Shown: in pieces, positions 1 to 32,649 of the stretch
How positions within the stretch are numbered: the first letter of the stretch is position 1
How the letters are laid out: each line of letters opens with the position of its first letter
DNA from: a virus
Taxonomy: Duplodnaviria > Heunggongvirae > Uroviricota > Caudoviricetes
IMG/VR virus record: IMGVR_UViG_2778261544_000010
Location: 1 to 32,649 of that record
Length of the DNA stretch: 32,649 bases
Strand: one strand, 5' to 3'
The notes under the pieces: generated by a model
What the model was told of the DNA's origin: nothing
Seen by the model: only the letters and a program-made list of their open reading frames with translations
Database searches by the model: none
Translations under genes and position numbers: made by a program

Positions 1-222
1 CTACAGCACATCATCAGTCCGGACAAACAGGGACGGGCTGGAGCCTTCAACGCGCACGCCCTGTCCGGCATAGCTGATATTTTCAGGGTCATCAAAAACA
101 CCACGTATCACAGCACCGGACTGCTCACCGGATGTCATGGTGGCTGACGTTCCCATGTACCCGCGTATCGTTTCATCGGCGCAGGCAATGGCAGCATCGA
201 ACAGGTTATCGAAATCAGCCAC
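1..222 (-). CDS. FII: Head-tail joining protein FII (3' end runs off window start)
   Basis: ORF translation MADFDNLFDAAIA...SLFVRTD matches my memory of lambda gpFII N-terminal 73 aa almost residue for residue. Confidence 0.9.
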   Translation of the reverse strand: MADFDNLFDAAIACADETIRGYMGTSATMTSGEQSGAVIRGVFDDPENISYAGQGVRVEGSSPSLFVRTDDVL

Positions 223-233
223 AGCGCCTCCCG

Positions 234-632
234 TTATTGCATTCTGGCCAGGCCGCGCTCTGTCATTTCAGCTGCCACACCGGCAGAGACACGGAACGCC
301 GTTCCCGGCAGCACAAATGCCACAGGTTCATCCCGCGTGGCGTGAAGTGCATCGGTATGCAGCGTCACCAGTGCCACGACCGTGACCAGTTCAGCCGTAT
401 CCTGAATCACGGTATCCGGCTGCACTGATACAACCTCATTTTCATGTCCGGTCAGCACATTTTCCGGGCTGAGAGGGGTATGCTGACCGGCAGTGTCGCC
501 CGTGTCATCAAGCTCTTCTTCCAGCTCTGCCACACGGAGCGCCAGTTCTTCTTTCGTCCCCGTCAGGCTGACATCACGGTTCAGTTGCTCACCCAGCACC
601 TGAAGACGGGCAATCAGTTCATCTTTCGTCAT
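234..632 (-). CDS. FI: Head assembly/DNA packaging protein FI
   Basis: From internal ATG at 632 the protein MTKDELIARL...ERGLARMQ (132 aa) is near-identical to remembered lambda gpFI. Confidence 0.9.
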   Translation of the reverse strand: MTKDELIARLQVLGEQLNRDVSLTGTKEELALRVAELEEELDDTGDTAGQHTPLSPENVLTGHENEVVSVQPDTVIQDTAELVTVVALVTLHTDALHATRDEPVAFVLPGTAFRVSAGVAAEMTERGLARMQ

Positions 633-673
633 GGACTCCTCCACAGAGAAACAATGGCCCCGAAGGGCCATGA

Positions 674-1699
674 TTACGCCAGTTGTACAGACACGAACTC
701 ATCAGGGTCAGCCAGCAGCATCAGCGGTGCTGACTGAATCATGGTGAACTCACGCGCCGGGTCGCCGGTGGTCACCCAGTTTTTCGGGTAACGGGCAGAG
801 GCGTTAATGCCTTCGCGCTGTGCGTCCGCATCCTGAATGCAACCATAGGTGCGCAGACCGCGTGCCTGAGTGTTCCCCAGCACCATCGTGTTGTCCGGCA
901 GGAAGTTCTTTTTGACACCGTTTTCCACGTACTGTCCGGAATACACGACGATGGCAACATCGCCATACATCCCCTTATAGGACACCGCTTTACCCAGGTC
1001 TTTCACCGCTGTCTCCAGCTCGGAATGAGAGCCACGACGGGTATCCAGCTTCTCCCTGACGGCCTTGAAGGAACGGAACAGCGCCCAGCCTTTCGGATCA
1101 AACACGATGATATTCACCACACCGCTGGCGTTCAGCGCGTAGGCTTCGATATCGTCGGTCGGGTCATACGTGGACTTGTCGCGATTGCTCCACTCCGTGC
1201 CACCGGACTGTGTGATGTTGTTCGCCGCACTGCGCCCCATATCCACCTCAACCGGATCAAAGGCTTCACCGGTCATGGTGTATTTGCCCTTAAGCACGGC
1301 AGAAACTGCCTGCATCTCTTCGACCTGGGCAATGGCCAGCTCTTCATCACGCATGTTCTGCATGATGATGCGACGGCGGCGGTAAGCCGGGTCCGCCAGA
1401 TTCTGCGGATCTTCATCCGGCAGGCGACGCAGGGTCATCTGCGGATTCACCTCATGCTTGGGTTTGACATAACCCGGCGTAAATTCAGAGGTGGAGCCGC
1501 CACGGGAGCGGATAACCTCACCGGAAACAATCGGCGAAACGTACAGCGCCATGTTTACCAGTCCCGGAATTTGTGAGAGATAGACTTTCTCCGTGGTGAA
1601 GGGATAGCTCTCACGGAAAAAGATACGCAGAAACAGCGGATCAAACTTAAATTTCTGCTCATTTGCCGCCAGCAGCTGGGCGGTTGTGTACATTGACAT
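674..1699 (-). CDS. E: Major capsid protein E (HK97 fold)
   Basis: From ATG at 1699, 341 aa MSMYTTAQLLAANEQKFKF...FVSVQLA is near-identical to lambda gpE. The ORF-track upstream extension (1726) is rejected. Confidence 0.95.
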   Translation of the reverse strand: MSMYTTAQLLAANEQKFKFDPLFLRIFFRESYPFTTEKVYLSQIPGLVNMALYVSPIVSGEVIRSRGGSTSEFTPGYVKPKHEVNPQMTLRRLPDEDPQNLADPAYRRRRIIMQNMRDEELAIAQVEEMQAVSAVLKGKYTMTGEAFDPVEVDMGRSAANNITQSGGTEWSNRDKSTYDPTDDIEAYALNASGVVNIIVFDPKGWALFRSFKAVREKLDTRRGSHSELETAVKDLGKAVSYKGMYGDVAIVVYSGQYVENGVKKNFLPDNTMVLGNTQARGLRTYGCIQDADAQREGINASARYPKNWVTTGDPAREFTMIQSAPLMLLADPDEFVSVQLA

Positions 1700-1754
1700 A
1701 AAAAAATCCCGTAAAAAAAGCCGCACAGGCGGCCTTTAGTGATGAAGGGTAAAG

Positions 1755-2087
1755 TTAAACGATGCTGATTGCCGTTCCGGCAAACGCGGTCCGTTTTTTC
1801 GTCTCGTCGCTGGCAGCCTCCGGCCAGAGCACATCCTCATAACGGAACGTGCCGGACTTGTAGAACGTCAGCGTGGTGCTGGTCTGGTCAGCAGCAACCG
1901 CAAGAATGCCAACAGCAGCACCGTCGGTGGTGCCATCCCACGCAACCAGCTTACGGGTGGATGTGTCCAGCATCAGCGGGGTCATTGCAGGCGCTTTCGC
2001 ACTCAATCCGCCGGGCGCGGTTGCGGTATGAGCCGGGTCACTGTTGCCCAGCGGCTGGTAATGGGTAAAGGTTTCTTTGCTCGTCAT
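1755..2087 (-). CDS. D: Head decoration protein D
   Basis: From ATG at 2087, 110 aa [12 protein letters not shown]...GTAISIV matches lambda gpD. Confidence 0.95.
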
Positions 2088-2096
2088 AAACATCCC

Positions 2097-2702
2097 TTAC
2101 ACTGGTGTGTTCAGCAAATCGTTAACGGCATCAGATGCCGGGTTACCTGCAGCCAGCGGTGCCGGTGCACCCTGCATCAGACGATCCAGCGCAGTGTCAC
2201 TGCGCGCCTGTGCACTCTGTGGTGCTGCGGCCAGAATGCGGCGGGCCGTTTCCACGGTCATACCGGGGGTTTCTGCCAGCACGCGAGCCTGTTCTTCGCG
2301 TCCGTGAGCCTCCTCACAGTTGAGGATCCCCATAATGCGGCTGTTTTCTGCCGCAACCGCTGCGGTGATCTGCGCATTCACGTCCGGCTGCGCCGCGCTG
2401 GCGTTTTCGCCCTCCGTCGCTGGCATCACTTCAGTAACGTCAGCCTGCGAAGCAGTGGCTGAAACAGTTGTTGATTGAGTCTCTTTGGTCATTCGCCCTC
2501 CTGAGAGACGGGATTTACGTGCATCCAGTGCATCACGCATGACGGTGATCGCATCGGTGCTGTTAACAAGTTCATCAGCCAGTCCGGCATCAATGGCCTC
2601 CTGACCGCTGTACACTGCAGCCTCGGTATCCAGCACAGCCTGCACAGACAGGCCGGTATATGCCGACACCTTCTGCGCAAACATCCGGCGGGTTGCGTCC
2701 AT
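2097..2702 (-). CDS. nu3: Scaffolding protein Nu3 (in-frame internal start within C)
   Basis: ATG at 2702 (MDATRR...) lies exactly 201 codons before the shared stop, the same nested arrangement as lambda C/nu3. Confidence 0.6.
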   Translation of the reverse strand: MDATRRMFAQKVSAYTGLSVQAVLDTEAAVYSGQEAIDAGLADELVNSTDAITVMRDALDARKSRLSGGRMTKETQSTTVSATASQADVTEVMPATEGENASAAQPDVNAQITAAVAAENSRIMGILNCEEAHGREEQARVLAETPGMTVETARRILAAAPQSAQARSDTALDRLMQGAPAPLAAGNPASDAVNDLLNTPV

Positions 2703-3396
2703 CCGGGACTGCAGTGTCTCCCGGACGTCATCCAGAAGATGGCTGTAGGGGTTGCCATCCACCTTATGGCTGCCGCTGTAAATCAGCGTGATTTCCACAC
2801 CCTGTTTCTCCAGCGCAGCACCGTAATTACTGTGAGCCATCATGACGCCGATGGAGCCTGTCCGGGCGGTCTGCGTGACCAGACGCCGGGAGGCAGCACT
2901 GGCAAGCAGCTGACCTGCACTGCAGTTCATGTCGTTGGCCAGCGCCCATACCGGTTTTATGTCACGCACACGGGCGATGATGTCAGCGCAGTCAAATGCT
3001 CCCGCCACCATTCCGCCTGGCGTGTCCATATCGAGCAGAATGCCGTCCACCATCGGATCGCTGGCAGCCTGTTGCAGACGGGCGATAATGCCGTTGTAAC
3101 CGGTCATCCCCGAATACGGCTGAAGCGCCCGCGTCCGGCTGACCAGCGTGCCGGACACCGGCAGCACGGCGATGCCGTTCATGACCTGATAACTGCGGGC
3201 CTGTCGTGGTCCGTCATCATCACCGGATAACGCCAGCGTCGCGGGTGCCTCTCCGGCAGCCAGGCTGTCACCGGACACCGCATCCGTCAGGCGGCTGATC
3301 CCAAGCTGGCCAGCAAGCGCACAAAAGAAAACCCGCGCATAGGCGGGTTCAAGCATCAGCGGCTCATTAAAGGCCATGCTGGCAATATGCGGGAGA

Positions 3397-3416
<20 letters not shown>
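2097..3416 (-). CDS. C: Capsid assembly protease / minor capsid protein C
   Basis: GTG start at 3416 (verified codon by codon: GTG ACA GCA GAG CTG) gives 439 aa MTAELRNLPHIASMAFNEP... matching lambda gpC. Its first 20 nt overlap the end of B, as in lambda. Confidence 0.9.
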
Positions 3417-7097
<3,681 letters not shown>

Positions 7098-7123
<26 letters not shown>

Positions 7124-7643
7124 TCAGCAACCCCGGTATCAGTTCATCCAGCGCGGCTGCTTTGTTCATGGCTTTGATGATATCCCGTTTCAGGAAATCA
7201 ACATGTCGGTTTTCCAGTTCCGGAAAACGCCGCTGCACCGACAGGGGGATCCCGTCGAGAATACTGGCAATTTCACCTGCGATCCGCGACAGCACGAAAG
7301 TACAGAATGCGGTTTCCACCACTTCAGCGGAGTCTCTGGCATTTTTCAGCTCCTGTGCATCGGCCTGCGCACGCGTAAGTCGATGGCGTTCGTACTCAAT
7401 AGTCCCAGGCTGGAGATCTGTCTCGCTGGCCTGCCGCAGTTCTTCAACCTCCCGGCGCAGCTTTTCGTTCTCAATTTCAGCATCCCTTTCGGCATACCAT
7501 TTTATGACGGCGGCAGAGTCATAAAGCACCTCATTACCCTTGCCACCGCCTCGCAGAACGGGCATTCCCTGTTCCTGCCAGTTCTGAATGGTACGGATAC
7601 TCGCACCGAAAATGTCAGCCAGCTGCTTTTTGTTGACTTCCAT
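7098..7643 (-). CDS. nu1: Terminase small subunit Nu1
   Basis: 181 aa MEVNKKQLADIFGASIRTIQNWQEQGMPV... is near-identical to lambda gpNu1. It overlaps the A start as in lambda. Confidence 0.95.
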
Positions 7644-7875
7644 TGCTCATTCCACGGACAAAAACAGAGAAAGGAAACGACAGAGGCCAAAAAGCCCGTT
7701 TTCAGCACCTGTCGTTTCCTTTCTTTTCAGGGGGTGTTTTAAATAAAAACATTAGGTTACGGCGAAGAAGAACGGAAACGCCTTAAACCGGAAAATTTTC
7801 ATAAATAGCGAAAACCCGCGCGCCTTCCGCCCCGTAACGTTCTGGATTGCCGGAAAGGACCCGTAGGACAGAAGA
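7644..7875 (-). other. cos: cos site (cosQ-cosN-cosB) of lambda type with a variant cosN core
   Basis: The minus-strand read is almost base-for-base lambda cos, including cosB R3/R2/R1 motifs (AAGGAAACGACAG, CTGTCGTTTCC, GGCGTTTCCGTTC) and a cosQ-like TACGGGTCCTTTCCGG. The inferred 12-nt overhang at 7821-7832 reads GGGCGGAAGGCG instead of lambda GGGCGGCGACCT. Confidence 0.8.
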
Positions 7876-7881
7876 TCAGGT

Positions 7882-8091
7882 TTACCTACTGTGTAAATCG
7901 CCATCCTTCAGCCCTGTCATCAGCGCCTGATTAACTAACGGCATCAGTTCGTGAACGATGGCAAGAAACTCCAGGAAAAGTTCGTTCTGAGTCTTCTCAT
8001 CTGCCTCAGCCTGTCGCTGCTCGTATTCCTTCACCTTACTTTCAAGTTGGTTAATACGTGCATTGAGTGCCTCGAAAACAGCTACTGACAT
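7882..8091 (-). CDS. Hypothetical small coiled-coil protein (69 aa) adjacent to cos
   Basis: ATG at 8091 is preceded by GAGG 5 nt upstream. Protein MSVAVFEALNARINQLESKVKEYEQRQ... has no homolog I recognise. The ORF-track 5' extension is rejected. Confidence 0.45.
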   Translation of the reverse strand: MSVAVFEALNARINQLESKVKEYEQRQAEADEKTQNELFLEFLAIVHELMPLVNQALMTGLKDGDLHSR

Positions 8092-8423
8092 ATCTACCTC
8101 AAAGCAATAAAAGAAATGCGTGCGGCCACGGTCGCACAGACCTGAATACACGTCCTGTTTCTTCCACCCCCGCACAGGACTGGCGAGCATGAGGGACAAA
8201 CCCGCGAATCATAAACGCGGTAAAAACCCGGTGTGCATCGTTTTTGATTATTCCCGCACACTCGCGCAGAAGGAATTCCCCGTCGGGCTACGGTCATGGT
8301 TAATGCAGGAATACGGCGACGATACAGCGCACAATGTGTCAGGCTTGAATACCTTTATCGAATCCCGGTAACGAATTCTCCTGACGTTCCAGTCAGGTGA
8401 TGATATGCATGGTGAGATTCAGA

Positions 8424-8452
8424 TATGAAAAAGCCCCGCTAAAAGCGAGGCC
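8424..8452 (-). terminator. Putative intrinsic terminator downstream of the 8470-8844 cargo gene
   Basis: Minus-strand read GCCTCGC-TTTTA-GCGGGGC followed by TTTTT. Confidence 0.4.
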
Positions 8453-8469
8453 ATAAATCACTTAATATC

Positions 8470-8844
8470 TTATTGAGGACGCTGGAGTAATCCGTGCTGA
8501 GCGAGAGTTAGAGCAATGTCATAAGACCCTTGCCTGTCTTTATAGCAAGTTTTATCAACTAGCTCAGCTTTGCTAATTCCGGGTAAATCAAGAATCAGAT
8601 TCGCAACTTCAATTGCCCTTTGGTACAACTTACCGATCTTTTTCTCCCCATGATGTGGTTTTACATTCTTCAGATAACCGCTATCCGCCAGAGCGAGAAA
8701 CGTTGCCCTTGGGCATCCCTTCTTTCTTGCCGATTCGCTTTCTGTAACCTCAGCGACAGCAGCATCCCATGCATCACGAGGGGATATAGAATTATCAGCA
8801 ACCAAATAATAAGCAATTAAAGCGGCGCGCGCGTATTGAGACAT
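8470..8844 (-). CDS. Hypothetical protein (124 aa from ATG 8844; 141 aa if GTG 8895 is used), cargo between Rz and cos
   Basis: Long ORF on the late strand in the lambda bor slot. No homolog recognised. Both candidate starts have weak RBS. It is followed by a hairpin plus T-run. Confidence 0.5.
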   Translation of the reverse strand: MSQYARAALIAYYLVADNSISPRDAWDAAVAEVTESESARKKGCPRATFLALADSGYLKNVKPHHGEKKIGKLYQRAIEVANLILDLPGISKAELVDKTCYKDRQGSYDIALTLAQHGLLQRPQ

Positions 8845-8882
8845 AATGCATCCATATACAAAAATCTTATGATAAGACTTTT

Positions 8883-9326
8883 CTAATATGAACACTGTGA
8901 TCTCACATACTCTTGCAGGCCATTCAATTGGTTAGTTATGGTTTCGATGCGCTCTCTGAGAACGAAATAATCCCGTTGAGCGGTGTCAGTAAGTCTGGGG
9001 CTGGCGCCATCATCCACGCCGGAGGCGGCGGTGGTTTTATGCATGTCCGGACAGACTGCTTTGACGTGCAGCCACTTACGACCAGCAGAAACATCAGCAC
9101 GAAGACTTTCGATAGTCGCGTTAGCATCAGCAAGCTCCTTTGTGTATCTGGCGTCGAGTTCTGCTACATCACGTTGACGCTTCTGCATGTCAGCGATAAT
9201 AGATGCGGCTTTATCACGCTGCTCTTTGTAGGCGATGGCGTTATCACGATAATGATTGACCGCCCATGACAGGCTGACGATGATGCAGATAACCAGAACG
9301 GAGATAATCGCGGTTACCCTGCTCAT
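8883..9326 (-). CDS. Rz: i-spanin Rz
   Basis: [30 protein letters not shown]... matches lambda Rz (N-terminal TM plus coiled coil). The ATG at 9326 overlaps the R stop (ATGA). Confidence 0.85.
8936..9133 (-). CDS. Rz1: o-spanin Rz1 (embedded in Rz, +1 frame)
   Basis: 65 aa ORF with lipobox LVVSGC and a proline run KPPPPPAW, like lambda Rz1 (VVVGCTSKQS...KPPPPPAW), fully nested in Rz. Confidence 0.7.
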
Positions 9327-9820
9327 TGTTGCCCCCACAAACAGACCTCACGCTCAATCTCACGACGAGTCATCAGGCCTTTCCATTGCTTACCGCCAGC
9401 GTATGTCCATCGACGTAGCTGGTCACATGCGCCCTTGATATCGCCCTGGTTTATTTTGCGAAGAAGAGTAGATGTTCTGAAATTGCCTGCGCCCACGTTA
9501 TAGACGAACGAGTAAAGAGCGCCGCGCGTTGTTTCCGGTATATCGACTTTGATGTACGGGTTAATTTGTCTGGCGACAGTGGCAAGGTCTTTATTCAGGA
9601 GGGCTTTGCATTCTGCTTCGGTATACGTTTTACCGAGCATAATGTCTTTTCCGGTGTGCCCGTAACATACAGTCCATACGCCAACGATATCTTTATATGG
9701 TATGTAGCTGACACCTTCCAGACCATCGTCACCACTCGGACCAGTGATAAGCACAGACGCTATGGCAACAGCCCCACCACCAATAGCAGCTGCAACAGCC
9801 TTGCGTAATGATGGCGACAT
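9323..9820 (-). CDS. R: SAR endolysin (phage 21 R-type lysozyme, GH24)
   Basis: 165 aa [27 protein letters not shown]... is near-identical to remembered P21 R, with a Gly/Ala-rich N-terminal SAR domain. Confidence 0.9.
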
Positions 9821-10035
9821 TATTCACCTCTCGCAGCCTTACGCTTGTCTTCTCTGATTTTGAAGTACAGATTTGTCAGATAAGTCAGGAAGCCCAGAAC
9901 CAGACTTCCCAGCACACCAATAGCAGCCCACTGTGATGGACTGACCTGATCAAGCCACTGTAAAAACCAGTAGCCAGCACTGCCTGCGGAGGTGCCGTAG
10001 GCAATGCCCGTTGTTAACTTGTCCATGGATTTCAT
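9820..10035 (-). CDS. S: Pinholin S21 (dual-start holin/antiholin)
   Basis: From ATG 10035, 71 aa [29 protein letters not shown]...RKAARGE matches phage 21 S. A second ATG sits at codon 4 and GGAGGTG precedes the first. The stop overlaps the R start. Confidence 0.9.
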
Positions 10036-10224
10036 AGTCTCACCTCCGCAAATAACGGATGGTGTACACGGTTCGGAACGAAGAGGGAAAGGTATAGAAG
10101 TTACATTAGCGTAAGGCTTGAACATCTATTCAAAAAGAAAAACGCCAGCGATTATTCTGGCGTAGCTGAAAGCATCATACAATTATCAAATACGAAAATC
10201 ACAAAATCATTAAAACGCATCACG

Positions 10225-10956
10225 TTACATCATTTCTTTTTCTAAAAAAAATCTTGATGAATATTGATGGGGAGGAACACCAAAATATCTTCTGAAAACA
10301 CTTACAAAATATGACGTGTTTTCATAACCGCATATCTCAGCAACTTTTCCAACAGAATATAAATTGTAGCTTAATAACCTTTCCGCCATCACCATTCGCT
10401 CTTCAAGAATTAATTTACTAAATGATAAGCCTTCGTGCTTTAATTTTCTTTTTAACAGACTTTCACTCAGATACAGCCTTGAAGATATATCACAAAGTCT
10501 CCATGCTGCAGATATATCCGTGTGAATAATAGCCTTAACTTTACTTCCTAAACTATTAAGACATCCAAATAAAAAACTTTGCACTATTTTCTCTGAAGAT
10601 AAGATAGCAAGACATGCAAGTGATATTTGATTTCTAACAACATCCACAGTTCTGCCATCACAATTCAAGCATGCAATCAAGTTCTTTAACAATGAAAAAT
10701 CTTCACATTCCACCATCAAGTATGCCGGATAAAACCTTCTTACAGAAAAAGGTGAGAGTGTGTTGCTTTTAAAGAAATCATTAACTGTTTTCTCTTCAAC
10801 ATCTACGATCATTACATGATCTATATTTGGTGAAAAAAAATCTTTTAAATTGTAATCAATGAGAACAGCACTTCCTTTTTTAAACAAAATATCTTCTTTA
10901 CCAATTCGGACATCAAACGAGTTCAACACCAAAATGATAGAACATATGTATGGCAT
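10225..10956 (-). CDS. AraC/XylS-family transcriptional regulator (cargo between Q and holin)
   Basis: C-terminal AraC-type HTH region (...VGKVAEICGYENTSYFVSVFRRYFGVPPHQY). ATG 10956 is preceded by AGGTGG. Very AT-rich gene on the late strand. Confidence 0.8.
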   Translation of the reverse strand: MPYICSIILVLNSFDVRIGKEDILFKKGSAVLIDYNLKDFFSPNIDHVMIVDVEEKTVNDFFKSNTLSPFSVRRFYPAYLMVECEDFSLLKNLIACLNCDGRTVDVVRNQISLACLAILSSEKIVQSFLFGCLNSLGSKVKAIIHTDISAAWRLCDISSRLYLSESLLKRKLKHEGLSFSKLILEERMVMAERLLSYNLYSVGKVAEICGYENTSYFVSVFRRYFGVPPHQYSSRFFLEKEMM

Positions 10957-11307
10957 ATTATCCACCTGATATCATTGGGGTTACACCAGGTAAGTATAGG
11001 TGGAAAATCAATATTCGCCAGTTCAACAATAAGGAAAATCTCATTGCATCACAAGTATAAAATTATGTATTTAACTCACAAAGACAAATTATTAAACCAA
11101 TCTGTTATATTATATATAGCTGCGTGGAATCATAATATTATATATTTTGACTGACATGTTTACCAACTTTAAGTTGCATCTCAATGGTTTCTTCAGCGTA
11201 AACAGAGTTTTTATACAAACTGACACTCTGGGTATCATAGTGTAGTTTTTACGATTGTAAATATCCTGCATGCAGGAACTCATCCTTTTGGATGATATCG
11301 CATACAA

Positions 11308-12267
11308 TTAATTTACCATCAGTCTTAGAGCCAGTTCGTCCGGATAGGGATCGAAGTAATTCTGTGTAAGCAAGTAATCATTAGGATACTCACCCAGATA
11401 ATGCTTCAGCAGAGTCAACGGCGCAAGAAGAGGCAATGTGCCAGAACGATAGTTAAGTATAACCTCACTCAACTCTTTACGCTGGCGTGTACTTAAGTAG
11501 TTACTAAAATACCCCTGTATATGCATCAGCACATTCGTGTGATTTTTACGTGATGCAGGTTTTCTGAGAATCGCCATCAGCTTATCACGATACACCTCAA
11601 AGTATGATTCAAGGTCCGCCCACTCGTGTATTGCAGCCACAAATGGTCCCATATCTTTATAGCCTGCCTGACTATGCGCCAACAACTGAAGCTTATAACG
11701 ACTATGAAAAGCTAATAACTCTCTTCTTGATAATTTCTCCTTGTAAAGGTGATTGAGCTCATGCAAAGCAAAAACTCTTTCAACAAAATTCTCACGAAGC
11801 ACTGGATCATGTAATCGCCCATCCTCTTCAACCGGTAGCCAGGAAAACTTTTCCATCAAAGTGCTCGTAAATAGTCCCACTCCATCTTTACGACCTCGAT
11901 TACCATTTTCATCATAGACACGCACGCGCTCCATGCCACAGCTGGGAGATTTAGCACAAACCACAAACCCCGATACATCCTTTAATTTGTCCATATAAGA
12001 ACGACTAAACTCTGTCATTCTCTCTGTCACATCCTCATTCTGGTCGTAGCTGAAACACATCCGTATATTTCCTTGCGTCGAGCGCACAAGACGTAGAGCA
12101 GGACGCGGAACTGGCAGCCCTATAGCCATTTCCGGACATACTGGTCTGAATGTTACCCATTCCACTAATTTGTCCATTAAAAAGTCAGCTCTTTTGTGAC
12201 CACCATCAAAACGAACAGCAGAACCGGCCAAACAACCGCTGATTCCAATCACAGGTTTTTTTATCAT
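11308..12267 (-). CDS. DUF523 (TudS-like thiouracil desulfidase fold) fused to DUF1722 (YbgA-like)
   Basis: N-terminus MIKKPVIGISGCLAGSAVRFDGG resembles the DUF523/TudS signature (..SACLLGxxVRYDGG) and the C-terminal half resembles YbgA/DUF1722, both from memory. RBS GGGGGAG. On the late strand. Confidence 0.7.
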   Translation of the reverse strand: MIKKPVIGISGCLAGSAVRFDGGHKRADFLMDKLVEWVTFRPVCPEMAIGLPVPRPALRLVRSTQGNIRMCFSYDQNEDVTERMTEFSRSYMDKLKDVSGFVVCAKSPSCGMERVRVYDENGNRGRKDGVGLFTSTLMEKFSWLPVEEDGRLHDPVLRENFVERVFALHELNHLYKEKLSRRELLAFHSRYKLQLLAHSQAGYKDMGPFVAAIHEWADLESYFEVYRDKLMAILRKPASRKNHTNVLMHIQGYFSNYLSTRQRKELSEVILNYRSGTLPLLAPLTLLKHYLGEYPNDYLLTQNYFDPYPDELALRLMVN

Positions 12268-12459
12268 ATTCTCCCCCTTGACTAATTCATTAACACATAA
12301 ACTGTGTAGTGCACGGAATAAATTGCCTTTCTGGCGTCATCACTGACAATTTTTCTGTTATGGACTATTCCTAATATAGTATGAAAGTTCTTTAAGTGAT
12401 CGGTCGTAATCATCTATCTTTCATACTTACTCTCAACTATCAAAAGTACAGGATTTATT

Positions 12460-12984
12460 ATGAAGTTATGGCCTGTGTTGACTGGCATTGCACTCTCTTT
12501 CACTCTTATAGCATGTAAGGCCCCGACACCACCTAAAGGTGTGCAGCCGATTACAAATTTTGACGCCAACCGCTACCTCGGAAAATGGTATGAAATAGCT
12601 CGCCTCGAGAACCGGTTCGAACGTGGTCTGGAACAGGTCAGCGCTACTTATGGAAAACGGAACGACGGAGGGATTCGTGTACTTAACCGTGGATACGATC
12701 CAACGAAAAATAAATGGAGCGAGAGCGAAGGTAAAGCATACTTTACTGGAGATACTAAAACTGCAGCGTTGAAGGTTTCGTTTTTTGGCCCCTTCTATGG
12801 TGGCTATAATGTAATCAAACTGGATGATGAGTATAAGTATGCTCTTGTCAGTGGTCCGAACAGAGAATACCTATGGATTCTGGCAAGGACCCCAACTATT
12901 CCAGATAAAGTAAAAGCAGACTATGCGCGAACCGCTCAAAAGTTGGGATTCAATGTCAATGAATTATTATGGGTTAAACAATAA
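12460..12984 (+). CDS. blc: Blc-like outer-membrane lipocalin lipoprotein
   Basis: 174 aa with lipobox LIAC and motifs NFDANRYLGKWYEIARLENRFERGLE, KVSFFGPFYGGYNVI and YLWILARTPT that match E. coli Blc. Plus strand, convergent with the late operon. Confidence 0.85.
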   Translation: MKLWPVLTGIALSFTLIACKAPTPPKGVQPITNFDANRYLGKWYEIARLENRFERGLEQVSATYGKRNDGGIRVLNRGYDPTKNKWSESEGKAYFTGDTKTAALKVSFFGPFYGGYNVIKLDDEYKYALVSGPNREYLWILARTPTIPDKVKADYARTAQKLGFNVNELLWVKQ

Positions 12985-13012
12985 AATCCCTACCCGAAAT
13001 AATACTTATTAG

Positions 13013-13040
13013 AAAAAAACCAGCCTTTGGGGAGGCTGGC
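13013..13040 (-). terminator. Intrinsic terminator just downstream of Q and the putative late promoter (tR'-like)
   Basis: Hairpin CCAGCCT-loop-AGGCTGG followed on the minus strand by TTTTTTT. On the plus strand it is preceded by an A-run, so it may also terminate blc. Confidence 0.55.
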
Positions 13041-13094
13041 TAAATCAGGAAACAAGCTGTTATATGATAATAACTACGTTGCGATTCCAACATT

Positions 13095-13130
13095 TAAAAT
13101 GTTAGACTAATGACAATCAGACAGCAACTT
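13095..13130 (-). promoter_or_regulatory. Putative late promoter pR' (Q target) between Q stop and terminator
   Basis: Minus-strand TTGCTG-17 nt-TAACAT about 60 nt upstream of the terminator hairpin. Position is analogous to lambda pR'/6S RNA. By-eye prediction only. Confidence 0.3.
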
Positions 13131-13139
13131 TTCCTTTAA

Positions 13140-13517
13140 TTATTTCGAACAATCAGCATCCATCTCCAATCGGAGATCCAACACCATCAGCATACCCTCC
13201 ACTACGCCCTCAGCTTTCTGGAGCATCCTGCCAACCCAACAATCAGATCGCCCATGCTTACGTGCAAGCGCCATAAAAGTCATGCCGCCGACATAATAGT
13301 CCACCAATAAATCATGCAAATCGCTGTTGTTCTTTTTCAGACGGGCCATGCACCCGCAAATGATCATCGCGTCATCGTCACAACATTGTGGGCGAGATTT
13401 TACTTTTGAAGGAATTAATCCCTTAAAACCGGCGGCAATGGACGACCAGGTCACATCTTCATGATTATTAGCCGCCCACGCTCCCCAACGCTCAAGAACC
13501 ATCTGAATATCACGCAT
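13140..13517 (-). CDS. Q: Late antiterminator Q (DLP12 QuuD-like)
   Basis: From ATG 13517, [33 protein letters not shown]...[16 protein letters not shown] closely matches remembered E. coli QuuD. Confidence 0.85.
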
Positions 13518-13602
13518 CAACTTACTCCACAAAAATCAGACCAGAACGCCAATTACAAACAAAAATCAACAAAACAGTATTAGTTGATTGTTATCTCTGA
13601 CT

Positions 13603-13725
13603 TCATACTCCTGCTCCTGTCAGGGTTTTGGCGTAATTCTTCAGTATTCGGTAATCGGTCAAAACAGAACCGGGGAAACGATATAATCGCAGACGCCTCC
13701 AGCGGTGGCGAAGAAGTTCTGCCAT
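13603..13725 (-). CDS. Small ORF (40 aa) between rusA and Q
   Basis: I translated it by hand: MAELLRHRWRRLRLYRFPGSVLTDYRILKNYAKTLTGAGV. Same slot as DLP12 ylcG, but I cannot verify identity. Weak RBS. Confidence 0.3.
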   Translation of the reverse strand: MAELLRHRWRRLRLYRFPGSVLTDYRILKNYAKTLTGAGV

Positions 13726-13739
13726 ATAAAACTCAAACA

Positions 13740-14102
13740 TCATTCATTCCCCATTTCGGTGATGCTCAGTTCCAGCCTCCCACCTTTGGTAACAGGCATC
13801 TTCACAACGCGGTAATCAACGACCTGAGCATCATCCAGCCAGAAACCTGCTTTGGTGAGTGCGTCAAAAGCGGCTTTTTGCAGATTATCCAGGTCACGGC
13901 GACGGCGATCCGGCATGTGGCACTCAATACGGATTTTCACTGGCATAGCCAGGCCGATATCCAGCATTGCGTTTTTAATGATTCGGGTGACGTTATCGCG
14001 GTATGCCTGCCCTTCTGCGCTGATGTGTGTGCGCCCGCGATTATGGCGGTAATAGCGGTTATTGCTCGGCGGCCAGGGTAGTGTGATGCAGTAAGTATTC
14101 AC
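13740..14102 (-). CDS. rusA: Holliday junction resolvase RusA
   Basis: 120 aa [26 protein letters not shown]... is near-identical to E. coli RusA. GTG start overlaps the ybcO stop. Confidence 0.95.
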
Positions 14103-14389
14103 GCCTTAATTACCCCCTCTTTCAGCCAGATAACCTGTGTTCTCGCCATACCTTCCAGCGCACATTCTTTTGCATATCCATCGTCAACAAAATGCGTGCG
14201 ACGGTCGATTTCGTCGTGGCAGGCAGAACATGCAATGGTGGCAATCAGGTCTGGCGGTTTGATACCGGTACCGCACAATCCAGCCAGCCGGATATGTGCC
14301 AGTACTGACGTTTCAGGATTGCCATTACATACGCCGGGGATTCTTACCTGGCATTCCCGACCACGCGCTGCTTTTCTCAAATCAGCCAT
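14099..14389 (-). CDS. ybcO: YbcO-like nuclease (DUF1364)
   Basis: From ATG 14389 (RBS AAGGAGG), [32 protein letters not shown]... matches DLP12 YbcO. Confidence 0.85.
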
Positions 14390-14552
14390 GATTCCTCCTT
14401 GCTGCCAGTCGCAACCATTTTTTATCAACCAGGCTGGCGGTATATCCGAGCAGTGTTGGTATTTCGGATGGTTTCAGCTCAGGCTTACGCTTACGACGAT
14501 TTGGTACTCTGTAGATGTGTCCGTTCATGACACGAATAAGCGGTGTAGCCAT
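14383..14552 (-). CDS. ninE: NinE-like protein (56 aa)
   Basis: Not in the ORF track (under 60 aa). I translated it by hand: [56 protein letters not shown]. Its ATG overlaps the ybcN stop (TAATG). Confidence 0.7.
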
Positions 14553-15007
14553 TACGCCTCCTGCTTGTCGCGCAGCAGCTGGAACTCGCAGCTCTGCGGA
14601 ATAGTCAGGTGGCAGCCAATATTCACCGCCCAGGCTTCAACCTTACACAGGAAGACATACATCTCTCCGGTATCAAGATCGGAGGTATGGCGTAACGACT
14701 GGATAGTGGTGATATCACCGGTTACGACATCAACCAGGTCCTTGGTTTCATAACCGAGGTATGTGTGTTTGAGAGCATCTTTTACCCAATCTGGAGTGGC
14801 AAACGTTTTACCCCTGCTGATGAGGTATTCACTGATTTCGCTGTACCACATGTGGCTGAGTGCATTCTGGGAAAGACTGCGTTTCTCACGCCACGGTTTA
14901 AGCACCATGCGAAAGCATTTGCCTTCCTCCAGATAAGGCTGGATCTGCTGGCCGATAGCGGTGAAGTTACCACGATGCAATTTGATGCCGTCTTGTGGGA
15001 GGTTCAC
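14552..15007 (-). CDS. ybcN: NinB/Orf-family recombination protein (DLP12 YbcN-like)
   Basis: 151 aa [55 protein letters not shown]... matches YbcN. GTG start with GGAGGTG RBS. Confidence 0.9.
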
Positions 15008-15036
15008 GCTTCACCTCCGCAGAGGTCAAACGCTGG

Positions 15037-15190
15037 ATGCAAAAAATCGCAGGTGCATCTCTGCATCTGTGAAGGGAGAAGAGAGTTTGGATTGTATGTG
15101 CGCATAAACGTCCCCGTTTAGCGCAGAAGTCACCGGAGTTGTTCAAGCTCCAATGGCATGATTATGGCTGGTTGATTATTGGAAATCAAA
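15037..15190. repeat. Direct repeat copy 1 (about 150 bp, roughly 85-88 percent identical to 16971-17124)
   Basis: Aligned by eye with the copy at 16971-17124; shared blocks include AAAAAATCG.AGGTGCAT.TCTGCATCTGTGAA and GGATTGTATGTGCGCATAAACGTCCCCGTTTAGCGCAGAAGTCACCGGAGTTGTTCA. Confidence 0.75.
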
Positions 15191-15201
15191 TGTGCTGAAA
15201 A

Positions 15202-15711
15202 TTAGTCTGCCAAGTCTTCCTCAGTCGCAACTGGGTAATTCCAAATATCAAAAAAAGCTATAGCCTCCTGCCATTTGCTCCATAAGTTATCAAGTACTTG
15301 TGTAGGTTCCGTACTTTTAAAAACAGAATCAGCCGCATCACCGTTATGAACTTCCTCGTACAGTTCCATTATTAGCAGATTAACAAAGTACTGTTTCAAC
15401 ATTAATGCCTGATTACCTTCTTTCTGCTGGCTATCCTGCTTGATGATCTCCATCGCCCGTACTAGGCACCTGATGATATCCGCTGCATCATTAACGCTCC
15501 ATTCAGATCCGCGCTTATCTTTAGCTGATGAATTGGCTCTCTCAGCGCAAGCCTTTAAAGACTCATAAAGGTAAACTCTATTTTGTAGCTGCAGCACTTT
15601 TTTTGACGTGTACCAACTTGCAAGCGCCGACCCCGCTGCGGCTAATGTGCCAAACGCAGAAATGCCTGCTGCTATTGCACTTAAGTCGGCACTGTCAAAG
15701 TTCCACATCAT
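15202..15711 (-). CDS. Hypothetical membrane-anchored protein (169 aa), nin-region cargo
   Basis: Tandem ATG start preceded by AAGGTG. N-terminal hydrophobic helix LSAIAAGISAFGTLAAAGSALASW then a soluble domain. AT-rich. No homolog recognised. Confidence 0.6.
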   Translation of the reverse strand: MMWNFDSADLSAIAAGISAFGTLAAAGSALASWYTSKKVLQLQNRVYLYESLKACAERANSSAKDKRGSEWSVNDAADIIRCLVRAMEIIKQDSQQKEGNQALMLKQYFVNLLIMELYEEVHNGDAADSVFKSTEPTQVLDNLWSKWQEAIAFFDIWNYPVATEEDLAD

Positions 15712-15886
15712 CGTTACACCTTATATAAACACCCCTCAGTAATATCCAATAAGGTATGTGAACAATCAATATAATTTATATCCGTATCGGCACATAGCGA
15801 TTTTAATGCTACTGATAATGGTATCTTTTAGATTATATCGTCCAGTTCCAGTACCCGTATTTTATGAAATGGACTCGCACATTACC

Positions 15887-15927
15887 AAAAAAAATGCCAG
15901 CACTTCCGTCATCGCAGAATGCTGGCA
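15887..15927 (-). terminator. Putative intrinsic terminator downstream of the Bro-N gene
   Basis: 8-bp stem TGCCAGCA/TGCTGGCA with a long loop, followed on the minus strand by a run of 8 T. Confidence 0.4.
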
Positions 15928-15946
15928 GTATTTCTAACTAGTGACT

Positions 15947-16555
15947 TTATTGCAACAGATTCTGACGGAAATATGGTAACACACGACTCCACTTATCATC
16001 CTGCCACGGTTGGAATTTTACATGCGCCGTTTCTCTGGCAAGGATTTCTCGCGCCCTGTTGAGTATCCGAGGATATTCTTGTTCGATTGAAGTGAATCTA
16101 CCTGCTTCGCGATGCTCCGCAACCTGAAGAAGAGGAGTAACGTTCTGGCAGGCGGTTAACATCGCATCCCCAGCTCGCCATAACCAAGCAAGTGTGCAAA
16201 GTTCGTTATCAGTGAATTGTTTTGTGATCGGGGATTGTTGAACTTCTCGATCGAGAATATCCAGAACCCAGCGGCGGAACTCTTTGGCTACAGGAGTTCG
16301 TGCAAACATGGCGATCAAATGGGCTCCGCGAAGGCTAAATACTCGAGACTCCTGCATTCCACGAGGGGTGGTCACTTTGACCACCCTTGTCATCATATCT
16401 GTAAATTCATCTGAGTGACGAGAGTAAATGCGCTGAACTGCTTTATCGTCCGCATATTCCAGAGCTAAACCAACTTCAGTGGCAGTAAGCCAAATTCTGT
16501 TATTGTGGCAAATTGGGGTAAACGTCGTTTTGTGGAATGCTAATTGAGTAGTCAT
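15947..16555 (-). CDS. Bro-N domain protein (phage antirepressor-like)
   Basis: N-terminal pattern FHKTTFTPICHNNRIWLTATEVGLALEY fits the Bro-N signature. RBS GAGGTG. Confidence 0.75.
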   Translation of the reverse strand: MTTQLAFHKTTFTPICHNNRIWLTATEVGLALEYADDKAVQRIYSRHSDEFTDMMTRVVKVTTPRGMQESRVFSLRGAHLIAMFARTPVAKEFRRWVLDILDREVQQSPITKQFTDNELCTLAWLWRAGDAMLTACQNVTPLLQVAEHREAGRFTSIEQEYPRILNRAREILARETAHVKFQPWQDDKWSRVLPYFRQNLLQ

Positions 16556-16818
16556 AGTTTCACCTCATCAGGTTAACCATCACCACCAACGACGCCAATC
16601 GACTGGTGGTGAACTGTGCAAGGTTGGCGTAACCGGCTACTCAAATCCGGCGCTCCCGAAGAAGCCCTCACACAGCCCACCATAATTTGGGCGTAGCCGT
16701 GCTTAGCGCATAAAAAAACCGCTTAACGCGGTATGCGTTGAGTAGTATTCCGGGACGCCAATCCCGTGTGCCGATTTTGCGGCAACGCACAGAATATATC
16801 CCCAGATAAATCATGTCG

Positions 16819-16908
16819 TCAACCCCAGTAAATGGACACCATGATGATCACAGCCATAGCTGCTACAACAGTTACAACTACCTCAGGCCAAAACATAACG
16901 ATTTCCAT
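16819..16908 (-). CDS. Putative 29-aa hydrophobic peptide (MEIVMFWPEVVVTVVAAMAVIIMVSIYWG)
   Basis: Internal ATG of the 82-aa ORF, preceded by AAAGGTGAT. Almost entirely hydrophobic. A weak hairpin plus T-run follows near 16712-16732. Speculative. Confidence 0.25.
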   Translation of the reverse strand: MEIVMFWPEVVVTVVAAMAVIIMVSIYWG

Positions 16909-16970
16909 ATCACCTTTAGCCGCCAGACGAATAGAGACTCCCAATTCTGGCTGTCGAAGTAAAACACCGA

Positions 16971-17124
16971 ATGTAAAAAATCGTAGGTGCATTTCTGCAT
17001 CTGTGAATGGAGAAGATAGGTTGGATTGTATGTGCGCATAAACGTCCCCGTTTAGCGCAGAAGTCACCGGAGTTGTTCAGGCTCCGGTGATACAATTATG
17101 GCGAATTGATTATTCATAATCAAA
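16971..17124. repeat. Direct repeat copy 2 (partner of 15037-15190)
   Basis: See copy 1. This copy contains a perfect 9-bp hairpin TCACCGGAG...CTCCGGTGA that is disrupted in copy 1. Confidence 0.75.
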
Positions 17125-17388
17125 CAAGATAAGGTCTCAAACTTCATGCAAGCCAAGATTTATTTCTGACAGAATTATACAAAGAAGCTATTGGTCAGAA
17201 TCTACTCGGACTGTAAAACATACGCATAATCTTAAACTCTCACTTTAAGCATTGTTGAAATAATAGCCGTCAAGTACAACCTTAACCACGACTGGGATAT
17301 TTCCCTGGCTACCACGAGTTGTACGGCTATTAAACTGCCGTTAAATTCAGTAAGAGAATATCATCCGATAAGTCAAGGCATGTAAAAC

Positions 17389-18432
17389 ATGAAAATTAAC
17401 AAGATATTATCATCTGCAACACTATTGTATGGTATGTCAATGGCCATGTCGGTCGGGAGTTGTGCAACACCTGTCCAGACTAATCTTCCTGGTTACACCC
17501 CGGGTGCAGATATCATTAGTGTTTCACCGACCAGAAACCAGGTCGATCTCATTGGTGATGTTGTTTATTCCCAGATAAAAGGAACTCGTTCTGTCAGACA
17601 GCTTCACATGTCAGTTCTTGTCCCGCGAACAAATGATTTAAAACCAGCCATTATTTATTATCCCGGCGGCGGATTCATGTCTTCTGAACATGACAAATTT
17701 ATTGAAATGAGAATGGCTCTGGCAGAAGCTGGTTTTGTTGTGGCCGCTGTAGAATACAGAACAATTCCTGATACATTTCCAGCACCAGTTGAGGATGGAA
17801 AAGCTGCAATACGTTACCTGAGAGAGCATGCCAGCAATTATGGGATTGATCCTCAAAGAATCGGAGTTCTGGGTGACTCTGCCGGTGGATGGCTTGCTCA
17901 GATGATGGGAACTACAAATGGTGACAAAACCTTTGATAAAGGTGACTTTCTTCAGCAATCCTCAGATGTTCAGGCAGTTGCCACACTTTATGGGATTTCT
18001 GACTTGTTGAATATTGGCGAAGGGTTCCCTGAATCAGTGCAGGAGGTTCATCGCTCTCCTGCCGTAACCGAAGCCTTAATGATCAATGGCCCTGCATTCA
18101 GAGATTTTGCGGGAGCCCCCATCACAGCGTCAAAAGAAAAAGCGCTAAACGCCAGTCCAATCGGACATATGAAAGGAGTAAAACCCCCATTTCTTATTAT
18201 GCATGGTAGCAAAGACACTCTGGTTTCACCTGAGCAAAGCGCCAAACTATTCAGGATGTTGAAGAAGAACGGCGATAACGCTGAGTACGTGCTAGTAGAA
18301 GGGGCTGAGCATGGCGATGATACATGGTATCAGCCAATTATTATAAACAGAGTCGTTGAGTGGTTTACTAAAAACCTGGGAGCCCCCATAAAAACCACTA
18401 ACCAACAACAGAACCCAAACGCTAACCTGTAA
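17389..18432 (+). CDS. Secreted alpha/beta-hydrolase (esterase/lipase family)
   Basis: Signal peptide MKINKILSSATLLYGMSMAMSVGSC, oxyanion-hole motif YYPGGGF, nucleophile motif GDSAGGW, C-terminal HG. Confidence 0.8.
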   Translation: MKINKILSSATLLYGMSMAMSVGSCATPVQTNLPGYTPGADIISVSPTRNQVDLIGDVVYSQIKGTRSVRQLHMSVLVPRTNDLKPAIIYYPGGGFMSSEHDKFIEMRMALAEAGFVVAAVEYRTIPDTFPAPVEDGKAAIRYLREHASNYGIDPQRIGVLGDSAGGWLAQMMGTTNGDKTFDKGDFLQQSSDVQAVATLYGISDLLNIGEGFPESVQEVHRSPAVTEALMINGPAFRDFAGAPITASKEKALNASPIGHMKGVKPPFLIMHGSKDTLVSPEQSAKLFRMLKKNGDNAEYVLVEGAEHGDDTWYQPIIINRVVEWFTKNLGAPIKTTNQQQNPNANL

Positions 18433-18470
18433 AAAGAGGGAGGGCTTAGCCCTCCCTATTCTGTTTTGTT
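18431..18470. terminator. Bidirectional intrinsic terminator between the convergent esterase and adhesin genes
   Basis: AAAAA-AGGGAGGG-CTTAG-CCCTCCCT-ATTCTGTTTTGTT: GC-rich 8-bp stem with T-rich flanks on both strands. Confidence 0.6.
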
Positions 18471-21400
18471 AACTGTCCTTTTCAGGAAGTTTTACAACAA
18501 AAGTTGTTAATTCTTTCTCATACGTTTTTTTACTATTTGTTATTTTGGCCTTAATCCAGTGATAACCGCTTTCATAGGTGCTGAACTCCGAGGCAGCGTT
18601 ACCTGTCGAGCTTAACGTTACTGTAGCAGGTTCCATTTTGACGCGTTGAGAGGTTGGGCTATCTTCACTACCAGCAGAAAACTCAACCGTACCAGACAAT
18701 GGGTTTCCAAAATGATCGACAAATCGAGCATAAATACCTGTTGGAGAGCCGTCATTAACCTCATAACCATAGTCTTTTTCAAGACTCAGAACCCCATTTG
18801 CTTCATCAGCGTACAGGGAGAATGATTTCACCGCGCTAACATCACTACCAAGTTCGTTTAAGGTCGCCGTTAATTTATACGAACCAGCCGTTCGACCATG
18901 TACGCTTACCGTAGCCTGGCCGCGCTCATCAGTCGTTACTGTGGTTTTATCAACCACCAACGCACCATATTTGGACGGTCCAGAGGTCTTAATATTCAGT
19001 GCTCGACCACTTAATGCTTCGCCTGACGTATTTTTCAGATGCAACGTAAATGTAAGATTGTTGGAATCGCTCACAACAGCAGAAGATACAGATGATGTGA
19101 TATCCAACACAGCATCCTTCACATCCGTCATGGCATCAATATTTTGGCTTGCAGTTATGCGTTTCCCATCCTGAACATGCTCGGCCTGAATTGTGTACTG
19201 GCCCGATTTCGATGCAGTGAACTGCGTTGATGCCTTTCCATAAGCATCCAGCTGCAGTTTACTGCTGGTCAATGATGCTCCCGTCGATGGGGTGATCGTT
19301 AAATTTACATCACCGGTAAATGCATTGTTATTGGCATCAACCAACTGAATGTCTACTGTTGCACTTTCACTGCTATCGGCCACAATCTGCTGTTTTGATA
19401 CACTCATAGTGAGTTCTGCGGAAGCAATATCTGGCACAAAAGTTAACTTAACGCTGCCAGATTCCACACTATTAGAACCATCAGTCACCCGTGCAGTTAC
19501 CGTGTACTCACCAGCTTTCACCGTTGTAACTGGTACAGAAACATGCCCTGTTGAATCAGTCACGATATTTGTCGGCACAGACAACCCTTCAGATGAGGTA
19601 ATGAGCTGAACCTTCTGTCCATTAACCGACGCATTAGTATTATTTGTTAGCTGAACATTCAATACCGCAGCATCTTTACCATTAGCAGGGATATTCGAAA
19701 TTAAGCTACTGTTTTCAGGCGTCAGTGACAGTGAAGCTCCGCTCATATTTGATGCAAAGGTCACAGTTAACTCAGTAGATACCTGAGGCCCAGCATGAGC
19801 TTTAATCACGTAAGAACCTGGAGTGGAGCTTATTAACGCAAAAACAGCATTACCATTTTCGTCAGTTGACACTGCATGTTCACCACCAACTTGAGTTATC
19901 CCCGCAGGTAAGGACAACGTAACAGCATAACCAGGAACAACATTGCCGAAACGATCAGCAAGACTTACAGTCACTGTATTCTGTTGTTTTCCATCAGCCA
20001 ATGCATTATTTTTACTGGCTTCAATACGAGAGAACGCGAACTGAATTCGGTCTTCCATAAAGGAGATTTCTTTCTCAAGGTCGGAGAAATCGTGACGATC
20101 CGATTTAACACCGATCCGAATCTTATCTGCTCGTTTTGAAGTTACTGTTGCGCTATAGACACCATCTTTTTCCGTTACAGTCCCAAACTCGACTCCTTCA
20201 GCCTGGTTAATGGCATAAAAGCTCAGAGTATTATCACCTGTGATTGCATTTCCTTGTGAATCCTTCACTGCCAGTTGTAGATTAATATTGTAACCAACTA
20301 CCTGCTCTGCTGGTGCAGCGGTTAAAACAGCACTGACCTCAGATTCAGGTTCTGTTGCTGCTGTTTGCTTAATACTGAGAGTAAAGGTTTTTCCCTGAAC
20401 TTTTGCAGTTACACGTACCGTACCAGCCTGCGAACCAGCAGTCAGAACAGAGCGATATACCCCAGCAGAGATTTCCTCTACCGCGCCTAATGACGGGGCA
20501 GTTACCGTTTCACGCTGTCGAGCACTATTGCTATCTGCTGTAAATTCCACTGACATTTCAATGTCATCAGCCAGTCCGGTTAATGCCTTACCGTTACTGT
20601 CTTTCAGGCTTAATACTATCGGATAAGTAGATTGGCTATCAGCAGAGATCGTCGGCGACGAATCTCCATCCAGTGTAAAAGACGAATCAGCTGTCGATAC
20701 ATCACTATCAGTGATGGCTGCCTGCTTAATATTCAGAGTAAAGGTTTTTCCCTGAACTTTTGCGGTTACACGTACCGTACCAGCCTGCGAACCAGCAGTC
20801 AGAACAGAGCGATATACCCCAGCAGAGATTTCCTCTACCGCGCCTAATGACGGGGCAGTTACCGTTTCACGCTGTCGAGCACTATTGCTATCTGCTGTAA
20901 ATTCCACTGACATTTCAATGTCATCAGCCAGTCCGGTTAATGCCTTACCGTTACTGTCTTTCAGGCTTAATACTATCGGATAAGTAGATTGGCTATCAGC
21001 AGAGATCGTCGGCGACGAATCTCCATCCAGTGTAAAAGACGAATCAGCTGTCGATACACCACTATCAGTAACGCTAATATTCATCACGGCATAGTTGGAC
21101 ACGTTGCCTCTGTTATCCTGTACTGTGGCTCCAACACTCCACGAATTTACACCTTCGCTTTTATAAGCCGGTAAAGTGATCTGCCATGATGTGCCATTTC
21201 CACTGATCTTGCCGCCAGCCGCAGTGAATGCACTATCATTCCACTGTACAGACTTGATACCACCACTGGCATTGTTGACTGTCAGTGTTACAGGGATGAT
21301 TGATTCCCCCTCCCCCTGAATAGACTCTGGCAAACTGATTTTCAGTGCATGCTTTTTCTTGTACTCCAGAACAATGTTGTTATTTCGTTCAACAAAATCA

Positions 21401-32649: not shown

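Follow-up and report, generated by a model that had tools for sequence, protein, structure and literature searches.

In Shiga toxin (Stx) phages like 933W, Sp5 and Min27 the toxin genes are located on the late strand, between the gene for antiterminator Q with the late promoter pR′ and the terminator tR′ on one side and the lysis genes on the other. In these phages pR′ has been mapped next to Q (PMC7547250). The same slot carries other cargo elsewhere: nmpC in phages of the DLP12/434 type and psrA in Sp4, a prophage of Escherichia coli O157:H7. PsrA, PsrB and PatE act in lysogens on gadE/hdeA of the AR2 acid resistance system (PMC10877973).

Overexpression of the RudS_vir protein of Escherichia phage 1H12 (H3V29_gp66) in E. 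coli lowers the 4-thiouridine (s4U) content of tRNA in vivo (Jamontas et al., NAR 2024, PMC11417400). The cysteine ligands of its [4Fe-4S] cluster are Cys12, Cys44 and Cys110 (Table 1, PMC11417400). According to the same study E. coli lacks RudS; prophage context and regulation of the RudS_vir gene are not treated there (PMC11417400), and our literature search found no paper connecting RudS to a prophage context.

Here we describe a 3.1-kb AT-rich cassette at positions 10047-13157 of a complete lambdoid E. coli prophage, located between the antiterminator gene Q and the gene for an S21-type holin. The window, i.e., the whole stretch of DNA analysed, is 32,649 nucleotides long, and its late genes are encoded on the minus strand. 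The cassette contains a lipocalin gene (blc) on the plus strand and, both on the late strand, genes for a TudS-DUF1722 fusion protein (rudS) and an AraC/XylS regulator (araC). We consider it, with a probability of roughly 0.6, to be a composite moron cassette in the lambdoid Q-S cargo slot, whose genes would serve the host from their own promoters and would additionally receive a Q-driven burst at induction. The features of the region are:

8883-10035, minus: lysis genes, with holin S at 9820-10035, endolysin R at 9323-9820 and Rz at 8883-9338; PF04971, PF00959, PF03245
10133-10163, minus: intrinsic terminator-like hairpin with T-run just upstream of the holin gene; terminator scan, MFE −11.3 kcal/mol
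10225-10956/10965, minus (late strand): AraC/XylS regulator of the PatE/PsrA/PsrB (YdeO-like) group, 243 amino acids; PF12833, PF00165; phrog_1450
10957-11307, minus: AT-rich spacer, 32% GC, with sigma-70-like sites at 11261-11234 and 11166-11137
11308-12267, minus (late strand): rudS, TudS-DUF1722 fusion, 319 amino acids; PF04463 and PF08349
12268-12459, no strand: intergenic region of the divergent blc-rudS pair, 192 nt, 34% GC, with the putative own promoters
12460-12984, plus: blc paralog, outer-membrane lipocalin lipoprotein; NF007786; PF08212 (E 1.9e-43)
13012-13041, minus: tR′-like intrinsic terminator, 9-bp GC-rich stem and T7; terminator scan
13057-13168, minus: late promoter (pR′) region with candidate start sites; promoter scan and cross-phage comparison
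13140-13517, minus: antiterminator Q, QuuD/Stx-phage type; PF06530 (E 2.5e-51); phrog_79

Borders, composition and spread of the cassette

The borders of the cassette were set by comparison with the porin-carrying sister phage 4A7. Homology to this porin variant resumes at position 10046, and beyond 10 bp the two phages have nothing in common upstream of S. The exchange also takes in the segment with late promoter and terminator and reaches six codons into the 3′ end of Q. A porin cassette replaces the cassette in 4A7, 434 and Turner. This nmpC/OmpD cassette (DLP12, 434, 4A7) is an alternative cargo with the same borders and the same Q type, and here, too, the gene directly after Q is antisense to the late transcript. 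It differs in having one gene instead of three and no cargo on the late strand.

The GC content of the cassette is 38%, compared to 48% for the whole window. Among its genes araC is the most AT-rich (32% GC), followed by rudS (43%) and blc (44%), while Q and the lysis genes have 48-51%; the three intergenic regions from Q to araC have 32-35% GC and the one between araC and S has 40%. The cassette is thus extra DNA of deviant composition that is missing in sister phages and sits between otherwise adjacent genes, as in morons in the sense of Hendrix and Juhala. As to a promoter and a terminator of its own, an invariant terminator precedes S, and promoter-like sites are not more frequent in the region than expected from shuffled sequences (13 found, 12 expected). 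The initial annotation had placed an AT-rich island between Q and the holin gene at 10225-13140, which the comparison confirms with slightly wider limits. Its DUF523/DUF1722 and AraC assignments were upheld by domain search (PF04463, PF08349, PF12833), as was the location of both genes on the late strand. The possibility that the island reflects faulty ORF calling was considered and rejected.

The gene order is Q, the tR′ homolog, blc (in reverse), rudS, araC and S. It is identical in all 56 IMG/VR loci that carry this Q allele with at least 3.5 kb downstream and reach the lysis genes; three more loci end short of them. The scan with Q returned only near-identical alleles, so that it documents linkage and no new diversity. 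The island is present in the isolated viable phages 1H12 and IdasGreatGrand, and E. coli HS keeps it intact in a defective Qin-like prophage remnant that lacks early genes. Across the three cargo genes dN/dS is 0.08-0.26, a signature of purifying selection on blc, rudS and the regulator gene.

The three cargo proteins belong to PHROG families (phrog_1450, 3275 and 2809) that are each annotated as "unknown function". None of them matched a PADLOC defence model, and a defence system was rejected. Rfam gave only sub-threshold chance matches in 9700-13700. The cassette has no tRNA genes, and an stx-like cassette of the tRNA gene-bearing kind was likewise rejected.

Antiterminator, late promoter and terminators

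The Q protein is 125 amino acids long, or 130 if the upstream TTG at 13532 is the start. At the nucleotide level its gene is 76-78% identical to Q of Stx phages, and the protein is only distantly related to Q21 (PDB 6p18, E 1.9e-8). Downstream of Q a hairpin (MFE −14.9 kcal/mol) resembles tR′. The 3′ end of Min27 StxS/tR′ matches window positions 13063-13012 in 42 of 50 bases, with a score of 55 compared to a shuffle maximum of 31; by this similarity the hairpin is identified as a homolog of the Stx-phage tR′. In local alignments the tR′ part exceeds the shuffle controls and the part closer to the promoter does not.

Comparison of the window with 1H12, 4A7, Min27 and Sp4 leaves three candidates for pR′, none of them strong: TGGAGA-18-AATAAT (13168-13139), TTGCTG-17-TAACAT (13127-13099) and TATCAT (13069-13064) followed by ATAACAG. 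Only the first is picked up by the promoter scan (9 of 12 matches). A motif TA..AT-ATAACAG is kept in the window, in 1H12 and in the otherwise unrelated porin cassette of 4A7. In Min27, TATCAT precedes the transcription start site that, following Sy et al., was inferred, not mapped, 258 nt ahead of tR′. The pR′-tR′ unit is shorter in the window, with approximately 128 nt from the Q stop codon to the end of tR′ compared to approximately 280 nt in Min27.

The similarity of Q and of the tR′ hairpin to those of Stx phages argues that the stx-like position proposed in the initial annotation is real, and judged by these homologs the position of the cassette is equivalent to the stx slot. What is shared with 933W, Sp5 and Min27 is the slot, a related Q, a homologous tR′ and cargo on the late strand. 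rudS and araC lie, like stx, on the late strand between Q/pR′/tR′ and the lysis genes; blc does not. Unlike stx cassettes, the cassette has no tRNA genes, one of its cargo genes is antisense and a conserved terminator separates cargo and S. Nor are the cargo products secreted toxins whose release depends on lysis.

Downstream of the cassette, the lysis genes S-R-Rz are the first late genes that are essential. The S21-type holin starts with the ATG at 10035; the mechanical ORF start at 10125 is wrong. In the hairpin upstream of S, stem and T-run are invariant and only one loop change was found across three diverged island alleles (window, 1H12 and E. coli HS).

The cargo genes

The rudS product consists of PF04463 (residues 7-149, E 7.9e-40) followed by PF08349 (residues 192-309, E 2.2e-40). 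It is 93% identical to RudS_vir of 1H12, and the 22 substitutions affect no catalytic residue. The 1H12 gene is an ortholog that likewise encodes 319 amino acids and is located in the same island and slot. Cluster ligands and catalytic residues are as in RudS_vir (C12, C44-P-E46 and S107-P-S109-C110), and the CPE motif aligns to that of TudS (6z92). The dN/dS of rudS is 0.11. By homology the fusion protein is a RudS, a tRNA 4-thiouridine desulfidase. This revises the initial annotation, which had assumed a TudS-type enzyme for thiouracil substrates: the product is a predicted tRNA s4U eraser whose 93%-identical phage ortholog has already been assayed (PMC11417400).

The lipocalin gene at 12460-12984 on the plus strand is a third cargo gene that the initial annotation had not named. 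Its product matches NF007786 over the full length with 313.8 bits (cut-off 267) and has a lipoprotein signal (MKLWPVLTGIALSFTLIAC) with the lipobox LIAC and Cys19. The gene is antisense to the late transcript. Its product is about 80% identical to chromosomal copies encoded beside rudS in Enterobacter, Leclercia and Citrobacter sedlakii.

Both genes also occur as a divergent pair in the chromosomal blc-(merR-hiuH)-rudS clusters of Enterobacter, Leclercia and Citrobacter and with Salmonella ORF319 (RudS_ST). In Enterobacter a MerR/MlrA-like regulator gene and a transthyretin-like gene lie between blc and rudS, both of which the phage lacks. In C. sedlakii the two genes are directly adjacent, as in the phage cassette; strain L014 has them divergent with a 187-nt spacer. 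A search for the donor of the pair returned as best chromosomal relatives proteins with 75-80% amino acid identity, from clusters with 57-61% GC compared to 43-44% in the phage. The phage and chromosomal spacers show no DNA homology. The phage spacer presumably holds the promoters of both genes; it contains a single weak sigma-70-like match (12436-12409).

The regulator has the C-terminal double-HTH domain of AraC proteins (PF12833, E 1.1e-14). Its best NCBIfam match is YdeO (NF007407), and an assignment as YdeO was rejected: the score of 131 bits is below the curated cut-off of 348, so that the protein is YdeO-like only. It is 54% identical to Sakai ECs_0287 over 235 amino acids and 48% identical to PsrA (ECs_1087) over 159. 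We take ECs_0287 to be PatE (z0321), as it is the sole AraC-type gene at the Sp1 position that corresponds to OI-8. PsrA, PsrB and PatE of E. coli O157:H7 resemble the cassette regulator in family, size, full-length similarity (48-54%) and very AT-rich genes. The regulator differs in being a separate paralog found mostly in non-O157 strains, and on these comparisons it is classified as a distinct, uncharacterised PatE/PsrA paralog. By analogy to its paralogs, which are about 50% identical, it probably feeds into the GadE/HdeA acid resistance circuit. The dN/dS of its gene is 0.26. The spacer upstream of it presumably contains the regulator's own promoter; its two sigma-70-like sites match in 10 of 12 positions each, which is only suggestive.

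Expression of the cassette and alternative explanations

In the proposed composite cassette, one part would be the divergent blc-rudS pair, which matches the pair on Enterobacteriaceae chromosomes, and the other the very AT-rich regulator gene of the PatE/Psr group, which would have been acquired separately. In the lysogen, the constitutive short pR′ RNA would end at the tR′ hairpin (13041-13012) and any expression of the three cargo genes would come from promoters of their own, with the hairpin at 10163-10133 shielding the holin gene from cargo transcription. The selected benefit would be mainly to the host: RudS may strip the UVA-sensitive s4U from tRNA, the activity known from its ortholog, and Blc is an envelope lipoprotein.

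The repressor of the prophage contains an autocleavage domain of the S24 type, and the phage should therefore be SOS-inducible. The architecture suggests that upon induction Q-modified polymerase starting at pR′ would pass tR′, cross blc in antisense, transcribe rudS and the regulator gene in sense, pass the terminator upstream of S and enter S-R-Rz. Because 1H12 and IdasGreatGrand are viable with the island, the late transcript must cross it. From the gene arrangement it is thus very likely that Q drives readthrough into rudS and the regulator gene, and since the polymerase runs through to S-R-Rz, the two late-strand genes would unavoidably receive an stx-like burst of transcription. The claim that they are switched on at induction is nevertheless only part of the picture, because the terminator before S is conserved and defective prophages retain the cassette. 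With these two features and the purifying selection, the cassette looks self-contained and seems to serve the lysogen.

Alternatively, rudS and with it the regulator gene might primarily be lytic-cycle genes timed by Q, with late RudS erasing the s4U of host tRNA. UV is the natural inducer, and loss of s4U would protect tRNA in the induced cell from UVA cross-linking and prevent shutdown by the stringent response as the late proteins are produced. The co-orientation of both genes with the late operon in the stx slot, the SOS-cleavable S24-type repressor and an intact rudS under purifying selection in viable phages are consistent with this, but collision avoidance alone would also yield the co-orientation. 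The defective prophage without early genes keeps the cassette intact, the conserved terminator isolates it from S, and one gene faces the opposite way. In addition, full-length RudS is found in one phage lineage only, which leaves the arrangement without independent replication, and for its protein level RudS_vir desulfidates tRNA comparatively weakly (PMC11417400). We regard primarily lytic timing as rather unlikely. That the Q-driven RudS burst is itself adaptive, with a UV-induced phage stripping the UVA sensor s4U8 from host tRNA, appears to us still more doubtful. If so, tRNA would escape cross-linking by sunlight, and the stringent response would not be set off while late proteins are synthesised. 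Such a prophage would be the first in which induction is coupled to an eraser of a tRNA modification, and the dying host would also be reprogrammed, by antisense transcription across blc and by the AraC regulator encoded on the same transcript as rudS.

It is quite improbable that RudS acts mainly on free thiolated bases and nucleotides, for salvage or detoxification of 4-thiouracil and 4-thio-UMP, instead of on tRNA. TudS domain and catalytic residues are preserved in the cassette protein. RudS_vir had the shortest lag of the tested RudS proteins in the rescue of a uracil auxotroph on 4-thiouracil and, although well produced, seemed to desulfidate tRNA less (PMC11417400). On the other hand, all RudS variants including RudS_vir lowered tRNA s4U in vivo, which stand-alone TudS did not, and no RudS variant supported growth as TudS did (PMC11417400). 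Furthermore, the DUF1722 domain, which is implicated in tRNA binding (PMC11417400), is kept under purifying selection.

A location of the island outside the late transcript, with a promoter and qut site between the regulator gene and S driving the lysis and morphogenesis genes, is very improbable: the start of pR′ beside Q is not pinned down, its candidates are weak by consensus and a TTGTGA-19-TATGAT-like sequence precedes the pre-S hairpin, but no late-strand promoter-like site passes the scan in 10036-10224, this segment has a terminator instead of an antitermination cassette and shares nothing with the sister phage that has the same Q, and the tR′ homolog sits right after Q, beside which pR′ of Stx phages was mapped (PMC7547250).

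A prophage copy of such a gene that is switched on at induction had been regarded as unusual in the initial annotation. This does not hold, as rudS was found in 1064-1136 of 5426 complete E. coli genomes (about 20%) and blc was listed earlier as a frequent lambda moron (Mathieu et al. 2020, PMC6969025). Thus, about one fifth of the complete E. coli genomes carry the cassette, although the literature treats E. coli as lacking RudS. Full-length RudS is borne by only one phage lineage, and E. coli acquires this tRNA s4U eraser solely by way of the lambdoid prophage cassette. Sharing the antitermination-controlled slot of Shiga toxin, the eraser would link prophage induction, classically by UV, to a UVA-sensing tRNA modification. 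Current concepts are left unchanged by this, since slot, moron principle and activity of the enzyme were already known.

The PatE/Psr group of prophage regulators, which rewire acid resistance, gains an uncharacterised member. An AraC-type regulator in the Q-S slot has a precedent in psrA of Sp4, which is likewise located downstream of Q on the late strand.

Layout and exchange of the cargo cassette

A complete lambdoid prophage makes up the window; its late genes are on the minus strand.

31486-32649: integrase
25222-25977: CI-type repressor with S24 autocleavage domain
22630-24347: replication genes O and P
nin region: YbcO and RusA genes
13140-13517: Q
12460-12984, plus: Blc lipocalin lipoprotein (NF007786, 314 bits, cut-off 267; lipobox LIAC)
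11308-12267, minus: TudS+DUF1722 fusion, rudS (PF04463, E 7.9e-40; PF08349, E 2.2e-40)
10225-10956, minus: AraC/XylS regulator (PF12833, E 1.1e-14)
9820-10035: S21-type holin (S)
9323-9820: endolysin
8883-9338: Rz
from 7643 downwards: small terminase subunit

The initial annotation had described an AT-rich cargo island between Q and the holin, which is borne out by gene order and GC content: 44% in blc, 43% in rudS, 32% in the regulator gene, 32-35% in the three spacers between Q and the regulator gene, 40% in the spacer before S and 48-51% in Q and the lysis genes. The domains it had named, DUF523 (TudS, PF04463), DUF1722 (PF08349) and AraC (PF12833), were all matched. The description was correct as far as it went, but a third gene, blc, lies on the opposite strand and the true boundaries are slightly wider. 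They are defined by the sister phage 4A7, which shares Q and the lysis genes and carries an nmpC/OmpD-type porin as cargo, as do 434 and Turner in place of the island. Homology between the window and 4A7 ends at 13158, six codons ahead of the Q stop, and restarts at 10046, ten bases upstream of the holin ATG; thus the exchanged cassette spans 10047-13157 and takes in the late promoter/terminator segment.

The order Q, blc (reverse), rudS, araC, holin was found in all 56 IMG/VR loci that have this Q allele with 3.5 kb or more downstream and extend to the lysis genes; three more loci end earlier. The island is also present in viable phages, with 99.4% identity in IdasGreatGrand and 90% in 1H12 and the Lambda_ev series. 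A DUF6979 gene (8470-8895, minus) separates Rz from the terminase genes. Of the sister phages, 1H12 has bor at this place and L003 a Rha-family gene, which makes it another exchangeable moron site.

The late promoter region and the stx position

The stx-like placement noted previously is one of homology and not of analogy alone. The Q gene is 76-78% identical in DNA to Q of many Stx1 and Stx2 phages, and only distantly related to Q21. Directly 3' of Q lies a GC-rich hairpin followed by a T7 run (13041-13012, -14.9 kcal/mol), homologous to the Stx-phage terminator tR'. The 52 bases ending in the T7 run resemble the 3' end of StxS, the pR'-tR' RNA of the Stx2 phage Min27, with 42 of 50 aligned positions equal (alignment score 55; maximum among 500 shuffles 31). 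In Stx phages the late promoter pR' was mapped beside Q, 258 nt upstream of the tR' terminator (Sy et al., 2020, PMC7547250); the interval is far shorter in the window. Three pR' candidates are all located upstream of tR' and the cargo.

13168-13139: TGGAGA-18-AATAAT
13127-13099: TTGCTG-17-TAACAT
13069-13064: TATCAT, followed by ATAACAG

The porin cassette, though otherwise unrelated, conserves the third motif, which is similar to the TATCAT preceding the Stx-phage transcript start. Within the 189 nt ahead of the holin there is a terminator-like hairpin (10163-10133) and no late-strand promoter-like site. Since viable phages bear the island, the late transcript must cross it; transcription of rudS and the regulator gene by Q-modified polymerase is a strong structural inference.

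StxS is an Hfq-binding sRNA of Stx phages (PMC7547250), and its likeness to the pR'-tR' RNA of this non-Stx phage (13012-13063, minus) suggests that a StxS-like regulatory RNA may be present in about 20% of E. coli genomes. blc and Q are convergent, with the tR' hairpin alone between them (12985-13140). This hairpin has no U-tract on the plus strand, so readthrough from blc could yield antisense RNA to Q, in a manner recalling lambda paQ.

RudS, Blc and the AraC/XylS regulator

RudS has been defined as TudS fused to DUF1722; six orthologs overexpressed in E. coli reduce tRNA 4-thiouridine (s4U), and RudS overexpression lessens UVA-induced growth delay (Jamontas et al., 2024, PMC11417400). By this domain architecture the fusion classifies as RudS. 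RudS_vir of phage 1H12 (H3V29_gp66) was among the six assayed orthologs (PMC11417400); the window protein shares 93% of its residues, among them Cys12, Cys44, Glu46, Ser107, Ser109 and Cys110. A thiouracil-type substrate had been proposed; the enzyme is RudS and an ortholog lowers tRNA s4U, which speaks against it. RudS_vir conferred the shortest lag on 4-thiouracil and its tRNA activity was rather low for its protein level (PMC11417400), so the proposal keeps a little support.

E. coli is said to be without RudS (PMC11417400); of 5426 complete E. coli genomes, we found 1064-1136 to carry rudS, practically always on the chromosome. The only phage records with full-length RudS belong to this single lambdoid lineage. 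blc is a known moron, carried by over half of 19 lambda phages from infant guts (Mathieu et al., 2020, PMC6969025). Likewise published are the ortholog activity, the slot with its moron logic, and AraC-type regulators behind Q. In the literature searched we found no mention of RudS_vir lying in an antitermination-controlled stx slot, or of E. coli acquiring RudS only via this prophage cassette.

A blc paralog (about 80% amino acid identity) and rudS (about 75%) are divergent neighbours on Enterobacter, Leclercia and some Citrobacter chromosomes; the copies found have a GC content of 57-61%. They are directly adjacent in C. sedlakii (spacer 187 nt; 192 nt in the window), and no homology was detected between the window spacer and those of the chromosomal copies found. 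In Enterobacter, blc and rudS are separated by a MerR/MlrA-like regulator and a transthyretin-like gene, as in E. hormaechei (locus L017, 4021-6954). The arrangement hints that the phage took only the two flanking genes of a conserved stress regulon. No AraC homolog was found at the chromosomal blc-rudS loci, so the island is composite, made of a gene pair captured from a chromosome and an AT-rich regulator gained separately.

The best curated model for the regulator is YdeO, at 131 bits far under the cut-off of 348. Its identity is 54% to Sakai ECs_0287, the sole AraC-type gene of prophage Sp1, which we take to be PatE (z0321, OI-8), and 48% to PsrA (ECs_1087). By these identities it can be classed as an uncharacterised paralog of the PatE/Psr type. 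psrA occupies the same slot in Sp4, on the late strand downstream of Q and followed by ileZ-argN-argO. In lysogens, PatE, PsrA and PsrB are activators of the GadE/HdeA acid-resistance circuit (PMC10877973). Compared with the other island allele (L002, 1904-2635) the regulator has 82% amino acid identity, blc 97% and rudS 93%, which suggests faster evolution or partial replacement of the regulator.

Expression in the lysogen and upon induction

The cassette looks as if it serves the lysogen besides riding on the late transcript. The late transcript cannot express blc, which is on the opposite strand. Before S, the hairpin with its T-run does not differ among three diverged alleles, although its flanks do, as expected if a terminator must bar cargo transcription from the holin gene. 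The commensal strain E. coli HS retains an intact Q-blc-rudS-araC-essQ block (locus L154, 2751-6486) in a defective Qin-like remnant that lacks early genes; in the defective Qin-like remnant of BL21 (L155, 2751-5340) IS3 cuts rudS after 147 nt. Several other genomes have IS1, IS3 or IS911 within the island. Comparison of the window allele with that of 1H12 gives dN/dS values of 0.08 (blc), 0.11 (rudS) and 0.26 (araC). Promoter-like matches (10/12) lie upstream of the regulator gene at 11261-11234 and 11166-11137; across the region such matches show no excess over shuffles.

In the lysogen, tR' would stop constitutive pR' transcripts, giving a short RNA that keeps the StxS 3' end, and the cargo genes would use their own, probably H-NS-sensitive, promoters, with transcription ending at the pre-S terminator. 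Once the SOS response has cleaved the repressor, Q would load at pR' and polymerase would pass tR', first making an untranslated RNA of about 750 nt antisense to blc and then transcribing rudS and the regulator gene, before passing the pre-S terminator into the lysis and morphogenesis genes. Within this scheme, the data establish what the genes are, that the RudS ortholog is active, that Q and tR' are homologous to their Stx-phage counterparts and that the cassette is exchangeable; promoter positions, readthrough, regulator targets and any effect on fitness are inferred. That Q thereby times removal of the UVA sensor s4U during UV-triggered induction is an attractive but unlikely reading.

The nin region contains a 169-aa ORF (15202-15711, minus; GC 41-44%) without Pfam or PADLOC match, whose sole match, phrog_1779, is annotated as unknown function. 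A second cargo block, also in the nin region, lies between gene P and an antirepressor-like gene (17389-22380). It encodes a 1303-aa intimin/invasin-like inverse autotransporter on the minus strand (IAT_beta and Big_1/Invasin_D3 repeats) and a divergent alpha/beta hydrolase (BD-FAE).

Follow-up and report, generated by a model that had tools for sequence, protein, structure and literature searches.

A putative promoter and structured-RNA leader, conserved in front of the recombination/Q operon in lambda-like phages, is repeated around an antirepressor cassette

The window, by which we mean the whole stretch of 32,649 nucleotides analysed here (a Caudoviricetes virus, IMG/VR record IMGVR_UViG_2778261544_000010), carries a direct repeat at positions 15022-15190 and 16956-17124, with both copies read on the minus strand, as are all the features described below. 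The two copies are 169 nt long, 86% identical and gapless, with a spacing of 1934; they differ at 24 of the 169 positions and share a perfectly identical core of 59 nt (15087-15145 and 17021-17079). A repeat search comparing the region 13000-19500 with itself recovered this pair as the one long direct-repeat family, the next-best families being of 31 nt at 71%, and the pair is far beyond chance. The preliminary description had placed a same-orientation pair of about 150 bp at 15037-15190 and 16971-17124; the pair is real and these positions are correct, the homology being 15 nt longer at the low-coordinate end. The genes named there are likewise correct, that is, a ybcN-like gene (14552-15007), a Bro-N protein (15947-16555) and a 169-aa protein (15202-15711), and both of its minus-strand reading frames, at 15026-15133 (35 aa) and 16819-17067 (82 aa), do exist.

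Copy 1 lies directly before ybcN (NinB/Orf family), the first gene of the ybcN-ninE-ybcO-rusA-ylcG-Q block, as identified from the ORF list, Pfam and PHROG (PMC4118853). We regard it as probably the resident leader of that gene, since the leader of phage PhiR26_1 is identical to it and the orf33 region of phage 82 is 90.5% identical. Copy 2 appears to be a second copy of the leader at the 5' end of the cassette; its homology to copy 1 stops about 14 nt past the U-run, and the tail with the ribosome-binding site and the start overlap is missing.

Between the copies, the first feature in the direction of reading is a candidate small hydrophobic protein of 29 aa (16819-16908; MEIVMFWPEVVVTVVAAMAVIIMVSIYWG, preceded by AAAGGTGAT), the frame of which stays open across 7 cassette relatives, including over an in-frame 6-nt indel. 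A promoter-like site, TTGACG-18-TATATT (16793-16822), follows, with its −35 hexamer overlapping the stop codon of the small frame. Two RNAs that match at the Rfam level lie inside the cassette and were absent from the preliminary description. The one at 16712-16784 matches the Hfq-binding RNA isrK (RF01394, 60.7 bits versus a gathering score of 50, model positions 1-77 of 77) and has its own terminator hairpin with a U-run (16718-16732), from which we take it to be an isrK-type RNA; a match to the C4 targets a1/b1, below threshold, overlaps this RNA (RF03163, 37.8 bits versus 46.7). The other, at 16602-16687, is a full-length match to the C4 antisense RNA (RF01695, 72.4 bits versus 45, positions 1-87 of 87), a C4/CI-type RNA that would be the counterpart of Gifsy-1 STnc1160. 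A 36-codon ORF (16573-16683) ends 15 nt before the antirepressor start and, from comparison with the published locus (PMC4825925), we infer it to be the positional counterpart of Gifsy-1 orf45 and P1 icd. The antirepressor (15947-16555, 202 aa) has a Bro-N domain (PF02498, 40.4 versus a cut-off of 25.6) and a P22AR C-terminal domain (PF10548, 62.4 versus 22.4) and matches the PHROG Ant families at 1e-55; a predicted intrinsic terminator with a 13-bp stem and U8 follows its gene (15887-15927). The cassette ends with an exchangeable tail, which consists of a promoter-like site (15859-15888) and the gene of a 169-aa protein (15202-15711, phrog_1779) with a hydrophobic N-terminal segment; in the relatives L042, L107 and L006 this tail is replaced by other DNA. 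Pfam gave no match for the 169-aa protein, and PADLOC gave none for that protein, the antirepressor or the esterase. The cassette is a swappable antirepressor module that would be controlled by small RNAs.

The repeat itself is widespread. Among 5426 complete E. coli genomes 2885 contain it, as do 29 phage records, with phages 82, phi80, HK639 and 4A7 among the carriers, and the family also occurs in prophages of Enterobacter, Citrobacter, Klebsiella and Lelliottia. A gene of the NinB/Orf family adjoins it downstream in 132 of 146 occurrences (98 of YbcN type and 34 of NinB type). The comparisons described below indicate that it is a conserved promoter plus structured-RNA leader, which in lambda-like phages normally stands first in the recombination/Q operon. 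It is noted that, in records where this leader is annotated, it currently appears as a hypothetical gene of 33 codons (ylcH/orf33). An Rfam search at E<=10 over 14900-17300 returned isrK, C4 and chance matches only, with no match on either repeat copy; a literature search for literal substrings of the element matched no paper, and a whole-word search for ylcH gave incidental mentions only. One such paper reports the K-12 ylcH RNA as detectable, with a twofold change (PMC8910356), which is a mention at the RNA level only. It is also reported that DLP12 rusA is adequately expressed only with an inserted promoter (PMC4118853), which fits with a leader that would block transcription in the lysogen.

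The predicted RNA is about 120 nt long and has three hairpins. In copy 1 (15036-15158; covariance model R1, 91 bits; fold z-score −3.1) the order is hairpin 1 (loop CUUGAACAA), hairpin 2 (loop GGGA), a C/A-rich linker, hairpin 3 (loop GAGA) and U6; in copy 2 (16970-17092; R1, 89 bits; fold z-score −5.1) hairpin 3 is weakened by a C-A mismatch at its base. Since a plain MAFFT alignment of 95 relatives misaligned hairpin 2, the alignment produced by R1 was used for the pair counts. On that alignment, which is fitted to the structure by the model and is thus not independent of it, changes on both sides occur in 17 of 27 pairs, versus 5.9 ± 1.3 for shuffled alignments (0 of 500 shuffles) and 2-8 for slid controls, and 97.8% of the cells across the three hairpins are paired. 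Four different versions of the stem of hairpin 2 are found, all with a GGGA-type loop, while hairpin 1 has other stems in phi80/HK225 and in ENT1 with its loop unchanged; G-U pairs are tolerated, for instance at position 6-30, with U-G in 66 sequences and C-G in 25. At least 5 versions of the linker separating hairpins 2 and 3 exist, while the hairpins are conserved. With compensatory changes beyond the controls, though on a fitted alignment, the leader is best described as a conserved structured RNA, be it a cis leader or an sRNA.

Hairpin 3 with its U-run is terminator-like; in copy 1 it passes the terminator scan (15048-15065, U6), whereas the stem of copy 2 has the C-A mismatch. Many relatives have a poor or interrupted U-run (AAUUCUUU in K-12; GAUGUCUU) and L011 has lost it by deletion, and termination thus cannot be essential everywhere. 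An alternative longer fold of hairpin 3 has the U-run paired with GAAA.

Immediately upstream of the RNA, both copies have a promoter-like site, TTGATT-17-CATAAT, found by the promoter scan at 15161-15189 and 17095-17123. Identical hexamers carry a putative −35/−10 annotation in the phage 82 record X92588. Across 109 relatives the information content jumps from about 0 to about 2 bits exactly at the −35 hexamer, where the homology begins abruptly, and the pattern TTGAnn-N16-18-YAWAAT is kept in 98 of the 109. In L042 and L136 the promoter sequence has been replaced, yet a promoter-like TTGAAA-17-CAATAT is present at the same place. Judged by the hexamers, the 16-18 nt spacing and the conservation, the leader copies carry a putative sigma-70-type promoter. 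Its predicted transcription start is a few bases inside hairpin 1, whose outer pairs would thus need a transcript reading through from upstream in order to form.

A 33-codon upstream ORF (15004-15105) begins within the RNA and reaches to ybcN, in the frame that is annotated as orf33 in X92588 and as ylcH in K-12. Its AUG is part of the 3' arm of hairpin 2, and it closes with a TGA that overlaps the ybcN start codon, GTG. This frame is open, with a start codon, in all 109 relatives; the start is retained in all four versions of hairpin 2 (three times as AUG, once as GUG), and the stop overlaps the ATG or GTG of the next gene in about 103 relatives, with three different 3' ends of 24, 24 and 27 nt. 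No third-position excess is seen in it, the segregating sites by codon position being 20/22/20 and 23/25/19, and no purifying selection, the synonymous to non-synonymous counts being 31:71 and 24:73, no better than in the other frames. In none of the three frames does the codon-position test reveal periodicity, that is, no frame behaves as a conserved protein. The upstream ORF thus seems to be kept open and not to be conserved as a protein. The case for its translation consists of its openness and its placement, and in a few lineages it might be open merely by chance, given its composition, which is C/A-rich and poor in stops.

The preliminary description had also suggested a mosaic junction, or a cassette gained by recombination between the repeats, and a mosaic junction or exchanged cassette is borne out by relatives. 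Single-copy relatives lacking the cassette were looked for and found: phages 4A7, Lambda_4C10, D2, 1W, 3W and Perceval have the same flanks (esterase and ybcN) with one repeat and no cassette. In the 5' part of the single 4A7 leader 13 of 13 alleles are those of copy 2, and in the 3' part 10 of 11 are those of copy 1, a hybrid as expected from homologous recombination within the 59-nt identical core, although the hybrid would not tell the direction of the event (insertion versus deletion). Other phages have the same cassette head with different tails and with different left breakpoints inside the repeat (17059, 17087, 17098, 17113 and 17124). The arrangement thus appears to be ordinary phage mosaicism; relaxed homologous recombination of phages with prophages has been described (PMC3945230).

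Based on these observations, we consider it likely that lambdoid phages have the leader as a self-contained regulatory unit in front of the nin/Q block, and that copy 2 heads an inserted module which is swapped via recombination between leaders. As to how the leader acts, the arrangement of its parts suggests ribosome-coupled attenuation, or else an sRNA. The unit kept at the head of the nin/Q block comprises a putative sigma-70-type promoter and the three-hairpin RNA, where hairpin 3 with its U-run resembles an intrinsic terminator and is positioned where lambda has tR2. The upstream ORF of about 31-33 codons has its start in the 3' arm of hairpin 2, the loop of which offers a Shine-Dalgarno-like GGGA; it runs through hairpin 3 and ends on the start codon of ybcN/ninB. 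In the case of attenuation, hairpin 3 would be the stopping point of most leader transcripts. Once hairpin 2 has opened, a ribosome translating the upstream ORF would keep hairpin 3 from forming and would be delivered to the ybcN/ninB start, and read-through into the operon and translation would thus switch on together. Copy 1 is probably the resident leader and copy 2 the head of the inserted module, the order of which is the small hydrophobic ORF, isrK, the C4-type antisense RNA, the coupling ORF, the antirepressor, the terminator and the exchangeable promoter-gene unit. With only the promoter and the hairpins kept, copy 2 would act as promoter and 5' leader for the cassette. The module would be gained or lost by homologous recombination between leader copies, which can be expected because the leader is common to many phages and has long invariant blocks.

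The structural evidence can also be read, with what we regard as a rather low probability, as a gene for a trans-acting sRNA of about 120 nt that targets host or phage mRNAs and is made up of a promoter, a pair of hairpins at the 5' end, a single-stranded C/A-rich 'seed' that varies, and a terminator hairpin with its U-run, the upstream ORF being incidental. The unit duplicated as copy 2, from the −35 hexamer to shortly beyond the U-run, has the extent of a transcription unit; conserved hairpins with a variable linker resemble prophage sRNA families with variable seeds (PMC4104026); and the ylcH RNA of K-12 has been detected (PMC8910356). However, the Rfam search gave no family for it even at E<=10, many members have a weak U-run or none, no target has been identified, and the tight conserved stop/start overlap with the next gene would be unexplained by a free-standing sRNA. 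Nor is the leader one of two known kinds of sRNA: the AgvB/AsxR anti-sRNAs, considered on account of the C/A-rich linker, are encoded 3' of PR' and are 51-60 nt long, and the Pas sRNAs, which are encoded near the lysis/Q genes, have the wrong map position.

It is less probable still that the inverted repeats are DNA sites for a regulator and that the repeat is an operator/promoter region with no function at the RNA level. The record X92588 of phage 82 does annotate a 'possible regulator-binding site', and the −35 hexamer here is part of a palindrome, TTGATT-N6-AATCAA, the general form of which (TTGATW-N6-WATCAA) overlaps the −35 in 86 of the 109 relatives; in phi80 both halves of the palindrome are changed symmetrically, to TTGATA...TATCAA. 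Against this, the arms of hairpins 1 and 2 change compensatorily while their loops stay constant, which is the pattern of RNA stems and not of protein-contacted half-sites, and G-U pairs are tolerated, as at position 6-30. The palindrome at the −35 could nonetheless be an operator, which is compatible with our preferred explanation, the leader as a self-contained regulatory unit. FNR sites have a spacing of N4. A reading of TTGATT-N6-AATCAA as a site of FNR, CRP or Fur type was considered and set aside, as the N6 spacing would not fit FNR, and no regulator is proposed.

The preliminary description had taken the repeat to carry the start of a reading frame under selection, that is, to encode the N-terminus of a small protein of 35 aa at copy 1 and 82 aa at copy 2, for which we now see very little probability. 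Apart from the existence of both ORFs, and the appearance of a 57-aa version among the gene calls of some phages (PHROG 4612), the argument was an excess of synonymous differences; this holds in the first 31 shared codons, where 4 of 5 differences are synonymous, and does not hold over the whole shared stretch, where the ratio of synonymous to non-synonymous codons is 4:6. Counts between two copies are too few to carry weight, and the wider comparison contradicts them. The start codon of the proposed frame, which differs from that of orf33, is present in only 37 of 109 distinct relatives; 1-nt indels put the conserved block in another frame in other sequence types while the nucleotide blocks are kept; the GTG lies in the 3' arm of hairpin 1 with no Shine-Dalgarno sequence; and no codon-position periodicity is seen. 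We thus judge that the 35-codon ORF (15026-15133) is probably not a gene. The 82-codon ORF (16819-17067) is probably a chance fusion of leader sequence and the small hydrophobic ORF: frameshifting indels interrupt it in L046 and L107, where its last 29 codons, with their own ribosome-binding site, remain intact, and the PHROG 4612 match covers only its residues 26-82. A promoter, three RNA hairpins whose stems change in a compensatory way and a regulatory upstream ORF read in another frame appear to account better for the conservation, and the gene calls of 35, 53, 57 and 82 codons in many phage records are probably artefacts.

That the cassette is a mobile element, with the repeats as its target-site duplication or attachment sites, is hardly credible: there are direct repeats on both sides of a discrete block, which some relatives have and others lack, but no transposase, integrase or recombinase gene is found at 15191-16955 (ORF list, Pfam and PHROG), the 169-nt repeat is only 86% identical and occurs as a single copy in thousands of genomes, and the left breakpoints differ among phages.

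Returning to the leader as a regulatory unit, we regard it as a more useful result than the cassette. It lies immediately upstream of the genes leading to Q, the switch for late gene expression and lysis, and a control element at that place matters for how prophages are silenced and induced and for the expression of the recombination genes ybcN/ninB and rusA. We put forward, only tentatively, the possibility that it represents an undescribed and very widespread family of structured phage RNAs that gates the nin-Q operon by means of a hairpin-masked upstream ORF and terminator read-through. If this is true, it could explain the silent rusA and Q in DLP12 and the expression of Q in N-less phages such as HK639, and a portable promoter-leader with invariant blocks would be a recombination handle for cargo such as the isrK/C4 antirepressor module. 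The cassette in turn displays, at base-pair resolution, what appears to be the exchange of regulatory cargo in lambdoid phages, with a shared leader as the crossover site and a cassette-less hybrid as predicted.

It is noted that the same element is found in two familiar places, the orf33 region of the rusA locus of phage 82 (X92588) and ylcH of the K-12 prophage DLP12, which scores 99.5 bits with model R1. In both, the position before orf151/ybcN, the −35/−10 hexamers, the inverted repeat and the 33-codon ORF overlapping the ybcN start are the same as here; there the leader is single-copy and annotated as a protein gene plus a possible regulator site, whereas here it is duplicated around a cassette. 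The terminator-like hairpin 3 has the map position of lambda tR2, the intrinsic terminator between ren and ninB, directly upstream of a ninB-family gene. No homology to tR2 was found, the best R1 score in the lambda nin region being 4.8 bits with no similarity in sequence or structure, and the lambda site is without the promoter, hairpins 1 and 2 and the upstream ORF that are all present in the leader here. The put antiterminator RNA of HK022/HK639 was considered and rejected as an identity: R1 misses the putL-like RNA of HK639 (L148, 6188-6313) and matches the nin leader of that phage at 157.8 bits.

The contents of the cassette resemble the isrK-orf45-anrP locus of Gifsy-1 (PMC4825925), with which they share isrK, the C4/CI-like RNA region, a short ORF before the antirepressor and the terminator; the likeness, as we read it, is one of gene order and of a short ORF ending 15 nt before ant. 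In Gifsy-1, short IsrK works in trans on the read-through mRNA and turns on the translation of orf45/anrP by means of orf45 coupling (Hershko-Shalev et al. 2016, PMC4825925). The Gifsy-1 locus is downstream of the Q-like antQ, whereas the cassette here is upstream of ybcN...Q, behind a duplicated nin leader and the 29-aa hydrophobic ORF. As in immI of P1/P7 (c4, icd, ant) and in P4 CI/seqA, an antisense RNA of the C4 clan is found upstream of the antirepressor; the immI-like features here are a1/b1-like target hairpins, at 37.8 versus 46.7 below the Rfam threshold, and a GAUUGGCGUC repeat before the ant start. 

In attenuators of the pyrBI type, a translating ribosome blocks the terminator by way of a leader peptide. 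The layout here is the same, with a promoter, a short ORF through a terminator-like hairpin and an operon immediately downstream, the comparison being one of analogy only; unlike in the pyrBI type, there are no known signal-sensing codons, the start codon is in a conserved hairpin, and the stop/start overlap would add translational coupling. Finally, the morons and mosaic boundaries of lambdoid phages are likewise autonomous blocks of promoter, genes and terminator between conserved genes, exchanged at short shared sequences. Unlike in those cases, the shared boundary here would itself be a functional regulatory unit, present twice in tandem.

The repeat search gives an ungapped direct repeat of 169 nt at 15022-15190 (copy 1, ahead of ybcN) and 16956-17124 (copy 2), 86% identical and spaced by 1934 nt, with 24 differing positions and a 59-nt core free of mismatch (15087-15145, equal to 17021-17079). 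As the next-best repeats in the region reach only 31 nt at 71%, the repeat is not due to chance. The minus strand carries all genes of the repeat region. The coordinates, open reading frames and gene names of the preliminary description are correct; the two Rfam-level RNAs in the cassette between the copies lay beyond the reach of a reading from the sequence alone.

The repeated sequence, called the leader here, consists of a promoter-like site, three hairpins downstream of it and a short upstream ORF. The same sequence lies upstream of orf151 (ybcN) in the phage 82 record X92588, where a putative −35 TTGATT, a −10 CATAAT, an inverted repeat as a 'possible regulator-binding site' and orf33 are annotated, and its counterpart in DLP12 of K-12 is the 33-codon ylcH between ybcM and ybcN. 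Of 5426 complete E. coli genomes, 2885 carry the leader (median one, maximum four places per genome). It also occurs in more than 119 IMG/VR contigs, in 29 records of phages, among them 82, phi80, HK225, HK639, 4A7 and phages of Enterobacter and Klebsiella, and in 17 species-representative genomes, which belong almost entirely to Enterobacteriaceae (Lelliottia, Huaxiibacter, Enterobacter, Citrobacter, Pseudescherichia). A match to this enterobacterial phage element on a 1115-nt contig labelled Kocuria sabuli, in an actinobacterial assembly, is probably contamination. Among 146 occurrences the gene 3' of the leader is of YbcN type in 98 and of NinB/Orf type in 34, both belonging to the Orf superfamily; the isrK-antirepressor cassette follows in 4, something else in 2, and 8 are cut off. 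It is noted that isrK, C4, the Bro-N/P22AR antirepressor and orf33/ylcH are known families, while the boundary sequence, as a strongly covarying structured RNA bounded by a promoter, appears to be undescribed: an Rfam search at E<=10 returned no family matching it, and the sequence strings taken from it are absent from the literature texts searched, the coverage of which is incomplete.

The information content over the 109 distinct versions is about 0 upstream and rises abruptly to some 2 bits right at the −35 hexamer, with TTGAnn-N16-18-YAWAAT kept in 98 of them and the palindrome TTGATW-N6-WATCAA in 86. In the window the palindrome is perfect, TTGATT-N6-AATCAA (sites 15161-15189 and 17095-17123, minus strand), and it may be an operator for some regulator. 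In phi80 (L143 2625-2642) both of its halves are changed symmetrically, to TTGATA...TATCAA. In two relatives (L042 and L136) the promoter sequence has been replaced by recombination, with another promoter-like site in the same place. Hairpin 1 has the conserved loop YCUGAACAM on stems that read UCUGCCAG/CUGGCAGA in the phi80/HK225 version and CCGCCGG/CCGGCGG in the ENT1 version; hairpin 2 has a 10-bp stem in four different versions and a GGGA-type loop; and hairpin 3 is CAGAUGCA-GAAA-UGCACCUG followed by CGAUUUU(C/U)U, with a compensatory CCG/CGG change in one relative (L035) and a different loop in four. Both window copies fold into the three hairpins (z-scores −3.1 and −5.1), and a covariance model built from ten relatives finds exactly two matches in the window, the repeat copies, with 91 and 89 bits. 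In the alignment of 104 model matches, 91 of them distinct, 97.8% of the cells are paired and 17 of 27 pairs have changes on both sides, compared with 5.9 +/- 1.3 in shuffles (0 of 500) and 2-8 with slid partners; this alignment was fitted to the model and is thus biased in favour of the structure, yet the observed count far exceeds that of the slid controls.

The upstream ORF, orf33/ylcH, lies at 15004-15105 (minus strand) in copy 1, with its TGA overlapping the GTG start of ybcN. All 109 versions have this frame uninterrupted behind a start codon, at lengths of 29-40 codons. In about 103 of them the TGA shares bases with the next gene's ATG or GTG, with three unrelated 3' ends (24, 24 and 27 nt) and, in one relative (L011), an in-frame 6-nt deletion. 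In all four versions of hairpin 2 the start codon, AUG in three and GUG in one, occupies the same spot in the 3' arm, with the GGGA loop 5-6 nt upstream in a Shine-Dalgarno-like placement. The codon-position test of orf33 gave even variation (20/22/20 and 23/25/19) and no synonymous excess. As judged from these comparisons, conservation does not extend to the peptide as a protein, and appears to concern only the act and the placement of translation.

With the terminator-like hairpin 3 inside orf33, the orf33 start masked in hairpin 2, and the leader at the map position of lambda tR2 (lambda itself is without the leader and has tR2 at the equivalent position), an attenuation/coupling model is the most likely one. 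Based on this model, transcripts started at the leader, or arriving unmodified from PR, would mostly end at hairpin 3; hairpin 2 would gate the translation of the upstream ORF; and this translation would block the formation of hairpin 3 and pass ribosomes on to ybcN or ninB. The reported requirement of an inserted promoter for adequate expression of rusA in DLP12 (PMC4118853) fits a non-permissive leader. Two weak points for termination are that the U-run after hairpin 3 is degenerate in many members, K-12 included, and that hairpin 3 has an alternative fold. A live alternative, which is compatible with the cis-acting leader, is that the leader is a free-standing sRNA with a variable seed. By contrast, the proposal that the repeat is the start of a coding sequence, read as ORFs of 35 codons in copy 1 and 82 in copy 2, in a frame different from that of orf33, is rejected: only 37 of the 109 versions have its start, and 1-nt indels shift it in the other sequence types. 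Note also that HK639 has an annotated putL-like antiterminator RNA and no putR, and that its nin leader (L148 14273-14393) has its own promoter-like site directly past an annotated terminator in the right operon; this promoter might contribute to the expression of Q.

The window is a lambdoid prophage that looks complete. By descending coordinates, the order is the integrase, a DndB-like gene, YqaJ/RecT, a CI-like repressor, a YdaT-like protein, O and P, then a 1303-aa inverse autotransporter and, on the opposite strand, a BD-FAE esterase, then copy 2, the cassette and copy 1, and then ybcN, ninE, ybcO, rusA, ylcG and Q, beyond which are lysis and head genes. This order implies that rightward early transcription runs on the minus strand, with the repeats at the entry of the nin/Q block. 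The DndB-like (DNA-sulfur-modification-associated) gene (29525-30589, plus strand) adjoins the integrase end, and the YdaT_toxin-domain protein (24344-24883, minus) is at the cII position upstream of the replication gene O. The autotransporter (18469-22380, minus), with IAT_beta and many Big_1/invasin domains, is phage cargo between P and the nin region, and a segment of about 110 aa (SDVSTADSSFTLDGDSS...KVQGKTFTL) is present in it twice in identical copies. The esterase (BD-FAE/alpha-beta hydrolase, 17389-18432, plus), with a lipoprotein-like signal sequence, has the orientation opposite to that of the phage's early genes, and phages 4A7, D2, 1W, 3W and Perceval have this gene next to the leader too. 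The interval from ren to the leader is a cargo hot spot, carrying PD-lambda-1 defence in PhiR26_1 (L003 6869-8371), a recombinase, a QacE/EmrE-like pump and the esterase in 4A7 (L002 6349-8463; compare emrE-ybcK of DLP12), and the adhesin and esterase in the window.

The recombination reading of the preliminary description, a mosaic junction or a cassette gained between repeated sequences, is supported by relatives lacking the cassette. In 4A7, Lambda_4C10, D2, 1W, 3W, Perceval and PhiR47_2 there is a single leader and no cassette, with both window flanks matched (97.7% over 17400-16971 and 94.4% over 15190-14500). In the 4A7 leader, all 13 diagnostic positions from 8 to 45 match copy 2, and 10 of the 11 from 105 to 167 match copy 1, the switch falling within the 59-nt identical core; such a hybrid is either the expected product of homologous recombination between the copies or the starting material of the opposite event. 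In PhiR26_1 the cassette is 98.3% identical with another left neighbour (PD-lambda-1), the junction being at 17059, inside hairpin 2; junctions of further phages are at 17087, 17098 and 17113. Leaders elsewhere are mosaics of sequence types (e.g., L039/L044, L042 and L113), and at least 80% of 14500-17400 is present in 112 E. coli genomes. No recombinase gene lies within the cassette, and the tandem arrangement represents the usual mosaicism of lambdoid phages at a boundary sequence they share.

The cassette (17124 down to position 15191) combines a head that is conserved with a tail that can be exchanged: three relatives (L042, L107 and L006) match the head at 91-95% identity and have other DNA, of 840-1230 bp, in place of the tail. 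The head begins with copy 2, where the orf33 frame extends to 53 codons without a coupling partner and is interrupted by a TAG in L107. Since copy 2 keeps only the promoter and hairpins, we read it as the promoter and 5' leader of the cassette, which would have either arrived with the cassette or been captured by it. Next is a hydrophobic 29-aa ORF (16819-16908, minus; MEIVMFWPEVVVTVVAAMAVIIMVSIYWG) with its own ribosome-binding site AAAGGTGAT, which is open in seven relatives, an in-frame 6-nt indel included, unlike the upstream portion of the 82-codon ORF, which is hit by frameshifts. This strongly hydrophobic ORF lies directly upstream of the isrK promoter, with its stop codon within the −35 hexamer, and may encode a small protein of the membrane, or a peptide resembling a toxin, beside two regulatory RNAs. 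The promoter-like site TTGACG-18-TATATT, isrK (60.7 bits, with its own terminator and overlapping a sub-threshold a1/b1 match), a C4-type RNA (72.4 bits), a 36-codon ORF ending 15 nt ahead of the antirepressor start, and the 202-aa Bro-N/P22AR antirepressor follow. Directly 3' of the antirepressor gene is a strong intrinsic terminator (15887-15927, minus; 13-bp stem, U8), and immediately past it is a promoter-like site (15859-15888, minus) for the 169-aa protein of the tail (phrog_1779), which has no Pfam or PADLOC match. The terminator followed by the promoter-like site implies that the cassette consists of two transcription units. Gifsy-1 has isrJ at the position of this terminator and promoter-like site, where Rfam gives no IsrJ match in the cassette. 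The head itself has the same layout as isrK-orf45-anrP of Gifsy-1, and P1 immI is related to this layout.

What the first reader, a model, noticed from the sequence alone, without database searches (positions are those of the whole stretch)
15202..15946. Self-contained membrane-protein gene in the nin region
A 169-aa protein with one N-terminal hydrophobic helix and no recognisable homology has a strong RBS (AAGGTG) and tandem ATG start. It lies in AT-rich DNA just after a terminator that closes the upstream Bro-N gene. This is the classic autonomous cargo-gene layout seen for lysogen-expressed exclusion genes.
Basis: partly seen in the sequence, partly recalled or inferred. Interest (0 to 1): 0.5.

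Follow-up and report, generated by a model that had tools for sequence, protein, structure and literature searches.

The report
Self-promoted membrane-anchored prophage accessory gene
This is a real, conserved but uncharacterised prophage gene with its own promoter that encodes a small protein probably anchored in the inner membrane; its layout fits a cargo gene involved in phage-versus-phage conflict, but what it does has not been tested.

Summary
A 169-aa ORF (15202-15711, minus strand) has an AAGGTG Shine-Dalgarno sequence and sits 176 nt after a strong intrinsic terminator that closes the Bro-N/P22AR antirepressor gene. The DNA around it is AT-rich.

The gene is real: dN/dS is about 0.1 against homologues whose synonymous sites are saturated. 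It matches PHROG 1779 (unknown function) over its full length.

New here: a sigma-70-type promoter (TTGATT-17 nt-GATATT, 15769-15741) is conserved with an invariant spacer in seven lineages. Several relatives also carry their own terminator downstream. Related phages with the same backbone lack the gene.

The family is tiny, 35 representatives in 1.84 billion proteins, all from lambdoid prophages where context was checked. It has no Pfam, NCBIfam, PADLOC, PDB or fold match.

All 31 members aligned keep an Ala/Gly/Ser-rich N-terminal hydrophobic helix whose flanking charges predict N-out/C-in. This is followed by a helical cytoplasmic domain and usually a D-x-D-L-x-D tail.

Against a simple moron reading: its position just before ylcH-ninB is fixed, distant relatives lie inside the early-left operon, and the window copy has no terminator of its own.

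Verdict: an autonomous accessory gene, well supported. An exclusion or defence role is plausible but only inferred. Moderate interest.

The parts
15202..15711 (-). Coding sequence of the 169-aa protein. The stop codon is 15204-15202. The conserved family start is the second ATG, at 15708.
   Evidence: ORF list. Full-length match to PHROG 1779, E = 2e-102. Homologues at 45-99% identity with conserved length. dN/dS 0.08-0.16. Sister loci read ATA-ATG.
15717..15722 (-). Shine-Dalgarno sequence AAGGTG, 5 nt before ATG 15711 and 8 nt before ATG 15708.
   Evidence: Sequence. GAGGTG, GAGGAA or AAGGAG occupies the same place in most homologous loci.
15741..15769 (-). Predicted sigma-70 promoter: -35 TTGATT (15769-15764), 17-nt spacer, -10 GATATT (15746-15741). 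An A/T-rich stretch lies upstream. The predicted start of transcription is near 15735, giving a leader of about 24 nt.
   Evidence: TTG(A/C)(T/C)(T/A)-17 nt-GATATT(A) is kept in seven lineages, with an invariant 17-nt spacer and an invariant GATATTA. Coding third positions between those lineages are only 35-57% identical. It scores 8 of 12 consensus positions, below the threshold of the simple scan. Activity has not been tested.
15887..15927 (-). Intrinsic terminator closing the antirepressor gene: stem TGCCAGCA...TGCTGGCA followed by eight U.
   Evidence: Folding energy -21 kcal/mol for the 67-nt stretch, z = -2.83, with 2 of 200 shuffles as stable. Conserved at 94-100% in all 41 E. coli-type loci fetched from other collections (L001, L011-L048, L050), behind at least three different antirepressor N-termini.
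15616..15684 (-). Codons for residues 10-32: an Ala/Gly/Ser-rich hydrophobic helix, the predicted N-out/C-in membrane anchor.
   Evidence: Kyte-Doolittle 19-residue maxima are 1.5-2.5 in all 31 family members. The N side is net negative or neutral, and the C side is net positive in 28 of 31. The best 19-residue window is 37-68% Ala/Gly/Ser. AlphaFold confidence is low here. Membrane insertion has not been tested.
15205..15225 (-). Codons for the conserved acidic C-terminal tail, A-T-E-E-D-L-A-D (family motif D-x-D-L-x-D at the C-terminus).
   Evidence: Invariant T163, E165, D166, L167 and D169 in the close family. Present in most distant members but absent from about a quarter of them.
15947..16555 (-). 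Context: upstream antirepressor gene (Bro-N + P22AR_C). It is preceded by isrK (16712-16784) and C4 antisense RNA (16602-16687).
   Evidence: Pfam, PHROGs, Rfam.
15022..15190 (-). Context: the next unit downstream. This is copy A of a 169-nt direct repeat; copy B is at 16956-17124. It contains TTGATT-17 nt-CATAAT, two hairpins and the start of a ylcH-like 33-codon ORF (15105-15004) that overlaps the ybcN start.
   Evidence: Repeats. Alignments. Phage 82 annotation. Covariation. Folding z = -3.4.

Best explanation
The locus is an autonomous accessory ('moron-type') transcription unit carried in the nin region of a lambdoid prophage.

Shown:
- It is a real gene under strong purifying selection.
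- It has a conserved sigma-70-type promoter 30 nt upstream of a good ribosome-binding site.
- A strong intrinsic terminator just upstream insulates it from the antirepressor module.
- It is present in some phages and absent from others that share the same backbone.

Inferred:
- The promoter carries no operator for the prophage repressor. It can therefore fire in the lysogen, while terminator-resistant transcription from pR also reads through it during lytic growth.
- The product is a bitopic inner-membrane protein. Its short acidic N-terminus faces the periplasm. An Ala/Gly/Ser-rich anchor helix spans the membrane and may self-associate.
- The cytoplasmic part is an all-helical domain of about 130 residues with no catalytic signature. 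It ends in an acidic D-x-D-L-x-D tail that would serve as a docking motif.

Most likely role, by inference only: a protein-binding factor at the cytoplasmic face of the inner membrane that acts in phage-versus-phage conflict. This would be superinfection exclusion at DNA entry, or abortive infection through the membrane, for the benefit of the lysogen.
For: - Real gene: dN/dS 0.08-0.16 with saturated synonymous sites; PHROG 1779 over full length.
- Promoter: TTGnnn-17 nt-GATATTA is invariant in spacing in seven lineages. Two further lineages have TATAAT preceded by TG in the same place.
- No repressor control detected: in locus L003 the immunity operators (ATACA..TGTAT) are unrelated to the promoter region. 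The window's AACAACC/GGTTGTT operator half-sites do not occur in the 15712-15946 sequence (read by eye).
- Upstream terminator: -21 kcal/mol with eight U.
- Own downstream terminators in three other lineages: GGCCTCTCCGGAGGCCTTTTT, CCGCC..GGCGGTTTTTTT and CCTGC..GCAGGTTTTTTT.
- Low GC.
- Presence/absence: 29 phage records carry the ylcH-ninB leader element, but only 2 carry this gene. PhiR30_1 has the same O-P-ren...NinB-YbcO-RusA-Q backbone without it.
- Neighbouring slot swaps cargo: PD-Lambda-1, an HEC-07-like gene, lipoproteins, or an esterase plus invasin.
- Retention: the gene is kept intact in short prophage remnants (loci L058, L061).
- Anchor helix and charge asymmetry are conserved across all 31 members.
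- No conserved catalytic-type residues.
- The helical core is modelled at pLDDT 80-92.
Against: - No expression or phenotype data exist; a literature search by accession numbers found nothing.
- No similarity to any known exclusion or defence protein: PADLOC's best hit is E = 0.02 over the hydrophobic helix, and hhalign against lambda SieB gives 0.05% probability.
- The position immediately upstream of ylcH-ninB is fixed across genera and across replication modules. This is unusual for freely swapping cargo.
- Relatives below 30% identity lie inside the early-left operon. In one of them the TTG start overlaps the stop codon of a DNA polymerase III theta homologue.
- The window copy has no canonical terminator before ybcN. 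Transcripts from the promoter would therefore run towards Q unless stopped elsewhere.
- The window's anchor helix is borderline. The Kyte-Doolittle mean is 1.59, and the summed Hessa-type scale is +2.7 kcal/mol.
- One lineage (L054) lacks the promoter.
Confidence: 0.4

Rival explanations
1. It is an early-lytic accessory gene. Its product is made mainly from terminator-resistant pR (or pL) transcription after induction or infection. It serves the phage itself, for example by host takeover, by countering a host or prophage defence (as lambda Ren or Ral do from comparable positions), or by inhibiting cell division or a membrane process. The dedicated promoter only supplements this expression.
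For: - The gene is co-oriented with the early-right operon and always sits at the same place before ylcH-ninB, with different replication modules.
- Distant members lie in the early-left operon between N and xis-int. One has a start that overlaps the stop of the upstream early gene.
- In loci without the antirepressor module, only 80-107 nt and no terminator separate it from the upstream early gene.
- There is no terminator of its own in the window.
Against: - A promoter conserved under saturation of neutral sites is not needed for a gene read from pR.
- Terminators follow the gene in three lineages.
- The gene is kept intact in decayed prophage remnants that can no longer grow lytically.
Confidence: 0.3
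2. It is not a membrane protein. The Ala-rich N-terminal helix is an oligomerisation or coiled-coil element, or an amphipathic surface-binding helix, of a soluble helical protein.
For: - Hydrophobicity of the window copy is borderline (1.59). The simple Hessa-type sum is positive in most members.
- In one AlphaFold model the helix runs continuously from residue 10 to 63.
- The segment is 37-68% Ala/Gly/Ser.
Against: - A hydrophobic stretch of 19 or more residues without charges is kept in all 31 members.
- The N flank is acidic or neutral in every member, and the C flank is net basic in 28 of 31. Positive-inside asymmetry is a hallmark of membrane anchors.
- Many members score 2.0-2.5.
- The hydrophobic moment is low in the window copy, 0.49.
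Confidence: 0.13
3. It is a functional partner of its neighbours. It would be either part of the isrK-C4-antirepressor switch, or a regulator of the structured leader and ylcH-ninB genes that always follow it.
For: - In all 41 E. coli-type loci fetched from other collections, and in the window itself, it follows the 3' end of a P22AR_C gene plus the terminator.
- In nearly all pR-lineage loci it directly precedes the conserved promoter-hairpin-ylcH-ninB element.
- In E. coli the whole 1.93-kb unit is bracketed by 169-nt direct repeats and is gained or lost together.
Against: - Outside E. coli the gene occurs without any antirepressor.
- Distant members are in the other early operon, far from ninB.
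- A terminator and a promoter separate it from the antirepressor gene.
- No nucleic-acid-binding signature is present.
Confidence: 0.07

Closest known systems
Morons of lambdoid phages as defined for HK97 and HK022 (promoter + gene + terminator inserted between conserved genes). An example is the HK97 gp15 superinfection-exclusion moron. This comparison is from my own knowledge of that literature and was not checked here.
   Same: It has its own promoter and a flanking intrinsic terminator. Its GC is lower than its neighbours'. It is present in some phages and absent from others with the same backbone. It encodes a small protein with an N-terminal hydrophobic helix.
   Different: The terminator lies upstream rather than downstream in the window copy. 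The position is fixed next to ninB rather than in the late region. Expression in the lysogen and an exclusion phenotype have not been shown. There is no sequence similarity.
Lambda/P22 SieB (Pfam PF14163), a membrane-associated superinfection exclusion protein encoded within the early-left region under its own promoter.
   Same: Similar size (184 against 169 aa). Hydrophobic N-terminal part followed by a soluble part. Encoded among early genes of lambdoid phages; distant members of this family sit in the equivalent early-left region.
   Different: No homology: there is no Pfam hit, and hhalign gives 0.05% probability. Lambda sieB is transcribed against pL, whereas this gene is co-oriented with the early operon.
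Lambda Ren and other accessory genes between the replication genes and ninB.
   Same: Same genomic neighbourhood and orientation. The region is dispensable and variable.
   Different: Ren has no hydrophobic anchor and is unrelated. In PhiR26_1 and PhiR30_1, ren is present as a separate gene upstream.
Bitopic N-out/C-in inner-membrane proteins of E. coli such as ZipA and DjlA. This is a comparison of architecture only, from my own knowledge.
   Same: A short periplasmic N-terminus, a single N-terminal anchor without a cleavable signal peptide, and a cytoplasmic protein-binding domain.
   Different: No sequence or fold similarity was found. The anchor is unusually rich in Ala, Gly and Ser.

Membership tests
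PHROG 1779 (phage protein family of unknown function) | Full-length match to the family profile | tested here: met
   E = 2.1e-102, residues 1-169 against profile positions 1-169 of 169.
Moron / autonomous accessory transcription unit | Own promoter immediately upstream | tested here: met
   Met in silico only. TTGATT-17 nt-GATATT is conserved with an invariant spacer in seven lineages whose synonymous sites are saturated. Activity was not measured.
Moron / autonomous accessory transcription unit | Intrinsic terminator at the 3' end of the unit | tested here: inconclusive
   The window copy has none. The only candidate is a weak terminator-like hairpin at 15065-15048, inside the ylcH-like ORF. 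Strong terminators do follow the gene in lineages L051-L056, L058/L060 and L064.
Moron / autonomous accessory transcription unit | Present in some and absent from other genomes that are otherwise collinear | tested here: met
   The ylcH-ninB leader element is in 29 phage records, but the gene is in only 2. PhiR30_1 and phage 82 lack it. It is present in 176 of 5426 complete E. coli genomes.
Moron / autonomous accessory transcription unit | Base composition differs from flanking core genes | tested here: met
   43.9% GC in the ORF and 36.6% in the upstream spacer, against 51-53% in ybcN and rusA.
Moron / autonomous accessory transcription unit | Transcribed in the repressed prophage | not testable with these tools
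   No transcript data are available. No prophage-repressor operator was found at the promoter (with the sequence read by eye).
SieB superinfection exclusion (PF14163) | Sequence or profile similarity to SieB | tested here: not met
   No Pfam hit at E <= 0.1 for the protein. SieB is not among the 25 families listed for the 31 members scanned at E <= 1. hhalign of the family profile against lambda SieB gives 0.05% probability.
Known anti-phage defence systems (PADLOC-DB 2.0) | Match to a defence-protein model | tested here: not met
   The only hit is a CARF model at E = 0.02, covering residues 16-51, which overlap the hydrophobic helix.
HEPN-domain toxins (weak Foldseek neighbours) | Significant fold match and the R-x(4-6)-H motif | tested here: not met
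   Foldseek E is about 1 and TM-score at most 0.30. No conserved histidine follows the conserved Arg58.
Bitopic inner-membrane protein (N-out/C-in) | One hydrophobic segment of about 20 residues with positive-inside charge bias | tested here: met
   Kyte-Doolittle maxima are 1.5-2.5 in all 31 members. The N flank is net -4 to 0. The C flank is net positive in 28 of 31 members (range -1 to +5). This is prediction only; the window copy is borderline at 1.59.

The most novel reading that the evidence does not exclude
The family would be a previously unrecognised single-gene superinfection-exclusion or abortive-infection determinant of enterobacterial lambdoid prophages. It would have a fold unlike any solved structure. 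A weakly hydrophobic N-out anchor would tether a cytoplasmic helical sensor or adaptor, and the conserved acidic D-x-D-L-x-D tail would recruit a host or phage partner at the membrane. Expression would come from a dedicated, repressor-independent promoter in the lysogen.
Probability: 0.25. Interest if true: 0.55.

Novelty: new member of a known kind. Interest (0 to 1): 0.35.

Why it matters
If the gene proves to protect lysogens, it would add a one-protein, membrane-anchored exclusion system with a new fold to the list of prophage defences. It would also mark the end of the replication-to-ninB gap nearest ninB as a place to look for more of them. In sister phages that gap already carries PD-Lambda-1 and other cargo.

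The gene is directly testable. Two inducible, plaque-forming phages that grow on laboratory E. coli, PhiR26_1 and PhiR5_1, carry it at 96-98% protein identity.

If it instead serves lytic growth, it is one more uncharacterised early accessory gene, and of modest interest.

Tried and rejected
**Searches for a known relative, all negative**
- Pfam, NCBIfam and PADLOC scans of the protein found nothing meaningful. A Pfam scan of 31 family members gave only scattered single-member noise.
- A family-profile search of all PDB sequences gave a best E of 1.3.
- A SieB relationship was rejected by hhalign.
- HEPN was rejected because the motif is absent.

**Other leads that gave nothing**
- Holin or antiholin: the gene is not in the lysis cassette.
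- The conserved TTGGATATTAC motif does not recur in the window above chance: 3 hits at up to 1 mismatch, matched by 2 of 100 shuffles.
- No prophage-repressor operator was found at the promoter.
- An inverted repeat (ATACCCT...AGGGTAT) brackets the -10 element in non-E. coli lineages, but it is degenerate in the window. An RNA fold that would mask the ribosome-binding site in read-through transcripts is not significant, z = -0.26. Neither was relied upon.
- The simple promoter scan flagged TTGGTA-18-TAAAAT (15888-15859). A perfect TATAAT lies at 15837-15832. Both fall in sequence that exists only in the E. coli lineage, so conservation could not test them.
- Literature searches by accession numbers, PHROG number and phage name found nothing.
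- A back-translation search with the wide alignment failed for lack of a conserved stretch.

Full report
**1. What is there**

On the minus strand the window reads as the early-right arm of a lambdoid prophage. In order it carries:
- O and P replication genes (23328-24347, 22630-23331);
- a cargo slot with a 1303-aa inverse-autotransporter/invasin-like gene (18469-22380) and, on the other strand, a lipoprotein-type esterase (17389-18432);
- copy B of a 169-nt repeat (16956-17124);
- isrK (16712-16784) and C4 antisense RNA (16602-16687);
- a Bro-N + P22AR_C antirepressor gene (15947-16555);
- the finding itself;
- copy A of the repeat (15022-15190);
- a ylcH-like 33-codon ORF, ybcN (a NinB-like gene, 14552-15007), a ybcO-like gene, rusA, and a Q-type gene.

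The finding consists of four features.
- An intrinsic terminator lies at 15927-15887: stem TGCCAGCA/TGCTGGCA followed by eight U. Its folding energy is -21 kcal/mol, z = -2.8.
- A 176-nt AT-rich spacer follows, at 36.6% GC.
- AAGGTG is at 15722-15717, with ATG-ATG at 15711-15706.
- A 169-codon ORF ends at 15202.

**2. Is it a real gene?**

Yes.
- It matches PHROG 1779 (unknown function) end to end, E = 2e-102.
- The word-indexed search of 5.8 billion proteins found 15 clusters. An exhaustive profile search of 1.84 billion representatives found only 35, of which 23 are at E <= 1e-10. The family is real but very small.
- Against homologues at 74% and 70% protein identity, pS is 0.66-0.72 and pN is 0.14-0.18, so dN/dS is about 0.08-0.10. 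Against more distant homologues, synonymous sites are saturated while length and frame are kept.
- The first of the two ATGs is ATA in six sister loci, and the family alignment starts at the second (M-x-W). The conserved start is therefore 15708.
- The full 901-bp region is in 176 of 5426 complete E. coli genomes.
- It is also in two sequenced, plaque-forming phages, PhiR26_1 and PhiR5_1.

**3. The regulatory anatomy**

Upstream regions from lineages with 49-83% protein identity still share one block:
- an A/T-rich run;
- TTG(A/C)(T/C)(T/A);
- exactly 17 nt;
- GATATT(A);
- then 27-32 nt to the start codon.

Third-codon positions between these lineages are only 35-57% identical, so this block is under selection. 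Its geometry is that of a sigma-70 promoter. In the window the -35 element is 15769-15764 and the -10 element is 15746-15741.

- Two more distant lineages (L009, L010) have TATAAT preceded by TG in the same place. One lineage (L054) lacks the block.
- The promoter matches 8 of 12 consensus positions, so the simple scan did not list it.
- In locus L003 the immunity operators (ATACA..TGTAT) are unrelated to this region. The window's own operator half-sites (AACAACC/GGTTGTT) do not appear in the 15712-15946 sequence (read by eye). Nothing therefore suggests control by the prophage repressor.

Downstream the picture is mixed.
- Three independent lineages carry a strong terminator right after the gene.
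- The window lineage does not. The stop codon is followed at once by the next promoter-like element.
- The only terminator-like hairpin (15065-15048) is weak, z = -1.4, and lies inside the ylcH-like ORF.

**4. Genomic behaviour**

*pR lineage (45-99% identity).* The gene is always co-oriented with the early operon and sits immediately before the ylcH-ninB leader, or before DUF1367 in one case. This holds whichever replication module is present (O/P or O/DnaB) and whichever genus: Escherichia, Scandinavium, Enterobacter or Phytobacter.

*Within E. coli.*
- In all 41 fetched E. coli-type loci and in the window, the gene follows the 3' end of a P22AR_C gene plus the terminator. At least three different antirepressor N-termini occur, and only some loci have isrK-C4.
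- The isrK-C4-antirepressor-gene unit is bracketed by two copies of the 169-nt leader, 1934 nt apart start to start. Copy A is the leader that is also present in phages lacking the unit.
- Phages with the same backbone, such as PhiR30_1 and phage 82, have a single leader copy and no unit.
- Overall the leader is in 29 phage records, but the gene is in only 2.

*The slot upstream of the unit* swaps cargo between sister loci:
- PD-Lambda-1 in 13 loci;
- an HEC-07-like gene;
- a serine recombinase;
- lipoproteins;
- a two-gene unit, one gene of which encodes a membrane protein;
- an esterase plus invasin in the window.

*pL lineage (below 30% identity).* These relatives are elsewhere, in the early-left operon.
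- In L058 the gene lies between N and xis-int and is followed by a terminator.
- In Pantoea (L064) it lies directly behind a DNA polymerase III theta homologue, with the TTG start overlapping the upstream stop codon. It is again followed by a terminator.
- Two of these contexts (L058, L061) are short prophage remnants in which the gene is still intact.

**5. The protein**

All 31 aligned members share one architecture:
- an acidic N-terminus of 5-12 residues, often M-S-W-H-x-G-D-W;
- an uncharged hydrophobic helix of about 20 residues that is 37-68% Ala/Gly/Ser, with Kyte-Doolittle 19-residue maxima of 1.5-2.5;
- a basic flank;
- a helical domain of about 120 residues;
- in most members, a C-terminal D-x-D-L-x-D.

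The charge asymmetry predicts N-out/C-in. The N flank is net -4 to 0. The C flank is net positive in 28 of 31 members (range -1 to +5). The window copy is one of the least hydrophobic (1.59; simple Hessa-type sum +2.7 kcal/mol), so insertion is likely but not certain.

Conserved positions are A56, N60, W71, A86, I90, F109, L113 and W147, with the ERAN motif in the close family. They are structural rather than catalytic.

There is no Pfam, NCBIfam, PADLOC or PDB-sequence relative, and no relation to lambda SieB.

**6. Interpretation**

The unit is well supported as an autonomous accessory gene: conserved promoter, insulating terminator, low GC, presence/absence polymorphism, and terminators in relatives.

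What it does is inferred. The protein would be a non-enzymatic, membrane-tethered cytoplasmic helical domain with a conserved acidic tail. It is encoded at the edge of a slot that trades defence genes and is kept in decayed prophages. This fits a lysogen-benefiting phage-conflict factor, either exclusion at DNA entry or membrane-based abortive infection. I put this at about 0.4.

The main rival, at about 0.3, is an early-lytic accessory function. It is favoured by the fixed position before ninB, the early-left-operon relatives (one with overlapping stop and start codons), and the lack of a terminator downstream in the window. A non-membrane reading (about 0.13) and a functional tie to the neighbouring modules (about 0.07) remain possible.

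**7. Novelty and interest**

The kind of thing, a promoter-bearing accessory gene in a lambdoid prophage, is well known. This family is uncharacterised and rare, and has no recognisable fold relative. I therefore file it as a new member of a known kind, with moderate interest (0.35). It is readily testable because cultivable phages carry it.

**8. Side observation**

The 169-nt unit that follows the gene is duplicated upstream of isrK. It is a conserved leader of ylcH-ninB.
- It starts with TTGATT-17 nt-CATAAT.
- Hairpin 1 has an invariant loop CCUGAACA(A/C). By eye, six different stems all stay paired, with G-U pairs only on this strand.
- Hairpin 2 has the loop GGGA. Four of its nine pairs show compensatory changes.
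- The two hairpins together fold with z = -3.4.
- There is no Rfam match at E <= 1.
- Phage 82 annotates hairpin 2 as a 'possible regulator-binding site', and phi80 annotates an 'IR4' inverted repeat within the matched region.

This may be a more unusual feature than the gene itself. I did not resolve it.

Noticed in passing
window 15022-15190 and 16956-17124 (minus strand): A 169-nt direct repeat (86% identity) brackets the isrK-C4-antirepressor-orf169 unit. It is the conserved leader of ylcH-ninB in phage 82, phi80 (where an 'IR4' repeat is annotated inside the match), HK639, HK225 and many prophages. It contains TTGATT-17 nt-CATAAT, a hairpin with the invariant loop CCUGAACA(A/C) and covarying stems, and a second hairpin with loop GGGA in which 4 of 9 pairs show compensatory changes. 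The hairpins fold with z = -3.4. There is no Rfam family at E <= 1. It could be an unrecognised cis-regulatory or small RNA of the nin region.
   Followed up: partly
window 15004-15105 (minus strand): A 33-codon ylcH/orf33-like ORF starts inside hairpin 2. Its TGA stop overlaps the GTG start of ybcN. Its C-terminal half (D-F-L-H-x-A-F-x-L-x-G-G-x-A) is conserved at the protein level in distant loci, which suggests a real small protein translationally coupled to ybcN.
   Followed up: partly
window 16602-16799 (minus strand): isrK (60.7 bits) and C4 antisense RNA (72.4 bits) pass the Rfam thresholds. A sub-threshold c4 target (a1b1) match is also present. All lie directly upstream of the Bro-N/P22AR antirepressor gene. 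This is a P1 immI-like / Gifsy-1 isrK-anrP-like antirepressor control module sitting in the nin region.
   Followed up: partly
window 17389-22380: The slot between the P replication gene and the repeat holds a lipoprotein-type esterase (BD-FAE / alpha-beta hydrolase) and a 1303-aa inverse autotransporter with Big_1 and invasin domains. Sister phages carry other cargo in the same slot: PD-Lambda-1 (13 loci), an HEC-07-like protein, a serine recombinase or lipoproteins.
   Followed up: partly
loci L058, L061, L064 (distant family members): Relatives below 30% identity lie in the early-left operon. In two lineages they sit directly behind a DNA polymerase III theta (HolE/Hot-like) homologue, once with overlapping stop and start codons. 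In L058/L060 and L064 a strong terminator follows. L058 and L061 are short prophage remnants in which the gene is still intact.
   Followed up: no
loci L002, L053, L055, L057 upstream of the gene; window 15731-15757: An inverted repeat (ATACCCT ... AGGGTAT, up to 9 bp) brackets the -10 element of the conserved promoter in non-E. coli lineages. L009 and L010 have an 8-bp GC-rich palindrome just after TATAAT. It is degenerate at the DNA level in the window. It could be an operator for an unknown regulator.
   Followed up: partly
locus L049 / protein P0002: One metagenomic homologue has an N-terminus that does not align with the family helix, while the rest is 79% identical. This looks like a frameshift or an assembly error in the anchor-coding part.
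   Followed up: no
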